Below, piece after piece: positions 1 to 64,000 of a DNA stretch of 64,000 nt. A program made the position numbers and the translations under genes. This stretch comes from Candidatus Eremiobacteria bacterium (GTDB lineage Bacteria > Vulcanimicrobiota > Vulcanimicrobiia > Vulcanimicrobiales > Vulcanimicrobiaceae). The notes beneath the pieces are model-generated. The model was not told the origin of the DNA. It saw only the letters and a program-made list of their open reading frames with translations, and did no database searches. Location of the stretch: NCBI GenBank assembly GCA_963758295.1, contig CAVWUU010000006.1:64001-128000 (forward strand), read 5' to 3'. How positions within the stretch are numbered: the stretch's first letter is position 1; every line of letters starts with the position of its first letter.

Positions 1-474
1 CGGAACGCCGGCGAGCTGGGCGGCTCGCAAAACTGCAAAGCCTTCCATCGTTTCGATTTCAGCGCCGCGCCCGCGCAAGCGCTCAGCCGTCGCTTCGGTT
101 GCGGTCACTTGGCCAACGGTGATACCGCGAACTTGATGGAAGCCGAGCGCCGTAACCGCTTCAACGAGTTGTACGTCGGCCGGCACGCGATCCACGATGA
201 GACCGCCGTCGGGAAGAGCGATGCGCTCGCCGGTCTCGAGATGGAGTTCCATCAGTTCTTCACCGACGACTACACCGTCGCCGACACTCGCAATGCCCCG
301 AAACGCACCCGCGATTCCCGCATCCACTACGACGTCGTAGCGTCGTTGCGCGAGCGCCCGCGAAACTCGGGATGCGGCATCTACCGGGCCGATGCCGCCG
401 TTTAAAACTTCAACGCCTGCGCGCGGACCGAGCCAATCCAATTCTTTGGCAACCGCGCAAACGAGCAAAATCAT
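1..474 (-). CDS. mqnB: Futalosine hydrolase (MqnB)-like nucleosidase, PNP/UDP phosphorylase superfamily; 3' end runs off the window
   Basis: Not in the ORF track. Manual translation from ATG 474 (ATGA overlap with the queE stop): MILLVCAVAKEL...GGIGPVDAA...DAGIAGAF...GITVGQVT...EIETMEGFAVLRAAQLAGVP; the GxG, GIAGA and ExMEG motifs are typical of the family. Confidence 0.75.
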   Translation of the reverse strand, partial: MILLVCAVAKELDWLGPRAGVEVLNGGIGPVDAASRVSRALAQRRYDVVVDAGIAGAFRGIASVGDGVVVGEELMELHLETGERIALPDGGLIVDRVPADVQLVEAVTALGFHQVRGITVGQVTATEATAERLRGRGAEIETMEGFAVLRAAQLAGVP

Positions 475-1046
475 CGAACACCGATCATCTTATGAGTTTG
501 AAGGGAAAGGCGAAACCGCGCGGGATGGGACTTCGCATACTCCAGCGCGATCTCGATGTTGTTTTGTTTGTTACCTTCGGGCTGCAGCAAAATCAAAGGT
601 TTTTCAGCGAAAAGCGGGAGATGCTCTTCAGGAACACGCTCGTCGACGATGAGCTTCGCTTCGTCGGCGCGTTGCGCCATGCGAGAATCCACGCGTTCTT
701 TCGGCGAGACGCACAGCCACACGTCTTTGGGCAGTTCCGTAAAGATGGTGCCGTTCGATTCGATGTGCACGCGGCGGCCGTCGGCTCGTAGCGCATCGAT
801 GAGCTGGAGGGTTTCTTTCTGCGCGAGCGGTTCGCCGCCGGTCAAGATGACCATCGGGCAATCGCCGCCGAGTTCGCGAACTTTCGCGACGACGTCATCG
901 ACGGTCGATAAAAGCTTCAACGAATAATCGGTATCGCAGAAGTCGCACGCTAGATTGCATCCCGCAAGACGCACGAAGACGGCAGGCGTGCCGCTCCACA
1001 TGCCCTCACCTTGGATGCTGTAAAAGATTTCCGCGAGTTGCAGCAT
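471..1046 (-). CDS. queE: 7-carboxy-7-deazaguanine synthase (radical SAM)
   Basis: EIFYSIQGEG, FVRLAGCNLACDFCDT (CxxxCxxC), LTGGEP, LSLQTHK; start ATG 1046 overlaps the queD stop (TAATG). Confidence 0.95.
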   Translation of the reverse strand: MLQLAEIFYSIQGEGMWSGTPAVFVRLAGCNLACDFCDTDYSLKLLSTVDDVVAKVRELGGDCPMVILTGGEPLAQKETLQLIDALRADGRRVHIESNGTIFTELPKDVWLCVSPKERVDSRMAQRADEAKLIVDERVPEEHLPLFAEKPLILLQPEGNKQNNIEIALEYAKSHPARFRLSLQTHKMIGVR

Positions 1047-1420
1047 TAGAGATCCGGCCCGAAATCCGATTTTCGAAGAACCGCGCAGCTCGTCGGCGTT
1101 TCCCACAGAACGAGTTCGTCCATGCCGGGCAGATGCGGCTCGAGCTTATTCCAAATCCACATAACGATGCGCTCGGCGGTCGGATTTTCGATGAGGTCGT
1201 TTAGCGTATAGTGATCTAACGCATCCACAGCTTCGCGATGGACGACTGTCTTGATCGTGTCGAAGTCTTCGATCATGCCGCGGGCCGGACCATCCGTTTG
1301 AATAGACCCGCGAACGGCTACATCGAGACGGTACGAGTGGCCGTGCATCCGGGCGCATTTTCCCTGATGGTACGGAAGCACGTGTGCCGCCTCGAACCGG
1401 AAAGACTTACGTATCTGCAT
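1046..1420 (-). CDS. queD: 6-carboxytetrahydropterin synthase
   Basis: MQIRKSFRFEAAH...KCARMHGHSY...LDH..LN...NPTAE...WET; true start ATG 1420 within ORF 1046..1831. Confidence 0.95.
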   Translation of the reverse strand: MQIRKSFRFEAAHVLPYHQGKCARMHGHSYRLDVAVRGSIQTDGPARGMIEDFDTIKTVVHREAVDALDHYTLNDLIENPTAERIVMWIWNKLEPHLPGMDELVLWETPTSCAVLRKSDFGPDL

Positions 1421-1453
1421 GGAATCGGCGTAGCGTTCGCGGAAAGAAGCTCT

Positions 1454-2320
1454 GTGGCCCTTCGAAGCAATCGAGAAGAACTGGTGATCACGGCCGTCGT
1501 TGGAGAGGCCGCGCCCATGCTCGTTAACACGGGTCTCTACGACGTGAGTTTCGAGGGCGAGCCGCAGATATTGCCCGCGGTCGGCGGCATTACGCCGAAT
1601 GTCCGGGTTGGCGACTCCGCTTTTGGCTTCAAAGCCGATCATATCGAGCCGGGCGTATCCATCCGTCATCCGGACGACCGCCAGAATGCCTCGCTCAACG
1701 TCTTTTCGTGCATCGGCAATGAGGCAATTGTCGTAACGGGCGACGCCAAGGGCGCCAAAGGCCGGGTTACCGGCAAACACGGCGGCGTCGAGCACGTGCT
1801 CGTCGACTTTGCGCCCGATGTCATGCGACAAATGACGCTCGGTGACAAGGTGCAGGTTTGGGGCTGCGGCTTGGGTCTGGAGCTTCTAGATGCACCGCTC
1901 GTGAAGGCATTCAACGCCGATCCGGATTTGCTCGATGCATGCGGCGCCGAAGCGCACAACGGCCGGATACACATCGCGGTTGCGCGCACGGTTCCGGCGG
2001 CGGTGATGGGTTCAGGCCTCGGCCGCGCAACGGTCGTTCGCGGCGACTACGACATTCAAACGTTCGACGATACGATGGCCGAAGCATATGGCTTGCGGGA
2101 ATTGCGGCTAGGGGATCTCGTGGCGATCATCAACGCAGACAATTCTTACGGCCGCATTTATCGCACCGGCGCCATTTCCGTCGGCGTGGTCGTGCACGGC
2201 CGCTCGTTCGTCGCCGGTCACGGCCCGGGCGTGAGCACGCTGCTTACCTCTACAACCGGCGACATCGGCGTTTCGATCGATTCCAACGCGAATCTGTCGA
2301 AGATTTTGGGCTTACGCTAA
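1454..2320 (+). CDS. DUF4438 family protein
   Basis: VGGITPNVRVGD, ADHIEPGVS, GRVTGKHGGVEHV, MGSGLG, DYDIQ, AGHGPG motifs; GTG start at 1454 inferred. Confidence 0.8.
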   Translation: MALRSNREELVITAVVGEAAPMLVNTGLYDVSFEGEPQILPAVGGITPNVRVGDSAFGFKADHIEPGVSIRHPDDRQNASLNVFSCIGNEAIVVTGDAKGAKGRVTGKHGGVEHVLVDFAPDVMRQMTLGDKVQVWGCGLGLELLDAPLVKAFNADPDLLDACGAEAHNGRIHIAVARTVPAAVMGSGLGRATVVRGDYDIQTFDDTMAEAYGLRELRLGDLVAIINADNSYGRIYRTGAISVGVVVHGRSFVAGHGPGVSTLLTSTTGDIGVSIDSNANLSKILGLR

Positions 2321-3475
2321 CGCGCCTTCTAAATCGGTGATGAGATCGTCAACGTTTTCGCAGCCGATGGAGAGCCGGATGAGTGAAGGCGAGCCGCCTA
2401 TTTCGTGTGCTTGTTCGGATTCGCCGACATCGGGCCACATAGCGGCCGGCTGCGCGACGAGCGACTCGATACCGCCCAGACTTGCGGCCAACCGGAAAAG
2501 CCGGAGTTTCGCGATCGCTGCGGCGGCGTCGGTAAAGCTGCCGTCAATTTCGAAGCTCAGTAAACCGCCGAATCCGCGCATCTGGCGCCGCGCCAAATCG
2601 TGATTGGGGTGCGTTGGCAGACCCGGATAATAAACGCGCCGCACGCGATCTTGTTCGGATAAAAATTCAGCGATCGCTTGAGCGTTGCGGTTGTGTTGCC
2701 CGACGCGCATGTCGAGCGTACGAAGACCGCGCAACAAGAGCCATGCGGCGATCGGAGCCAGCGTGGCGCCGGTAATAATGTGCGTTTGCCAGATTCTCGC
2801 GATGAGCTCTTCCGAAGCGACGACGACCCCGGCGATGAGGTCCGAATGGCCGCCCATGTACTTAGTTGCGCTGTGCAACACGACGTCGACGCCGTGTTGC
2901 AGCGGACGTTGGTTCACCGGTGTCGCGATTGTATTATCGACGCTGACGAGCGCGCCCCTGTCGTGCGCGATTCTTACGACGGCATCGAGGTCGGTAATGC
3001 CCAGAAGCGGGTTGCTCGGCGTTTCTACGATGACAAGCGTCGTATTAGGGCGCATCGCTGCTTCGAACGCCGCGGTGTCGCTTTGATCGACGAACGTGAC
3101 GTCAACGTTAAAACGCGGCAGCAAGTCGGCAAGAAGGTTGCGCGTCCCCGAATAGAGCTGCATCTGCGCCACGACGTGTTCGCCTGCGTTAACGAGCGTC
3201 AGCACCGTGGTCGAAATCGCACCCATCCCCGATGCCGCAACGATTGCTGCTTCGCCGCCTTCGATAGCGGCAACGACGCGCCCGACCTGCGCTTGATTGG
3301 GATTGCCGTAACGGGTGTAAAACGTCTCGAAATTCGGCGTGCTCGCGCCGCGTGCCATGGCTTCGGGATCGTCGAAGGCAAAGGTTGAGGTTTGATAGAT
3401 CGGCGGGGTTACGTCCTGTCCCTGATGCCGTCGATCGGCGTGCAGAAGTTTCGTCTCGATTCCGAACTCGTCCAT
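2312..3475 (-). CDS. PLP-dependent trans-sulfuration enzyme (cystathionine gamma-synthase/lyase, methionine gamma-lyase family)
   Basis: PPIYQTSTF, YTRYGNP, SGMGAI, ETPSNP, VDNT, HSATKYMGGHSD (PLP Lys), ASLGGIES, IRLSIG. Confidence 0.93.
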   Translation of the reverse strand: MDEFGIETKLLHADRRHQGQDVTPPIYQTSTFAFDDPEAMARGASTPNFETFYTRYGNPNQAQVGRVVAAIEGGEAAIVAASGMGAISTTVLTLVNAGEHVVAQMQLYSGTRNLLADLLPRFNVDVTFVDQSDTAAFEAAMRPNTTLVIVETPSNPLLGITDLDAVVRIAHDRGALVSVDNTIATPVNQRPLQHGVDVVLHSATKYMGGHSDLIAGVVVASEELIARIWQTHIITGATLAPIAAWLLLRGLRTLDMRVGQHNRNAQAIAEFLSEQDRVRRVYYPGLPTHPNHDLARRQMRGFGGLLSFEIDGSFTDAAAAIAKLRLFRLAASLGGIESLVAQPAAMWPDVGESEQAHEIGGSPSLIRLSIGCENVDDLITDLEGALA

Positions 3476-3511
3476 GCGAGGCTCATTCGGCGCATGGCAT
3501 CGACCTCCGGC

Positions 3512-4582
3512 CTAGCGTGAAACGATGAGTTTCATTGCGTCGAAATCGAACGTCATTTGCGTTCCACGGAAAAAACCGCGTGAAATCGTTCCACCGACCG
3601 CGAACGGGAAGACGCTGTATCGCTCGTTGCCCGAAAGCACAATGCCCGCCACGTTGGCTTCGGCAAAATTGCCAAGCGCGACATTTTGGGCGACGAACGC
3701 TTGCGTGGCATCGGGCGCGATGGCGGCCGCATCTAACGTGGCTTGCGTGAGTTGGACCGCTGCAGCGCCGGCTGTGTCGATATTGAAAAGTGCGGCAGCA
3801 CCGCCGTTAACACGCGCTCGCGTAAAAATGAATCGATCGCCGACCAGCCACATCGGGACGACCGTTCCACCGCTCTTGGTCGCGGCGGTCTCCAGGGCTC
3901 GCGACGGATCCCGGGCGCGCAGTAAAAGCCGATTCTGCGCGTAGTCGATTGTCGAAAGAAAATGGTAGAGAAAAGCCGTGCCGATGGCACCGTCGATGCG
4001 ACGACCCCCGGCGATCATCGGTCGATCGGCCACCGTTGCCCACACGTTGCGGATCCTCAGACCGGGCGTCGCAAAGGTGTCGAGTTTGACACCGCCCGGT
4101 GCGGCGGTGGAAACCTTCAGGCGATCGGCAGTGTCCGGACTCAATTCGACTGCTGCGGCGTTTGTATCCAGGGCTAACGTGAGCGGATGTCCGTTGACGG
4201 TCGCGCGTACGAGCGGTTGAGGATCGACCGCTATGAAGGGAACCGCAACGCCGGCGCCTCGCATGTCGATCTGGAAATCACTTGTATTCGCGCCCATCGA
4301 TTTGACTGCGTGGAGGCGTAGGCGCGCTCGAGTATTTTGTGGATCGAGCTGAACCGCACGTCCCAGGTACGTGACCGCGTTCTTGAGATCGTTGCGATAA
4401 AGGTCAATGGTTCCGAGCCCTAGGTTGGCATCGGCATCGTCCGGCGAGGCGGTCAGGGCCGCGTTATAGGCAACGAAGGCAGCGTCGAAGTCCCCTCCTT
4501 GAAAAGCCAAATCGCCGGCGCTCGGCGAGGGCGGGCTCGAAGCCAGTGCGGCGGCGATCAAGGTGGTGAACAAGGCGTACAT
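3512..4582 (-). CDS. Secreted protein with TPR repeats and two retropepsin-like aspartyl protease domains
   Basis: Signal peptide; TPR-like helices (AVQLDPQN); VNG...LALDTNA...DGAIG..FL and VNG...FNIDTAG...GGTISRGFF...TFDF; ATG 4582 with GAGG RBS (alternative GTG 4600). Confidence 0.7.
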   Translation of the reverse strand: MYALFTTLIAAALASSPPSPSAGDLAFQGGDFDAAFVAYNAALTASPDDADANLGLGTIDLYRNDLKNAVTYLGRAVQLDPQNTRARLRLHAVKSMGANTSDFQIDMRGAGVAVPFIAVDPQPLVRATVNGHPLTLALDTNAAAVELSPDTADRLKVSTAAPGGVKLDTFATPGLRIRNVWATVADRPMIAGGRRIDGAIGTAFLYHFLSTIDYAQNRLLLRARDPSRALETAATKSGGTVVPMWLVGDRFIFTRARVNGGAAALFNIDTAGAAAVQLTQATLDAAAIAPDATQAFVAQNVALGNFAEANVAGIVLSGNERYSVFPFAVGGTISRGFFRGTQMTFDFDAMKLIVSR

Positions 4583-4651
4583 CTGCGCAACCTCAGTCAC
4601 TCAAGCATACAGCTTCCGGCGCGTAACCGCTCTCAGCGTCTTCCGATTCTC

Positions 4652-4699
4652 TTGACAGCGACGCATTAATAACCGTATGGTTATATAACCGTATGGTTA
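4652..4699 (+). promoter_or_regulatory. Sigma70-type promoter with a tandem palindromic operator of the ArsR-SRPBCC operon
   Basis: TTGACA at 4652; two copies of AACCGTATGGTT (4671-4682, 4687-4698), the second covering the ATG. Confidence 0.7.
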
Positions 4700-5037
4700 A
4701 CCAAAATGCGCCGCTGGATGCGGTCTTCAACGCCCTTTCGGACCCGACTCGCCGCCAAATTGTCGAGCGGCTTGCGCGTGGGCCGCTAACTGTCGGAGAA
4801 ATCGCCTCGGCATTTCCAATTTCGCAACCGGCCATATCGAAGCACGTTCGTGTGTTGGAAAGCTCGGGATTGCTGATGCGCGAGATTCAGGGCCGCGTTC
4901 ATTTCTGCCGCCTTTCCCCTCAGGCAATGGAAGCCGCGGCGAATTGGATCGAGGCGCAGCGCCGCTTTTGGAATGACGCTCTCGACCGGCTCGATGCCGT
5001 GCTCGCTCAACCTCCGCAACGAAAGACGAAAAAATGA
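4693..5037 (+). CDS. ArsR/SmtB family transcriptional regulator
   Basis: VFNALSDPTRRQIV, SQPAISKHVRVLE..GL winged HTH. Confidence 0.93.
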   Translation: MVNQNAPLDAVFNALSDPTRRQIVERLARGPLTVGEIASAFPISQPAISKHVRVLESSGLLMREIQGRVHFCRLSPQAMEAAANWIEAQRRFWNDALDRLDAVLAQPPQRKTKK

Positions 5038-5480
5038 ATCAAGCTCAAGCCGCCGTTCCCGCACTCGTGGTGCGCCGCATATACAATGTTCCGCGCGAGC
5101 GCGTGTTCGAAGCGTGGACAACTCCGGAAATGCTCTCGCGGTTCCTGGGGTCCAGCGACGTAAAAGTTCAGGAAGCAAACGCCGACGTGCGCGTTGGCGG
5201 CGCATATCGGGTGAAAATGGTTCATCCCAGCGGCGAAAATTTCACTGCGTTCGGCGTGTACCGCGAGGTTCGCAAGCCCGAGAAGCTCGTGATGACCTGG
5301 ACGTGGGAAGAAGACGATCTCTCCGATCAGCACGAGACGCTGCTCACGCTTGAGTTCAACGACCGCCGGGGCGAGACCGAATTAGTGCTCACGCACGAGC
5401 ATTTGCGCAGTCTCGAATCTCGCGCGAATCACGAGAAAGGCTGGAACGGAACGCTTGAGACGCTCGAGCGCGTCTTCTAA
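5034..5480 (+). CDS. SRPBCC (CalC/Aha1-like) ligand-binding protein
   Basis: ERVFEAWT.PE, DVRVGG.Y, YREV..PEKLV.TW, H..GW; ATGA overlap with ArsR. Confidence 0.92.
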   Translation: MNQAQAAVPALVVRRIYNVPRERVFEAWTTPEMLSRFLGSSDVKVQEANADVRVGGAYRVKMVHPSGENFTAFGVYREVRKPEKLVMTWTWEEDDLSDQHETLLTLEFNDRRGETELVLTHEHLRSLESRANHEKGWNGTLETLERVF

Positions 5481-5662
5481 CGTTTCGACGAAACAAGGCG
5501 CGTTAGTCCATACGAACCAGCGAAGATAAAGATCCTGTAAGGCCCGGTGCCCGCGCCCAGGATTGCGCGCGTCTAGTCTCAATCTCTTGTGCGTACCGCC
5601 GCGGCTGTTTTGCTCGCGGCGTTATCGCGTTGTTACGACGCAACTTTCGACGCAGGGAGCAT

Positions 5663-7657
5663 ATGAAAAAAGTTTTACCGTGGGCCGCGGTCGGCTCACT
5701 CGCTATGGTTGCTGCTTGTAGCGGCGGCGGTACGGTCGTCACTCCGGCGCAACCCGCGCAGCCCACGACGCAATCGGCAACGGTCCAGTTCACGATCGTC
5801 GTTCCGTCCGGGCACATTACGACCGCAAGCCGCGTGCGGCCAAACCTTACTACGCCGCCGGGAACGCAATCTGTGACGATCGGCGTCTCCAGCGTTAACG
5901 GATCGTCGACAACCGGAACGCCCACGGTGATAAACCTTACCGGTTCGAACTGCACGACGACGCCGGCGCAAACGAGCTGTACGGCTTCGGTAACCGTCCC
6001 GGCCGGAACTGACGTCATGCAAGTCAAGACGTATGCACAACCGAACGCGGCCGGCACGATGACCGGCGAAGGCAATCTTACGCTGCAAGCCGCTGCGGGC
6101 GGATCGTATAACGAGCCGACCGTCATGGGCGGAACGGTTGCGAAAATTTCGGTTTCCGCATTCGGCGTTGAAGGCGTTGCGGGTACGTACCCAATTGTCG
6201 TGACGGCGTACGATTCGAACGGCAATGCAATCATCGGCTCGTACGGCTCGCCGATTACGGTTGCCGACAGCGATACGACGACGAACACGTCGCTTTCCGC
6301 GACCACCGTTTCCGACTCGACCGCCGCGGCCGCTCTAACGATTACGTACAGCGGCGCCGCGATTACCCCGGTTACGATTTCGGCATCTGCGTCGGGCATC
6401 GCGGCCGCGAACATCACGAACGCATCGTTCCCCGTTTCCAGCTACGCGACGGCGAACGGGACGACCACGATTCAAAGCTCGGGAACGGCCACGATGGGCT
6501 ACAACGGTGTTTCCGGCTCGCCGCAGCCGTTGGCCGGCACGCTGAGCAACTCCACGCAGACCGGACAGTCGCTCACCGTCGGAAGCTCGACCGTTAATAA
6601 TTTGGTGGAGCAGTCGACGTGGGGACTGGCCGGCAATCGCCCCGGTGCCTCGACGCCGGCGAGCGTGACGCCATATTACTATGCGTGGACGTCGCTCGGT
6701 TCGTCACTCTCCTATGGTTACGTCGGCGTTACTGGCACCACGTCTGAACTTTGCGCACCGCCGTACAGCAAACTCGTCGTTCTGCCGGTACCGGCGTCGC
6801 CGTGGGACGCGCTCGCCAATGCGGGTGCGTGCTCGTTCACGAACGCAAGCGATGCGGGCATCTTCAATTCCGACGGCAGCTATTCGGATTCGGGAACGAA
6901 TTCCGGCGGGGCATACACCAACGCTTCTCAACCCGACGGCTCCGTGTCGGTCTCGTTCAACGGTACGACCGGCTCCGAAATCATAACCGCGGCGATGCCA
7001 TCGTCGACCGCTCAAACCATAAGCGCGCAAGTGCAGGCGTTCCCCGGGGCGATCCCGTCGCCGGGCAGTACCGCGACGCCCGCGCCCGTTTCGACGACGG
7101 CTCCGAACCCATGGCTAATGGCGAACGTGCAGCCGACCACCCCGCTCATGACCGACAAGTTTACGCCGGTCGGTTCCGTCACCACCCTGCCCGCGCAGTG
7201 CGCCGTTCCGGCGTCGCTGCTTGGGACGCAGCCTTCGCTGACCGAAGTCGACGAAAGCCTCGTCGTCTACGATCTGATGGGAGAATGGTACGGTAACTAC
7301 ATGAACTTTGCGTACAAGCACTACTACGCAAACGGCGTCGGCGAAGTGTGTACGAACGAAGTGCTGCACCTGTGGACCATGGACGGCTATTTCTCCGACT
7401 GGATTAACGGCACGGACCAGAACTACGATACCGAGGATCTTACCAAGTGGTCCTGGGTGACCAGCGCAGGCAGTCCCCTTGCGCCCAGCTCGAGAAGGCG
7501 CGCGTCCTCGATGACGACGCCCACCGTTTCGACGGACCTAAGCGCGGCTACGATGGCCGACCGCTTCAACCAGATGCATCAGATGCACGATCTGTTGCAG
7601 CAGGCACGCGTGACCCACAGGTCGCTGCATGCTCTTCTGAACGCTCGGAACAACTAA
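5663..7657 (+). CDS. Large Ser/Thr-rich lipoprotein of unknown function (paralog of 13567..15645)
   Basis: GGGAG RBS, MKK + hydrophobic stretch + lipobox VAAC; beta-rich low-charge composition; followed by a terminator. Confidence 0.85.
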   Translation: MKKVLPWAAVGSLAMVAACSGGGTVVTPAQPAQPTTQSATVQFTIVVPSGHITTASRVRPNLTTPPGTQSVTIGVSSVNGSSTTGTPTVINLTGSNCTTTPAQTSCTASVTVPAGTDVMQVKTYAQPNAAGTMTGEGNLTLQAAAGGSYNEPTVMGGTVAKISVSAFGVEGVAGTYPIVVTAYDSNGNAIIGSYGSPITVADSDTTTNTSLSATTVSDSTAAAALTITYSGAAITPVTISASASGIAAANITNASFPVSSYATANGTTTIQSSGTATMGYNGVSGSPQPLAGTLSNSTQTGQSLTVGSSTVNNLVEQSTWGLAGNRPGASTPASVTPYYYAWTSLGSSLSYGYVGVTGTTSELCAPPYSKLVVLPVPASPWDALANAGACSFTNASDAGIFNSDGSYSDSGTNSGGAYTNASQPDGSVSVSFNGTTGSEIITAAMPSSTAQTISAQVQAFPGAIPSPGSTATPAPVSTTAPNPWLMANVQPTTPLMTDKFTPVGSVTTLPAQCAVPASLLGTQPSLTEVDESLVVYDLMGEWYGNYMNFAYKHYYANGVGEVCTNEVLHLWTMDGYFSDWINGTDQNYDTEDLTKWSWVTSAGSPLAPSSRRRASSMTTPTVSTDLSAATMADRFNQMHQMHDLLQQARVTHRSLHALLNARNN

Positions 7658-7678
7658 TAGCGGCCGGCATCGACGCAG

Positions 7679-7714
7679 AGAGCCCGCGCACAACGCGCGG
7701 GCTCTTTTGTTTTT
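7679..7714 (+). terminator. Intrinsic terminator of the lipoprotein gene
   Basis: agagcccgcg-cacaacg-cgcgggctct followed by tttgttttt. Confidence 0.8.
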
Positions 7715-7758
7715 CACTGGCGCTTCGCGAAATGTACGGTTCGCTGCGTAGCAGAGGT

Positions 7759-7787
7759 AAAAAAACCGGCTACTCCGGCCGGTTTTT
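7759..7787. terminator. Bidirectional intrinsic terminator downstream of the E2 gene
   Basis: aaaaaccggc-tactccg-gccggttttt with A/T tails on both sides. Confidence 0.75.
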
Positions 7788-7798
7788 CTACCTTCGTT

Positions 7799-9223
7799 TT
7801 ATAGCGCCCCGTCGGGACCCATCTTCTCGAGACGCTTCTTGAGATCGGCTAGGAAGCCGCTCGCGACGTAACCGTCGACCACCCGATGGTCGAGCGACAG
7901 ACACGAATTCATCATGAAGCGAATCGCAAACGAATCGTCGTCGCGAACCATCATCTTTTTCTCGACGGTTTCCATCGTAACGATGCCGGCTTGCCCTGCG
8001 TTGATAATCGGAGCCGAGGCCCACGAACCATTTGCGCCGTTGTTGTTGACGGTGAACGTTCCGCCGGAAAGATCGTCGACGCCGAGTTTTCCGCGACGGG
8101 CTTTGTCGATCAACTCGGCGCCCGCAATCGCGAGGCCCTTGATCGAAAGCTTGTCGGCGTTCTTGATAACGGGAACGACGAGATTGGTCGCAAGGCCGAT
8201 CGCGATGCCGACGTTCACGTCTTTGTTGACGTAGATGCCTTCCGCGGTAAACTTCCCGTTCATCAACGGGAATGCGCCGATCGATTCGACGACCGCACGA
8301 ATGAAGAACGGCAGAAGCGTGAGCTTGTAGCCGGTCTCGCGCTCGAAACGGTCTTTCTCGCGTGCCCGCCACTTCCATACGTTGGTCACGTCAATGGAAA
8401 CCATCGACCACGCGTGCGGCGCGTTGTGCTTCGATTCCACCATGCGTTCCGCGATGATGCGGCGCGCTTGGTTGAGCGGAATCACCGTGCCGGGAATCGG
8501 CTCGCCGTACGACGACGTTCCAACGCCGGCCGGCGCGGACGGCGGCGTGTAACCCGGGCCTGCCGGTGCGGCCGGCATCTTAGCCGGAGCGCCCGTTGCG
8601 CCGAAATTCGTGCCGACACCGATTGCCTGGCCGACGGCGGCCGCCGGACCCATGCGCGAAGCGGTCAGCACGTCTTCGGCGGTTACGCGGCCATTGGAGC
8701 CGCTTCCGCGAATCGCGCGAATGTCGATGTGATGTTCGCGTGCGAGTTTGCGCACGGCGGGCGATGCTTTACGCAACGCTTCTTCCGATCCGGCCGCCGT
8801 GTCGGCAAGACCGCCGGAGGCGCCATATGAACTCGGTATGACGTTTTCGCTTTTCGCGTGGCCGTTCGTTACGGCACCGTTTCCGGCGGACGCAATTTGC
8901 ACGCCGGGCGAGAACGACTCTTGCGCGGACGCCGACGGTGCAGCCGGCGGTTGCGCGGCTGGAGCCGCTTCCGCGCTTGCCGCGCCGACTTCTTCGATGA
9001 CGGCGATCGGCGCGCCGGTGGGAACCGTCTCGCCTTCCTTTACCAGCACTTCCTTAATCACGCCCGTGACCGGTGCGGGAACTTCGGCATTGACTTTATC
9101 GGTCGAAACTTCGACGAATGCTTCGTACTTTTCAACCGAGTCGCCGACTTTCTTGAGCCATTGCGCGACGGTGCCTTCAGTGACCGTTTCGCCCAGCTGC
9201 GGCATCGTAATCGTGGTTGCCAT
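7799..9223 (-). CDS. bkdB: 2-oxoacid dehydrogenase E2, dihydrolipoamide acyltransferase (BCKDH-type)
   Basis: Lipoyl domain (MPQLGETVTEG, STDKVNAE), E3-binding domain (ASPAVRKLAREH..GSGSNGRVT), catalytic DHRVVDG. Confidence 0.9.
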   Translation of the reverse strand: MATTITMPQLGETVTEGTVAQWLKKVGDSVEKYEAFVEVSTDKVNAEVPAPVTGVIKEVLVKEGETVPTGAPIAVIEEVGAASAEAAPAAQPPAAPSASAQESFSPGVQIASAGNGAVTNGHAKSENVIPSSYGASGGLADTAAGSEEALRKASPAVRKLAREHHIDIRAIRGSGSNGRVTAEDVLTASRMGPAAAVGQAIGVGTNFGATGAPAKMPAAPAGPGYTPPSAPAGVGTSSYGEPIPGTVIPLNQARRIIAERMVESKHNAPHAWSMVSIDVTNVWKWRAREKDRFERETGYKLTLLPFFIRAVVESIGAFPLMNGKFTAEGIYVNKDVNVGIAIGLATNLVVPVIKNADKLSIKGLAIAGAELIDKARRGKLGVDDLSGGTFTVNNNGANGSWASAPIINAGQAGIVTMETVEKKMMVRDDDSFAIRFMMNSCLSLDHRVVDGYVASGFLADLKKRLEKMGPDGAL

Positions 9224-10218
9224 TAGAACTTCACCAACTCTCGCATTGCATCGGCCATTTTGGCGGGCGACGACATGTATTCGTGTTCGAGCGGCTCCGC
9301 GTAGCCCATGGCCGGGACGTCGGGCGCGCAGAGACGGCGAATCGGCGCATCGAGATTGAAGAGAGCTTCCTCAGCCACCATTGCCGAAATCTCGGCGCCG
9401 ATGCCGCCGAACTTGTTATCTTCGTGAATGATCAACAGCTTGCGCGTCTTTTCTACGCTCGTCAGAATCGTTTCGCGATCCATCGGACGGATCGAACGCA
9501 GGTCGATGACTTCCACCGAGAGCCCTTCTTGTTCGAGCTGCTGCGCCGCGTCGAGCGCCCAGTGTACGTAGAGGCCGTAGGAAACGACGGTGAGCTGCGT
9601 GCCGGGCTTCTTCACGTCCGCCTTGCCGATCGGAATCGTGTAGTGACCCTCGGGCACTTCGCCCTTGATTAGGCGGTACGTCTTCTTGTGTTCAAGGAAC
9701 AACACCGGATCCGGATCGTCGATTGCCGCATTGAGCAAGCCTTTAACGTCGGCAGGGAATGCCGGCGCTACGATCTTCAGGCCCGGAACGTGATAGAACA
9801 GCGCTTCGATCGAAACCGAGTGTGAGAGTGCACCGCGGACGCCGCCGCCGTACGGCGTGCGAATCACAAGCGGACACGTGTACTCGCCGTTGGAGCGATA
9901 GCGCGTCTTCGCGGCTTCGCCGACGATCTGGTTGAACGCGGGATAGATGAAGTCGGCGAATTGGATTTCTGCGATGGGACGAAGGCCTTCCATCGCCATG
10001 CCGACGGCAATGCCGATGATCGACGCTTCGGCGATCGGCGTGTCGATCACGCGCTGGGCACCGAATTCGTTGATGAAGTCTTTCGTGATGAGGAACACGT
10101 TGCCGCGTGCGCCGACGTCTTCACCCAAAATGACGGTGCGATCGTCGCTCTTCATCGCTTCGTACAACGTCTCACGCACGGCTTCGACGTTGTTCAGTAC
10201 TTTGGACGACGTGCTCAC
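9223..10218 (-). CDS. bkdAB: 2-oxoacid dehydrogenase E1 beta subunit
   Basis: LGEDVG, DTPIAE, EIQFADF, HSVSIEA, DPVLFLEHK, IDLRSIRP; GTG start overlapping the E1-alpha TGA (alternative 10224). Confidence 0.9.
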   Translation of the reverse strand: MSTSSKVLNNVEAVRETLYEAMKSDDRTVILGEDVGARGNVFLITKDFINEFGAQRVIDTPIAEASIIGIAVGMAMEGLRPIAEIQFADFIYPAFNQIVGEAAKTRYRSNGEYTCPLVIRTPYGGGVRGALSHSVSIEALFYHVPGLKIVAPAFPADVKGLLNAAIDDPDPVLFLEHKKTYRLIKGEVPEGHYTIPIGKADVKKPGTQLTVVSYGLYVHWALDAAQQLEQEGLSVEVIDLRSIRPMDRETILTSVEKTRKLLIIHEDNKFGGIGAEISAMVAEEALFNLDAPIRRLCAPDVPAMGYAEPLEHEYMSSPAKMADAMRELVKF

Positions 10219-11240
10219 TGCCACGGCTGCCAGGCTCCTTCGTAGAGGTGCGTATAGAGATCCGACGCTTGCGGATACGGCATCGACTCGGCCTTGTCGG
10301 TCGCTTCGTTCGTCTCGCGCAGCACGTCTTTTTTCATCGCTTCTGAATCTTTTTCGCTCATCACGCCCGCATCGATGAGTTTGCGCTCGAAGTTCGGAAC
10401 CGGATCTTCCTTGCGCTGTTCGAGCACGACTTCTTTCGTGCGGTACGTCATGTCGTTGTCGTCGGTCGAATGCGCGAGAAAACGGTAGCACGTGCCCTCG
10501 ATGAGCGACGGTCCGCCGCCGGTGCGGGCGCGATCCAAGGCTTCTTTGACGTTGGCATACGTTTCAATCGGATCGACGCCGTTGAAGCGCTTGCCCGGCA
10601 TGCCGTAGCCGGCGGCCCGCTTCCAGACTTCCGGTTGCGCCATTTGTTTTTCGATGGGCGTGGAGATGGCCCAGCCGTTGTTCTCGACCAGCATCACGAA
10701 CGGCAGCTTGTGAATCGCCGCGAAGTTCATCGCTTCGTGCCACTCGCCCTCAGAAGTCGTACCTTCGCCGCACGTGGCAAGGACCGCGCGTCCTTTTTCG
10801 CCGCGATACTTCATCGCATACGCTGCGCCGACTGCGTGCGGAATGTGCGCCGCAAGAATCGACGAGAACGACATAAGACCCGCTGCTTTGGACGAGTAGT
10901 GGTTCGGAAACTGGCGTCCGCCGTTATGATCCGCTTCGCGCGCGAAAATCGATAGCATGATCTCGTATGGAGAGAGACCGATGCCGAGCGCGAGCCCGAG
11001 ATCGCGATAGTACGGCGCGAGAATATCTTTGCCGCGCTCGAACGCCATTGCGGCGCCGGCCTGCAGCGCTTCGTGGCCCTCGCTGCCCAGCGCAAAGGGA
11101 ACTTTGCCTTGACGATTCAGCTGGAATCCGCGGTTGTCGAGCTGACGCTGCAACAACATGTTGCGGAACATCTGCCGCAACTGCTCCTCGGTGAGGCCAC
11201 GGCGATCCAGGGTCTTGGCCTTCGTGTCGGTTTTAGCCAT
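10215..11240 (-). CDS. bkdAA: Branched-chain 2-oxoacid dehydrogenase E1 alpha subunit (copy 2)
   Basis: YYRD, TPP motif GEG...ENN (GEG as in Bacillus BkdAA), YRFLAHSTDD. Confidence 0.88.
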   Translation of the reverse strand: MAKTDTKAKTLDRRGLTEEQLRQMFRNMLLQRQLDNRGFQLNRQGKVPFALGSEGHEALQAGAAMAFERGKDILAPYYRDLGLALGIGLSPYEIMLSIFAREADHNGGRQFPNHYSSKAAGLMSFSSILAAHIPHAVGAAYAMKYRGEKGRAVLATCGEGTTSEGEWHEAMNFAAIHKLPFVMLVENNGWAISTPIEKQMAQPEVWKRAAGYGMPGKRFNGVDPIETYANVKEALDRARTGGGPSLIEGTCYRFLAHSTDDNDMTYRTKEVVLEQRKEDPVPNFERKLIDAGVMSEKDSEAMKKDVLRETNEATDKAESMPYPQASDLYTHLYEGAWQPWQ

Positions 11241-11333
11241 CTAGCCCTCGTGTCACACTATGAAGCGCTTCCGGCACACACCGGAAACGCTCCTTGAAGT
11301 TTCCTAATTCTTCCTTATCTTACCCGGGTCGGG

Positions 11334-12350
11334 CTACTGCCAAGGTTGCCAGCCGTCCGCATAGACCTCTTTATAGAGGTCCTCGGGCGCCGGGTAAGGC
11401 ATGGCCTCGGCCCGGTCGGTGGCTTCGTTCGCCTCGGCAAGCACGGAACGCTTCAAATCTTCCAAGCCTTGCGCCGTGAGCACGCCGTGTTCGACCAGAA
11501 GCCGCTCGAACATGGGGACAGGGTCTTCCTTTCGGCGCTCCTCGACTTCCTCGCGCGAACGGTACGTGCGGTCGTCGTCGTCGGTCGTGTGGGAAAGGAA
11601 CCGGTAGCATTTTGCTTCCACGAGCGTTGGGCCGCCGCCGGTGCGCGCGCGCTCCATGGCTTCGTTCACTGCCGCATAGCATGCGACGGGGTCCATGCCG
11701 TTGACGACCGCGCCCGGCATGCCGTAGCCGGCGGCACGTTCGTAGACGTTGGTGTTTGCCATCTGCTGGCGAATCGGAGTGGAAATGGCCCACTCGTTGT
11801 TCTCGCACAGAAACACGATCGGCAATTTGTGAACGCTCGCGAAATTCAAGGACTCGTGCCACTCGCCTTCGCTGGTGGCGCCTTCGCCGAACGTGACGAG
11901 CACGGCGCGTCCGGCTTGGCCGCGGTACTTCATGGCATAGGCCGCCCCGACCGCATGCGGAATTTGCGCGGCGAGGATCGAGCTGATGCTGTAGAGGCCG
12001 AGTTTTTTACTCGCATAGTGATGCGGGAACTGACGGCCGCCCGAGTGATCGGCGGCGCGCGCAAAGAGCGAGAGCAGCACTTCCTCCGGCGAAAGCCCGA
12101 TGCCGAGATCCAGCCCTAAGTCGCGATAGTAAGGAACGAGCAAATCTTTCCCGCGATGGAACGCCATTGCCGCACCCGCTTGAACCGCCTCGTGCCCTTC
12201 ACTCGCCGATGCGAACGGAATCTTGCCTTGACGGTTGAGCTGGAACCCGCGGTTTTCCAGCGTGCGCTGCATCACCATCGTGCGCAGCATTGCGATGAGC
12301 TGGTCGTCGGCGAGTCCGTGACGCTCTAGAGCCGGTGCTTTGGTAGCCAC
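11334..12350 (-). CDS. bkdAA: Branched-chain 2-oxoacid dehydrogenase E1 alpha subunit (copy 1)
   Basis: Same motifs (FGEGATSEG...ENN, YRFLSHTTDDDD); GTG 12350 matches the paralog N-terminus (alternative ATG 12389). Confidence 0.88.
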   Translation of the reverse strand: MATKAPALERHGLADDQLIAMLRTMVMQRTLENRGFQLNRQGKIPFASASEGHEAVQAGAAMAFHRGKDLLVPYYRDLGLDLGIGLSPEEVLLSLFARAADHSGGRQFPHHYASKKLGLYSISSILAAQIPHAVGAAYAMKYRGQAGRAVLVTFGEGATSEGEWHESLNFASVHKLPIVFLCENNEWAISTPIRQQMANTNVYERAAGYGMPGAVVNGMDPVACYAAVNEAMERARTGGGPTLVEAKCYRFLSHTTDDDDRTYRSREEVEERRKEDPVPMFERLLVEHGVLTAQGLEDLKRSVLAEANEATDRAEAMPYPAPEDLYKEVYADGWQPWQ

Positions 12351-12717
12351 GCTCCGGTACTCCGCTGCACCCGGGGGATTTCCTTTCATGCGTTATTAAA
12401 AGAAACGGCGTCCTTATTGAAGCAAAAGCGGTTCGCCGCACCGGTTATGACGAGGTCGGCGATATAAATTCGCTCTTGAACGCCTATCCCGCATTCGTCG
12501 CCGGATTGGACTGCTTGGTAACGTGCCTGGAGCGTGACGCCGAACTCCGACGCGCAGCAACGTCTAAATCGACACCACTGGCGAGCGCCAAAGAACGAGC
12601 ACGACGTTGCACGTGCACGTGCCCTCGCGCAACCATGAAAAACTCTAGACCGGAAGCGGCCGCTCAGAAATTATCCGTATTCACGATAGCTTCATGGTTC
12701 TGCGCCATCAATCATTA

Positions 12718-13485
12718 ATGATCAACGACCCAAGATGGAATGGCTTGGAAGGCGCCGGCGGTAGAACGTGGGCCGAGCGCAGCCGGATGGGGCCGCTGCG
12801 CGGTGTAATCGATCCGGCCGACGCGGACGGGCGACGCAATCGCTACCTTCATGCGTTGCATCAGCACGTACTCGATCGTTCGATAAAATCGACGCGACGC
12901 CGGTTTGCTCGCGCGCTCGACTTTGGCTGTGGGACCGGACGCTTCTTACCGCTGCTCTCGAAATATGGAGAACGAGTTTATGGCGTCGATCGTACTCCCG
13001 AAATGGTGGAGGCGGCGCGAGCGTATAGCGGTTCCTTTGCCGAGGCCGTCTTGCATTGTCAAAGCCAACGATTGCCGTTTGCCGATGACTATTTCGATCT
13101 CGCGCTCAGCTTTTGCGTTCTTTCGGTGACGGCGCGCGAATTGTTTGAGCCCTGCCTCTCGGAGCTTGCGCGCGTGATCGAAGAGGACGGGCTCTTACTG
13201 CTCTACGAAAAAGTTTGCGATCAGGACGGCTTAACGCTAGAGTTTTACCGGCGGGCGCTCCAAAAGGCACGCTTCTCTTTAGTTTCGGCTTGCCCGGCAA
13301 GATCGAGCGGCTCAAGATTCACGGCACTTTCAAAGCGATGGGACCTTCAGTTTCTGCTGCCGTTACTGGCGGCGCTGGAATGTGCGTTGGGCCGGTATAG
13401 GGTAGCGCGTCACAACGCACCCTACGTAGAGTACCTGTTAGTCTGCGAAAAAAGAAAACGCCGCAACGTCCGCCTTTGCCGTTAA
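12718..13485 (+). CDS. Class I SAM-dependent methyltransferase
   Basis: ALDFGCGTG, GVD..PEMV, LPFADDYFD, ELARVI..DG; start 12718 or 12694. Confidence 0.85.
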   Translation: MINDPRWNGLEGAGGRTWAERSRMGPLRGVIDPADADGRRNRYLHALHQHVLDRSIKSTRRRFARALDFGCGTGRFLPLLSKYGERVYGVDRTPEMVEAARAYSGSFAEAVLHCQSQRLPFADDYFDLALSFCVLSVTARELFEPCLSELARVIEEDGLLLLYEKVCDQDGLTLEFYRRALQKARFSLVSACPARSSGSRFTALSKRWDLQFLLPLLAALECALGRYRVARHNAPYVEYLLVCEKRKRRNVRLCR

Positions 13486-13509
13486 TCCCCGCTTCTCTGA
13501 TGACAAGGC

Positions 13510-13547
13510 AAAGAAGAAGGGCGCAACGGAAGCCCGTTACGCCCTTC
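13510..13547 (-). terminator. Probable intrinsic terminator of the minus-strand lipoprotein gene
   Basis: gaagggcg.aacgg-aagc-ccgtt.cgcccttc hairpin; ttcttt follows on the minus strand. Confidence 0.6.
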
Positions 13548-13566
13548 GCATCGAGGTGGTCGAAGG

Positions 13567-15645
13567 TTACCGATGCGCTTTGAACCGCATAAGGAGGCGC
13601 CGAATCTGCTGCGCACGTGTCTGACCCGCAAATGCGAACATTTGCGCTTGTGCAGCTCTGGATGCTTTCGCGAAGTCGTGAGTTGTCGCGAGCGCTGCTC
13701 GCAGAATTTGCGGCGTTAGCGAATAGGTCGACTGGTAGGTTTCCCATGAGTCGCTGCCGCCGCTGCCAAAGAGTGACGGAGCGAGCGCCATTGGCCCGTT
13801 TGCATAGTACGAAGTTGCGTTCTGCACCTCGCACACGACGCCGATACCGCTGGCAACGAACCATTGCGTGTTCGTCGTCGTATAGCCGCTAAGCGGGTCC
13901 AGATGGTAGAATGTCTCGTCCACTTCCGAGAACGTCGTTCCGGCCGGCGCAACGGAGCTTTCGACGTTGCAGGTCTCCGCTAACGTGGCGTTCCCCGTCT
14001 TCGCAGCAAATGTGTCTTTCTGGAGCGGCGACGGCACAGTGCCGTTCGGAACCCCGGCGCTGGCATACCAGTTCGGGATCGACGTCGCTTCAGGAGTCGG
14101 CGCATCCGTCGGAATCGGATTTGGGATCGACCCGGGGAAGCTTTGGACGGTAACAGGGATAGTGCTTGCGCCTGGGGCCGGCGTGCCGATCGTCGCGATT
14201 GTGGATCCGCTAGCACCGGGCGGGCAGATGCATCCGGATCCGCCGTTAGCGTAGTTATTCGCAGTCGCGGTTGCCGTGCCGTCGGAATTAGCTTTGTAAG
14301 TTATATTAAACGAAATCGGGAACGGCACCGTTTCCGAGATGCCGAAATTGAACGCGTAAGAGCCGTCCGAGTTCGTGACGTTCTTGCCCGCAATCGAGTC
14401 GCCTTGGCCGTCGGCAACGTTGATCGACGTCGTGCAGGGGCCCGTTCCCGTCAAAGAATCCCACGATCCCAGCGGGAGCTTCCAGGCGGTCTGATACGGT
14501 GACGCGCATGTTTGCGCAAGATTTGTGAGCCCGAAAATTTCATCCGAGCCGCTCGCGCCTACTCGCTGAAGTGTTTCCGCACCGCTGGCGTTAGCCCACT
14601 GGTAGTAGGTGGTTCCGCTCGTGTTGAAAAGGAACGATGCAAAGCTTTGCGCAGCCGGCGGTTGATCCGGCGAGAAGGTCGCTGAAACTGCGACCAAATT
14701 CGAGAGGCCGTTGAACGACTGACTCGTGGACGTTGTTACCGTCTCGCTGGCCGATTGCAAAGGACCTGGCGATGGCGTTTGCGTTACGTCGTAGCTCCAG
14801 TTATCCGCGTACGAAACGGTATACGCGGTAGTTCCATCCGTCGTCGGATAGGATGAATCCGGCAAGAACTTTCCGGAGGTTACCGCAGAGGCGGACACGC
14901 CGCTTGCCGTTGCGCCGATCATCGCGGCCTGAGTCATCGCGCCGCCCTTATAGGTCAGGGTAATTGCGGCGGCATCGCTCGAGTTGCGAGCGCTCGTCCC
15001 GGAAAGTTGCGTTTGATTGGAGGCGTCGGTCAGCGTAAGCGTAAGCGGGTTTGCATAGGTGCCGAGAATCGTGTTGCCCTGCGCGTCTTTCGCAATGACG
15101 ACAAGGTTCCCGGATCCCGCAACACCGACCGCGAGGTCAGGAGGCGAGATGCTAATGCTCGCAACCGTTCCGGTAAGGACCGTCGGCGCGGTCGTGTTTT
15201 GGCCGCCTGCCGCGTTCACGGAGACGTTGCCGGCACCCGTGGCCGTTCCTTGCGCATTCGGTAGTCCGAACATCTTCACGAGAAAAACGTCTGCGCCGGC
15301 GGTGCTGTTTACGGTGAATTGGCAGACGAGCTGGTTGCCCGCAGTGGTGCAGCCTGCAGCATCTGCTGCGATGTTCTGCGTAGTCGGCGTTCCGCCGGTA
15401 ACGGCGCCCCCATTTACCGACTGCAATTGGACGGACACGGACTGCGTGCCGAAAGGCGCAGCGATATTAGGTTTACGCGTGCTGCTCGAAGATGACGAAA
15501 CCGGCGCCGTCACCAAGAAAACCACGCCCGCGTTTCCGGACGGGCCCGGACTCGGAGCGATCACGTTGTACCCGCCGCTGCACGCCGTGGCCAAGGCCAA
15601 AGCAGAAACGGCGAAGCCTAGTGGAGCTATACGCTTCACGAACAC
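13567..15645 (-). CDS. Large Ser/Thr-rich lipoprotein of unknown function (paralog of 5663..7657)
   Basis: Lipobox ATAC; shared blocks GTQSV...SVNG, PNA.GT.TG.GN, NSDGSY, FPG.IP, EVDE, G.G.VC. Confidence 0.85.
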   Translation of the reverse strand: MFVKRIAPLGFAVSALALATACSGGYNVIAPSPGPSGNAGVVFLVTAPVSSSSSSTRKPNIAAPFGTQSVSVQLQSVNGGAVTGGTPTTQNIAADAAGCTTAGNQLVCQFTVNSTAGADVFLVKMFGLPNAQGTATGAGNVSVNAAGGQNTTAPTVLTGTVASISISPPDLAVGVAGSGNLVVIAKDAQGNTILGTYANPLTLTLTDASNQTQLSGTSARNSSDAAAITLTYKGGAMTQAAMIGATASGVSASAVTSGKFLPDSSYPTTDGTTAYTVSYADNWSYDVTQTPSPGPLQSASETVTTSTSQSFNGLSNLVAVSATFSPDQPPAAQSFASFLFNTSGTTYYQWANASGAETLQRVGASGSDEIFGLTNLAQTCASPYQTAWKLPLGSWDSLTGTGPCTTSINVADGQGDSIAGKNVTNSDGSYAFNFGISETVPFPISFNITYKANSDGTATATANNYANGGSGCICPPGASGSTIATIGTPAPGASTIPVTVQSFPGSIPNPIPTDAPTPEATSIPNWYASAGVPNGTVPSPLQKDTFAAKTGNATLAETCNVESSVAPAGTTFSEVDETFYHLDPLSGYTTTNTQWFVASGIGVVCEVQNATSYYANGPMALAPSLFGSGGSDSWETYQSTYSLTPQILRAALATTHDFAKASRAAQAQMFAFAGQTRAQQIRRLLMRFKAHR

Positions 15646-15803
15646 TTCCCCTTAGTTGATAGAGATATTAAGTTGTACGCTCGTTCTGCAAGCCAACGCG
15701 GCGCTTCACCTTGGGAGAAAATACCCATTAACCCATTTTTTACGCAGAGTTAGTCGTTAAGCGATTACGGGAAGCGCCAACGCATTCGGTGTATAGCGGC
15801 ACT

Positions 15804-16676
15804 ATGGTAAGTGTGGGTGTACGTCTTCTGTTAGGCGCGTTATTTATTATGTGTCTTTATTTTGCTGCGCCGTCGCGCGCAATGGCCGAAACGGAGTATT
15901 GTCCGGCTTTCGTTGTACAAACGCAGCTTCTGGATGTCCGCCCAGGAGGTAAATATACGCTGTTTGCCTATCGACTGCAGGCTGCGAGCGCGCGCGCCGT
16001 TTCCGGCGCCGTCGCGGTTAAAACGAGCACCGGTTGGTTTACGCTTCCGTTTTCAGACGTAAAGCTGACCGAACGTGACGAGCAGTGGCAATCGCCTACG
16101 ACGGTATTTAAGAGAAGAGCCTTTGTTTCGGCTCCGCTTTATGCGCGAATGCCGGAAGACGTCTCGGTCGTTGGGCAATTCGTTGAAGAAGCGGAAGCGT
16201 CCGGCGATTCAGTCTTTGGCTGGGATGCAAAGGGTCGAGTGCAATGCGCAGTGCCGACGGGGTTCATAACGCATAAAAGCTTTCCTAAGGACGGCCTTTC
16301 GCAGCAGAATCCCATCGACGAGCCTGGGCCGCCGGTTGCCGGTACGGCGATTGCGACAGCTTCCATAACGACAGCGCCGGGTGATGAGAGCTGCCCCATA
16401 CCGTTTGCCGATGCGACCGTCACTATGCCGATGCAGCCCCAATATCCGCGGGATCTTCAGGTTGATGGGGTAACCGGCACGACTTATGCGGCGGTCGCGA
16501 TAAACGCCGACGGTAAGCCGGACGACGTTTGGGTCTGGGGTACCTCGGCCTACGGGCCGATCGATCGTGAAACGCTCCGGGCGGCGCGACTGTCACGTTA
16601 TCGAAGCGAAACGTCGTTCTGTGCTCCCGCGCCTGGAATCTATTTGTTCCGCGCCGACTATCGGCCAGGCTACTAA
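15804..16676 (+). CDS. Secreted protein with C-terminal TonB-C-like domain
   Basis: Signal peptide (AMA); P.YP......GVTG...V.INADG....V....S....D...L.AA..S.Y pattern. Confidence 0.7.
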   Translation: MVSVGVRLLLGALFIMCLYFAAPSRAMAETEYCPAFVVQTQLLDVRPGGKYTLFAYRLQAASARAVSGAVAVKTSTGWFTLPFSDVKLTERDEQWQSPTTVFKRRAFVSAPLYARMPEDVSVVGQFVEEAEASGDSVFGWDAKGRVQCAVPTGFITHKSFPKDGLSQQNPIDEPGPPVAGTAIATASITTAPGDESCPIPFADATVTMPMQPQYPRDLQVDGVTGTTYAAVAINADGKPDDVWVWGTSAYGPIDRETLRAARLSRYRSETSFCAPAPGIYLFRADYRPGY

Positions 16677-16689
16677 GGACCGCAATATC

Positions 16690-17472
16690 ATGCGCTACGT
16701 AAGTGCTCTTTTGATCGTTGCCGTTGCATTTGCCGGTGCCGTAAAGAGTCAACCCGCACAGGCCAGTAATTACTTTTGCGGCGCATCGGCTTTTGTTGCG
16801 CCCTGGAACGCCCAGCTGGATGTGCCGCTCGCATCTTCGCAGAGCGCCGACTACGGCATGTATCTCGCGGTGAAAGGAAAAGCCGACGTCGCGGCGCGGT
16901 TGACGCTCATCACCGATAGCGAGGCGTATGCGGTTAACGTGCCGCGTTTGGGGCTGCACGAAGCAAAAGGCAACACCGACGAGGTTTCGAGTCCCTTTCT
17001 GATTCGTTTTCCAAAAGCGCAGCGCGTGCGTTATGCTTTTGTCGACGCCGTCGGTATCGACGGTGCGGCCATTGAAGACTGTCCATCCGTCGTTGAAAGC
17101 GTCGAGAGCGAAACCGGACCGGATGCAAGCGGCGATCACCTTGGACCGAGCCCGTTTACGCTTCAGCCGAAACTGCTTCAACAGTTGCCGGAGCTTTCGT
17201 GCGGTGCGGTGTACAAGCCGCCACGGATGACGCGCGAATTAGGCGTAGAAACGAGTTTCTTCGGGAACACCACCCGGCACGCCACAGTGCGGATCTACCT
17301 TGACTCCGACGCGCGGGTTGTCGACGCGGAAATCGCAGAATCCAGCGGCGTCGAAGGGATCGATCAACTGGCGCTGACCGATGCACGCGGCTCGACGTAC
17401 GAGCCCGCTTCCTTTCTGTGCACGCCCGTCGTCAGCATCGAAGACTTCGACTTCAAATACGGGAACCACTAG
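16690..17472 (+). CDS. Secreted protein with C-terminal TonB-C-like domain
   Basis: Signal peptide (AQA); VRIYLDSDARVVDAEIAESSGVEGIDQLAL..A..S.YEPA. Confidence 0.75.
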   Translation: MRYVSALLIVAVAFAGAVKSQPAQASNYFCGASAFVAPWNAQLDVPLASSQSADYGMYLAVKGKADVAARLTLITDSEAYAVNVPRLGLHEAKGNTDEVSSPFLIRFPKAQRVRYAFVDAVGIDGAAIEDCPSVVESVESETGPDASGDHLGPSPFTLQPKLLQQLPELSCGAVYKPPRMTRELGVETSFFGNTTRHATVRIYLDSDARVVDAEIAESSGVEGIDQLALTDARGSTYEPASFLCTPVVSIEDFDFKYGNH

Positions 17473-17494
17473 AAAAAACGCCGTAAGGAGCGGC

Positions 17495-18658
17495 ATGGCC
17501 CAGCCGACGACTGAAGCAGCGCACGGAGAACTCGTCCGGTATCGACGACACTTTCACGCGCACCCGGAACTCTCGATGCAGGAGCACGAAACTGCGGCGT
17601 TCATCGAGCGCGAATTGCGTGAGTGCGACTTCGATGAAATCCGCACCGGCATCGGTCAAACCGGCATACTCGCAACGCTGAAGGGCGCGAAGCGCGGACC
17701 CGTTACGCTTTTACGCGCCGACATGGACGCCTTGCCCATGCAAGAAATAGCTGAGCCTGTCTACCGTTCGACGGTGGACGGGGTCATGCACTCATGCGGC
17801 CACGACGGGCACATGGCGATTCTCTTAACAGCGGCGCGGGCGCTCTCCGGAATGCGGGATGAGATCCCGGGAACGCTCGTCTTCTGCTTTCAGCCGGGCG
17901 AAGAAGGTTTCGCCGGCAATCAATTGATGATCGACGACGGCGCGCTCGAAAATCCACACGTCGATCGAACGTTCGCGTTGCATCTATATAGCGGGCTCGA
18001 AGTCGGAAAGATTGGTGTTCGCGACGGCGCGTTTTTTGCGTCGTCCGATCGCTTCGAACTGGTGCTAAACGGAAAAGGCGGTCACGGCGCCATGCCGCAC
18101 ACATCGCACGATCCGATCGTGGCAGCGGCGCAGCTCGTAACGATGTTTCAGACGATCTCGAGCCGCGAGATCGCTCCGAAGGATCCGGTCGTTGTCACGG
18201 TCGGCAAGCTTTCGTCGGGAACCACGTTCAACGTGATTCCGGATTCGGCTCAACTTCTCGGCACGGTTCGTGCATTGGACGAAGACGTGCGCCGTTCGAT
18301 GCCCGAGCGCATCGAAAGAATGACCGAAGGGCTCTGCGATGCGCTTCGACTCGATTATGAGTTCGAATATTTCTGGGCGTATCCGCCGACCATCAACGAT
18401 CCGGCAATGAACGCCGTCGTTCGCGAAGTGGGCAAGCACGTCGTCGGCGCGGAAAACGTCGTCTATCCGCACGATATCGTCATGTGGGCCGAAGATATGG
18501 CGTTCATGCAGCAGCAACGCCCGGGTGCGTACTTCATCGTCGGCGTGCAGGGCGAAAAGCTCGGCATCGAGCCGCAGCACAGCGCGCGGTACGATATCGA
18601 CGAACGCGCTTTAGATGTCGCCCTGCGCATGATGATGGGCCTAGCACTGCATGGTTAG
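17495..18658 (+). CDS. M20D family amidohydrolase
   Basis: RRHFHAHPELS, LRADMDALP, MHSCGHDGH, FQPGEEG, GKGGHGA, AEDMA; AAGGAG RBS. Confidence 0.93.
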   Translation: MAQPTTEAAHGELVRYRRHFHAHPELSMQEHETAAFIERELRECDFDEIRTGIGQTGILATLKGAKRGPVTLLRADMDALPMQEIAEPVYRSTVDGVMHSCGHDGHMAILLTAARALSGMRDEIPGTLVFCFQPGEEGFAGNQLMIDDGALENPHVDRTFALHLYSGLEVGKIGVRDGAFFASSDRFELVLNGKGGHGAMPHTSHDPIVAAAQLVTMFQTISSREIAPKDPVVVTVGKLSSGTTFNVIPDSAQLLGTVRALDEDVRRSMPERIERMTEGLCDALRLDYEFEYFWAYPPTINDPAMNAVVREVGKHVVGAENVVYPHDIVMWAEDMAFMQQQRPGAYFIVGVQGEKLGIEPQHSARYDIDERALDVALRMMMGLALHG

Positions 18659-18661
18659 CGC

Positions 18662-19006
18662 TCAGACGTCTTCGCTTTCGGTAACGGCCATCACCCAGCG
18701 GATCGCCCGCGCGTACTGATCCATTTCGCGCAACGAGCGCTCGAGCGCGCGGAATGCACCAGCTTCCCGCAATTGGGCGCTCTTAGCGCGCTGTGCCCGC
18801 TTTCCGTAGGTAAGCGCAAGATCTAGTTGACGTTCGATCGTCGGCCATTCGTCTCGCAGCGCCTGTTCCGAGGCCTCGTTGAGGCGATCGATGACGGGAG
18901 GCGCCGGATAATCCGGCAGCTGCATGGCGCATTCCAGGCGCGTCAACGCATAATCGCTGCGCGCAGTGATGAAGGACCCGAGAAGCTGCACTAAGCGAAC
19001 GTCCAT
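18662..19006 (-). CDS. Hypothetical helical protein
   Basis: Fills the gap between flanking genes; GAGGA RBS before ATG 19006. Confidence 0.65.
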   Translation of the reverse strand: MDVRLVQLLGSFITARSDYALTRLECAMQLPDYPAPPVIDRLNEASEQALRDEWPTIERQLDLALTYGKRAQRAKSAQLREAGAFRALERSLREMDQYARAIRWVMAVTESEDV

Positions 19007-19091
19007 TCTATCCTCGCAGGTGACGGCCAAGACACCCGCCTACTTACTTCAACGATACTGCGAACGCAAACGATGCGAAAGGAGCGTCCGC

Positions 19092-20327
19092 GTGGCGAGT
19101 TCGGGACGGCGATACGTCATCGTGGGAAACGGCTTTGCCGGTACGACCGCGGCGGAGCAGCTCCGCAAGCATGACCCGGAATGCGAAATTACTCTGTTCG
19201 GTGACGAGCCGTACCCGCTGTATAACCGGATTTCGTTGCCTCCGATGCTTCGCAAACAGATTCCAGAAGAAAAAGTGATGATGCGTGACCTCGCGTGGCA
19301 CGAGGACCACAAGATCGCGCTTAAGCTCCTAACGCGGGTCGAAACGGTGAACGTGGAAGGCTGCACCGTAGTCTCCGATGGTCAAGAGTATCCCTACGAT
19401 GCCCTGTTGCTCGCAACCGGCGGACGGCCCAATCCCACCGGGGCTCCTGGTTCAGAGGGCGCTAGGAACCTCTACAATTTCCAATACCTGGACGATACGC
19501 GGGCCATCTCCGAGCAGATCGACCGGGCCAAAGCCGCGGTTGCAATCGGCGGGTCATTCATCGCATATGAACTCGCTGAAGCGTTCGCCTCAAGAAAGAT
19601 CGAGACGCACTGGCTGATTCGCGGTCCGCGCGTGCTCCATCGCCTGCTCGATGAAGAGGCAGGCGAGCTGGTGGACGAGGCCGCCAAAGCTGACGGCGTC
19701 CATTTGCATTACGGTCAGGAAGTGGCGGAATTTGTCAGGTCCAACGGCGTAATCACCAAAGTGCGTACGAAGTCCGGTCTGGAGATCGAAGCGCAGTGCT
19801 ACGGTGCCGGATTCGGTCTTGCGATGAACACCGAACTGGTGAGCGGAACATCTATCGAGACGAGCCGGAACGGAATTCTCTGCGATGACAATCTGGAGAC
19901 GAACGTCCCCGGCGTCTTCGCGGCCGGCGACATCGCCGACTTTTTCGATCCGATCTTAGAGATGCGCTACCGCATGGGAACGTGGAACAACGCCGGCGCG
20001 CACGGCAAGGTTGCGGCCGCAAATATGATCGGTGCGAGCGAAAAGTATCACGACGTGCCGGAGTACTCTTCCCTCCTCTTCAAAGGTCAGACGATCACGC
20101 AGTTCGGCTTATCGCCGGAGCTCCAACCCGAGATCGAAGTTGCGAAGAAGACGGACATTGATAAACGTTGGTATCGCGCTTTATATTTTTGGCAAGACCG
20201 GCTCGTCGGCGGCATCATGCTTGGCAAAGGCAACCGCGCCGGTAAACGCAAGTACGTGGAAGCCATCAAAAGCAAAGAACGCTTCCCAAAAGCGCAGCGG
20301 CAAAGCATGTTGGACTGGACGGCTTGA
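19092..20327 (+). CDS. NAD(P)/FAD-dependent oxidoreductase (rubredoxin/ferredoxin reductase, NirB N-terminal-like)
   Basis: IVGNGFAG, YNRISL, LLLATGG, TNVPGVFAAGD; GTG 19092 after AAGGAG. Confidence 0.88.
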   Translation: MASSGRRYVIVGNGFAGTTAAEQLRKHDPECEITLFGDEPYPLYNRISLPPMLRKQIPEEKVMMRDLAWHEDHKIALKLLTRVETVNVEGCTVVSDGQEYPYDALLLATGGRPNPTGAPGSEGARNLYNFQYLDDTRAISEQIDRAKAAVAIGGSFIAYELAEAFASRKIETHWLIRGPRVLHRLLDEEAGELVDEAAKADGVHLHYGQEVAEFVRSNGVITKVRTKSGLEIEAQCYGAGFGLAMNTELVSGTSIETSRNGILCDDNLETNVPGVFAAGDIADFFDPILEMRYRMGTWNNAGAHGKVAAANMIGASEKYHDVPEYSSLLFKGQTITQFGLSPELQPEIEVAKKTDIDKRWYRALYFWQDRLVGGIMLGKGNRAGKRKYVEAIKSKERFPKAQRQSMLDWTA

Positions 20328-20413
20328 ATTTTCAGAAATAATTTATGCCTTTTCCGTAAAGTTGTCGTACGTTACAACCGTGGAGGAAAATCCAAAAGGA
20401 AAAGGATCTCCAA

Positions 20414-20755
20414 ATGCATCCACTCGCGTTGTCCCTGATTCTTTCGTCCACTTCAACTGTCGCGGTTTCCGCGGAAAACTGTACGCAACCGAATGTTGCC
20501 GCCTCGGTGACCGACGTGCTCTTTAGCGGTGTTCCCAGCATCGCGTCGTCCGCAGGCGAGCACGGCATCACGCAACTACGGGTAACGCTCTCTGCGAGTC
20601 CCGGGTTGCCGCAACGCGTGCTCGTCGAACGGTCGAGCGGATTCCTTGCCCTCGATAGTTTGGCCATGCAACTTGCGCGAAAGACGATGTTCCAGCCTGA
20701 AGTTCAAGGCTGCACCGCCATTGCGGGCGAGTATTTCTACGAAGTGGAGAATTGA
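20414..20755 (+). CDS. Small secreted stand-alone TonB-C-like domain protein
   Basis: Signal peptide; LRVTLSASPG....V.VERSSG..ALD..A...A....F.P. Confidence 0.7.
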   Translation: MHPLALSLILSSTSTVAVSAENCTQPNVAASVTDVLFSGVPSIASSAGEHGITQLRVTLSASPGLPQRVLVERSSGFLALDSLAMQLARKTMFQPEVQGCTAIAGEYFYEVEN

Positions 20756-20769
20756 CGCCGTCGCGTACG

Positions 20770-21246
20770 CTACGTACTGAACTGGCCGATCGTTACCGGC
20801 GAGCAAAAGCCGGTGTTGTTTTCGAGCAGAACCTGGAAAGTTTGGCCGGCGGGAAGCGTCGGTACCGATCCTGAGTAGTAGTAGTCCGATGGGAACGGAT
20901 GCGGTCCGTTCGCATCGGAAACGAGGCCGAGCTGGCCGCTCGTGATCGTGTTGCCGAAGCTTCCTTGCAAGACCAAATTCCAGCTGTTGTACGTATTGTA
21001 GAGTGAGTTCGAGCTGCCGTCGGCGACGATCGTAATGGCGCCGATGTTCGTTGGAACTCCGCTTGCATACGTCGATGGATTGGCAAGCTGGACGTTCGTG
21101 CCGGGCGCACATTGGCTGCCGTAGCCGTTGCCGTTTGGATTGGGGTTAAACGGATTCGACGAACCGCCGCCGCATGCGCTTACGGCTATTGAGAGTCCGG
21201 CTGCCGCAGCTAGATGCAAAGCCGATTTGAGAAGAGTCGATCGCAT
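20770..21246 (-). CDS. Hypothetical lipoprotein
   Basis: Lipobox VSAC followed by GGGSS; GGAGG RBS. Confidence 0.8.
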   Translation of the reverse strand: MRSTLLKSALHLAAAAGLSIAVSACGGGSSNPFNPNPNGNGYGSQCAPGTNVQLANPSTYASGVPTNIGAITIVADGSSNSLYNTYNSWNLVLQGSFGNTITSGQLGLVSDANGPHPFPSDYYYSGSVPTLPAGQTFQVLLENNTGFCSPVTIGQFST

Positions 21247-21322
21247 GGTCGTTGTGAGTGCCTCCTTGACTCCTCAACGTAACGGCAGCGCGAAAAAGTG
21301 CGCATGGTTTAGCGCTTCGCCG

Positions 21323-22381
21323 CTAAACCTGGGACGTTGCTGTGTGCTCGATGACATCGGCGAATTCATCGACGTCGCTTTCGCGCGTTGCCCAGTGCGT
21401 CATCCAGCGCACTTCGGGAAGCCGCTCGTCGAAGAGATAGAAGAAGAATCGCTCTTGGATCTTCTCGATTGCTCGCCGGTCCAGCGTTGCGAAGATCGCA
21501 TTGCAGCGAACGGTATTTGTGACACGAATGCTAGGAATCGCTTGAATGCGCGAAAGCAAACGTGCGGTCATCGCGTTGGCATGGGTAGCATACCGAAGCC
21601 AAACATCGTCCGTTAACAGCGCTTCGAATTGCGCCGCGATGTAGCGCATTTTGGATGCCAGCTGCATTGCTTGCTTGCGCGCATACGGGGCCGCGATCGC
21701 GCCGAGCTCCGGATCGAAGAAGCAAATTGCTTCGCCCGCCATCATGCCGTTTTTCGTTCCGCCGAAAGACAGCATGTCGACGCCCACATCTTTCGTCAAC
21801 TGTTTCGGCGTAAGGCTCAACGCCGCGCACGCGTTCGCTATCCGGGCGCCGTCGACGTGCACAAGCAACCCTTGGCGGTGTGCGAAGTCGCACATCTCCC
21901 GCAATTCGTCCAGCGCGTAGACGTCGCCGTATTCGGTGGATTGCGAGATCGAGACGACGCGCGGCTGGGAATGGTGCTCGTCGTGCCCACCGTGTAAATG
22001 CGCATCGAGCGCTTCGATGGTCAATTTTCCGTCAGCGGTTGCAATGGGAATCACCTTCGAGCCGGTGAAACGCTCGAATGCGCCGCATTCATCGGTCTGT
22101 AAATGAGCCGTGTCCGGACAGAGCACCGCTTCCCATGGCCGCACGACGCAGCTGAGTGCCGTAACGTTAGCGCCGGTTCCGTTGAACGTAAAGAAGACTT
22201 CCGTGTCCTTCCCGAACTGTTCCCGAAAGCGGTCCACGGCGCGCTCCGTGAACGGGTCGCGACCATAGCCGACAGCGTCGCCGGCGTTCGCGTCGATGAT
22301 GGCTTGCATGATTTCGGGCGCTACCGGGGCGTTATTGTCGCTTGCAAAACTGCGAAAAGCAGCGGCGGACTCGGTTTTCAT
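21323..22381 (-). CDS. ltaE: Low-specificity L-threonine aldolase
   Basis: FASDN, YG.D, NGTGAN, DECGA, HVDGAR.ANA, SFGGTKNG, SKMR. Confidence 0.92.
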   Translation of the reverse strand: MKTESAAAFRSFASDNNAPVAPEIMQAIIDANAGDAVGYGRDPFTERAVDRFREQFGKDTEVFFTFNGTGANVTALSCVVRPWEAVLCPDTAHLQTDECGAFERFTGSKVIPIATADGKLTIEALDAHLHGGHDEHHSQPRVVSISQSTEYGDVYALDELREMCDFAHRQGLLVHVDGARIANACAALSLTPKQLTKDVGVDMLSFGGTKNGMMAGEAICFFDPELGAIAAPYARKQAMQLASKMRYIAAQFEALLTDDVWLRYATHANAMTARLLSRIQAIPSIRVTNTVRCNAIFATLDRRAIEKIQERFFFYLFDERLPEVRWMTHWATRESDVDEFADVIEHTATSQV

Positions 22382-22394
22382 GGAAGGGGTGTTT

Positions 22395-23120
22395 ATGCCG
22401 CAAGAGCTTGCTACCTACCGGGAATTGGCGATGCGCTGGAAGGCGTTACGCGCAGACGGCAATTTTCGCGTGCGCGAAGTGGCATGTGTCGGCGCGGCGC
22501 GGACGTTGCTGTGCGTTGAAAGCGGTGAGCCGGAACAACCGGTGGTAACCCTTTCGGCAGGCATACACGGTGACGAACGGTCCGGGCCGGCTGCGTTGTT
22601 GTGGCTCGCCGAGCGCGCATTGCTTGACGAACGCTTCGCGTACCGGCTGTGGCCGTGCATTAATCCCACCGGCTACGATGCAGCCACGCGCGAATCGACT
22701 GACGGCATCGACATCAATCGCACCTTCGGCCGCGGCGGCAGTTCACCGGAATCCAAAGCCGTGATCATGGCCAATCGCGATTTCAAGTTTGTGCTCGCGA
22801 TGGATCTCCACGAAGACGGCGATGTAGAAGACTTGTACTTTTACGCGTATGGGTCGCGCACCGTCGCGGAAGCGTTGCAGGCGGAATTGCGATGCCTCTG
22901 TCTTGTGCCCGATGCGATCGCAGAGATAGAAGAGCTGGGCGGTCTCTCTTACTCGCTGCTCCTGCAGCGCAATGCCGCGCGACAAGTGTATACGTTCGAA
23001 GCTCCCGGCAGACGCGATATTTCTTTGCGAATCGAGATGCACGTGACGGCAGTGAGTGCAGCGCTCGCGTCGCTGGATTGTCAAGCCGGCGCTTCAGATT
23101 CTCAGACTACTCGCAAATGA
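22395..23120 (+). CDS. M14 family metallocarboxypeptidase (succinylglutamate desuccinylase/aspartoacylase-like)
   Basis: AGIHGDE, PCINPTG, DINR, DLHED, TFE. Confidence 0.85.
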   Translation: MPQELATYRELAMRWKALRADGNFRVREVACVGAARTLLCVESGEPEQPVVTLSAGIHGDERSGPAALLWLAERALLDERFAYRLWPCINPTGYDAATRESTDGIDINRTFGRGGSSPESKAVIMANRDFKFVLAMDLHEDGDVEDLYFYAYGSRTVAEALQAELRCLCLVPDAIAEIEELGGLSYSLLLQRNAARQVYTFEAPGRRDISLRIEMHVTAVSAALASLDCQAGASDSQTTRK

Positions 23121-23150
23121 TCATTTCAAGGTAACTCGAAACCCCCGCGC

Positions 23151-24806
23151 ATGGCACAGCGCGATCAACTGGAAGTCGACGTTCTCTTCGTCGGCGCGGG
23201 CCCGGCAAGTTTGGCGGGCGCGATTCGCCTCGGACAATTGGCCAAAGAGGCGGGCAAAGAGCTCGAAATCCTAGTCATCGAAAAAGCCGCGGAGATCGGC
23301 AACCATGGCCTTTCGGGCCTGGTCCTGGACCCGCGCGCAATCAACGAGCTGATTCCGGACTGGCAAGAACTCGGTGGCCCCGTGGAAGCCCCGGTCGGTC
23401 GCGACGAAATGTGGTTCCTCACGGCGGGCGGTAAAATCAAAGCGCCGTTCACGCCTCCTCCGCTAAACAACCACGGCAAGTTCGTGTCGTCGTTGCAGAA
23501 GCTGACGAAGTGGATGGCCTCGCAGGCGGAAGACCTCGGCATCCAAGTTTTCGGCGAATTCCCGGGACAAGAGTTGCTGTGGGAAGGCGATCGCGTCATC
23601 GGCGTGCGCACCGGCGACAAGGGCGTCGATCACAACGGCAATCCGAAAGCCAATTACGAACCGGGCGCGGATTTGCTAGCCAAGATCGTGATTCTTGGCG
23701 AAGGGCCGCGCGGCACGCTTGCAAAGCAGGCGATTCCGCGATTGAACCTGGATGCCGGAAAAGAACCGCAAGTCTATGCGGCCGGCGTCAAAGAGTTGTG
23801 GCAGCTTCCCGACGACCGTTTCGCCGCCGGGAGCGTCGTCCACACGCTGGGCTATCCGCTTCCGGCAGAAACCTTTGGCGGCGGCTTCATGTACGGCATG
23901 GCCAACAACATCTTGGACATCGGCCACGTTACGGGACTGGACTATAAGAACCCGACGACGGATCCGCACAACGAGCTGCAGCGCATGAAGCAGCATCCGG
24001 TGATTGCGAAGCTGCTCGAAGGCGGCAAAATGATTCGCTACGGCGCGAAAGCAATTCCGGAAGGCGGCTTTTTTGCGATGCCGCGTCCGTACGCCGACGG
24101 CATGATGATCGTCGGGGATTCCGCCGGCTTTCTCAATGGCATGCGTCTCAAAGGCGTGCATCTCGCAATGAAGTCCGGCATGATGGCCGCGGAAACCGCG
24201 TGGGAAGCGCTGAAAGTCGAAAAATTCGACAGCGAACAGCTCGCGTCGTTCGAAGAGCGCTTCCGCTACTCGTGGGCATACGACGAGATGCGAAGCTCCC
24301 GCAACTTTCACCAAGGGTTCGAACACGGGATGTTCGCCGGTGTGTTCAACGCCGGACTTTCCACGTTCACCGGCGGCAAAGCGTTCGGCTTCAAGGATAA
24401 GCTTTCGTCGAAACCCGGATACGAGCGTATGGAGCGTGCGGGGTATCGTCCCAAAGAAACGCCCCGAGCGAAAATCGACAACGTGCTGACGTTCGATAAA
24501 CTTACCGACGTCTACAACTCCGGAACGATTCACGAAGAAGATCAACCCTGCCATCTGAAAGTTGCCGACACCAATGTGTGTCGAGACCGCTGCACGGTCG
24601 AGTACGGAAATCCGTGCGCCTACTTCTGTCCGGCGAAAGTCTACGAACCGCTATTCGAAAAGAAAAACGGCGAAGTAGAAGGCCGGCTACAAATCAACTT
24701 CACGAACTGCGTGCACTGTAAGACGTGCGATATTGCCGATCCGTATCAAATTATTACGTGGGTGCCCCCGCAGGGAGGTGAAGGGCCGGTCTATACCGGG
24801 ATGTGA
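23151..24806 (+). CDS. Electron transfer flavoprotein-quinone oxidoreductase
   Basis: VGAGPA FAD motif, KELW, YGAKAIPEGG, KGVHLAMKSG, HEEDQPCHL, FCPAKVYE, NCVHCKTCDI, GGEGPVY. Confidence 0.95.
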   Translation: MAQRDQLEVDVLFVGAGPASLAGAIRLGQLAKEAGKELEILVIEKAAEIGNHGLSGLVLDPRAINELIPDWQELGGPVEAPVGRDEMWFLTAGGKIKAPFTPPPLNNHGKFVSSLQKLTKWMASQAEDLGIQVFGEFPGQELLWEGDRVIGVRTGDKGVDHNGNPKANYEPGADLLAKIVILGEGPRGTLAKQAIPRLNLDAGKEPQVYAAGVKELWQLPDDRFAAGSVVHTLGYPLPAETFGGGFMYGMANNILDIGHVTGLDYKNPTTDPHNELQRMKQHPVIAKLLEGGKMIRYGAKAIPEGGFFAMPRPYADGMMIVGDSAGFLNGMRLKGVHLAMKSGMMAAETAWEALKVEKFDSEQLASFEERFRYSWAYDEMRSSRNFHQGFEHGMFAGVFNAGLSTFTGGKAFGFKDKLSSKPGYERMERAGYRPKETPRAKIDNVLTFDKLTDVYNSGTIHEEDQPCHLKVADTNVCRDRCTVEYGNPCAYFCPAKVYEPLFEKKNGEVEGRLQINFTNCVHCKTCDIADPYQIITWVPPQGGEGPVYTGM

Positions 24807-24905
24807 GGGCGGCGCTACGCGCCTTTTTCGGGTCAACAAGTTTTGAAGCCGGACGAAGATGTTTGGCGGAACGTGGGGCGTCTGGCAAACGGATACAATG
24901 AGAGG

Positions 24906-26006
24906 GTGAGAGATTCGGGCGGGGATGTTGCGATCGTAGGGGCTGGGCTCATAGGGCTGGCGATAGCGTTTGAGTTGGCGAACAGAGGGGCGCAAGTTAG
25001 GGTTTACGATCGTGCCGAGCCCGGGAGGCAGGCGTCGTGGGCTGGGGCGGGGATGTTGGCGCCCTATACGGAGAGAGTCGAGAACGAAGAGCTGCTAGCG
25101 TTGTGCGCGTCATCGTTGGAAATGTATCCCCAATTCGTGGAGCGCGTGCGTGAAGCCAGTGGAGTGGATCCGCATTTACGGTTGGATGGAATAGTGAATG
25201 CGGCGTTCGATGACGAGCAAATGATGAAGCTGCGCGCGCATTGGGAAGAGTTGCACGAGCGTGGCGTTGGGTGCGAAGTGCTCGATCGGGGGCAGACGCT
25301 CGGGATAGAACCGGTGCTTGGGAAGCATGTCGTTGGAGCGTTGCTCGTTGAAGGCGAAGGGTACGTGGATAACCGGCGGTTGGGCCGCGCGTTGATTGCA
25401 GCGTGTGAGGAGCGCGGTGTGACCATCGTGCGCGATGCAAAAGATGTTGCGTTGGAATGTGACGAGCGGCGCGTGCGCGGCATTCGCAGCCATCGAGGAT
25501 TTACGGCGGCGTCGTATGTCGTTAATGCAGCGGGTGCGTGGGCGGCACAAGTGCCCGGCATGCCGGGCGGCGCGGTGCCGGAAGTCGAACCCGTCAAAGG
25601 ACAGATGCTCGCGTTGGCGGTTCCCGTTGGAATGGTCCGGCGCACGACGTGGGTGCCCGGAGCATACTTGGTGCCGCGCGATGACGGTAGACTGCTGGTC
25701 GGTGCGACCGTCGAACACGAAGGATTCGATCAACGCGTTACGGCGCGCGGCGTCGAGACGCTGTTGCGGGCTGCGCTTGCCGCGGCGCCGGCGCTCGGCG
25801 GCTTTGCTTTAACGGAAACATGGGCGGGATTGCGACCCGGCACGAAAGGTCGGATGCCCTATATTGGTGCGACTTCGGTCGAAGGTTTATTGCTCGCGAC
25901 GGGGCATTACCGGAACGGCATCTTGCTGACGCCTGCAACCGCCCGTGCGATTGCCGACGTCGTCGAAGGCGCGCCCGGTGCGGCGCCTCGAATGACGAAA
26001 GCGTGA
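24906..26006 (+). CDS. thiO: Glycine oxidase
   Basis: IVGAGLIG, ASWAGAGML, PVKGQ, YLVPR.DG, WAGLRP, GHYRNGILL; adjacent to thiS/thiG; GTG 24906. Confidence 0.93.
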   Translation: MRDSGGDVAIVGAGLIGLAIAFELANRGAQVRVYDRAEPGRQASWAGAGMLAPYTERVENEELLALCASSLEMYPQFVERVREASGVDPHLRLDGIVNAAFDDEQMMKLRAHWEELHERGVGCEVLDRGQTLGIEPVLGKHVVGALLVEGEGYVDNRRLGRALIAACEERGVTIVRDAKDVALECDERRVRGIRSHRGFTAASYVVNAAGAWAAQVPGMPGGAVPEVEPVKGQMLALAVPVGMVRRTTWVPGAYLVPRDDGRLLVGATVEHEGFDQRVTARGVETLLRAALAAAPALGGFALTETWAGLRPGTKGRMPYIGATSVEGLLLATGHYRNGILLTPATARAIADVVEGAPGAAPRMTKA

Positions 26007-26203
26007 AAACAACGGTCAACGGCAAAACGCAAGAACTGCCCGACGGGACAACCGTCGCGGCTTTGCTCGAGCTTTTGGGCGCGCCTAGAGCGGGAATCGC
26101 GGTGGCGCGAAACGATCGCGTCGTTCGCCGTGCCGACTACGAGGCGCATGCGCTCGTCGACGGCGACAAAATCGAAATCATCAAAGCAGTAGCAGGCGGT
26201 TAA
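26003..26203 (+). CDS. thiS: Sulfur carrier protein
   Basis: MKTTVNG...IAVARN...[12 protein letters not shown] with C-terminal GG; GTGA overlap with thiO. Confidence 0.95.
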
Positions 26204-26208
26204 TCCTT

Positions 26209-26997
26209 ATGCAAGACGTTCTGAAAATCGGTACGTACGAGTTCTCCTCGCGGCTCATTGTCGGGACCGGCAAGTATCCGTCGATGGAAGTGATGCAAGC
26301 GGCACACGAAGCGAGCGGCGCCGACATGGTCACCGTCGCGATACGCCGCATCAACCTCGACGATCCAACCGGCAAGACGATGCTCGATTACATCGACCGC
26401 TCGAAGATGCGAATTCTGCCTAATACGGCCGGCTGCTACAACGCCAAAGATGCGATTCTCACGGCACAGCTCGCGCGTGAGTTGCTGGAAACCGATCTGA
26501 TCAAGCTGGAAGTCATCGGCGATCCGGATACCTTGCATCCGGATTCTGCGGAAACGTTGAAAGCGGCTGAAGCGCTCGTCGCGGACGGATTTACGGTGTT
26601 GCCGTATATCGGTGACGATCCCGTGGTGTGCAAACAGTTGGAAGAAGCCGGCTGCGTCGTCGTGATGCCGCTGGCCGCGCCGATCGGCAGCGGACTGGGT
26701 GTATGCAATCCTTATACGATTCGCATCATCAAAGAGCGTGCGCGCGTTCCGGTGATCGTGGATGCGGGCGTCGGAACGGCTTCGGATGCGGCAATCGCCA
26801 TGGAGCTCGGCGTCGACGCGCTCTTGATGAATACCGGCATTGCCGCCGCCAAAGATCCCGTGCTGATGGCGCACGCAATGAAAAACGCCGTGGTTGCCGG
26901 CCGTCAGGCGTTTCTCGCGGGCCGTATGGAGAAACGGCTTTATGCAAATGCGTCGAGTCCGATGCGCGACTTGATTGGAACCAACGCGCAGCGATGA
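26209..26997 (+). CDS. thiG: Thiazole synthase
   Basis: [44 protein letters not shown]. Confidence 0.97.
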
Positions 26998-27314
26998 CCC
27001 GCGATATCGACGTTAATGAACTCGCGCGGTGGCGCAGCGAGGGAAAAGCCTTTATCTTGCTCGACGTTCGGGAGCCGGCCGAATTGACGGCTGCGTCGTT
27101 GCCTGACGCGTTGCATATTCCGATGCGGCAAGTGCCGCAACGCGTGGACGAACTGCCGAAAGACGAGCCGATCGCGGTGCTATGCCATCACGGCGGCCGC
27201 AGTGCGCAAGTCGCGAGCTTTCTCGCGGCGCGCGGGTTTAGCGACGTGGTGAACGTCGACGGCGGCATAGATGCCTATGCGCGCCAGATTGATGCGTCCG
27301 TTCCGCTCTACTAG
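26994..27314 (+). CDS. Single-domain rhodanese sulfurtransferase
   Basis: LLDVRE, active loop CHHGGRS, GGIDA, VPLY; ATGA overlap with thiG. Confidence 0.9.
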
Positions 27315-27871
27315 CGACGCGTCAATCGCGCAAACCAGTGTACGCTGCGTTCCAGCGGCATAGTCTCATGTGCCCACGCACCCGCTATTATGTCGACATC
27401 GCGTTCTTCGAGCGATTCGATGAACCAGTCGCGCTCGAGCAGTTTCCGTAAACGCACTTCATCGTAAAAGGTGTGCGCAACGCCCCGCTCGTCGCCGTTA
27501 TGCGGAGCGAACGTGTGCGTCTCGAGGCGGTCGCCTTTGCGGTATCGCGCGTCGCGAACCGATCCGAACGTGACGTAAAAGGGTGCGCCGGGCGCGAGCC
27601 GGCCGGCGATCCGCGCGAGGACCGCCGCAATGTCCGCCGCTGAGCCATGCAATAGCGCGTGTGTAGAAATCGCGGCTGCAACCGGTTCGGATTCTTCGTC
27701 GTCGAAATCGACGACCACATGGCCGGCGCGTTCGAGCGCCGCTCGATTGCGACCGCTGCCGCGGCCGACTTCCAAAACGGGCACACCGGGGCGCTCCCGC
27801 AGGCGTTCGATCAACTCGACGGCCAGCGGGTGCGGGGGGCGGAGCGGTGCTTGCTGCGAATCAGGCGACAT
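27311..27871 (-). CDS. SAM-dependent methyltransferase-like protein
   Basis: VLEVGRGSGRN motif I, LAPGAPF; appears shortened in the middle. Confidence 0.6.
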   Translation of the reverse strand: MSPDSQQAPLRPPHPLAVELIERLRERPGVPVLEVGRGSGRNRAALERAGHVVVDFDDEESEPVAAAISTHALLHGSAADIAAVLARIAGRLAPGAPFYVTFGSVRDARYRKGDRLETHTFAPHNGDERGVAHTFYDEVRLRKLLERDWFIESLEERDVDIIAGAWAHETMPLERSVHWFARLTRR

Positions 27872-27873
27872 CT

Positions 27874-29808
27874 ATGGCGACCGAGACGCTCATTATCGTC
27901 GTCGGCGGCGACTACCTGGCGTACGAAATTTGCCGTGAGATTCTGAAGACGGCGGGCCAGCGCATCGTGCTCGTTTGGAAGCACGAAGACGAGCGCGCTC
28001 ATCGCCTTCTTGCGAGCGTCGTGGCGTCGCTGACGGAAGAATTTCCGGAGACCTTTTCATTCGTCAACGCCGATCCCGCCGACACCGCGACGTTGCGCCG
28101 GGCCGGCTTGCAAAGTGGCGATCGCGACGCGACCCATACCGACTACTGCCTCGTCGCGGTTTCGCAAGACGACCGGTTGAATCTGCGTGTCGCGTTATTG
28201 GCGCGCGATATCAACGAACGGGTGCGAGTGACGATCCGCCAGTTCAATCCCGTGCTCGGCCACAAGATCCAAGAAGGCCTTAAACATAACTGCACCGCCA
28301 TTTCGCCTGCCGCACACGCAGCGGCGACGTACGCGGCATCGGCGGTGGATCCGTCTTGTTTCTATGCGTTGCCGTTTCCGACGCTTGAGACCATGGTTAC
28401 CAAGGCCGTGCATCGCATCGACGTAACGCGCGATACGAGCGATGCGCAGCGGAACTCCGCGGGGCTTTTCGGGTTCTGCGAAAGGACGGCGCGAGACTTC
28501 GGCGTCGAGGGATCGACGATTGCCGAAGCCGAGGAGAAGCTGCACGCGCGAATCGTAGCGGTAGACGGCGTCGCTCCGTATCTGTGCCATGGCGATGAAG
28601 ATCACGCGGACGGTGACCTACTAGGTCGCACACTCGATGCCGGCTCGCGCGTCGTCGTCTTCGGGCCGATCGTGCACCTGAAGGAAACCTGGGCCGACGC
28701 TCCGCACCGCGTCCGCCGGTACAACTGGCGCGAGCGATGGACGGGCGCGCTAAGAAACGTGCGGATATCGATCCGCCGAACGGAGCCGATCCTTCGAACG
28801 CTTATTCTCGGGGCGTTCTTGCTGTACGCGCTCTTCGTCGCGTTTTTCGCCTGGAATTTGCACCTGAACATCGTGGCGTCGCTCTACTACGTAATGACGA
28901 CGATGACGACGGTTGGATACGGTGACATTTCGCCGTGTAAAAACTGCGCGAACCATCCGTTGACGGGCGCAGAAATAGCCGGCATGCTCGTCGCGATGCT
29001 CGTGATGTTCGTAGGGATCGTCGGGTTCGCGGTCTTTACGGCAACGATTACGTCCGCGTTGAACGCCGCGACCACGCGGCGATTGCAAGGCTTGAGGCGC
29101 ATCCATCGATCGGGCCACGTCATAGTTTGCGGCGCGGGAAACGTGGGCTCGCTGGTGATCGACTATTTACGCGAACTCGGCGAAGACGTCGTCGTGGTGG
29201 AACAGAATCCGGATGCTATTCTAATCGAGCTGGCCCGTGACCGGAAAGTCGATTTGCTGACGGGCGATGCAACGAACGACGAAACCATCGGGTACTGCAC
29301 GCCCGAACGCGCGAAAGCGTTGATCGGCGTTACGAACAGCGATACCGCGAACCTGGAGGTTGCGCTCGGCGCGCGTACGCGAACGAAAGAGCGCGGACAC
29401 GGCGTTTTTCACGTGGTTTTGCGCATCGACGATCTCGCGTTCGGCGCGTCGATCAAACGGCATTTCGGCATTGCTTCGTTCTCCACAACGGAATTGACGG
29501 CGCCCACGATTGCCGGTCTCGCGCGGTTCGAAAGCACGCGCGGCCGCTTCGATCTATTCGCCGATTCCGCCAACGCTCGCACGTTCCAGCTTGCCGAGCG
29601 CCTTCAAAATGCCGGGAACGCGCCGCCTCCGGCACCGCCCGAACGGCCGGGCTACAAGGTGCGTTGGATCCCGCTGTTCGTTTGGCGCGAGCAGCAGAAC
29701 GGCGGAGGAGTTGCGGTTCCCGTCCACAAGTTCGAACACGACGTCCGGCCGGGCGACCGTCTGTTGTTCATGGTCCCGCTCGACCAATTCAGTGAAGAGA
29801 AAGGCTAA
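27874..29808 (+). CDS. Potassium channel with N- and C-terminal RCK/TrkA-N domains
   Basis: TMTTVGYGD filter between two TM helices; HVIVCGAGNVG, GDAT, D.ANL; N-terminal RCK (DDRLNL). Confidence 0.92.
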   Translation: MATETLIIVVGGDYLAYEICREILKTAGQRIVLVWKHEDERAHRLLASVVASLTEEFPETFSFVNADPADTATLRRAGLQSGDRDATHTDYCLVAVSQDDRLNLRVALLARDINERVRVTIRQFNPVLGHKIQEGLKHNCTAISPAAHAAATYAASAVDPSCFYALPFPTLETMVTKAVHRIDVTRDTSDAQRNSAGLFGFCERTARDFGVEGSTIAEAEEKLHARIVAVDGVAPYLCHGDEDHADGDLLGRTLDAGSRVVVFGPIVHLKETWADAPHRVRRYNWRERWTGALRNVRISIRRTEPILRTLILGAFLLYALFVAFFAWNLHLNIVASLYYVMTTMTTVGYGDISPCKNCANHPLTGAEIAGMLVAMLVMFVGIVGFAVFTATITSALNAATTRRLQGLRRIHRSGHVIVCGAGNVGSLVIDYLRELGEDVVVVEQNPDAILIELARDRKVDLLTGDATNDETIGYCTPERAKALIGVTNSDTANLEVALGARTRTKERGHGVFHVVLRIDDLAFGASIKRHFGIASFSTTELTAPTIAGLARFESTRGRFDLFADSANARTFQLAERLQNAGNAPPPAPPERPGYKVRWIPLFVWREQQNGGGVAVPVHKFEHDVRPGDRLLFMVPLDQFSEEKG

Positions 29809-29809
29809 C

Positions 29810-30265
29810 GTGCTTAGCGAAGGCGATAAGCTTCCAAAGCTCAAGGTGACCGACGACGAGGGCAGCGAGCTCTCTACGAGCGATTTGCTAGGCGAATCGC
29901 TCGTCTTGTACTTCTATCCCAAAGACGACACGCCGGGCTGCACCAACGAAGCCTCGCAATTCCGCGATCTCTACAAACAATTCCAGAAGAAGAAGGCGCG
30001 CATCGTCGGCGTGAGCCGCGATTCGGTTCCGTCGCATCAAAAATTCAAGACGAAGTATTCGATCCCGTTCCAGCTCCTTGCCGACACCGATTCGAAGGTG
30101 TGCGATGCGTTCGGAGTGATCGTCGAAAAGAATATGTACGGCAAGAAATCGATGGGCGTGCAGCGGTCGACGTTTCTCATCGATAAGAACGGTAAGATCG
30201 TCCGCGTTTGGCCGAAGGTCAAAGTCGACGGGCATGCCGATGAGGTTCTCGCATCGCTACCGTAA
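29810..30265 (+). CDS. bcp: Peroxiredoxin BCP/PrxQ
   Basis: LYFYPKDDTPGCTNEA, GVS.DS..SH..F, RSTFLID, KVKVDGHA; GTG 29810. Confidence 0.95.
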   Translation: MLSEGDKLPKLKVTDDEGSELSTSDLLGESLVLYFYPKDDTPGCTNEASQFRDLYKQFQKKKARIVGVSRDSVPSHQKFKTKYSIPFQLLADTDSKVCDAFGVIVEKNMYGKKSMGVQRSTFLIDKNGKIVRVWPKVKVDGHADEVLASLP

Positions 30266-31041
30266 TGGCGGCTTCCATGCGAGTCCGGGTCGTCGGATCG
30301 AGCGCATCCGTTCCGCGACCGGGCCGCGCATGTACGTGTCAAATGATTCGCACGCGCGAAGCCAAGATTTTAATCGATTTGGGTTCGGGCGCGCTTTCGA
30401 ATCTGCGCGAGGTGATCGACTATCCGGACGTGGACGCAATCATTATCACGCACATGCACGCCGATCACTTCCTCGATCTCATTCCGCTGCGGTACGGGCT
30501 AAAATACGGTCCTCTGTTGCGTGAGGAAAAGATGCCGCTATGGCTGCCGCCCGGCGGAGAAGCGCAACTGCGCGCGCTCACCGGAACGTTCAAACGCGAA
30601 GACTCGAGCGATTTTCTCGATGAGGTGTTTGATGTACGCGAGTACGATCCGGCGGGAGAACTCTACGTGGGCAATATCACGCTGACGTTCGCGAAAACGG
30701 TGCACTACATCGACGCTTACGCGGTACGGGCGGAACGCGACGGATCGAGCGTCGTTTACTCGAGCGATACCGGGCCATGTGAAGCCGTCGAAGAACTCGC
30801 GCGCGGCTGCAGTCTTTTTCTGTGCGAAGCCGCGCTCGGCTTAGCTTCGGAAGCGGGGCCGGTGCGCGGACATCTTTCAGCTATCGAAGCCGGCGAAATG
30901 GCAAGAAACGCCGGCGCGCGCCGCTTAGTCCTCACGCATTACGGCAGTGAGTTCGCTCCCGATGAACTTGCCGACGCCGCCCGCACCGTCTACCATGGGC
31001 CCACGGCGACCGCCGACGACGGCACCGAACTCGCCGTTTAA
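30265..31041 (+). CDS. MBL-fold metallo-hydrolase (RNase Z/YhfI-like)
   Basis: THMHADH, YSSDTG, LCEA, GHL, LVLTH. Confidence 0.9.
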   Translation: MAASMRVRVVGSSASVPRPGRACTCQMIRTREAKILIDLGSGALSNLREVIDYPDVDAIIITHMHADHFLDLIPLRYGLKYGPLLREEKMPLWLPPGGEAQLRALTGTFKREDSSDFLDEVFDVREYDPAGELYVGNITLTFAKTVHYIDAYAVRAERDGSSVVYSSDTGPCEAVEELARGCSLFLCEAALGLASEAGPVRGHLSAIEAGEMARNAGARRLVLTHYGSEFAPDELADAARTVYHGPTATADDGTELAV

Positions 31042-31058
31042 GCGGGTATGCTGTTCGC

Positions 31059-31229
31059 ATGATCGACCTTACCTATATCGACCCGCTCGCCGAAGAAGAA
31101 AACGACGACGAACGGCCGGCTTACTGGCACAAACGCCGCCGCTTCATGGCGCTCGATCGCCGCTTATCGACTGCCGCGCGACGCCGCGCTCGCCGTCGCT
31201 CCAAACGGGCGAAGAATTCATCACGCTAG
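31059..31229 (+). CDS. Small hypothetical protein (56 aa) with acidic N-half and Arg-rich C-half
   Basis: Manual translation MIDLTYIDPLAEEENDDERPAYWHKRRRFMALDRRLSTAARRRARRRSKRAKNSSR; fills the gap; below the ORF-track cutoff. Confidence 0.5.
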   Translation: MIDLTYIDPLAEEENDDERPAYWHKRRRFMALDRRLSTAARRRARRRSKRAKNSSR

Positions 31230-31243
31230 GCAAGGCTCGCAGT

Positions 31244-31618
31244 TTACCGGCGGTAGCAAATCTCCAATTTATTGCCGTCGACGTCTTCAAAGAATGCCGC
31301 ATAATATCGCGGCGATCCATAATAGTTTTCCGGCGCTTCGAATTCGCACGCACCCGCCGCTCGAGCCACTTCCGCTAAGCGATCGACGTCTTCGCGCGAA
31401 GCGGCACGAAACGCAATGCGCGCGTCATTAGCGTGATGACCGGGATCGGCCATTATCCCAAAGAACGGTTGCGACCATTCCTCATCGGGCCGGTGATAAT
31501 TAACATCGTGCTCCCTAACATCAAAGCGGCTAAACCCCATTGCCGACATTAGAGCATCATAGAACGGCCTCGCCGTCGCCAGATCTTTAACTCGGAGGTC
31601 AATGTGATCGATCAGCAT
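31244..31618 (-). CDS. VOC/glyoxalase family protein
   Basis: MLIDHIDLRV.DL...FYD, IAFRA.SREDVD, YYAAFFED.DGNKLEI. Confidence 0.9.
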   Translation of the reverse strand: MLIDHIDLRVKDLATARPFYDALMSAMGFSRFDVREHDVNYHRPDEEWSQPFFGIMADPGHHANDARIAFRAASREDVDRLAEVARAAGACEFEAPENYYGSPRYYAAFFEDVDGNKLEICYRR

Positions 31619-31692
31619 TCGTTGCATCTTTGGTCTCAGGCTCAGGATGACGGGGCCGTGCGAGGCTGAACCGTGCAAAATGACGGCCAGGG

Positions 31693-32247
31693 CTAGTTGT
31701 CGGTTTTGGCGTGACCTCGTGGTAGAGAAAATTGGATCAACGCCCTAACAGGCGCGAGGCCCCGGCTAATGACCGCGCACGGCGTAACCTTTAATCCCAG
31801 GCCCTCGAGACGCTTACAAGACGCCATGAGTTCGCGGCCCGACGTTACGACGTCCTCGACGAGTAAAATGTGCTGTCCCGCCTCGTACGGTCCCTCGACG
31901 AACTCCTCGGGAAATGCGCCGTAGCCCTTCGGTTCCTTGCGCACGGCGATCATCGGTAAGCCGGACATCTGCGAAACAGCGGTTGCAATGACGACGCCGC
32001 CCAGCTCGGTCCCGGCAATTAGGTCGGGATGGACTTCCGTCAGAAGAGGCGTGAACAATCGCGCGATGCGCCGCAGGACGTGCGGATCGGAGAACAAGCG
32101 AAATTTGTCGATGTAGTAGTCGCTGCGCACGCCGCCGGAGAGCACGTAATCGCCTCTCGTAAGCGCGCGTTCCATGATCATCTTGCGAAGCCAGACGAGT
32201 TCGGGCAGCGGCCCTACCGGTTGATTGGGATTCCCTAAATGCTCCAT
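31693..32247 (-). CDS. pyrE: Orotate phosphoribosyltransferase-like protein
   Basis: GDYVLSGG..SDYYID, GTELGG, VRKEPKGYG, PRPP loop LLVEDVVTSG. Confidence 0.75.
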   Translation of the reverse strand: MEHLGNPNQPVGPLPELVWLRKMIMERALTRGDYVLSGGVRSDYYIDKFRLFSDPHVLRRIARLFTPLLTEVHPDLIAGTELGGVVIATAVSQMSGLPMIAVRKEPKGYGAFPEEFVEGPYEAGQHILLVEDVVTSGRELMASCKRLEGLGLKVTPCAVISRGLAPVRALIQFSLPRGHAKTDN

Positions 32248-33869
32248 TGCCACGAGTTCCAATTCTCCGTTACCGGGTTCGGGTCAAAGCCCTTGAAGTC
32301 GACGCTGATGGGATTCTGTTGGCGCAGCCAGCAGAAGAAGATTTGCGGCACTTGCGTTGCGAGCGTAGCTTGCGTTTGCGCATAAGCTTTCTTGCGCCCC
32401 GCCTGGTCGTAATTCGTCAAAGCTTCCGATTCGGCTGCGTCCATCGTCTTGTTGCAGAAGCGGGTGTAATCGTAACCGCCGGGCGGGATATTCTTGCACG
32501 TGAATTGCGAGCTGTCGTCAGGGTCAAGCCCGGAGAACCAACCGTTGATCGCCATATCGTAGTGTCCGGTCTGCAGAATTCCGCCTTGCGCGGCCGACGC
32601 ATAAAGCTCGGCGAACGGGAAAAGCTTGATCTGCGCGTCGATACCGGCGGCGTGCAGTTGATTCTGAATTTGAACAGCCATTTGTTTGTAGGTGACGTTC
32701 GAATTCTCCGTTATCAGTAACAGCGAAAGCTTTTGTCCATTCTTTTGCATGATGCCGTCGGCGCCCGGGTTATAGCCCGCTTGCGCCAACAGCTGCCGAG
32801 CTTTAGCCGGGTCATGTGGCGGATTCTTGATCGTATGGTCGTTCGCCCACATCCAGTCGGGCAGATCCTCCGTCGCGACTTTCTCCTGGCCAAACGCGGC
32901 CGTATCGATTAAGTTTTGCTTATCGATGGCATACGCGATGGCTTGGCGTACCCGAACGTCATCGAGCGGCGGATGCGACGTATTGATTTGCATGCCGTAA
33001 TAGCCGTTGGCTTCCACCCACGTCGTCGTGATGTCGCTGACGGTTTTTAGAGCGGGATAGAGGCGGATCGATGCTTCGTAAATCCAATCGATGTCATGCG
33101 TCTTGAGCAAGTTCGCCGACGTGTTTTCGTCCGGAACCATCTTGATGACGACTTTGTCCAAGCGCGGTTTGCCCATGAAGAAATCCGGATTTGCGACAAG
33201 CGTGATGTGGTCGTTGCGCACCCACTCGCCAAAACGGAACGGGCCGTCGGACACGGTCGGCTCGCTGTTGAACGGGACCTCGTTGACGTTCTGATATTTC
33301 GAAAGCACGTGCGCCGGCGAAATCGAGAACGGCTGATCGCTTTCCGCAAAAAACGTATTGACGAACGGCGCAAACTTGGATTTTAAATGAACCACGGCCG
33401 TCTTGGAATCCGGCGTGTCGATCGACGCAACGTCGTCGTAGCCGTGGCGCGTCACCACGTTATTGCGCGGGTTCATCATGGCTTGCCAGGAAAACTTTAC
33501 GTCTTCACTCGTAACCGGCTGCCCGTCCGACCACTTCGCATTGCCGCGTAGACGATAAGTGATGGTCAAGCCGCCATTGCTTACGCCGCCGTTCGCGGGC
33601 GTCGGAACTTCCGATGCGAGCATCGGTACCGGGTCGCCCTTAGCGTTCGCGGAGACCAGCGGCGCAAAAAGAAAACGAGTGACGAAGACCTCGATCGTGT
33701 TGCTCGCCAGCACCGGATTCAACGTCTTGGGTTCGCCTTGAATGGCTACTCGAAGGACGCCGGGTTGCGTCCAAGAGTGCCGCCCGCCGGCGGTTCCGTT
33801 TTCCGTAGAAACCTTGGTGCACCCGGCGAGAAAAGCGCCGAGTGCAACAAGGGCGAAAATCCGTTTCAC
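32235..33869 (-). CDS. Peptide/nickel ABC transporter substrate-binding lipoprotein (family 5)
   Basis: Lipobox LAGC; KWSDGQPVTSEDVKFS, GPF, DVRVRQAIAYAID. Confidence 0.93.
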   Translation of the reverse strand: MKRIFALVALGAFLAGCTKVSTENGTAGGRHSWTQPGVLRVAIQGEPKTLNPVLASNTIEVFVTRFLFAPLVSANAKGDPVPMLASEVPTPANGGVSNGGLTITYRLRGNAKWSDGQPVTSEDVKFSWQAMMNPRNNVVTRHGYDDVASIDTPDSKTAVVHLKSKFAPFVNTFFAESDQPFSISPAHVLSKYQNVNEVPFNSEPTVSDGPFRFGEWVRNDHITLVANPDFFMGKPRLDKVVIKMVPDENTSANLLKTHDIDWIYEASIRLYPALKTVSDITTTWVEANGYYGMQINTSHPPLDDVRVRQAIAYAIDKQNLIDTAAFGQEKVATEDLPDWMWANDHTIKNPPHDPAKARQLLAQAGYNPGADGIMQKNGQKLSLLLITENSNVTYKQMAVQIQNQLHAAGIDAQIKLFPFAELYASAAQGGILQTGHYDMAINGWFSGLDPDDSSQFTCKNIPPGGYDYTRFCNKTMDAAESEALTNYDQAGRKKAYAQTQATLATQVPQIFFCWLRQQNPISVDFKGFDPNPVTENWNSWQWSI

Positions 33870-33917
33870 GAAGCCAATAGCCTCCGCAGCAATATGGGCA
33901 AAGTCTGCCCTACATTG

Positions 33918-35966
33918 TCAAACGGCGGCTTTCGGTCCTACCCGGTTCGCCGGAACGGGATCGTAACGTTCGTGGCGCCGGCTGAAAGTCGCGAGGCCTT
34001 GCGTCGCCGTCCGCAATTCGGTTATGTAGCGGGAGAGTTCAACCTGTGGTACGTCGGCCTCCACCACATCGTAACCGGCACGATCTGCGGGGTTCATGCC
34101 CAGGATCTGGCCGCGCTTCCCGGTGAGTTGCTGGATCACGGATGAGGTGAGCGTGGCCGGAACCGTTACGGTTACACGCGAGATCGGTTCCAGCACCGTC
34201 GGACGGCACTTCGGAAGCGCATCACGTACGCCCATGCCGGCCGCGGTTTTGAAGGCCTGTTCGCTCGAGTCGACGTCGTGATACTGGCCGTCATAAAGTG
34301 TCACATGGAGGTCCGTCACGGGAAAGCCGCTCGGTCCATGGAGCAGTGCTTCGCGAACGCCTTTTTCGACCGCCGGGATGAATTGCCGCGGAACGACGCC
34401 TCCCACGATCTGCTCGCCGAATGTCGCGCCGGAACCGCGCTCGCTCGGCTCAAACCGCAGCCAAACATCGCCGAATTGCCCGTGGCCGCCCGTTTGGTGT
34501 TTGTATCGCGAGTGAACTTCCGTTCCGGTTCCGATGGTTTCGAGGTATGGAATCTGCGGAGGCGCAGTTTCCACTTCGACTTTGTACTTACGGCTTAGGC
34601 GTTCGACCGCGATCGCGACGTGTTGCTCGCCGCCGCCCAATAACAAAAATTCATTGGTGACGTCGGCTCGTGCCAGGCGCAGCGCCGGATCTTCCTCAAT
34701 GATGCGTGCAAGCATCGCGAAGATCTTTGCTTCGTCGATACGTTCTTTCGGCTTGATAGCGATTGCGAAGACCGGTTCATCTAGCGAGACGCGCGGCAAC
34801 AGCACTTTATGTCCGTTGCTCGTCAGCGTATCGCCCGTCTTCACCGGTTCCAGGCGCGCGATCGCCACGATGGAGCCGGGACCGGCTTCGGAAATCGTTT
34901 CTTGTTTTTTTCCTTGCAGACGATAAAGGCCGCCCGAACGCACCTTTTCGTTGCCTTGCGTGATATCGGTAAGGGTGGAATCTGCTTTGATCGTCCCCGA
35001 AAGCACGCGCACGACGGAAAGCTTGCCCGATTGCGGGTGGATCGTCGTCTTGATGACTTGCGCGACGACGTGGCCCTGCGCATCTGCGGCAATCGGACGC
35101 CCTTCGGCATCCACCACGTTCGCGTCGGCCGGCGAGGGGAACCAGCGTTCCATCGCATGCACGAGACCGGCTATGCCCGCCCCGGTCGATCCGGCGGCCG
35201 CTAGTACCGGAACGATCTGATCGTGCGAACACTCGTCGCACAGATCGCGTTCCACCTCGTCCGCCGGCGGCTCCACGCCTTCCAGCAGCTCTTCCATCAG
35301 GTGGTCGTCGAAATCGGCCATCGCTTCAAGAAATTCGTTGCGTGCAAGGTGCGCGCGCGCGGAAACGTGTTCGGGAATCTCGCCGCTTCGTTCACCGCTT
35401 TCAAAGTTGTGCGTCGTCATTTGCGCGAGATCGACGTAACCGGCAAAGGCTCCGTCTTCGCTGCCGTGACGCGTGGCGAACGGCCATTCGACCGCGACGA
35501 CGTGACGCCCGAATAAAGCTTGAAGTGCGGCCAGCGTCCGTTCGAAGTCGGCGCCGGGACGATCGAGCTTATTGACCACGAAGCAATGCGGCATGCGCCG
35601 CGCTTCAAGATAGTCAACGAGGAGCTGCGTTTGTGCTGCGCGATTGGGGTCGGCTTCCACCACGATGACGGCGGCGTCGGCGCCCGCAAGCGCCAATTTC
35701 GCCTCTTCGAAAAAATCGATGAAGCCGGGGCAGTCGATAATCGTGAGCTCGACGTCGTCGCATGCGCAATGCGCAAAACCGACGGTCGTCGATTGAAGAT
35801 GAGCGGTGTCTTCGGGCTCGTGGTCGGTGACGGTGGTGCCGTCCGCAATGGAACCGCGCCTGGGGATCGCGCCGCAATGCGCGAGAACGGCCTCGACCAG
35901 TGTGGTTTTGCCCGCATGATGCGGGCCGACGAAAGCGATATTGCGAAGGCGAGCGATGTCCGCCAT
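33918..35966 (-). CDS. Elongation factor G-like protein (EF-G2)
   Basis: RNIA..G....GKTT, DCPG, NKLD, HQTGGHGQFGDV, GFPVTD, HDVDSSE, LEPI; ATG 35966. Confidence 0.92.
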   Translation of the reverse strand: MADIARLRNIAFVGPHHAGKTTLVEAVLAHCGAIPRRGSIADGTTVTDHEPEDTAHLQSTTVGFAHCACDDVELTIIDCPGFIDFFEEAKLALAGADAAVIVVEADPNRAAQTQLLVDYLEARRMPHCFVVNKLDRPGADFERTLAALQALFGRHVVAVEWPFATRHGSEDGAFAGYVDLAQMTTHNFESGERSGEIPEHVSARAHLARNEFLEAMADFDDHLMEELLEGVEPPADEVERDLCDECSHDQIVPVLAAAGSTGAGIAGLVHAMERWFPSPADANVVDAEGRPIAADAQGHVVAQVIKTTIHPQSGKLSVVRVLSGTIKADSTLTDITQGNEKVRSGGLYRLQGKKQETISEAGPGSIVAIARLEPVKTGDTLTSNGHKVLLPRVSLDEPVFAIAIKPKERIDEAKIFAMLARIIEEDPALRLARADVTNEFLLLGGGEQHVAIAVERLSRKYKVEVETAPPQIPYLETIGTGTEVHSRYKHQTGGHGQFGDVWLRFEPSERGSGATFGEQIVGGVVPRQFIPAVEKGVREALLHGPSGFPVTDLHVTLYDGQYHDVDSSEQAFKTAAGMGVRDALPKCRPTVLEPISRVTVTVPATLTSSVIQQLTGKRGQILGMNPADRAGYDVVEADVPQVELSRYITELRTATQGLATFSRRHERYDPVPANRVGPKAAV

Positions 35967-35991
35967 TCCACGCTCCAAAATCTGCTGAAGA

Positions 35992-36023
35992 AGCCCGGGC
36001 GCACACGTTCGGCTTCCCGGGCT
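35992..36023 (-). terminator. Stem-loop between the PHP/H1-tail gene and EF-G2 (weak terminator or processing site)
   Basis: agcccggg...cccgggct inverted repeat; poor U tail. Confidence 0.4.
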
Positions 36024-36027
36024 CTCG

Positions 36028-37947
36028 TCAGCGACGTTTAGTTGTCGATTTCTTTTTCGTCGTCGTTCCTTTAGATGACGGCTTCGAGGCTTTCTTTACC
36101 GGCCTCGATGCGACGGCTTTTTTCGCCGCCGTTGGTTTTGCAGCACTCTTTGCTGCCGGTTTCTTCGCTTTCGGCGCAGCCTTCGTTGCTGTCTTCTTGG
36201 CCGGCGCCTTCTTGCTTGTGCTCGCAGCTTTCTTCGGCGCGAGTTTCTTCGCTGCGGGTTTTGCAGCGTTCGTCTTTCCCGCCGGCTTTGCCGCTGGTTT
36301 TGCGGCGCTCTTTTTTGCGGCCGGTTTTGCGGCCGGTTTTGCGGCCGGTTTTGCGGCGACGGTCTTTTTCGCCGTCGCGGCTTTTACCGGCGCTTTAGCG
36401 ACGGGTGCTTTACGGGCGGGCGCAGCTTTTGCTGCGGCAGCCTTTACCGGAGCTTTTGCCGCGGGCGCCTTAGCAGCGGCCGGCGCTTTAACAACGGCGT
36501 GGACCTTGTCTGCAGCCGGGGGTTTTACGGCCGCCGCCGCTTTTGCGGCAGCCGGTTTTTCGGCCGTTTTTTTCGCCGGTTTTTCGGCAACCGGTTCTGG
36601 TTGGGGTTCCCGCGCCGGTGCAGCCGCAGGCTTTGCAGACGCTGGGCGGCGTTTGGTTTTTTTTGCGGTGTCGGGCTGCGGCGTTTGTTCTTGCTCGGAT
36701 TCGTCTTTGGCTTGAGCGGCTTGTTCTTTCGCCGCAGCGGAAGATGCCGCGGACGCGGCCGAACGTCGCGACGTGCTCTTGGCCGGCGCCTCCTCCGCTT
36801 CCGGAGTTTTCGTCGTGCGCGCCGGGCTGCTCGCACGTTTCTTCGGACTCGTGTCGCGTCGCGTCTTCGGTGCCTCGTCGGGGGAGCGTTCCGGTTCCTC
36901 AGGCAACCCCAGTTCCGCGCGGCTCAAACCGCTGATACTGCTGCCCGGCTGGACCGGCTCTTGCGTCTTCTGCTGTTTTTCGATGTGTTCTTTAGTGGCG
37001 CGGAGCGCAACGCGCGCGAGCCGGCCGCCAACCGGGAAGACGATCTCGTTGACGTCGCAGTCGTCGAGCATCTGCAGCACGACGTCGAAGGCCGCGCCTT
37101 GGTCTTTCGGGCTGTGCGCGGCCGATCCAACGGCAATCGGAACGTTTTTTGCCTTCGCTTTGCGCATCAGACGTTTGTTGACGTCGATGAAGCGCCGGCG
37201 CTGCTCGTCGGGAAGATCGCGATAAAGCTCCCGAGTGCAGACTTCGATGGCCATGCCGCGCGCAAGCACGGCTTCCAGCATGCGGTCTTCGTACTGCTGA
37301 AGTTTTGCATCGTCCGGCCAGTGCCCGAACGTCGCCGGGCGATAGAAATTGCCGACGATGTGTCCCGGGAGTTTTTCGACGTCGTCTACGAGACGTTCGA
37401 TGTAAAGTTCCCATACGCGCTCAGCGCCGACGGCTTCGAAGAAATGGGCGAACTCGGGATTGTCAAATGCCCACGCGTACTCGCCGCCCTTTTCCGGGTG
37501 GTCGATCGTGATGAACTTGACCGAGCGGATCATGCCGTCGGGGCGCATCGCGTCGACGATATTTTGCGCGTCTGGTCTTGCGCGAGGATCGTTGTCGACC
37601 TCGGCGCCGATCGAATACCGCATGCCGCGGCGCAGGCCTTCGCCCACGACGGCCGCATGCGCGACATCTACGCCAGCGGTTTCCGCCGCACCGTACAAGT
37701 CGCCGGCATGCGCAAGCTTCAGCGCGCGGCGAACGGTGTTCACAGCTCCCGGATCTTCGAACGTGAGGTAGTTGACGTGGTCCGAGACCATCAGAAAGCG
37801 AGGCGAATTCCGCCGGCATGCATGATAGAACCAGAGGAAGAGCATGCGCGCGGAGTACGCGATGGGCCGCTCCTCGGTGAACGGTCTGTGCTCGCCTTTG
37901 GCATGACCGTGGATGTCGGGGATGGCCGCGATACGTGGGTCGCTCAG
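36028..37947 (-). CDS. Degenerate PHP-domain protein with a long Lys/Ala/Pro-rich histone H1-like C-terminal tail
   Basis: DIHGH, SDH, GAE, IEV, GSAAH (PHP motifs); C-terminal ~200 aa of KPAA/KAPA/AKK repeats; start uncertain (CTG 37947 or upstream GTG/ATG up to 38037). Confidence 0.8.
   Translation of the reverse strand: MSDPRIAAIPDIHGHAKGEHRPFTEERPIAYSARMLFLWFYHACRRNSPRFLMVSDHVNYLTFEDPGAVNTVRRALKLAHAGDLYGAAETAGVDVAHAAVVGEGLRRGMRYSIGAEVDNDPRARPDAQNIVDAMRPDGMIRSVKFITIDHPEKGGEYAWAFDNPEFAHFFEAVGAERVWELYIERLVDDVEKLPGHIVGNFYRPATFGHWPDDAKLQQYEDRMLEAVLARGMAIEVCTRELYRDLPDEQRRRFIDVNKRLMRKAKAKNVPIAVGSAAHSPKDQGAAFDVVLQMLDDCDVNEIVFPVGGRLARVALRATKEHIEKQQKTQEPVQPGSSISGLSRAELGLPEEPERSPDEAPKTRRDTSPKKRASSPARTTKTPEAEEAPAKSTSRRSAASAASSAAAKEQAAQAKDESEQEQTPQPDTAKKTKRRPASAKPAAAPAREPQPEPVAEKPAKKTAEKPAAAKAAAAVKPPAADKVHAVVKAPAAAKAPAAKAPVKAAAAKAAPARKAPVAKAPVKAATAKKTVAAKPAAKPAAKPAAKKSAAKPAAKPAGKTNAAKPAAKKLAPKKAASTSKKAPAKKTATKAAPKAKKPAAKSAAKPTAAKKAVASRPVKKASKPSSKGTTTKKKSTTKRR
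36313..36357. repeat. 12-bp tandem repeat (ttttgcggccgg, about 3.75 copies) encoding KPAA
   Basis: Directly visible in the sequence. Confidence 0.9.
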
Positions 37948-38651
37948 CGTTCTACTTCCTTTACACCGCGGGGAATCCACATCGAACGGCCCTTTTCTTG
38001 CGCTCGTTTCGCTTCGGGCGTCCGTTGCTCGACCCACGGTACGATGGTTTCCAGTAAAATTTCGATCCCTCGTTTCATCGTGTCAAGCGACATCGAGGGA
38101 GCAGATTGCGCGCCTGCCGTGATGGCTTGCGCGGGCAGATACGGCAAATGCACTAAGCCGGCAACGACCGGCGAATGCGATTGATCGTTTAGCGCCAGGG
38201 TTTCGTACAGCACTTGATTACCGACGAACGTGCCTGCCGCGTTGGAAACGTACCCCGGAACGGCGTTTGCGTTCCACGCTTCGACGATCCGATCGAAAGG
38301 CAGATTCGAAAGACGCGCTTCCGGCCCGCCGCGTGCGATCGCGTCGTTTTTACGCATAACGCCGACGTTATCGGGCGTGTCGAAATCCAGGAGGTTAACG
38401 GCGATGCGTTCGAGCGAAAGCGCCGGACGGCCGCCCATCTGCGACAAGCAAACCACGACGTCGGGATTTTCCTGGACCAGCGCTTGTTCCATCCGTTCCC
38501 GGATGTTGCGCGTTTCCACCGGAAAGATCCTAACAGCAACGGACCGCCCGGAGATCATAGAGTTCTCCAGACTGCGCGCGACCATCTCGCTCGGATTTAT
38601 CTTCTCGCCACCGAATGGTTCGAACCCGGTGATCAGGACGTGCTTTGCCAC
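37944..38651 (-). CDS. pcp: Pyroglutamyl-peptidase I homolog with catalytic Cys replaced by Gly
   Basis: LITGFEPFGGEKINPS, LERIAVN, PDN.G, SNAAGTFVGN (canonical AGTFVCN), HLPY; GTG 38651 after AAGAAG. Confidence 0.85.
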   Translation of the reverse strand: MAKHVLITGFEPFGGEKINPSEMVARSLENSMISGRSVAVRIFPVETRNIRERMEQALVQENPDVVVCLSQMGGRPALSLERIAVNLLDFDTPDNVGVMRKNDAIARGGPEARLSNLPFDRIVEAWNANAVPGYVSNAAGTFVGNQVLYETLALNDQSHSPVVAGLVHLPYLPAQAITAGAQSAPSMSLDTMKRGIEILLETIVPWVEQRTPEAKRAQEKGRSMWIPRGVKEVER

Positions 38652-38680
38652 CTTCTTTAAGGTTGGCTCTTGCGCACGGG

Positions 38681-39421
38681 CTACCTCTCGGGTTGGTAAC
38701 CTTCCATGCGTAGGATTCGCGCCTTCATCTCGATGCCGTAGCCGTAGTTGTGCAGATCGCCCGCGGAATCTACCACGCGGTGGCATGGAAACAAGAGTGG
38801 AAGCGGATTGCGCGCCATCACTTGGCCGACCGCACGCGCGGCGCGGGGGCGGCCCATTTGCGTCGCAACCCAGGAATAGGATCGGACTTCTCCCGGCGGA
38901 ATCTCGGCTGCCGCTCGCAACGCCGCCTGCTCGAACGGGGTGAGGTCGCTGATGTCGACCTTCTTGTCATCGACGCGCCAGGTTTTGAAAAATTCATCGA
39001 GGGTCGCCTTGAGCCACGCGGGCGGCTCGCCGGCTTGAACGCTTCGCCGCAGCCGGGTTTCGACGCGCTCGCGAACCCGTTCGAACGGCTCCCCGGTGTC
39101 GATGCCGATGTACGCGATGCGGTTCTCTTTGAAGCCGACGTAAAGCCGGCCGACCGGCGTCTCGACCGATGTGAGCGCAATCGGCGTCGGACGTTCTTTG
39201 TATTTGGTTTGCGCGATGTGTTGTACCACGCGTTTGGCCAAGTCGCACGACGGCTCAGGCTTCGGCAGGCACGAGAGGCAATAAGCGACTCCCTCGTACT
39301 GTTCGTAAAGCTCTTGGCACGGCGGGCACGTGCGCAGATGCGTTTCGACGGCGTCCTTTACCGACCGCTGGCACTCGCCGCGGATTTCGTCCCACAGCGA
39401 TTCGACGTCACGACAACGCAT
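38681..39421 (-). CDS. ogt: Fusion of a zinc-finger anti-sigma (ZAS/zf-HC2) domain and O6-methylguanine-DNA methyltransferase
   Basis: N-terminal C-x24-H-x3-C-x2-C (MRC...HLRTCPPC); C-terminal TPF, IPPGEVRSY, RAARAVG, NPLP..FPCHRVV; ATG 39421 after AAGGAG. Confidence 0.9.
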   Translation of the reverse strand: MRCRDVESLWDEIRGECQRSVKDAVETHLRTCPPCQELYEQYEGVAYCLSCLPKPEPSCDLAKRVVQHIAQTKYKERPTPIALTSVETPVGRLYVGFKENRIAYIGIDTGEPFERVRERVETRLRRSVQAGEPPAWLKATLDEFFKTWRVDDKKVDISDLTPFEQAALRAAAEIPPGEVRSYSWVATQMGRPRAARAVGQVMARNPLPLLFPCHRVVDSAGDLHNYGYGIEMKARILRMEGYQPER

Positions 39422-40076
39422 GAACGGAGGCTCCTTCAGAGGGAATTCGACCAATTTGCGGCCCGAGAATTTTCCGCAGAATGCGCACGGCGCGATGCAC
39501 GTGCGACTTCACCGTGCCGATTGGCTGGTGAAGGATCTCGGCGATTTCCGGATGGCTGCGACCTTCGATGAAGCGCAGTGTTGCTGCGGCGCGAAGGTGC
39601 ATCGGAAGTTGTAAGAGCGCCCGTTCGACGAGCGCGACCTCGGCGTTCTGCTCGACGATGGTTTCCGGGCGAGCCGGCCCTTCTTGCGTCTCGCGAAGCA
39701 GCGCGTCGGGATCGGCGAGTGAGTCGAGGGCGACGCTCGTCGGACGTTTGCTGCGCAGGCGGTTGCGAGTAACGTTCAACGTGATGGTGTATAGCCATGG
39801 TTGGAGCCGCAGCTCACGCCGCTGTTCCTCGGACATTTTGCCGAGCGCGCGATAGGCGCGTACGAATGAATCTTGGACGATCTCTTCGGCGTCTTCGCGA
39901 TTGCCCGTCATACGCAAAGCAAATCCGTAGAGGCGACGCTGATAGTCGTCTACGATTGTGTCGAAGTTGTCCGGTGCAGGTACCGGCTTGCCTTCTGCCC
40001 GTTCTGACGAGGGCTTCGGCTGCTGGACCGTAGGTGGCACGAATACTCCCTGGAGGAGTGGTGCGAGCGCGCTCAT
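39408..40076 (-). CDS. ECF RNA polymerase sigma factor
   Basis: Region 2 DAEEIVQDSF...WLYTI..N; region 4 EIAEIL..PIGTVKSHVHRA; no region 3. Confidence 0.95.
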   Translation of the reverse strand: MSALAPLLQGVFVPPTVQQPKPSSERAEGKPVPAPDNFDTIVDDYQRRLYGFALRMTGNREDAEEIVQDSFVRAYRALGKMSEEQRRELRLQPWLYTITLNVTRNRLRSKRPTSVALDSLADPDALLRETQEGPARPETIVEQNAEVALVERALLQLPMHLRAAATLRFIEGRSHPEIAEILHQPIGTVKSHVHRAVRILRKILGPQIGRIPSEGASVHALS

Positions 40077-40088
40077 ACGTGGACTCAG

Positions 40089-40116
40089 GACCGCTCCTCG
40101 ATACCGCGAGGTTTCA
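40089..40116 (-). promoter_or_regulatory. Putative autoregulatory ECF promoter
   Basis: Minus strand TGAAACC-N16-CGGTC, ending 12 nt before the ATG; fits the AAC/GTC ECF pattern. Confidence 0.5.
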
Positions 40117-40308
40117 CGCCCGGGCGATAATCTCCTCAGCCTTTTATTTACCCTCGATGTTGCGAGAAGGGTCTCCTTGCGCGCGGTCGAGAACCCTCAT
40201 TCATGGTACAGGAATTGCCGCACGCACCATCTTTGAACCGCCGTTGATCGCGCTCGCGACACGGCGGTTTTCATTTGCGGCAAGGAAAGTTTTATGAGGT
40301 TAAAGCTT

Positions 40309-40701
40309 ATGCAGCAAGCGATCGAACCGACGGAGATTTCATTCGACGCGTTTACGATGTGCAGCTTTCAGCCCGATCTCGGCTCGGCTCGGGCCGTCCC
40401 GATCGTGCTCATCGGATACCGCAAGAACGAAGATCCGTGGTTCGTCTGGCTGGTTCCCAAGGAAGGGATCAGCACGTCCGGACTAACCGACGATCCCTAT
40501 TACGCCAAAGTGTTGCACGACCCACATTCGTATTTCACGAAAAAGCTTTCGAAATACATCGAGGAAACGGGTTGCGTAAAGCGCGGGATCGAAATGTTGA
40601 TCGATTACCATCAAAGCCATCTCGCGTTTACGCCGCTAACGATTCTCGGCGAGATGCCGTTCAGGCACCGCCTCGAGGTCGAGCTGGTCGGAGCGTGTTG
40701 A
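40309..40701 (+). CDS. Hypothetical protein
   Basis: Fills the gap; globular composition; start 40309 or 40294. Confidence 0.7.
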   Translation: MQQAIEPTEISFDAFTMCSFQPDLGSARAVPIVLIGYRKNEDPWFVWLVPKEGISTSGLTDDPYYAKVLHDPHSYFTKKLSKYIEETGCVKRGIEMLIDYHQSHLAFTPLTILGEMPFRHRLEVELVGAC

Positions 40702-40747
40702 AGCTCCTGTTATAAGCAGTTTTGAAAGTAGAATCGCCGTGAAATGC

Positions 40748-41503
40748 TCACGGCGATTTTGCTTCGTTCCAACTTGGTGCCGAATCGTCGGCGCGTATCG
40801 TGCGTTTGTACACAATGCGTACCGGGACCGCCGTCGTTTGGTTGACGAGCTTGCCGGTAATCGTCAAGGTGGCGTTCAGGGCGAGCAGGAGCGCGCCTTG
40901 CGTAGCGTAGTAGGCAGCGCCGTCCATGCGAATCCGGCCATTGATAGCCGCCTCGGGATGTTGCGGGAGACCGCCCGCCATTGGTCCTTCGGCTTCGAAT
41001 CGAACGCCGACGGCGGGCTCGCCGTTGATGCGTCCGGCTCGTTCGGGCCGCAAGAATCCATGCAGCGTCGAACCGCCGAGCGGCGACTCCGCCTGGAACG
41101 GGATCGCATGACGCATCGTGCGCAAATCGCGCATGGTCGTCGCGTCGAGCTGCACCGCAAACGGCTGATTCAGGACCGTTAAGAAATCCGGATCTTCGTC
41201 GCTGCGATCTTGGAACGTCCCATCGCCGGTTAAATCCTGGACGAAACGGGCATGAACGCTTGCCTTGCCGGTTTCGTCGCGACGCGTGTAATTCGCCTCG
41301 GCCGTATAACGGCGATCTTTTCCCGTCTGCTCGACCGTCAGGCGTTGGGAACCGTTATACGCGATCGTCGTGTTCGGCAGCGTGGTGCCGACGCGATACG
41401 TATCGTTTCCGGTGACGTCGTATTTTTGCTGATTTTGTGCAGAAGTCGCCGCCATCAGTACGAGGGCGGCTACCAGCAGTGCGCTTTGAACCCGGGGCGG
41501 CAT
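40748..41503 (-). CDS. Hypothetical secreted beta-rich protein
   Basis: AGGAG RBS; signal peptide. Confidence 0.75.
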   Translation of the reverse strand: MPPRVQSALLVAALVLMAATSAQNQQKYDVTGNDTYRVGTTLPNTTIAYNGSQRLTVEQTGKDRRYTAEANYTRRDETGKASVHARFVQDLTGDGTFQDRSDEDPDFLTVLNQPFAVQLDATTMRDLRTMRHAIPFQAESPLGGSTLHGFLRPERAGRINGEPAVGVRFEAEGPMAGGLPQHPEAAINGRIRMDGAAYYATQGALLLALNATLTITGKLVNQTTAVPVRIVYKRTIRADDSAPSWNEAKSP

Positions 41504-41517
41504 CTACTCCTACACTA

Positions 41518-42210
41518 TCACTCGCCGCAAGTCCGTTTCGCTTTACGGCCTGCCGCATCTAGATAAACAAGTGCGGTTAGTGCCGAAAGCGGCGGCACTA
41601 ATAGTATACCCAGCGGCACCTGCGCCCAAAACGACGCAAGGTGCATGTGCTGAGCTTTAAAGTGTTGCTCCAAAACGGTCGTAGGGTAAAACGGGAACAT
41701 TTGTAGCGCGGTCAAGACAAAGCTTCGCGCAATGTTGTCCAAGCCGTTCCATGCCATGAACGTGCTTCGCCCGATCGATCGAATCAACAAGAGCGGATCC
41801 ATCGGGTCTTCCAACACCACGTAGACGTCGGCGTAGACAAGGCTGACGGCGACTGCAAATAAGGCGACTCCGGTGAAGACATCGCGCAACTGGAACGCAT
41901 CGAATCCAAACGACACGCCCGTCCCGGCGATAAAATCTACCAGCATGACGAGCCACCATCGCCGCAAAGCCCGCTGCAGTGGATTCGTTAGAAGGCCTTG
42001 GTCGTGCCCCACGAACGCGTAGGTCAGCGCCGTGACGAGCGGCGGGAACACAAACTGCACCAGAATCAGCATCGTCGTGGTGGGCGAAGCAAAATAGCAC
42101 GCGCTTTGCAGCGCGAACGCTCCTATGCAGAATAAGGCGTACTGCCACCAGCGCTGCGCGAGGAGCCGGAGAGCCAGTCCGGCGAGAACGAAGAACGAGG
42201 TGCGCGCCAA
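41518..42210 (-). CDS. Hypothetical polytopic membrane protein
   Basis: About 5-6 hydrophobic segments; TTG 42210 inferred as start. Confidence 0.7.
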   Translation of the reverse strand: MARTSFFVLAGLALRLLAQRWWQYALFCIGAFALQSACYFASPTTTMLILVQFVFPPLVTALTYAFVGHDQGLLTNPLQRALRRWWLVMLVDFIAGTGVSFGFDAFQLRDVFTGVALFAVAVSLVYADVYVVLEDPMDPLLLIRSIGRSTFMAWNGLDNIARSFVLTALQMFPFYPTTVLEQHFKAQHMHLASFWAQVPLGILLVPPLSALTALVYLDAAGRKAKRTCGE

Positions 42211-42221
42211 TGGTTGCGGGG

Positions 42222-42542
42222 CTACTGCTGGAACTCTAGTCCGGCGCGCCGCCGGCGGCCAACGTAGAATCGTACGTCCGCGGTTCCTTCGCACATGACC
42301 ACCGCATCGGCGTCCACAAAGTGCCGGCCGTTGATGTCCACCGTAAAATCGCCGGAAGCAAGACCGGCGAGCGTGCGATGCATACTGCGCTGAAACTTAT
42401 CGTGCGGAGCTCGGGCTCCGATGGCTTCGCGTACGGCCAGCGCGACGAGCTGGCGAACGCGAAGCGGCGTCGCGAGCGCAAACGCGACCGAGCCGCCTGC
42501 GGCGACTGCGTGTAGATCGAGCGGTACGCGAACGCGAATCAC
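42222..42542 (-). CDS. Hypothetical protein
   Basis: MIRVRVPLDL...FTVDINGR...VRFYV; GTG 42542 inferred. Confidence 0.55.
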   Translation of the reverse strand: MIRVRVPLDLHAVAAGGSVAFALATPLRVRQLVALAVREAIGARAPHDKFQRSMHRTLAGLASGDFTVDINGRHFVDADAVVMCEGTADVRFYVGRRRRAGLEFQQ

Positions 42543-42601
42543 ACCACATCTTTTAGCGCTATTTCGAGGAGCCGCCTGCCGGCGGGAGAACCGTAGCGGC
42601 A

Positions 42602-42943
42602 ATGTCTTTGGAGAAACAAGTTGCGAAAATGGACGACGCTGAATTGACGTCGCTTTTACGCAACGGAATCGGCGAAATGCCGGAACCCGCATTACGCGCG
42701 TTAGTGGCATCTATTTTCGATGCGTTCCGCGATCGCGGCGAGTCGTCGGAAGACGCCGCCGAAGGCGCCGAAACGCCGCTCGACGCTATAGAGCGCGGCG
42801 AACGCCGGGCGGTCGACGCGCTGGTGCGTTACGCGGGCGAAAATACGGGCCTATTAAAAGAAGCCATCGCACTTTTCGAAGAGTCGCACGCCGAGAAAGT
42901 CCCCGCCCTTCCGGAGCCGTTGCAAACAGGCTCGAGCGAATAA
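42602..42943 (+). CDS. Hypothetical acidic helical protein
   Basis: GGGAG upstream; 6 nt from the next gene. Confidence 0.7.
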   Translation: MSLEKQVAKMDDAELTSLLRNGIGEMPEPALRALVASIFDAFRDRGESSEDAAEGAETPLDAIERGERRAVDALVRYAGENTGLLKEAIALFEESHAEKVPALPEPLQTGSSE

Positions 42944-42949
42944 GCCTCG

Positions 42950-43711
42950 GTGGACGATTACACTCGCCGGCGCCGTCGCATAGCCCCCGAAGAACCGCAG
43001 GGCGGGGGCGGACTGCCGATCTTTCCGCTGGTCCTGGCTGTCATTTTTGCCGGCTTGCTTTTGGGCGGTCTGCTCGCGCATTTCATGGGCAACCGTTCGC
43101 CCGTACCGGCCGGCGCGTCTTCGGCCCCGTCGGTCACCCCGCTTCCGGCCGAAGGATCCACGCCAACGCTCGGGCCCACCGCAACGCCCGAGCCGAGTGA
43201 GTTGCCGTCGCCTACGGCTTCCCCACAAAAATCAGCAAGGCCGACGTCGACCTCAAAACCGAGTCCCGAACCTACGCCAAGCCCCGCTCCCACGCTGACG
43301 CCTACGGCTCGCCCATCCGTCATCTTCATTACCCCCGCTCCGCAGGCGCCGTCCGCAAAAACCGCCGCCCCAAAAACAGCCGGAACCGCTGCACCTACGG
43401 AAACGCCCGCTCCTATCGCTCCCGGCGGCGGCTCCGACCGCGCCACTGCGGTCGTCCACTCGTATCTCTCTGCGCTCGCCCGCGGTGATGAATCAAGCGC
43501 CGCCAGCTACCTCATGAGCGGATTGCCGAGCGAAAAATTCATGGGTCCCGGCGCCAAAATCACTTCGCTCAACACCATCAAAAATGCCGACGGCACTTAT
43601 AAAGTCACCGCCGACATCCAAACCCAATCCGGCGAATACTTCGAGACTTTCACCGTCGAAAACGGTCCCGCCGGCATGCAAATCTCCGACCATTACTCCA
43701 TCAAACCTTAA
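42950..43711 (+). CDS. Single-pass membrane protein with Pro/Ser/Thr-rich linker and small C-terminal domain
   Basis: RRRRR, TM helix, PT/PS repeats, C-terminal VHSYLSALARGD..A NTF2-like start. Confidence 0.8.
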   Translation: MDDYTRRRRRIAPEEPQGGGGLPIFPLVLAVIFAGLLLGGLLAHFMGNRSPVPAGASSAPSVTPLPAEGSTPTLGPTATPEPSELPSPTASPQKSARPTSTSKPSPEPTPSPAPTLTPTARPSVIFITPAPQAPSAKTAAPKTAGTAAPTETPAPIAPGGGSDRATAVVHSYLSALARGDESSAASYLMSGLPSEKFMGPGAKITSLNTIKNADGTYKVTADIQTQSGEYFETFTVENGPAGMQISDHYSIKP

Positions 43712-43931
43712 CCTCGCCGCTCCCCGATCGCCTCCCAGCATTGTTTCCCGCTCTCATACAGAGCGCAACCGCGGAAGTTTGCTGGCGGCAAGTTGTGGGA
43801 AAAGGGAAGGCCCAGTGGATGCATTCGTATCAGAACGTCCGGATTTTCGGATGTACTGGTTGAACAGCGTCCGCCATTTTGCACTCTCATGGGGCAGGGC
43901 CGCCGGTTCCGCCCTCTTAACAGCAGGGGCC

Positions 43932-44783
43932 ATGACGACAGTACAGGACACGAGCACCCGGATGGCCGGATCGCTGCAGACCAGTCGCGATCGCATCACG
44001 AGCCAGTGGATTGCTGCAGTGAGCGCTTCGTCTAAAGGGCGGTTGAGCGCTAACGAAACCAAGGAAGAACTGTTCCCGATTTTCGATGCGCTGGTTCGCG
44101 GAATGCGCCAAGGCTCGTTCGACGCAAATCATTCCGCGTACGACGAGTTGCGTGCGATGCTCTCGGAGTATTCAGGTACGCGCGCGCGCAGCGGCTTTAC
44201 ACCTTCGGAGACCGCGATTGCCGTGTTCGCTTTGCGTGATGCCGTGCTGACGGCGCTCGAAGGAGGCAACGACGCAGACTATGCCGAGTTTGCGCCGTTC
44301 TCGCGTCTGATCGACGAATTCGGTTTGATGACGTTCGAAGCGTTCGCGCAAACTCGTGAGACGATTATTACGAGCCAAGCCGAACAATTGCTCGAGCTCT
44401 CCACGCCGGTCGTGAAACTGTGGGATGGTGTCGTCGCCGTTCCCCTCGTGGGAACACTCGATTCGGCCCGCACGCAAGTCGTGATGGAAGAGCTGCTTCA
44501 AGCGCTGGTTTCTTCCGGGAGCGCGCATGCGATCATCGACATCACCGGCGTTGCCGCGGTCGATACACAGGTTGCGCAACATTTGCTGAAAACCGTTATG
44601 GCGGCGCGCCTTATGGGTGCGGAATGCATGATCTCCGGCATCCGTCCGCAGATCGCCCAAACGATCGTCGCGCTCGGAATCGAATTCGGCGACATCGTTA
44701 CGAAGGCAACGCTTGCCGATGCTCTGCGCCTCACTCTGCAACGCGCCGGCTTTGAAGTGCGAAAAGGCGACCGCAAAGCGTGA
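43932..44783 (+). CDS. rsbR: Stressosome RsbR (N-terminal sensory domain plus STAS)
   Basis: ELSTPVV, PLVGTLDS.R, IIDITGV..VDTQVA, SGIRPQIAQT. Confidence 0.93.
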   Translation: MTTVQDTSTRMAGSLQTSRDRITSQWIAAVSASSKGRLSANETKEELFPIFDALVRGMRQGSFDANHSAYDELRAMLSEYSGTRARSGFTPSETAIAVFALRDAVLTALEGGNDADYAEFAPFSRLIDEFGLMTFEAFAQTRETIITSQAEQLLELSTPVVKLWDGVVAVPLVGTLDSARTQVVMEELLQALVSSGSAHAIIDITGVAAVDTQVAQHLLKTVMAARLMGAECMISGIRPQIAQTIVALGIEFGDIVTKATLADALRLTLQRAGFEVRKGDRKA

Positions 44784-45208
44784 CCGATCGTATTCCGATC
44801 CTGAAGGTCGGAGAATTTCTCCTCGTTTCGATTCAAACGGATTTAAGCGACGATACGACGATGGCGCTTCAGGACGATCTGTCCAACCGCATCGTCCAGA
44901 CCGGAGCGCGGGGTGTCGTCATCGACATCTCGGCGCTTGAGATCGTCGATAGCTTCATCGGACGAATGCTGGCGACGATTGCCTCCATGTCGCGGGTCCT
45001 TGATGCCGACACGGTCGTGGCAGGTATGCGGCCTGCAGTAGCAATTACGCTCACCGAACTAGGTCTCTATCTCGGCGGAGTTCGAACCGCTCTCACTTTG
45101 GAAATGGCGTTTGAACTGCTCCGCCGGCGTCTGAGTGTTGCCCACGTCGTCGAAGAAGATGACGAAGCGTCGGCTTTGCGGGCCGAGGCCGAAATTGCGA
45201 CTAGCTGA
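44780..45208 (+). CDS. rsbS: Stressosome RsbS (STAS)
   Basis: IPILK, LVSIQ.DL.D, IDISALEIVDSF, GMRPAVAITL.ELG. Confidence 0.93.
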   Translation: MTDRIPILKVGEFLLVSIQTDLSDDTTMALQDDLSNRIVQTGARGVVIDISALEIVDSFIGRMLATIASMSRVLDADTVVAGMRPAVAITLTELGLYLGGVRTALTLEMAFELLRRRLSVAHVVEEDDEASALRAEAEIATS

Positions 45209-45629
45209 TTCCCTTGCTGCTTCCGGCGAAGCGGGCGTCGCAAAATTCGAGATTCAAAGCGATGCCGACGTCGTTCGAGTGCGGCAAGCCGTTCGCGCGC
45301 TTGCGCAACAAGCGAAGCTTTCGATCGTCGAGCAGACGAAGGTCGTCACGGCGGCGAGCGAACTAGCGCGAAATACGCTTATTCACGGCGGCGGCGGCAC
45401 GGCGGAGGTACAGCTTGTCAGCGAAGGCCCGAAAACCGGCATTCGCGCGACCTTCGCCGACCACGGCCCCGGCATCGCCGATCTCGAGCGCGCGATGACC
45501 GGCGGCTTCAGCACCGGCAGCGGTCTCGGCCTGGGCCTCTCGGGGAGCCGCCGTCTTGTGGATGCCTTCGATCTGGACACGGAAGCTGGACGCGGCACCC
45601 GCATCACGGTAACGAAGTGGGCTCGGTGA
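45195..45629 (+). CDS. rsbT: Switch kinase RsbT
   Basis: DVVRVRQ, TAASELARN, DHGPGI.D, GFSTGSGLGLGLSG..RL.D, GT.....KW; start uncertain. Confidence 0.92.
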   Translation: MRLADSLAASGEAGVAKFEIQSDADVVRVRQAVRALAQQAKLSIVEQTKVVTAASELARNTLIHGGGGTAEVQLVSEGPKTGIRATFADHGPGIADLERAMTGGFSTGSGLGLGLSGSRRLVDAFDLDTEAGRGTRITVTKWAR

Positions 45630-46618
45630 TCGAATGGTCGGAAGACGCCGCATGGATTCCGGTAGAGGATGAAAGTGCGCCCGGCCGCGTGCGGCGCATG
45701 GCGATTGCGCGGGCAAAGGCACTCGGGCTTCCGGAGCATCGCGTGGGCGAAGTTGCGATTGCGGCGACGGAGCTCGCAACGAATCTTCAGCGTCATGCCG
45801 TGCGCGGCGTCATGCTGGTTCAGGTGCGTCGCGACACCGCAACGGTCGAGTTGTTGGCTTTGGATTCAGGCCCCGGCGTAGCGGATCTCAGCGCGTTGAC
45901 GCGCGATGGAAATTCAACGGCTGGAACGCTTGGCATCGGGCTCGGCGCGTTGACGCGGCTTGCCACGACTTTCGACGCGCATTCCGTTCCGGGGAGGGGA
46001 ACGGTCGTGCTTGTCACGTTCGGGTCATCCGCCGAACCGCCGGAACGCGTGCCGGTTGCGGGGCTGACGCGATCGATGAACGGCGAAACGGCGTGCGGTG
46101 ACGCCTGGGCGCAACGCACGGGGAATCGAACGACGACGCTTTTACTTGCCGATGGTTTGGGCCATGGAGAGCTCGCCGCCATCGCATCCCGTGCGGCGGT
46201 GCGCACGTTTATCTCCGTCGAAGAAGAAGACGACCTTACGAGCATCATGCAGCGCTTCGACGGCGCACTGCGAAGCACGCGCGGCGCCGCGGTTGCCTTG
46301 CTGCGCATCGACCGCGACGCCGCGAAGGTTCGCTTTGCCGGGGTCGGCAACGTCAGCGCGTGGATCGATGACGGCGAAAAACGCCAAGGACTTGTATCAA
46401 TGCCCGGCATCGTGGGCAGCAACGTGAAAAAGATTCGAGAGATCGAAGTGGGGCTTCCCGAAGACGCCGTGATCGTCATGCATTCCGACGGAATTAGCGC
46501 CAAATGGAATTTGAAGTCGTATCCCGGCTTGCGCGCGCACGACCGGCGCATTGTGGCCGCCACTTTACTTCGTGACGCCGGCGTCCATCACGACGACGCG
46601 TCCATCTTGGTCGCATGA
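45617..46618 (+). CDS. rsbX: RsbX-like PP2C phosphatase with N-terminal HATPase domain
   Basis: ATELATN, DSGPG, GTLGIGLG; CGD, ADGLGHG, TRGAA, HSDG, DDAS. Confidence 0.88.
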   Translation: MGSVIEWSEDAAWIPVEDESAPGRVRRMAIARAKALGLPEHRVGEVAIAATELATNLQRHAVRGVMLVQVRRDTATVELLALDSGPGVADLSALTRDGNSTAGTLGIGLGALTRLATTFDAHSVPGRGTVVLVTFGSSAEPPERVPVAGLTRSMNGETACGDAWAQRTGNRTTTLLLADGLGHGELAAIASRAAVRTFISVEEEDDLTSIMQRFDGALRSTRGAAVALLRIDRDAAKVRFAGVGNVSAWIDDGEKRQGLVSMPGIVGSNVKKIREIEVGLPEDAVIVMHSDGISAKWNLKSYPGLRAHDRRIVAATLLRDAGVHHDDASILVA

Positions 46619-48390
46619 GCGCCAAGCCCGCAACGCTCTCCGTGCGCCGTCCGGAAGACGTCTTCGTGCTCCGGCAAAGCGGGCGCGCGGCGGCGGCCGT
46701 TCTTGGCTGCGAGGAGGCAGACCAGGTACGATTCGCGACCGCTTTGAGCGAGCTCGGCCGCGAGGCGCTGTTGCATCGCGGCAAACCGTCGGTGACGTTT
46801 ACGGTGAGCTCCGCCGGAACGCTGGATGTTTCCATGGAGCGTTTTCCGCGCGCGGGCCTAACAAAAAGCGGAACGTTCAGCGGATTCGAGGCCGCGCGCA
46901 AACTGTTGGATACCGTAACCGTAAGCGATCTAGGCGAAACTGCCGACGTCGTTACCGTGGTGTTGAAGCGAACGCCGCCGCGCCGGCATCCCGCTTACAC
47001 GGCACAAGAAGTGTACGAAGCGATCCGCCGCACGGCGGTTCCGCAGCCGCTCGAAGAATTGCGCCTTGAGAATCGCGATTTGATTGCGACTCTCGAAGAA
47101 GTCCGCGCCAAACAGGACGAGCTGATTCGACTGAACGCCGAACTCGAAGAAACGAATCGCGGCGTGATGGCTATGTACTCGCAACTCGCCGGAGAACTGG
47201 AAGAGACGAACCGCGGCGTTGTTGCGCTCTATGCCGAACTTGACGACAAGAGCGCGCGGCTCAACGAAGCAAACGAAGCCAAAAGCCGCTTCTTGGCCAA
47301 TGCGAGCCACGAATTGCGCAGCCCGGTCAACTCCATTCTGGGCCTCGTGCGCCTAATGCTCGATCCCGAAAGCGACGCGCTCACAGAAGAACAGCGCAAG
47401 CAATTGGCGCTGATCATGACGTCTTCCAGCGAGTTGCTAAAGCTTGTCAACGATCTGCTCGATCTTGCGAAAGCCGAGGCCGGCAAGTTACAGCCCGAAG
47501 TTTCGCCAGTGCATCTTGACGAGCTCTTCGGCGAACTGCGCGGGTCGCTTCGTCCGCTCGCCCGTGTTGGGGTGACGCTCGTCGTCGACCCGCCGCAAAC
47601 GCCCGTGCTGGAGACGGACCGTACGCTGCTCATGCAGATTCTTCGAAATCTAGCAAGCAATGCTTTGAAGTTCACGCTGCAAGGCGAAGTTCGAATTTCT
47701 GCTCGGCCCAGCTCGCCGTACGAGATTGAAGTTACGGTAACCGATACCGGCGTTGGAATCGCGCCCGATGACCAGGCCAAGATCTTCGAGGAGTTTTTCC
47801 AAGTTCGCGGACCGCTGCAGGTCGATCAAAAAGGCAGCGGATTAGGCCTTCCTTACGCGCGCCGTGTATCGCGCGCTCTGGGCGGAGACATCACGCTCGT
47901 GAGCGCCGCCGGGAAAGGCAGCACGTTCGTCGTACGCCTTCCGGTGCTGTGGCCGGTCTTGGCGCGCCCGTCACAGTTGCCCACGGTCGAAGAACTCAAA
48001 CCCCTTGGGATCGGCACCGTGCTGGTGGTCGACGACGATGACGGCTTTCGCACGGTCTTGCGTGGAATGCTACAGGGCTTGGCTACGCACGTGCTGGAAG
48101 CGCGCGGCGGCGCCGAAGGCCTGGAGCTCATGCGCTCCGCGCGTCCCGACATGGCGTTCATCGATTTACAAATGCCGGATATCGACGGTGGAGATGTCCT
48201 TGCCGAAATGAACGCCGATCCAAATTTGCGCAACATTCCCGTCGTCATCGTTACGTCGACGCAACTGAACGTGCGTCATCGCGCGCGGCTCGGCATGGCA
48301 TCGTCACTGCTCGGAAAGTCGGAGCTCACGCGTGCGACCGTGCATCGCGTCTTGTCTCAAGTCTTGGAAACCGTGGGCGCGCCTAAATGA
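46615..48390 (+). CDS. Hybrid histidine kinase (RsbT-like N-domain, coiled coil, HisKA, HATPase, REC)
   Basis: ASHELRSP, NLASNALKFT, DTGVGI, GSGLGL, VLVVDDD, DLQMP. Confidence 0.93.
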   Translation: MSAKPATLSVRRPEDVFVLRQSGRAAAAVLGCEEADQVRFATALSELGREALLHRGKPSVTFTVSSAGTLDVSMERFPRAGLTKSGTFSGFEAARKLLDTVTVSDLGETADVVTVVLKRTPPRRHPAYTAQEVYEAIRRTAVPQPLEELRLENRDLIATLEEVRAKQDELIRLNAELEETNRGVMAMYSQLAGELEETNRGVVALYAELDDKSARLNEANEAKSRFLANASHELRSPVNSILGLVRLMLDPESDALTEEQRKQLALIMTSSSELLKLVNDLLDLAKAEAGKLQPEVSPVHLDELFGELRGSLRPLARVGVTLVVDPPQTPVLETDRTLLMQILRNLASNALKFTLQGEVRISARPSSPYEIEVTVTDTGVGIAPDDQAKIFEEFFQVRGPLQVDQKGSGLGLPYARRVSRALGGDITLVSAAGKGSTFVVRLPVLWPVLARPSQLPTVEELKPLGIGTVLVVDDDDGFRTVLRGMLQGLATHVLEARGGAEGLELMRSARPDMAFIDLQMPDIDGGDVLAEMNADPNLRNIPVVIVTSTQLNVRHRARLGMASSLLGKSELTRATVHRVLSQVLETVGAPK

Positions 48391-50024
48391 TTGAAGAGAA
48401 TCCCGCTCTAGCTCATCCCCGCGTCTTGGTCGTGGACGACACGGAAAGCAACCGGTACGTTCTCGCAGCGTGGCTTCGCCGTGCGGGATACGACGTGACG
48501 GAAGCACGCACCGGACAAGAAGCAATCGCCGCCGTCGATTCGCGCCGTTTCGATCTCGTCGTGCTGGACGTCTATCTGCCGGACCTGAGCGGTTACGCGG
48601 TGTGCGAGTACATCAAAGACCGGAAGTGCGCTCCCAACCTGCCCGTGTTGCACGTTTCCTCGGTAGCAACTCAAGCCGCCGATCGTTCCGAAGGCCTGCG
48701 GCGCGGCGCCGAAGGCTATTTGGCCGAACCAATCGAGCGCGAAGAATTGCTTGCGACGGTGGAAGCGCTTCTTCGCGCCGCGTCCGCGCAGCGTGTCGCA
48801 GAACGCTTGTCGCGCCGGCTACGTCAGCTCAACGAAGCCACGCTTGCCGTGAATGAAGCCGAGGGTGTGGAAGATCTGGTATTGCACATTGCGAGCCAGG
48901 CAGCGAAACTCTTCGAGGCGCCGGCCATAGCCGCCATTATCGCCGACGACGTCGCGCTTGCCGCCATAAGCGCGCAGGACGGGTCCGCGCTGCTGGAGCC
49001 ATGTGCGGCGCGCGACGTGGACGCGCTGTATCGCGCCGTGGGCACGAATTTCAGCGTTTCCGGGAAAGTCGTAGCGGCGATTATGCCCGGTGCAACGGGC
49101 GAAGCGTATTTGTGCACCATTTTGGCGCAGAATAGCGAGCAGCGCGCAGTGCTTTTAATCGACGGTACCGGCGCAACCGGCGGCGCCGACGAGAGCATTG
49201 CGGTGTTGAGTCAGTTCGGCCGTGCCGCCAGCACCGCTTTGCGAAACATGCGTTCGTACGATATCGAGCGCGGCATCGCGCTGACGTTGCAGAAGAGTTT
49301 ACTTCCGGAAGCGCCTCCGAACATTCCGGGCCTCGAGATTGCGACGCGTTATGCTGCGAGCGCGAAACATTCCGAAGTCGGCGGCGACTTCTACGAAATT
49401 TTCATGTTCGACGAACGGCGGATGGCCATCGCGATCGGCGACGTGGTCGGCCACTCGCTCGAAGCAGCCACGATCATGGCGCAATTGCGTACCGGTATAC
49501 GGTGCTACGCTTTGGAAGGCCACGGGCCGACGGCAATCATCGATCGATTGAACCGCCTGCTCTACGAGTTCCATCGAGACGTGACGGCAACCGTCTGCTT
49601 TGCGCTATACGACATCGAAACCGGAGAGTGCCGGATTGCCAACGCCGGCCATTTGCCGCCGATGCTCGCGTCCGCGGACGGCGTGGAGCTGCTTCCGCTT
49701 GGAGGACCGATGCTCGGGATCGATGCACCGGCAAGGCCGCCGCACACGGTTCAGCTTGCGCCGGGCGACGTGTTGTTTTTTTATACCGACGGACTGATCG
49801 AACGCCGGGACGAAGGTATCGACGAGGGACTCGAGCGCCTGGCACGCGCAGTGGAAGCGCGTCCGGAACGATTGGACGAGTTGTGTGACGGGTTACTGCG
49901 CGAAAACGAGTCGCGCTTCATCGACGACGTGGCGATCGTCGCTATTTCCCGCACCAGCATCTCCGCCGGCGCAACACTTCCGCTAGACCTCGGCGCCGAT
50001 GCCGGTGTTGGCGCGAACCTGTAG
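48387..50024 (+). CDS. REC + GAF-like + PP2C/SpoIIE phosphatase (RsbU/RsbP-like)
   Basis: VLVVDD, LDVYLPD; LQKSLLP, VGGDFY, GDVVGH, NAGHLPP, YTDGL, DDVA. Confidence 0.93.
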   Translation: MIEENPALAHPRVLVVDDTESNRYVLAAWLRRAGYDVTEARTGQEAIAAVDSRRFDLVVLDVYLPDLSGYAVCEYIKDRKCAPNLPVLHVSSVATQAADRSEGLRRGAEGYLAEPIEREELLATVEALLRAASAQRVAERLSRRLRQLNEATLAVNEAEGVEDLVLHIASQAAKLFEAPAIAAIIADDVALAAISAQDGSALLEPCAARDVDALYRAVGTNFSVSGKVVAAIMPGATGEAYLCTILAQNSEQRAVLLIDGTGATGGADESIAVLSQFGRAASTALRNMRSYDIERGIALTLQKSLLPEAPPNIPGLEIATRYAASAKHSEVGGDFYEIFMFDERRMAIAIGDVVGHSLEAATIMAQLRTGIRCYALEGHGPTAIIDRLNRLLYEFHRDVTATVCFALYDIETGECRIANAGHLPPMLASADGVELLPLGGPMLGIDAPARPPHTVQLAPGDVLFFYTDGLIERRDEGIDEGLERLARAVEARPERLDELCDGLLRENESRFIDDVAIVAISRTSISAGATLPLDLGADAGVGANL

Positions 50025-51611
50025 TTGCGTAAATAGTTCTTCCGACGTTCTATCGGGGACCCCCAGCGACCCGAGAATTGCTCCCAAAAATCCCAGCGGA
50101 ATTGAAATGATGCCGGGATTTCGCAATGGGAAAAGCGCGTGCGCGCCCATGAATTGCGGACTCACCGCAATCAACGCGACCGACGAAATCAGGCCGGTAA
50201 GCATGCCGCACAGCGCACCGGTACCGGAGAACCGGCGCCACGTGAGCGCGAGCAGCAGAGCCGGCACGTTGGCGCTCGCCGCGACGGCAAACGCAAGTCC
50301 GACCAGATACGCGACGTTTTCACTGCGCAGTTGAACCGACAAGACGATTGAGAGCACACCGACGACGAATGCCGTCGTGCGGGCGACGAAAAGATACTCG
50401 CGCTCTTCGCCCCTCTGTCTTCGCACGAGCGTCCACCAAATGTCGTGCGCGAATGCCGACGACGCGGTGATCGTCAGGCCTGCGACGACCGCAAGAATGG
50501 TAGCGAAGGCTACAGCCGCGACGAAGGCCGTCAAGAGTGGACCACCGAGTGAATTTGCGAGCAGCGGCGTAGCCAGATTGCTGTTTTGCGCCGGCACGAT
50601 GAAGCCGTTGGTAGCGAGATCCGCATTGAGCGACGGGGCTTGTTCGGGATGCGTAGCGATATAACGAATCGCTTGGGTGTCGCGCACGTGCTTGCCGATG
50701 TTGTGCTGGCCGACAATCGTTGCCGCGCCAAGACCCAAGAACGTCGTCATCAAGTAGAAGACGCCGATGAGGACGATCGCCCAGCCGACCGACACGCGCG
50801 CGGCGCGTGCGTTTGGGACGGTGAAGAAACGCATGAGAATGTGGGGCAATCCGGCGGTGCCAAGCACAAGCGCTAAACCGAGCGAAAGCAGATCGAGCGC
50901 GCCGGCTCTCCCGTGAAAGAGCAGCCCGGGCTGTAACAAGTTGACCGTCGCGTTTCCCGATCTAACGTGCGTTGAAGCATCGAGCAATGCACCGAGGGAG
51001 AAGTGGAAGTGCACCAGCACGAGCGCGCTCAATGCCAGTGACGCGGCCACCATCAGGCCGGCTTTGATGATTTGCACCCACGTCGTCGCAAGCATGCCAC
51101 CGAACAAAACATAGATCAGCATGATGCTGCCGATAAGGACGATGGCAAACGACTGATCGATGCGTTGCAGCATCAGGTTGATCAACGAGCCGGCGCCGAC
51201 CATCTGCGCGATCATATACAGCAACGTGATGACCAACGTCGAAACCGCCGCCACGGCGCGAACCGCAGGGTTCTTCAAGCGATATGCAATCACGTCGGCC
51301 AGCGTGAATTTTCCGGTATTCCTCAGCGGCTCCGCGATGAGGAAGAGCACGGCGAGATATGCGACGAGCCAGCCGACCGCGTACATGAAGCCGTCGATCC
51401 CATAGAACGCAATGAGGCCCGTAATTCCCAAGAAAGAAGCGGCCGACATATAGTCGCCGGCGATCGCCCAGCCGTTCTGCGCGCCGGATATCTCGCGGTG
51501 TGCCGCATAGTAACCGCGGCTCGACATGCTTCGGCCGGCAGCCCAATACGTAACGATCAGCGTGATCGCCAGAAAGACGGCAAACATGACGAGCGTCGCT
51601 TGCTCGATCAT
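49983..51611 (-). CDS. actP: Cation/acetate symporter (SSS family)
   Basis: NGWAIAGDYMSAASFLG, GGMLATTWVQIIKA, GTAGLPHILMRF, AFAVAASAN; ATG 51611. Confidence 0.92.
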   Translation of the reverse strand: MIEQATLVMFAVFLAITLIVTYWAAGRSMSSRGYYAAHREISGAQNGWAIAGDYMSAASFLGITGLIAFYGIDGFMYAVGWLVAYLAVLFLIAEPLRNTGKFTLADVIAYRLKNPAVRAVAAVSTLVITLLYMIAQMVGAGSLINLMLQRIDQSFAIVLIGSIMLIYVLFGGMLATTWVQIIKAGLMVAASLALSALVLVHFHFSLGALLDASTHVRSGNATVNLLQPGLLFHGRAGALDLLSLGLALVLGTAGLPHILMRFFTVPNARAARVSVGWAIVLIGVFYLMTTFLGLGAATIVGQHNIGKHVRDTQAIRYIATHPEQAPSLNADLATNGFIVPAQNSNLATPLLANSLGGPLLTAFVAAVAFATILAVVAGLTITASSAFAHDIWWTLVRRQRGEEREYLFVARTTAFVVGVLSIVLSVQLRSENVAYLVGLAFAVAASANVPALLLALTWRRFSGTGALCGMLTGLISSVALIAVSPQFMGAHALFPLRNPGIISIPLGFLGAILGSLGVPDRTSEELFTQLQVRANTGIGAEV

Positions 51612-51937
51612 TCTGCCGGCTCCGAGAAAGCGCGCGCGAGAATTTGTGCGGCCATCGTATCGAAAGACTTGGCAACGCGCATATAGGTTGCCAGCAAGAC
51701 CCACGCAACCACGAATTGGACGAGCGCGAAGACGTACGCGTACGTGAGCGGGCCGATAGCGGGCCTGCTCATCGCTTCGGGAAAGAGTCCCACGCTCGCG
51801 GGAAGCGCCAAGTAAAAGAGAATCGAAAAGATTGCCGCTGGGATTATGAAGCGGCGTCGCGCGTGCACGAGAGCTTGAAACTCCGGATCGGCCGCCAGCG
51901 CATCCCACTCGCCGGGGCTCAAAGGACGATGCTGCAC
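51608..51937 (-). CDS. DUF485 (YjcH-like) membrane protein, partner of ActP
   Basis: EFQALV..RRRF, two TM helices, Y...A..FD; ATGA overlap with actP. Confidence 0.9.
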   Translation of the reverse strand: MQHRPLSPGEWDALAADPEFQALVHARRRFIIPAAIFSILFYLALPASVGLFPEAMSRPAIGPLTYAYVFALVQFVVAWVLLATYMRVAKSFDTMAAQILARAFSEPAE

Positions 51938-51963
51938 CGCGGCTACTTCTCGCCCGGGCTGCG

Positions 51964-52305
51964 TTACCTCTTGATTCCGATGGCTTGCCGAACGGCCTCG
52001 CCCAGAAGCGCGTCTACGCAGAGTCCCGCGAGAAACGTTCCGATGGCAAAAACCGAGAAGAGCGTCGAGGTGCCGTACGCTAAAGTGCGAGCCACAAGCA
52101 CCACCGATGCGAACGCGAAGAGCGCGCCCAAGAGCAGGCGCAAAAGACCGGCGATGGCGCCACGTGCAGACGACATGCCGTGCGCGATATCGCGGACGAT
52201 CGTTTCAGGCGCGCGGTTTCCGATGTTCCAGAGAACGAGCGCAAAAGCCGCGCAGCAGATGGCCGCTACGAATCGAGAGAAAGCGTCCAGCGTGACGACG
52301 AGCAG
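51964..52305 (-). CDS. Small membrane protein; frame is open upstream of ATG 52176 to the sufU stop
   Basis: Three hydrophobic helices if started at CTG 52305; ORF track gives only 51964..52176. Confidence 0.55.
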   Translation of the reverse strand: MLVVTLDAFSRFVAAICCAAFALVLWNIGNRAPETIVRDIAHGMSSARGAIAGLLRLLLGALFAFASVVLVARTLAYGTSTLFSVFAIGTFLAGLCVDALLGEAVRQAIGIKR

Positions 52306-52308
52306 GGG

Positions 52309-52698
52309 TTACTCTTCGTCGGGCCAGCCCGCGATTTCGCCGATGGCTGCACTCTTTGCGACGCGCAATCCGAGCATCGCGCACTTCATGCGAGTGGGGC
52401 TGATGCCGATACCGACGTTTTCTAGAATGATGTCCTTCGAGAGTTTGGCGACGTCCTCGAGCTTCATGCCCTTGATCGCTTCGGTGAGCATCGACGCGGA
52501 TGCTTGACTGATCGCGCAGCCTTTGCCCGAAAACCGGACGTCTTGAACGGTCCCCCCATTCACGTTGAACTCCATGCGAATTTCATCGCCGCAAAGCGGA
52601 TTCAGATCCTCGGCGCTGGCATCGGGAGTTTCTAGGTGACCGAAATTTCGTGGGCTCCGATAGTGGTCGAGAATGTAATCGCGGTAAAAATCGTCCAT
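52309..52698 (-). CDS. sufU: U-type Fe-S assembly protein (SufU/NifU-N family)
   Basis: YRDYILDHY.SPRN.G, NPLCGD, GCAISQASAS, RMKCA. Confidence 0.92.
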   Translation of the reverse strand: MDDFYRDYILDHYRSPRNFGHLETPDASAEDLNPLCGDEIRMEFNVNGGTVQDVRFSGKGCAISQASASMLTEAIKGMKLEDVAKLSKDIILENVGIGISPTRMKCAMLGLRVAKSAAIGEIAGWPDEE

Positions 52699-52700
52699 TG

Positions 52701-53945
52701 TTACAGCTTGAATACGCGAGCGGCTTTTTCCAGTCCCTCGGCGAGTGCGTCGACATCAGCTTGCGTATTGTAGACGTAGAACGACGCTCGCGCGGTTGCG
52801 GGCCAACCCATCTTATCCATGAGCGGCATCGTGCAATGATGCCCGGCGCGGATGCAGATCCCTTCGGTGTCCAGGATCGAGGCAAGATCGTGCGCGTGAA
52901 TGTCCGCGAAATTGAAACTCAGTACGCCCGAAATCGCGGCCGGGTCCTTCGGGCCGTAAATGGCAAGCCCGCGTGCTTCGAACGGACGCAGCCGATCGAG
53001 GGCGTAACCCGTCAATTCTCGCTCGTGAGCCCGCACCCAATCCATCCCGAGCGCGGCGAGATACTCGACGGCGACGCCTAACGCGATCGCGTCGGCAATA
53101 TTGCTGGTTCCCGCTTCGAACTTCCACGGCAGATCGTTGAACGACGTATGCTCGTATTGGACTTTGCGAATCATGTCGCCGCCGGCAAGAAACGGCGGCA
53201 TCGCTTCGAGCAGCGCCCGCTTACCGTAGAGCACGCCGATGCCGGTTGGGCCGAGCATCTTGTGGCCGCTAAAAGCGTAAAAATCCACGTCGAGCGCTCG
53301 AACGTCAACGGCGAGATGCGGTGCGCCCTGCGCGCCGTCTACCAAAACCGTGGCGCCGGCAGCATGAGCGCGCGGAACGATGCGCTCCAGAGGAACGATC
53401 GTGCCGAGCGTATTGCTCACATGCGAAATCGCCAGGAGCTTCACCCCATCGAGCAACCGGTCGAGATCGTCCAGGATCAACGTTCCGTCTTCATGCACAG
53501 GAATGAAACGCAGCTTCGCGCCCGTTTTCTCGGCTAAAAGCTGCCAGGGCACGAGGTTCGAGTGATGCTCGATCTCGGACGTCAAAATAACGTCGCCGGC
53601 CTTGATATTCTTTAGGCCCCAACTGTAGCCGACGAGGTTGATTGCCTCGGTCGCATTGCGCGTCCAGATGATTTCGGCCGAATCTGCGTTGATGAAACGG
53701 GCGACGTTCACGCGAGCCGCTTCGAACGCATCGGTCGCCCGAGCAGCGATTTCGTACACGCCTCGGTGAATGTTTGCGTTGTACTCGCTGTAATAGCTCG
53801 TGAGCGCGTCGATCACGACCTGCGGCTTTTGCGAGGTCGCCGCCGAATCCAGATACACGAGCCGTTTGCCGCGGGACGTTTCCCGCTGCAGGATCGGAAA
53901 ATCGGAAACGACCTTGGCAAGTTTGCCGTCGGAGAGCGTGATCAT
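52701..53945 (-). CDS. sufS: Cysteine desulfurase SufS
   Basis: YLDSAATSQKP, NIHRG, DGAQ, SGHKMLGPTG, RAGHHC. Confidence 0.96.
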   Translation of the reverse strand: MITLSDGKLAKVVSDFPILQRETSRGKRLVYLDSAATSQKPQVVIDALTSYYSEYNANIHRGVYEIAARATDAFEAARVNVARFINADSAEIIWTRNATEAINLVGYSWGLKNIKAGDVILTSEIEHHSNLVPWQLLAEKTGAKLRFIPVHEDGTLILDDLDRLLDGVKLLAISHVSNTLGTIVPLERIVPRAHAAGATVLVDGAQGAPHLAVDVRALDVDFYAFSGHKMLGPTGIGVLYGKRALLEAMPPFLAGGDMIRKVQYEHTSFNDLPWKFEAGTSNIADAIALGVAVEYLAALGMDWVRAHERELTGYALDRLRPFEARGLAIYGPKDPAAISGVLSFNFADIHAHDLASILDTEGICIRAGHHCTMPLMDKMGWPATARASFYVYNTQADVDALAEGLEKAARVFKL

Positions 53946-53955
53946 TGAGGGTCCT

Positions 53956-55129
53956 TTATTCGACCTTGCGTTGAAGCGCGTTACGCAGCTCTTCGCGCAG
54001 CGACTCCGTCGGAAACCGGTCGATCACCGGCTCGAAAAAGCCGAGCGCGATCATCCGCTCCGCTGCGCTGCGTTCGATGCCGCGGCTGGTCATGTAGAAA
54101 ATTTGTTCGTCGTCGAGCGCGCCGATCGTGGCGCCGTGGTATGCTTTGACGTCGTTCGCCGCAATTTCGAGCGCCGGAACGGAGTCGATGTGCGCCCGCT
54201 TGGAGAGAAGAAACGCGTCGTCGCGAAGATTCGCTTCCGTACGTTGCGCGTTTTTGGCAATGCGGATGTTGCCGAGATAGCGGCCTTGTCCCGCTCCGTT
54301 CGCAGCGGACTTCACGAGCGTTTGCGAGGTCGAATCGCCAACGCGATGATCGACCGTGGTAATGAGGTCCACGTGCTGTGAAGCAGTTGGGAAGAAGAGC
54401 GAGGCGATTTGCGCATCGACTCCGGGATGGTCGACGGTGACGACGAGGTCGGACACCGAAAGCGCTGCGCCGAGTTCGGCAGTCGTCCATGAAGCGGTTG
54501 CGTCGCGGCCGGGCTGCGCTACGCGCGTGAAAAGCACCCGTGCATCGGCCGGCGCGTCTTGCACCGCCGCGTATGAAAGCTGGGCGCTTTCACCAAGGAC
54601 CGCCTCCGCGATCCCAGCGACGAACGAACCTTCGCCGGCCTCGAGGCGCTCGACGATCGTCGCGCGCGCGCCGTGCTCCAGGAGCACGATCGTGTACGGA
54701 AAGATGGCTTCGCCCGAAGCGGTGCGATACGTTATTGCGATGGGGACGTCAACGCTGCATTCGGCCGGAACGTAAACGAAGGCGCCCAGTTGCGCGAACG
54801 CGCGCGTCAAATGCGCAAATTTGTGCTCGTCGCCGAGGGCTTTCCCGATGCGCCCGGAGCAGCAAATCGCTGTGATCGCGGGCTGCGGTGAGCAGATCGC
54901 ATGCGATAACGCGATCCGGTGCTCCCGAAATCGAAACGGAACCCGACTGCGCATCGATTTTTAGATCTTCGATGCCGAGGTTCTCGAGATCGAGTTTCCA
55001 ATACCGGCTGGGCTTGTCTCGTCCGCTGCGCGTAGCGCGAAGCGCTCGAACGATTGCGACGCGTTCGGCTTGCGAGAAGAGTGCCTGGTCGAAGCCGCCG
55101 AAGGCCGGGGCTGCGAGAACGCTAGGCAA
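53956..55129 (-). CDS. sufD: Fe-S assembly protein SufD (frameshift near 54850, probably a sequencing error)
   Basis: YWK.D N-terminus in one frame; DSVPALEIAANDVKAYHGATIG, IFYMTSRGI in another. Confidence 0.85.
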
Positions 55130-55899
55130 TTGCGCCGATCTCCTCGCGAATGCGAGTCGTAGCCTTCGCGTTCGATGCGGTGCGCAAGATCGGCGCCGCC
55201 CGTCTTGACGATGCGGCCGTCGATCATGATGTGAACGACGTCCGCGTCGATGTGCTGCAGGATGCGCGGATAGTGCGTGATGATCAGAAAGCCGGTGTTG
55301 CGGCCTTCGTCGCTTGCGCGAAGCGCATTCACCGATTCGCCAACGTCTTTGAGCGCGTCGACATCCAGTCCGGAATCTGTTTCGTCGAGAATCGCATACT
55401 TCGGTGCGAGCACCGCCATCTGCAACATCTCGAGGCGCTTTTTTTCGCCGCCCGAGAAACCGTCGTTGAGATAGCGTCCCAAGAACGACGGATCCATCCC
55501 GAGGACGTCCATCTTTTCGAGAAGCAGCTGGCGGAATTTGCCCGGCGTGATTTCGCCCGGCCGCACTGCTTGACGCGCCGCGAACAAGAAAGTTCGGCAA
55601 CCTTCACGCCCGGAATCGCGGCCGGATACTGAAAGGACAAGAAAGAGCCCCGCGCGAGCTCGCTTGTCCGGCAGGTAGATCGAGCAGATTCGTGCCGTCG
55701 AGGGTCGCGGCGCCGCGCGTGACGTCGTATTTCGGATGACCGGTCAAGCGAGAAGGCGAGCGTCGATTTGCCGCTGCCGTTGGGCCCCATAAGGGCGTGA
55801 ACTTTTCCGGGTTCGACGTTTAGGTCGATCCCCTTGAGAATTTCTTTGCCTTCCACGCTGCATCGAAGGTCCTGAATGCGAAGGCCCTTGGTCGCTCAT
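55122..55899 (-). CDS. sufC: Fe-S assembly ATPase SufC (several frameshifts, probably sequencing errors)
   Basis: Fragments KEILKG, MGPNGSGKST, FQYP..IPGV, GFSGGEKKR, LDETDSGLD, IITHY in alternating frames. Confidence 0.88.
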
Positions 55900-55948
55900 A
55901 TCTCTCCAGACTCGCCGAGTGAAATTCGGGTCGGAAACCCGCCCCGGT

Positions 55949-56015
55949 ATAGTACGGCTGCCTCTCATAGAAAGTCAAGGATAAACTTTACTATCTCCGC
56001 GCTCCGTGCTAGGAT
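55949..56015. promoter_or_regulatory. Back-to-back sigma70 promoters for sufC and the SufR-like regulator
   Basis: Minus strand TTGACT-N18-TACTAT (55978-55949); plus strand TTTACT-N17-TAGGAT with TG extension (55987-56015). Confidence 0.6.
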
Positions 56016-56027
56016 AGCGGCGAAGTC

Positions 56028-56661
56028 ATGCAGGTTGACCGCTTTTTTCAGACGACACGAGGCAAAATCGTCGCCGAGCTTCGGCGGCGCCGTTCGGCGT
56101 CTGCCGCCGACTTGGCTGCCGCTCTTCGGACTGTCTCCGAACGCCGTGCGCCAGCAGCTGGTAGTGCTGGAACGCGACGGGTTGGTGGAAGAAAAATCCG
56201 TCCGGCGCGGGCCGACCAAGCCGACGCTCGAATTCTCGCTGACGTCCGAAGCCGACAAGCTCTTCCCGCAGCAGTACGACAAGATGCTTGCCGCCGTGTT
56301 GCGTGAAGTCAAGGAGAAGTACGGCCGCCCGGCCGTCGACAAGATCTTCGATGGCATAGCGCGAACGCGCCGTGGACAAGACGACGCCGGAAAGTGACCG
56401 CGACGGATCCCGAGGGCAAGATCTCCCAGCTTACGGAAGTTTTGCGCGAACAGGGCGTTGTCGGCCGAATACAGTTTGATCGACGGCGGGTTCATGCTGA
56501 CGGAGCATACGTGTCCGTATTCGGGCGTCGTCAAAGAACATCCGGAAGTTTGTTCGGTGATCCATCACGTGCTCGACGAAACCATCGGCGGCGAACACGA
56601 ACAGATCGAATCGCTGGCTGCCGGCGGAAAGAGTTGCAAGTTTGAACTAAAGGGAGTCTAG
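56028..56661 (+). CDS. sufR: SufR-like HTH transcriptional regulator (frameshifted)
   Basis: TRGKIV..L, LSPNAVRQQL..LERDGLV, FPQQY, C-terminal HTCPY...EVC...SC; divergent from sufC. Confidence 0.75.
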
Positions 56662-56668
56662 GTTAGCA

Positions 56669-57164
56669 GTGGATTTTGCGAAGTTCCAGCGGTTGGATCG
56701 AAGATCGCCCCGGATTCGACGATGATGAAGAATCCGACTGCAAGCGGTGAATACTTCAGCGACTCTTGCGGCGACATGTACAACTTCTTCTTGAAGATCG
56801 GCCCCGGTGCGGTCATCGAAGACATCTCGTATTTCACGACCGGCTGCGGATTCGGAACTGCGACTTGCGCTCTCGTGTACGGAACTCGCGCGCGGCAAAA
56901 CCGTGAGCGAAGCTTCCGCGATTTCGACGAATGACATCGAAGCTGCAGCTCGACGGCTATCCGGAGAAGAAGAAAGATTATCCCGAACGCGCGCTGGACG
57001 CGCTGAAAATTGCGATCGACGATTATCACGCGAAAGTGGCGAAGGGTGAAGTTCCCGACTATGCAGCGATGCCGGCACCGGAACGTGCCGTCGTCGTTGA
57101 GGCGGCCGCACCGGCGCCTCCGCCGCGTGACGAAGACGGCAAAGTCCTCATCCGCTTGCATTGA
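56669..57164 (+). CDS. Second, atypical IscU/NifU-N-like protein (frameshifted)
   Basis: SDSCGDMY, SYFTTGCGF..A, ELARGKTV.EA, A...L..AI.DY across frames. Confidence 0.7.
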
Positions 57165-57174
57165 GCACAGTTCC

Positions 57175-57717
57175 TTACCCAGTCAACAACGCGGTACGCC
57201 GGACGACGTACCGCGTTGTTTCTTTTTCCGGAATCGATTCGAAAAGTGCAAGTTCGCAAACACGTATCGTCATCGGCTCCACGTCGAGCATCGGCAGCGC
57301 ACGTGCGCTGCCGCCTTTGACGCGCGCAAGCGTCACGTGCGCGATTGCATCATCGTTAAATGAAAAGCCGAGCGCGAAGCATGCGTCGCGCACCGCCGTA
57401 GCAAGCGTTCTAAACGATACGCCCTGATTGCGAGATCCCACGAAGACCACGCGTGGGCGACGCTCGTTTGGAAACGCCGAAAGCCGGTCGAGGGTGAGAT
57501 CGAACGGCGAAACACGGGACGCCACATCATCGCAGATCGCTTCAACCCGTTCCAACGCCTCTGCGGCGACGTTGCCTAAGAATGCCAGCGTCAGGTGCAA
57601 TTTCTCCGGCGGTTCATATCGTGCCGGGAACGCCGCCGCTTGCAAGCGCTCCTGGACGGCGGCGCAACTTTGAGAAGTTGGTCCATCAAGCGTGATGCCA
57701 AAAAAGAGCCGAGTCAT
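57175..57717 (-). CDS. thpR: RNA 2',3'-cyclic phosphodiesterase (2H family)
   Basis: MTRLFFGI, HLTLAFLG, PRVVF.G, HVTLAR, LFES. Confidence 0.92.
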   Translation of the reverse strand: MTRLFFGITLDGPTSQSCAAVQERLQAAAFPARYEPPEKLHLTLAFLGNVAAEALERVEAICDDVASRVSPFDLTLDRLSAFPNERRPRVVFVGSRNQGVSFRTLATAVRDACFALGFSFNDDAIAHVTLARVKGGSARALPMLDVEPMTIRVCELALFESIPEKETTRYVVRRTALLTG

Positions 57718-57835
57718 AGTATTATTTGAGGTGTAGTTAAGCTCACTGTTGCTTAACGAAAACGGCCGGACTCTTGCTAACCCGCTCGTTGCAAAAGCTC
57801 GAAGTTCGGCTTTCAAAAATCGACTGGAGGCTCCT

Positions 57836-60800
57836 ATGAACCGGACAACGTTCCGGCGCGCCGTACTTGCGGTGGTCCTCCTTGTATCGATGCTATGCCA
57901 GGGAACTTGGGCACTGGCAGGCACCACAGGTGGACTTTCCGGTACAGTAACCGATGCGCAGTCCAACGCGCCGATAGCAGGCGCAAACGTAACGGTCAGC
58001 AGTCCTTCGCAAACTGCAACCGGTACGACAGACTCAACCGGACACTTTGCGTTTCTCTCTCTCGCACCCGACACATATACCATCGCAGTCGAGCACGCCG
58101 GATACGAGCCGATAACCGTACCCGGTAATCCCGTGTTCGCCGATACGGTTCAACGAGTCGGTGTGCGCATGGCAACGCAACTAAAAACGATTGCCACCGT
58201 TCGTTCGCAAGGCGCCGGATCGCTCGTGCGATCGGGCACGACGGCGGACGTGTATGCCGTTAATGCAGCGCAACAGCAAGCCGTTGCAGCCGTCGGTGGC
58301 GGCGGCGGTTTGAATAGCGCTTACTCCGCCATTGCGACCGTTCCCGGCGCCTATGTCGCCGGAAATCAAGGCGGGTACTATCAAACCGTTCACATTCGCG
58401 GCGGCGACTTCGATCAAGTCGGCTACGAATTCGACGGTGTTCCGATCAACCGTTCGTTCGACAATTACCCGTCGGGGGCGGCTTCGTCGCTCGGTCAACA
58501 AGAAGTGCAGGTCTATACGGGTGCTGCACCTTCGAACTCGGAGAGCCAAGGGCTTGCCGGATTCATCAACCAGGTGATCAAGACCGGAACGTCTCCCGGA
58601 TTTGCCGACGGCCAACTGGGGGTAGGCGCTCCCTATTTCTACCATCACGCGTTGGGTGAAGCGGGTGGTGCAACGCCGAACCGGCTCTTCTCGTATTACG
58701 TTGGTCTCGGCGGTTTGAATCAGACCAACACGTACGTGGATTCGACGAATGCTTCGGTATACAACAACTGGCTCGGCATCCCGATCGCGGCGAATCCCGA
58801 CGGTACGTGGCAGCTTGCCGGTTCCGAGTACGGTTTACCGGCGTCGCTTTCCACGCGCGACGTCGTCGCGAATTTCCATATCGGCATTCCGCACCATAAG
58901 GATGGCGGCCGTGACGACATCCAGTTGTTGTACGACGGGGAGTCAATCAACAACGGGTTCTATCAAAGCCCGTTCCAAGCAGTGGGCACCGATACGACGT
59001 CGTCCTTCGGTCAAGCGTTCTATCTCGACGGGTACAATTGGAACTGTCCCGACGGGCAAGTCTTTACGGCCGGAAATCTCCCGGCTTCGTCTTGCTTGTC
59101 GGCGTATCTGTATCCGAATCACACGCAGAACCGCCTAGCGAACGTTCCGGGCACGCCTACGTCGTGTCCAACGATTCCCTGTTCGTTCATTCCGCTCAAT
59201 ACGCGCGACACGTCGTGGAACGACCAGCAGATCGTCAAGGTCCAGTATCAGAAGAACTTCGGTTCTGCTGCATATCTTCGTTTGTACGGTTATACGTACT
59301 ACAGCGACTGGCTTTTGGACGGTCCTACTTCCACTTACGACAACCTGCCCGGAACGGGATACGGCCCGGCTGCTCCCGATTACGAACTGACGTCCCACAC
59401 TCGAGGCGTTTCGCTGAACTTCTCGGACCAGCTGAACCAGCAGAACCTCATTTCGGTGCAAGGTTCGTACACGAGCGCGAAGAGCACCCGCGATAACAAC
59501 ACGCAAATGTTCAATGGTCTACTCGGAAGCTACGTCATGCTGATGGCGGTCAATGCGGCCGATCCCTATAGCGGCTACTGCTACAGCTCGGCCGGCGGCA
59601 CGCCGGTCTCGTGCGCTCCCGGTGGTCCAAGCGCCAACGTAAGCCTGCGGAGTTTCGGCAAATTCGCAGCCGACCCCGGCGCAAATCCGTTGCCGGCCTT
59701 ACCGGCGACCTGCGTCGATCCGAACGTCGCAAGCACTACCTGCGCGTATATGACCACGGAAAATGGTTTGCGCGCGACGTACAATACCGTTACACCGGAA
59801 TTTACCGCCTATTCGTTCACAGACCAATTCCGTCCGAGCGAAAGATGGTTGTTCAACTTCGGCGTGCGGTGGGACAACTACAAGTTCGTCGGCTCCGACG
59901 TCACGCATGGAGCGGCGCGGCAGTTCTGGTACAACGGCTACAATAAATCGACGTGCGTTCAAACGTCTACGGGCGTTCCGTTCGACGTTAACGATCCGGT
60001 CGTGGTAGCTGCCGGCGGCACCGGCGCGGTAGGAACGTGCCCCGCGGGCTTCACGCAAGCCAACCTTTCGAACGATATCGGCCGGCCGGTGGAACAGTTC
60101 ATGATCTTCCAGCCACGCTTGGCTTTTACGTATACGTTGAGCCCCGACACCGTTTTGCGCGGGTCGGTCGGCAAGTATGCGCAGCCGCCAAACTCCGCAT
60201 TCGAACAATACGACATGCTGCAAGACAACATTCCCTACGGACTCTTGGGACCAAACTTCTTGCAGTACGGGCGTACGTCGCCGAGTTTCGCAATCAATCC
60301 GCCGACTTCTACGAACGCGGATCTCTCGCTAGAACACCACTTCCATAACTCCGACGTGTCGGTGAAGCTCACTCCGTTCTATCGTCACACGCAAAATCAG
60401 ATTCAGAACTTTTACCTGAATCAAGCGACGGGGTTCATCTCCGGGTTGAACGTCGGCGCGCAGAGCAGCCGCGGGTTCGAATTGCAAATCCAAAAGGGCG
60501 ACTTCTCGCGCAACGGCTTTGCGGTGTTGACGGCCTTTGCTTACACGTATTCGACGATCAAGTACGGCGCGTTATCCAACGGTACCACAATCATTACGCC
60601 GTTGAATTCCACGATCGCAAACTACAACGCCTACACGAGCGCATGCGCACCGGGCGGAGCGCTCGCGGGCAAATCGCAGTTCGGCCAGTCGCTCTGCGGA
60701 TCGACGGCTTCCGGTGTGGCTGCCGCGCCGTGCTACACGGCAGCGGGAGCGCCCGACGCGGCATGTGGACCCGGTGACTACGGGAATCCGTATTGGAAGG

Positions 60801-61504
60801 CGCCGGGTCAGGGATTGATCGATCCCGGCCAGGCGTTTCCGACGTACGACATCTTCCCCGCCGGCATCGGCTCGTCGGCGTCGGCCTTCGGCGCGCCTTA
60901 CACCAGCACGCTGGTGCTCAACTATAAGCACGACCGCTGGTCGATCACGCCTTCGTTCCAGTTCCAAGGCGGAACGCGCTACGGCGCACCCCTCACGGAA
61001 CCCGGCATCAACCCGGATAGCGCCTGCGGTATCCTTGCTCCCGGAACGAACTCGAACTATCCGTACGGCAACCCGGGACCGAATGCGTATGATGCAAGCG
61101 GATGCACGGCCGGACTAGTGATACCGGATCCGTTTACCAAGACGTTCGACAACCTCGGCTCTTTCGTGCAGCCCAATCAGTTCATGATGAACGCGCAGGT
61201 CTCGTACGACGTTTCGCCACGCGTGACCATTACGGCCGCCTTCGCAAATATCGTCAACCGGTGCTGGGGCGGTACGAAAGCTGCGTGGACGGTGTCGGAT
61301 CCGAACATCTGCAGCTACGGCATCGTGGCAAACGGTCTGATTCCGCCCGCCGGCAACGTCTTCAATCCGGGATCCCCGGCAGCGCTCCAGCCGTTCCGTC
61401 AGTTCCCGTACCAGGGCGCCTTCGGGCCGTTCGACATCAACGGCTTGAACACGACTTCGAAACAACCGTTCAATATGTACTTCGAGGCACGGGTCAAGAT
61501 CTGA
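57836..61504 (+). CDS. TonB-dependent receptor-like outer-membrane protein with N-terminal carboxypeptidase-regulatory-like domain
   Basis: Signal peptide; G.LSGTVTD...APIAGANV; plug IRGG...YEFDGVP, G.INQV.K.G; barrel strands GVRWD, QPRLAFTY; C-terminal YFEARVKI; GGAGG RBS. Confidence 0.9.
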   Translation: MNRTTFRRAVLAVVLLVSMLCQGTWALAGTTGGLSGTVTDAQSNAPIAGANVTVSSPSQTATGTTDSTGHFAFLSLAPDTYTIAVEHAGYEPITVPGNPVFADTVQRVGVRMATQLKTIATVRSQGAGSLVRSGTTADVYAVNAAQQQAVAAVGGGGGLNSAYSAIATVPGAYVAGNQGGYYQTVHIRGGDFDQVGYEFDGVPINRSFDNYPSGAASSLGQQEVQVYTGAAPSNSESQGLAGFINQVIKTGTSPGFADGQLGVGAPYFYHHALGEAGGATPNRLFSYYVGLGGLNQTNTYVDSTNASVYNNWLGIPIAANPDGTWQLAGSEYGLPASLSTRDVVANFHIGIPHHKDGGRDDIQLLYDGESINNGFYQSPFQAVGTDTTSSFGQAFYLDGYNWNCPDGQVFTAGNLPASSCLSAYLYPNHTQNRLANVPGTPTSCPTIPCSFIPLNTRDTSWNDQQIVKVQYQKNFGSAAYLRLYGYTYYSDWLLDGPTSTYDNLPGTGYGPAAPDYELTSHTRGVSLNFSDQLNQQNLISVQGSYTSAKSTRDNNTQMFNGLLGSYVMLMAVNAADPYSGYCYSSAGGTPVSCAPGGPSANVSLRSFGKFAADPGANPLPALPATCVDPNVASTTCAYMTTENGLRATYNTVTPEFTAYSFTDQFRPSERWLFNFGVRWDNYKFVGSDVTHGAARQFWYNGYNKSTCVQTSTGVPFDVNDPVVVAAGGTGAVGTCPAGFTQANLSNDIGRPVEQFMIFQPRLAFTYTLSPDTVLRGSVGKYAQPPNSAFEQYDMLQDNIPYGLLGPNFLQYGRTSPSFAINPPTSTNADLSLEHHFHNSDVSVKLTPFYRHTQNQIQNFYLNQATGFISGLNVGAQSSRGFELQIQKGDFSRNGFAVLTAFAYTYSTIKYGALSNGTTIITPLNSTIANYNAYTSACAPGGALAGKSQFGQSLCGSTASGVAAAPCYTAAGAPDAACGPGDYGNPYWKAPGQGLIDPGQAFPTYDIFPAGIGSSASAFGAPYTSTLVLNYKHDRWSITPSFQFQGGTRYGAPLTEPGINPDSACGILAPGTNSNYPYGNPGPNAYDASGCTAGLVIPDPFTKTFDNLGSFVQPNQFMMNAQVSYDVSPRVTITAAFANIVNRCWGGTKAAWTVSDPNICSYGIVANGLIPPAGNVFNPGSPAALQPFRQFPYQGAFGPFDINGLNTTSKQPFNMYFEARVKI

Positions 61505-61526
61505 CATTCGCTCCTCTACGAACGCA

Positions 61527-61560
61527 AAAGGCTCCCGCTCCGGCGGGGGCCTTTGGTTTT
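61527..61560 (+). terminator. Intrinsic terminator
   Basis: aaaggctcccgc-tccg-gcgggggccttt-ggtttt. Confidence 0.8.
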
Positions 61561-61747
61561 GCGCGCCTGTGACGCTGCTAATCCTATTCTAATTTTTCAT
61601 GTTGTTTATCAAAAATAGTACTGGGGGCGACCAAAGTGCTAGGGCAAGGGTGCCCTTATGCACAAGTTAACAATCCGTCAGAGCGCCTGCTCGGGTTTCT
61701 ATGCCCACAGGCATGCTGACGTATGTCATTCTCTTTCGGAGGTTTGC

Positions 61748-64000
61748 ATGATCCGGACAACGTTCCGGCGTGCCGCTCTCGCGACAATCGTTCTCGTCTC
61801 AATGCTTTGCCAGGGAACATGGGCACTGGCAGGCACGACGGGCGGTCTTGCGGGCGTGGTCGTCGACGCTCAGTCTAATGCGCCGATCGCCGGCGCTACA
61901 GTGACGGCAAATAGCCCGTCACAAACGGCTAGTACCAGAACGGATGCATCCGGCCGTTTCACTTTCGTATCTCTTGCTCCCGACGCGTATACCGTGGCCG
62001 TGGAGCATGCAGGATACGAACCGGTGAGTTCGCCGGGTAATGCCGTCTTCGCGGATACGACCCAAACGGTCACGATCCGCATGGCGACACAACTCAAGAC
62101 CATTGCCACCGTGCGTACGCAGGGCACAGGTTCGCTCGTGCGTTCCGGTACGACGGCCGACGTTTACGCCATCAACGCTGCAACGCAGCAGGCGGTCTCG
62201 GCGGTCGGCGGCGGCGGCGGCTTGAACAGCGCCTACTCCGCAATCGCCACCGTTCCCGGCGCATATGTTGCCGGTAACCAAGGCGGTTACTATCAAACCG
62301 TCCACATTCGCGGCGGCGACTTCGACCAAGTCGGCTACGAATTTGACGGCGTTCCGATCAACCGTTCGTTCGACAATTATCCGTCGGGCGCGGCTTCGTC
62401 GCTCGGACAGCAAGAAGTCCAAGTCTACACGGGCGCGGCTCCCTCGAATTCCGAGAGCCAAGGCCTCGCGGGCTTCATCAACCAGGTCATTAAGACCGGT
62501 ACGTCGCCGGGCTACGGCGACGGACAAGTCGGCGTCGGTGCGCCGGTGTTCTACCATCACCTGATGGCCGAAGCGGGCGGCGCAACGCCGAACCGTTTGT
62601 TCTCATACTACGTCGGCCTGGGCGGTTATAACCAAGACTCGCGTTACGTAGATTCGACCAACGGATCGACGTATCGCGATTGGCTCGGCGTTCCGATCGC
62701 GCTCAACGGCGACGGAAGCTGGCAGCTCGCAGGCGCGGAGTACGGCTTGCCCGCGACCATCTCGGTTCGCGACACGGTCGTCAACCTGCACTTCGGCATC
62801 CCCCATCATAAAGATGGCGGACGCGACGACATCCAGCTCCTCTACGATGGAGAGTCCATCAACAACGGCTTCTTCGAAAGCCAGCAGGATGCGACCGGTA
62901 CCGATTACACCACCGGCTTCGGCCAGGCGTACTGGCTCGACGGTTACAACTGGAACTGCGGAAGCGGTCAACTCTACACGACTGATGCGGCAGCTCAAGC
63001 TCGGCATCGTGTTTGAGCGCGTACCTCTATCCGAATGGTCCGCAAAACCGTCTCGCAAACGTTCCCGGAACCGCAACGTCTTGCCCCGGCGGCGATCAGT
63101 CAACCTGTGCGCCGTTTCTTCCGCAGAACCAGCGCGATACGTCGTGGAACGATCAGCAGATCGTCAAGCTGCAGTACCAGAAGAACTTCGGCTCTTCGGC
63201 ATACCTGCGTCTGTACGGCTATACGTACTACAGCGACTGGCTCATGAACGGACCGGTCTCGACGTACGATAACGTTACCACCCCGGGAACCGGCTACGGT
63301 TTGACCGCGCCGGACTACGAACTCACCGGCCATACGCGCGGTGTTTCGGCGAACTTCTCGGATCAGATCAATCAGCAGAACCTGATCTCGCTCCAAGGCT
63401 CGTACACCACGTCGACGTCGACGCGCGACAACAACACGCAGATGTTCAACGGCCTCTTGTCCAGCTACGTGCAGTTGATCGCCGTGAACGCAGCGGATCC
63501 GTATAGCGGCTACTGTTACGGTGCCGCCGGCGGCGCAGCCCGTTTCGTGCGCGCCCGGACACGGCCACCCGGCCGATCAGGTGTCGCTCGCGGCACTCGG
63601 CGGCGGCGCCGTGCCGACGCTTCCCACGGGGATGCGTCGATCCCAACGTCGCGAGCACGCAGTGCGCGTTTCTCTCGGCTGAAAACGGCCTGCGCGCGAC
63701 GTACAACGTCGTGAAGCCGGAATTCACGGCGTACTCGTTGACGGATCAATTCCGCCCGAACGACAAATTGCTGTTGAACTTCGGCGTGCGCTGGGACAAC
63801 TACAAGTTCACGGGTACCAACCTGGATGGCGGACCGGCTCGCCAGTTCTGGTACAACGCGTACAACTTGTCAACGTGCATAGGGCCCGACCGGAGCACCG
63901 GTCGATATCACGTCGGTCGGCTCGACCGGCATTGCGCCGGGCACGTGCGCTGCAAACGGCCTCACGCAAGCCCATCTGACGAACGACGTCGGAAACCCCA
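61748..64000 (+). CDS. Second TonB-dependent receptor, tandem paralog (partial; frameshifts after about 63000)
   Basis: Near-identical N-terminus and plug to 57836..61504; homology continues across frame changes to the window end. Confidence 0.88.

What the first reader, a model, noticed from the sequence alone, without database searches (positions are those of the whole stretch)
38681..40116. ECF sigma factor paired with a ZAS anti-sigma::O6-alkylguanine methyltransferase fusion: candidate Ada-independent alkylation switch
Seen: the ECF sigma gene overlaps (14 nt) a soluble 246-aa protein. Its N-terminus has a complete ZAS motif (C3-x24-H28-x3-C32-x2-C35) plus extra Cys (C17, C48xxC51, C59). 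Its C-terminus is an Ogt domain with intact RAVG and PCHRV motifs. An ECF-like promoter precedes the sigma gene. Known: ZAS domains sequester cognate ECFs (RsrA, ChrR, RsiW); Ogt is irreversibly self-alkylated; Ada couples such alkylation to transcription through an AraC-type domain. Inference: suicide methylation of the Ogt Cys, or alkylation/oxidation of the Zn thiolates, releases the sigma, so the repair enzyme itself is the sensor. I cannot confirm how far this has been described.
Basis: partly seen in the sequence, partly recalled or inferred. Interest (0 to 1): 0.88.

Follow-up and report, generated by a model that had tools for sequence, protein, structure and literature searches.

The report
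Anti-sigma factor fused to suicide DNA-repair enzyme
A soil bacterium makes an alternative sigma factor together with a probable inhibitor that is itself a single-use DNA alkylation-repair enzyme, so using up the enzyme may switch on its own replacement, a control circuit that nobody has tested.

Summary
An ECF sigma gene (39408..40076, minus strand) overlaps by 14 nt a soluble 246-aa protein (38681..39421). That protein has an N-terminal zinc anti-sigma domain (C3, H28-x3-C32-x2-C35) and a complete Ogt with its active site intact.

The pair is syntenic in 33 of 33 related loci. It is preceded in 31 of 31 by an invariant ECF-type promoter, GTGAAACC-N16/17-GGTC. In five near-complete genomes the fusion is the only Ogt-family protein with a catalytic cysteine.

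A complex prediction places only the ZAS domain (residues 7-72) between sigma regions 2 and 4 (score 0.76, best control 0.00). Distant relatives in Acidobacteriota and Chloroflexota add an Ada zinc domain (ZAS-Ogt-AdaZn) and always follow an ECF sigma.

ECF-Ogt linkage is already catalogued for Actinobacteria (ECF122, ECF203), but there "without anti-sigma factor" and with unknown mechanism. I found no paper describing Ogt as the anti-sigma. This scan noted similar fusions twice on other DNA.

My best reading is a consumption-sensing anti-sigma: alkylation of the fusion releases sigma. The trigger, whether the Ogt cysteine or the zinc thiolates, is untested. I class it as a new variant of a known kind.

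The parts
40089..40117 (-). Conserved ECF-type promoter: GTGAAACC (-35, 40117..40110), 17-nt spacer, GGTC (-10, 40092..40089). It ends 12 nt before the sigma ATG, so the mRNA leader is very short.
   Evidence: Alignment of 31 orthologous upstream regions: TGAAACC is present in 31 of 31, followed after 16-17 nt by [GT]GT[CT], at a constant distance from the ATG. The sigma-70 consensus scan finds nothing here.
39408..40076 (-). ECF sigma factor gene, 222 aa. Regions 2 and 4 only, plus a conserved ~35-aa N-terminal extension (MSxLAPL...).
   Evidence: Pfam Sigma70_r2 (2.6e-15) and Sigma70_r4_2 (2.2e-13). TIGR02937 sigma70-ECF 3.5e-26. The N-terminus is conserved in orthologs.
39203..39421 (-). 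Zinc-binding anti-sigma (ZAS/ASD) domain of the fusion, residues 1-73. Four helices. Zn ligands C3, H28, C32, C35. Lineage-specific extra cysteines C17, C48, C51, C59.
   Evidence: zf-HC2 6-36. The profile of 14 N-termini has RsiW 5wuq_C as its best PDB match, E 1.5e-4. Predicted helices 3-14, 19-31, 33-50, 61-73. All confident contacts to sigma lie in residues 7-72.
38972..39184 (-). Ogt N-terminal (ribonuclease-like) domain, residues ~80-150.
   Evidence: NF007626 (E. coli Ogt) aligns 86-242. Predicted strands 81-107 plus a helix. Foldseek aligns ~170 columns to whole Ogt structures. Methyltransf_1N is hit in relatives.
38699..38938 (-). Ogt C-terminal DNA-binding/alkyl-acceptor domain, residues 162-241. 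The active site P212-C213-H214-R215 lies at nt 38777..38788.
   Evidence: PF01035 3.5e-28. M. tuberculosis OGT 4bhb 7.6e-18 with all key residues aligned. Catalytic residues invariant in 41 of 41.
38681..39421 (-). Whole ZAS::Ogt fusion gene (246 aa plus stop). It overlaps the sigma gene by 14 nt.
   Evidence: 948 homologs. The same overlap is found in 33 of 33 orthologous loci.
37944..38660 (-). Pyroglutamyl peptidase I (pcp) gene, directly downstream on the same strand. It is a probable third gene of the operon. Its start codon is not settled.
   Evidence: Peptidase_C15 1.3e-55. It lies directly downstream on the same strand in 30 of 33 orthologous loci.

Best explanation
This is a two-gene (probably three-gene) autoregulated operon.

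The ECF sigma factor is held inactive by the ZAS domain of the downstream protein. The rest of that protein is a complete, catalytically competent O6-alkylguanine-DNA alkyltransferase. In many relatives it is the cell's only such enzyme.

Ogt is consumed one molecule per lesion, so the pool of intact fusion protein falls when DNA is alkylated. I propose that the self-alkylated fusion is destabilised or degraded, or that its zinc thiolates are alkylated. Either event frees sigma, which then transcribes its own operon from the GTGAAACC-N17-GGTC promoter. In this genome sigma would also transcribe a second, stand-alone ogt gene. Fresh fusion protein then recaptures sigma.

The repair enzyme would thus be both the sensor and the output, a consumption-coupled homeostat.

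Shown here: the domain architecture, its conservation, the synteny, the conserved promoter, and the predicted ZAS-sigma interface.

Inferred: binding in the cell, induction by alkylation, and above all the step that links alkyl transfer to sigma release.
For: (1) Architecture and invariant residues of both halves in 41 of 41 aligned members.

(2) Sigma lies directly upstream with the same 14-nt overlap in 33 of 33 close loci. One of the 33 is the window itself, two are the same sequence, and one (L092) is from an unpublished genome. Sigma is also directly upstream in 10 of 10 ZAS-bearing loci of the 80 fetched from other genomes.

(3) Predicted complex: score 0.76 against a best control of 0.00. 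That mark was reached by 116 of 157 solved complexes and 2 of 215 mismatched pairs. The runs agree in at least 78% of contacts and the partner pLDDT is at least 85. Fusion residues 7-72 touch sigma 38-75 (region 2) and 147-209 (region 4).

(4) An autoregulation-type promoter is conserved in 31 of 31 loci.

(5) The strict motif occurs only 5 times in the 3.03-Mb genome. One copy sits 17 nt before the ATG of the stand-alone Ogt paralog. By my own arithmetic the chance of this is about 1e-4.

(6) In 5 of 5 near-complete genomes (96-100% complete; I chose them because one search listed a single match) the fusion is the only PF01035 protein with a PCHR cysteine. The 4 other hits are Cys-less PAHR/PWHR ATL-like proteins.

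(7) 11 of 18 distant relatives carry a further alkyl-acceptor sensor module, Ada_Zn_binding, on the same anti-sigma. One such locus continues with a second Ogt-AdaZn gene and an HhH-GPD glycosylase.

(8) No Ada_Zn_binding domain was found in this genome, which is 82% complete.
Against: No experiment or expression data exist.

The complex score may partly reflect memory of solved ZAS-sigma complexes. It shows no confident contact of the Ogt domain with sigma, so nothing in the model explains how Cys213 alkylation would be transmitted.

The promoter motif is not enriched genome-wide. I count 5 hits against about 8 expected from 265 TGAAACC sites.

The stand-alone ogt with the motif was found in only 2 of 61 family genomes, and its one ortholog lacks the motif. 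No motif lies before the AraC::Ogt or ATL genes.

Many sigma-linked Ogt genes in other phyla lack the ZAS domain: about 32 of the 42 sigma-linked loci. Ogt could therefore be merely the regulated product.

pcp, a gene with no known link to alkylation, is in the same operon in 30 of 33 loci.
Confidence: 0.5

Rival explanations
1. RsrA-like thiol switch with a repair enzyme as cargo. The ZAS zinc thiolates, and the four extra cysteines of this lineage, are the only sensor. They react with oxidants or soft electrophiles, including SN2 alkylators, and release sigma. The Ogt domain is simply the effector, delivered in fixed 1:1 stoichiometry, and its Cys213 plays no part in signalling.
For: The ZAS ligands are invariant. 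C17 and C59 are present in 23 of 23 close orthologs and C48 and C51 in 21 of 23, against 0-2 of 18 distant relatives. Residues 44-59, which hold C48, C51 and C59, make the most confident predicted contacts to sigma region 4. No predicted Ogt-sigma contact exists. Redox sensing by ZAS domains such as RsrA is established knowledge (recalled).
Against: This does not explain why Ogt, and in other phyla Ogt plus the Ada zinc domain, is the constant partner of this sigma while the ZAS part comes and goes. The sigma tree needs at least 3 changes of the ZAS label. The extra cysteines are not needed in the distant ZAS-Ogt-AdaZn forms.
Confidence: 0.3
2. Constitutive feedback brake without a signal. The fusion binds sigma only to set a steady Ogt level. 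Alternatively, sigma is controlled elsewhere and Ogt is simply a co-transcribed regulon member, as the published description of ECF122 and ECF203 assumes.
For: About 32 of the 42 sigma-linked Ogt genes in other lineages lack a ZAS domain. Published notes say 'no putative anti-sigma factor' for ECF122 and ECF203. Genes downstream of the pair vary between lineages: pcp, a SpoIIE phosphatase, or nothing conserved.
Against: A complete ZAS motif is invariant over 29-91% identity, and a high-scoring specific interface is predicted. Both argue for a working anti-sigma. An anti-sigma that is never released would make the sigma useless.
Confidence: 0.12
3. The N-terminal domain is a degenerate zinc finger with another role, such as DNA or protein tethering of Ogt, and is not an anti-sigma domain.
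For: The Pfam zf-HC2 score is 22.1 bits, just below the 22.2-bit cut-off. Precomputed Pfam lists it for only 2 of the 120 listed homologs.
Against: The profile search gives anti-sigma factors as the best solved matches: RsiW 1.5e-4, RslA 0.003, DdvA 0.0036. NCBIfam gives anti-sigma and RsrA hits. The domain is strictly coupled to a sigma gene. The complex prediction also argues against this reading.
Confidence: 0.05

Closest known systems
ChrR-SigE (Rhodobacter) and RsrA-SigR (Streptomyces): soluble zinc anti-sigma factors
   Same: Soluble ASD with the H-x3-C-x2-C zinc motif, encoded directly after and co-transcribed with an autoregulated ECF sigma. It is predicted to sit between sigma regions 2 and 4. 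Like ChrR, it has an N-terminal ASD followed by a C-terminal domain that could receive the signal.
   Different: The C-terminal domain is a complete suicide DNA-repair enzyme (Ogt) rather than a cupin, and rather than nothing. The proposed signal is irreversible alkyl transfer, not singlet oxygen or disulfide stress. My comparison with ChrR and RsrA biology is recalled. Only sequence matches to RsiW, RslA, DdvA and (weakly) ChrR come.
E. coli Ada (adaptive response to alkylation)
   Same: A protein that repairs alkylated DNA by irreversible self-alkylation is also the transcriptional switch for more repair protein. Distant relatives of this fusion even carry the Ada zinc domain.
   Different: There is no AraC-type DNA-binding domain and, in this lineage, no Ada zinc domain. 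Output would be through release of a sigma factor, not through direct promoter binding. In Ada the activating event is methylation of the N-terminal zinc cysteine (recalled). Here the acceptor is unknown.
ECF122 and ECF203 groups of the ECF classification (Casas-Pastor et al. 2021, PMC7826278 supplement; review PMC8999054)
   Same: An ECF sigma with an O6-methylguanine methyltransferase encoded at position +1, in ECF203 together with an Ada_Zn_binding domain. The inferred role is in DNA-damage repair and the mechanism is listed as unknown.
   Different: Those groups are described as 100% Actinobacteria, with 'no putative anti-sigma factor', and for ECF122 with promoter motif CTCAC / CGTCTAC. 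Here the phylum is Eremiobacterota, the Ogt carries a full ZAS domain, and the promoter is GTGAAACC / GGTC. I could not run the ECF classifier, so group membership is untested.
Earlier notes of this scan (e1-4829936, e1-4600269)
   Same: An ECF sigma paired with ZAS/Ogt/Ada-zinc or Ogt-Ada-zinc fusions on other genomes, read in the same way.
   Different: This window holds the shorter ZAS::Ogt form without the Ada zinc domain, but with four extra cysteines. Here it is shown to be near-universal in one bacterial family.

Membership tests
Class I (zinc-binding) anti-sigma domain, ZAS | H-x3-C-x2-C motif plus an upstream Cys/His fourth ligand | tested here: met
   C3, H28, C32 and C35 are present and invariant in 41 of 41.
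Class I (zinc-binding) anti-sigma domain, ZAS | Four-helix ASD fold and sequence relationship to known anti-sigma factors | tested here: met
   Predicted helices 3-14, 19-31, 33-50, 61-73, with block pLDDT 71-93. Profile hits are RsiW 1.5e-4, RslA 0.003, DdvA 0.0036. zf-HC2 scores 22.1 bits, 0.1 below the cut-off.
Class I (zinc-binding) anti-sigma domain, ZAS | Encoded next to and co-transcribed with its ECF sigma | tested here: met
   14-nt overlap. The same arrangement holds in 33 of 33 and 10 of 10 loci.
Class I (zinc-binding) anti-sigma domain, ZAS | Binds sigma regions 2 and 4 and blocks core binding | tested here: inconclusive
   Prediction only: score 0.76 against a best control of 0.00, with the interface on sigma 38-75 and 147-209. 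The score may lean on solved look-alikes.
Class I (zinc-binding) anti-sigma domain, ZAS | Binds zinc | not testable with these tools
   Needs metal analysis of the purified protein.
Ogt / MGMT O6-alkylguanine-DNA alkyltransferase | PCHR active site with acceptor cysteine, plus the Tyr, Arg-finger, Asn and Glu of the catalytic network | tested here: met
   Y182, R196, N205, C213, H214, R215 and E240 are invariant in 41 of 41 and aligned to M. tuberculosis OGT. The equivalence to human AGT residue numbers is recalled.
Ogt / MGMT O6-alkylguanine-DNA alkyltransferase | Two-domain fold (N-terminal ribonuclease-like domain plus C-terminal HTH) | tested here: met
   Foldseek against 4wxd and 4bhb gives E 2-3e-11, TM 0.73-0.74 on the target, and ~170 aligned columns.
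Ogt / MGMT O6-alkylguanine-DNA alkyltransferase | Stoichiometric alkyl transfer from DNA | not testable with these tools
   Biochemical assay needed.
Ada (bifunctional regulator / methyltransferase) | N-terminal Ada_Zn_binding domain (methylphosphotriester acceptor) | tested here: not met
   No PF02805 in the protein or in the genome, which is 82% complete. It is present in 11 of 18 distant relatives, at the C-terminus.
Ada (bifunctional regulator / methyltransferase) | AraC-type HTH DNA-binding domain | tested here: not met
   Not in this protein. A separate AraC-HTH::Ogt protein exists elsewhere in the genome.
ECF sigma factor | Sigma regions 2 and 4 only, with an ECF-type promoter upstream of its own gene | tested here: met
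ECF122 / ECF203 groups | Ogt (with or without Ada_Zn) at +1 | tested here: met
.
ECF122 / ECF203 groups | Actinobacteria only; no anti-sigma; ECF122 promoter CTCAC/CGTCTAC | tested here: not met
   Homologs are named Eremiobacterota/Baltobacteraceae. A ZAS domain is present. The promoter is GTGAAACC/GGTC. In the sigma tree the backbone is unresolved.
ECF122 / ECF203 groups | Assignment by the ECF Hub classifier | not testable with these tools
   No ECF group models are available here.

The most novel reading that the evidence does not exclude
The suicide enzyme is the receptor. Irreversible alkyl transfer to Cys213 turns the anti-sigma into an unstable or non-binding form. In relatives the acceptor could be the Ada-type zinc site, and in this lineage perhaps a second cysteine cluster, C17/C48/C51/C59. 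The cell would then count lesions by counting spent repair molecules. By extension, the 'orphan' ECF122/ECF203-type sigmas, whose Ogt partners keep only a ~30-residue remnant equivalent to ASD helices III-IV, would be controlled by their Ogt in the same way. This would define a widespread class of consumption-sensing anti-sigma factors spanning at least six phyla.
Probability: 0.35. Interest if true: 0.8.

Novelty: new variant of a known kind. Interest (0 to 1): 0.68.

Why it matters
Outside the Ada paradigm, it is poorly known how bacteria sense alkylation damage. Several ECF sigma groups linked to Ogt are listed in the literature as having no anti-sigma factor and an unknown mechanism.

If the Ogt fusion is the anti-sigma, it supplies that missing mechanism. 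It would add a new kind of input to anti-sigma signalling, namely irreversible consumption of an enzyme. It would also give a compact, orthogonal, alkylation-responsive switch.

The system is small, with two soluble proteins and one promoter. It is directly testable in E. coli or in vitro, although the host is uncultured.

Tried and rejected
- **The search for related loci with the 19-sequence alignment A2** failed because it had no conserved stretch. I repeated it with the 8-sequence alignment A3.
- **Regulon search.** The strict motif gave 5 genome hits, with no enrichment. The two other hits that have a downstream ORF lie 141 and 195 nt before it, and I took them as chance. The relaxed GAAACC scan (41 hits) gave nothing convincing, and nothing before the AraC::Ogt or ATL genes.
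- **Comparative confirmation of the stand-alone ogt promoter** failed. That paralog was found in only 2 of 61 family genomes at E<=1e-30, and its one ortholog has no motif.
- **The promoter motif upstream of sigma genes in other phyla** was found in 1 of 38 loci, L025.
- **The sigma tree** did not resolve whether all Ogt-linked sigmas form one clade against the genome's 9 other ECF paralogs.
- **Rfam on the divergent intergenic region** gave no match. The sigma-70 and terminator scan gave nothing relevant.
- **RNA data.** No RNA holder was listed.
I could not measure whether C17, C48, C51 and C59 cluster.
- **Literature searches** for a description of an Ogt-type anti-sigma returned only the ECF review and unrelated papers, which I judged from the listings only.
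- **P0132 and P0182** are garbled, frameshift-like sequences. I dropped them from the alignments.
Full report
**Observation**

The minus strand of the window carries an ECF sigma gene (39408..40076, 222 aa) and, overlapping it by 14 nt, a 246-aa ORF (38681..39421). The ATG at 39421 is preceded by AAGGAG 8 nt upstream. It is the conserved start in all orthologs.

- Pfam finds DNA_binding_1 at residues 162-241 (3.5e-28) and zf-HC2 at 6-36 (1.7e-4, 22.1 bits against a cut-off of 22.2). It finds Sigma70_r2 and r4_2 in the sigma.
- In NCBIfam the E. coli Ogt model aligns residues 86-242. The search also gives weak anti-sigma and RsrA hits on the N-terminus.
- The protein has no hydrophobic segment (maximal KD over 19 residues is 0.69).
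- The AlphaFold model (pLDDT 89.7) shows four N-terminal helices followed by the two Ogt domains.
- Foldseek matches whole Ogt structures: M. tuberculosis OGT at 2e-11 and TM 0.74 on the target. phmmer aligns the active-site region to 4bhb at 7.6e-18.
- A profile of 14 N-termini has B. subtilis RsiW as its best solved match (1.5e-4, over positions 1-67), then RslA (3hug_B) and DdvA.

**Conservation**

The search for homologous proteins returns 948 relatives. The best 120 are 242-247 aa long with 72-100% identity. Where they are named, they are called only 'methylated-DNA-protein-cysteine methyltransferase', from Eremiobacterota / Baltobacteraceae / Aquilonibacter MAGs.

I searched 401 genomes of the phylum (11 are unpublished genomes, which enter these tallies). 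A match occurs in 289 of 296 genomes of the window's family and in 5 of 5 genomes of a second family of the same order. By my reading of the table, about 285 of the 296 have E below 1e-40. The other families give only generic Ogt-level matches, at 1e-11 to 1e-23.

I examined 33 close loci. One is the window itself, L089 and L033 are the same sequence, and L092 is from an unpublished genome. In all 33 the sigma gene lies directly upstream with the same overlap. pcp follows on the same strand in 30 of 33. A divergent 135-aa gene of no known family precedes in 31 of 33.

In a 41-sequence alignment (23 close sequences and 18 distant ones at 29-50% identity), these positions are invariant: C3, H28, C32, C35, Y182, R196, N205, C213, H214, R215 and E240. 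Among the extra cysteines, C17 and C59 are present in 23 of 23 close sequences and C48 and C51 in 21 of 23. They are present in 0-2 of the 18 distant sequences.

**The fusion as the working repair enzyme**

The window's own genome has four PF01035 genes:

- the fusion;
- an AraC-HTH::Ogt protein (274 aa, PCHR);
- a plain Ogt (174 aa, PCHR);
- an ATL-like protein (PAHR).

I chose five family genomes of 96-100% completeness because one search listed one match in each. In these the fusion is the only PF01035 hit with a cysteine. The four additional hits read PAHR or PWHR, and G018 has no second hit.

**Promoter and regulon**

I aligned 31 upstream regions. L087 was dropped because the contig ends there, and L092 because it is unpublished. 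The alignment shows GTGAAACC, then 16-17 nt, then GGTC/TGTT/GGTT. This element is invariant at a fixed 37-40 nt before the ATG (46 nt in L089 and L033, where my start estimate was offset), within otherwise diverged sequence. It is the signature of an autoregulated ECF promoter with a very short leader.

The strict motif occurs five times in the 3.03-Mb genome, against about 8 expected from 265 TGAAACC sites. The motif alone is therefore not specific. However, one copy is the sigma's own promoter. Another is GTGAAACC-N16-GGTT, 17 nt before the ATG of the stand-alone Ogt paralog. By my arithmetic the chance of that placement is about 1e-4.

This link could not be confirmed comparatively. That paralog was found in only 2 of 61 family genomes, and its one ortholog lacks the motif.

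**Binding**

I predicted the complex of the full-length sigma and the full-length fusion, using my own alignments of 28 and 41 rows. The score was 0.76 (three runs: 0.73-0.77) against a best control of 0.00. The mark was reached by 116 of 157 solved complexes and 2 of 215 mismatched pairs. The runs agree in at least 78% of contacts, and the partner pLDDT is at least 85.

All confident contacts of the fusion lie in residues 7-72. They touch sigma 38-75 (region 2) and 147-209 (region 4), which is the classical anti-sigma sandwich. ZAS-sigma complexes have been solved, so this pass shows likeness and is not proof. No confident Ogt-sigma contact appears.

**The wider family**

The exhaustive representative search found about 19 clusters at 29-50% identity that align from residue 1 onwards. 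Of the 18 clean ones, 11 carry a C-terminal Ada_Zn_binding domain, giving ZAS-Ogt-AdaZn proteins of 297-312 aa. Named members come from Chloroflexota, Acidobacteriota and Vulcanimicrobiaceae.

I fetched 80 genome loci with these sequences. Forty-two have an ECF sigma directly upstream of the Ogt gene on the same strand. Ten of them have the HxxxCxxC N-terminus, and all ten are sigma-linked. These come from Acidobacteriota, Thermoanaerobaculia, Chloroflexia, Rokubacteria, HR23 and Eremiobacteria.

The other ~32 sigma-linked loci have no ZAS. They come from Acidimicrobiia, Nonomuraea, Streptosporangium, Nocardiopsis, Actinokineospora, Chloroflexota, Dormibacterota, Gaiellaceae and one Eremiobacterota genome. 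They have only a ~20-35-aa N-terminal extension, and many also have AdaZn. By profile-profile comparison that extension aligns to P0001 residues 44-104, that is the end of helix III, helix IV and the first Ogt strands. The probability is 97% and E is 3e-11, with part of the score coming from the Ogt strands.

The sigma tree is unresolved at its base. It places the window's clade next to the Eremiobacterota non-ZAS locus L030 (support 97/91) and requires at least three changes of the ZAS state.

Downstream genes vary between lineages. L006 has a second Ogt-AdaZn gene and an HhH-GPD glycosylase. L008 and L009 have a SpoIIE phosphatase.

**Literature**

The review PMC8999054 (passages seen) lists ECF122 among sigma groups without an anti-sigma and of unknown mechanism, with 6-O-methylguanine methyltransferases as conserved neighbours.

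In the supplement of Casas-Pastor et al. 2021 (PMC7826278) I saw passages only, and the file was cut when stored. The main text contains none of my terms. The supplement describes ECF122 as 100% Actinobacteria, with Ogt at +1, 'no putative AS factors' and promoter CTCAC/CGTCTAC. It describes ECF203 as Actinobacteria with Ogt at +1, Ada_Zn_binding, TetR and no anti-sigma factor.

Six full-text searches found no paper describing an Ogt-containing anti-sigma. For the other papers they returned I saw only the listings. Subscription journals are not covered.

This scan had noted a ZAS/Ogt/Ada-zinc fusion and an Ogt-Ada-zinc partner on two other genomes.

**Mechanism**

I consider the following well supported:

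- the N-domain is the cognate anti-sigma;
- the operon is autoregulated;
- the Ogt half is a working, often unique, repair enzyme.

I infer that the system responds to alkylation. I base this on the constant Ogt partner, the added Ada zinc module in relatives, the AlkA-like neighbour in one lineage, and the shared promoter on a second ogt gene.

The trigger is open. Two candidates exist:

- **Self-alkylation of Cys213 followed by destabilisation or proteolysis.** That alkylated human and archaeal alkyltransferases are destabilised and degraded is recalled knowledge, not a result of any call here.
- **Alkylation or oxidation of the zinc thiolates.** The lineage-specific cysteines lie at the predicted region-4 interface.

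The reciprocal pattern is suggestive but unproven. The Ada zinc domain is present where the extra cysteines are absent, and the reverse. A sister lineage (P0122) has only C48 and C51 of the four.

**Limits**

No expression data could be found and no experiment exists. The ECF group was not assigned. Cysteine geometry could not be measured. The counts include unpublished genomes, as stated above.

Noticed in passing
window 40130-40300 (intergenic, between the sigma gene and the divergent gene starting ~40309): Two further elements are conserved across about 28 of the 31 aligned loci. The first is a G+C-rich hairpin (AAAACCGCCGCGTCGC...GCGACCGGCGG). On the + strand it reads as a terminator-like stem followed by a T-run, just before the divergent 135-aa gene. 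The second is a palindromic ATGGTGCGTGCGGCAC-N-GTGTACCAT element. Rfam gives no match. It could be a leader, attenuator or operator of the divergent gene.
   Followed up: partly
window 37944-38660 (-): A pyroglutamyl peptidase I gene sits directly after the fusion on the same strand in 30 of 33 orthologous loci, with gaps of a few bases. I know of no link between pcp and alkylation repair or sigma control.
   Followed up: partly
window 36028-38037 (-): A 669-aa ORF whose C-terminal ~300 residues are an Ala/Lys/Pro-rich, histone-H1-like low-complexity tail. It has no Pfam family.
   Followed up: no
own genome, C1:261549-262117 (locus L002/L115): A stand-alone Ogt (174 aa, PCHR) is preceded by GTGAAACC-N16-GGTT 17 nt before its ATG. 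This is the same motif as the sigma promoter. The gene is rare in the family (2 of 61 genomes).
   Followed up: yes
own genome, loci L001 (C3) and L004 (C4): An AraC-HTH::Ogt fusion without an Ada zinc domain (274 aa), and an ATL-like protein with PAHR in place of PCHR. Two AlkB-like genes are also present (L117, L118).
   Followed up: partly
loci L010-L034, L049 (Acidimicrobiia, Nonomuraea, Chloroflexota and others): Sigma-linked Ogt(-AdaZn) proteins without a ZAS keep a ~30-aa N-terminal segment (L..L...AP..L...VL..GLAD.Y). It aligns with helices III-IV of the ZAS forms (hhalign 97%). It may be a minimal sigma-binding remnant in the groups published as having no anti-sigma factor.
   Followed up: partly
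loci L008 3704-4414 and L009 3852-4670: In Thermoanaerobaculia/Acidobacteria, a SpoIIE/PP2C phosphatase gene overlaps the end of the ZAS-Ogt-AdaZn gene. This hints at an added partner-switching layer.
   Followed up: no
locus L006 3614-5648: In a Chloroflexia MAG, the sigma and ZAS-Ogt-AdaZn pair is followed by a second (356-aa) Ogt-AdaZn protein and an HhH-GPD (AlkA-like) glycosylase. This is the clearest alkylation-repair operon in the set.
   Followed up: partly
locus L013: A contig labelled 'uncultured Gammaproteobacteria' carries a sigma that groups with Acidimicrobiia locus L014 at 100/99 support. The bin label is probably wrong.
   Followed up: no
proteins P0132 and P0182: Two database representatives look like frameshifted read-throughs of the sigma and fusion genes. 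P0182 starts with the sigma C-terminus and continues into a garbled fusion. These are assembly or gene-calling artefacts, not real triple fusions.
   Followed up: partly
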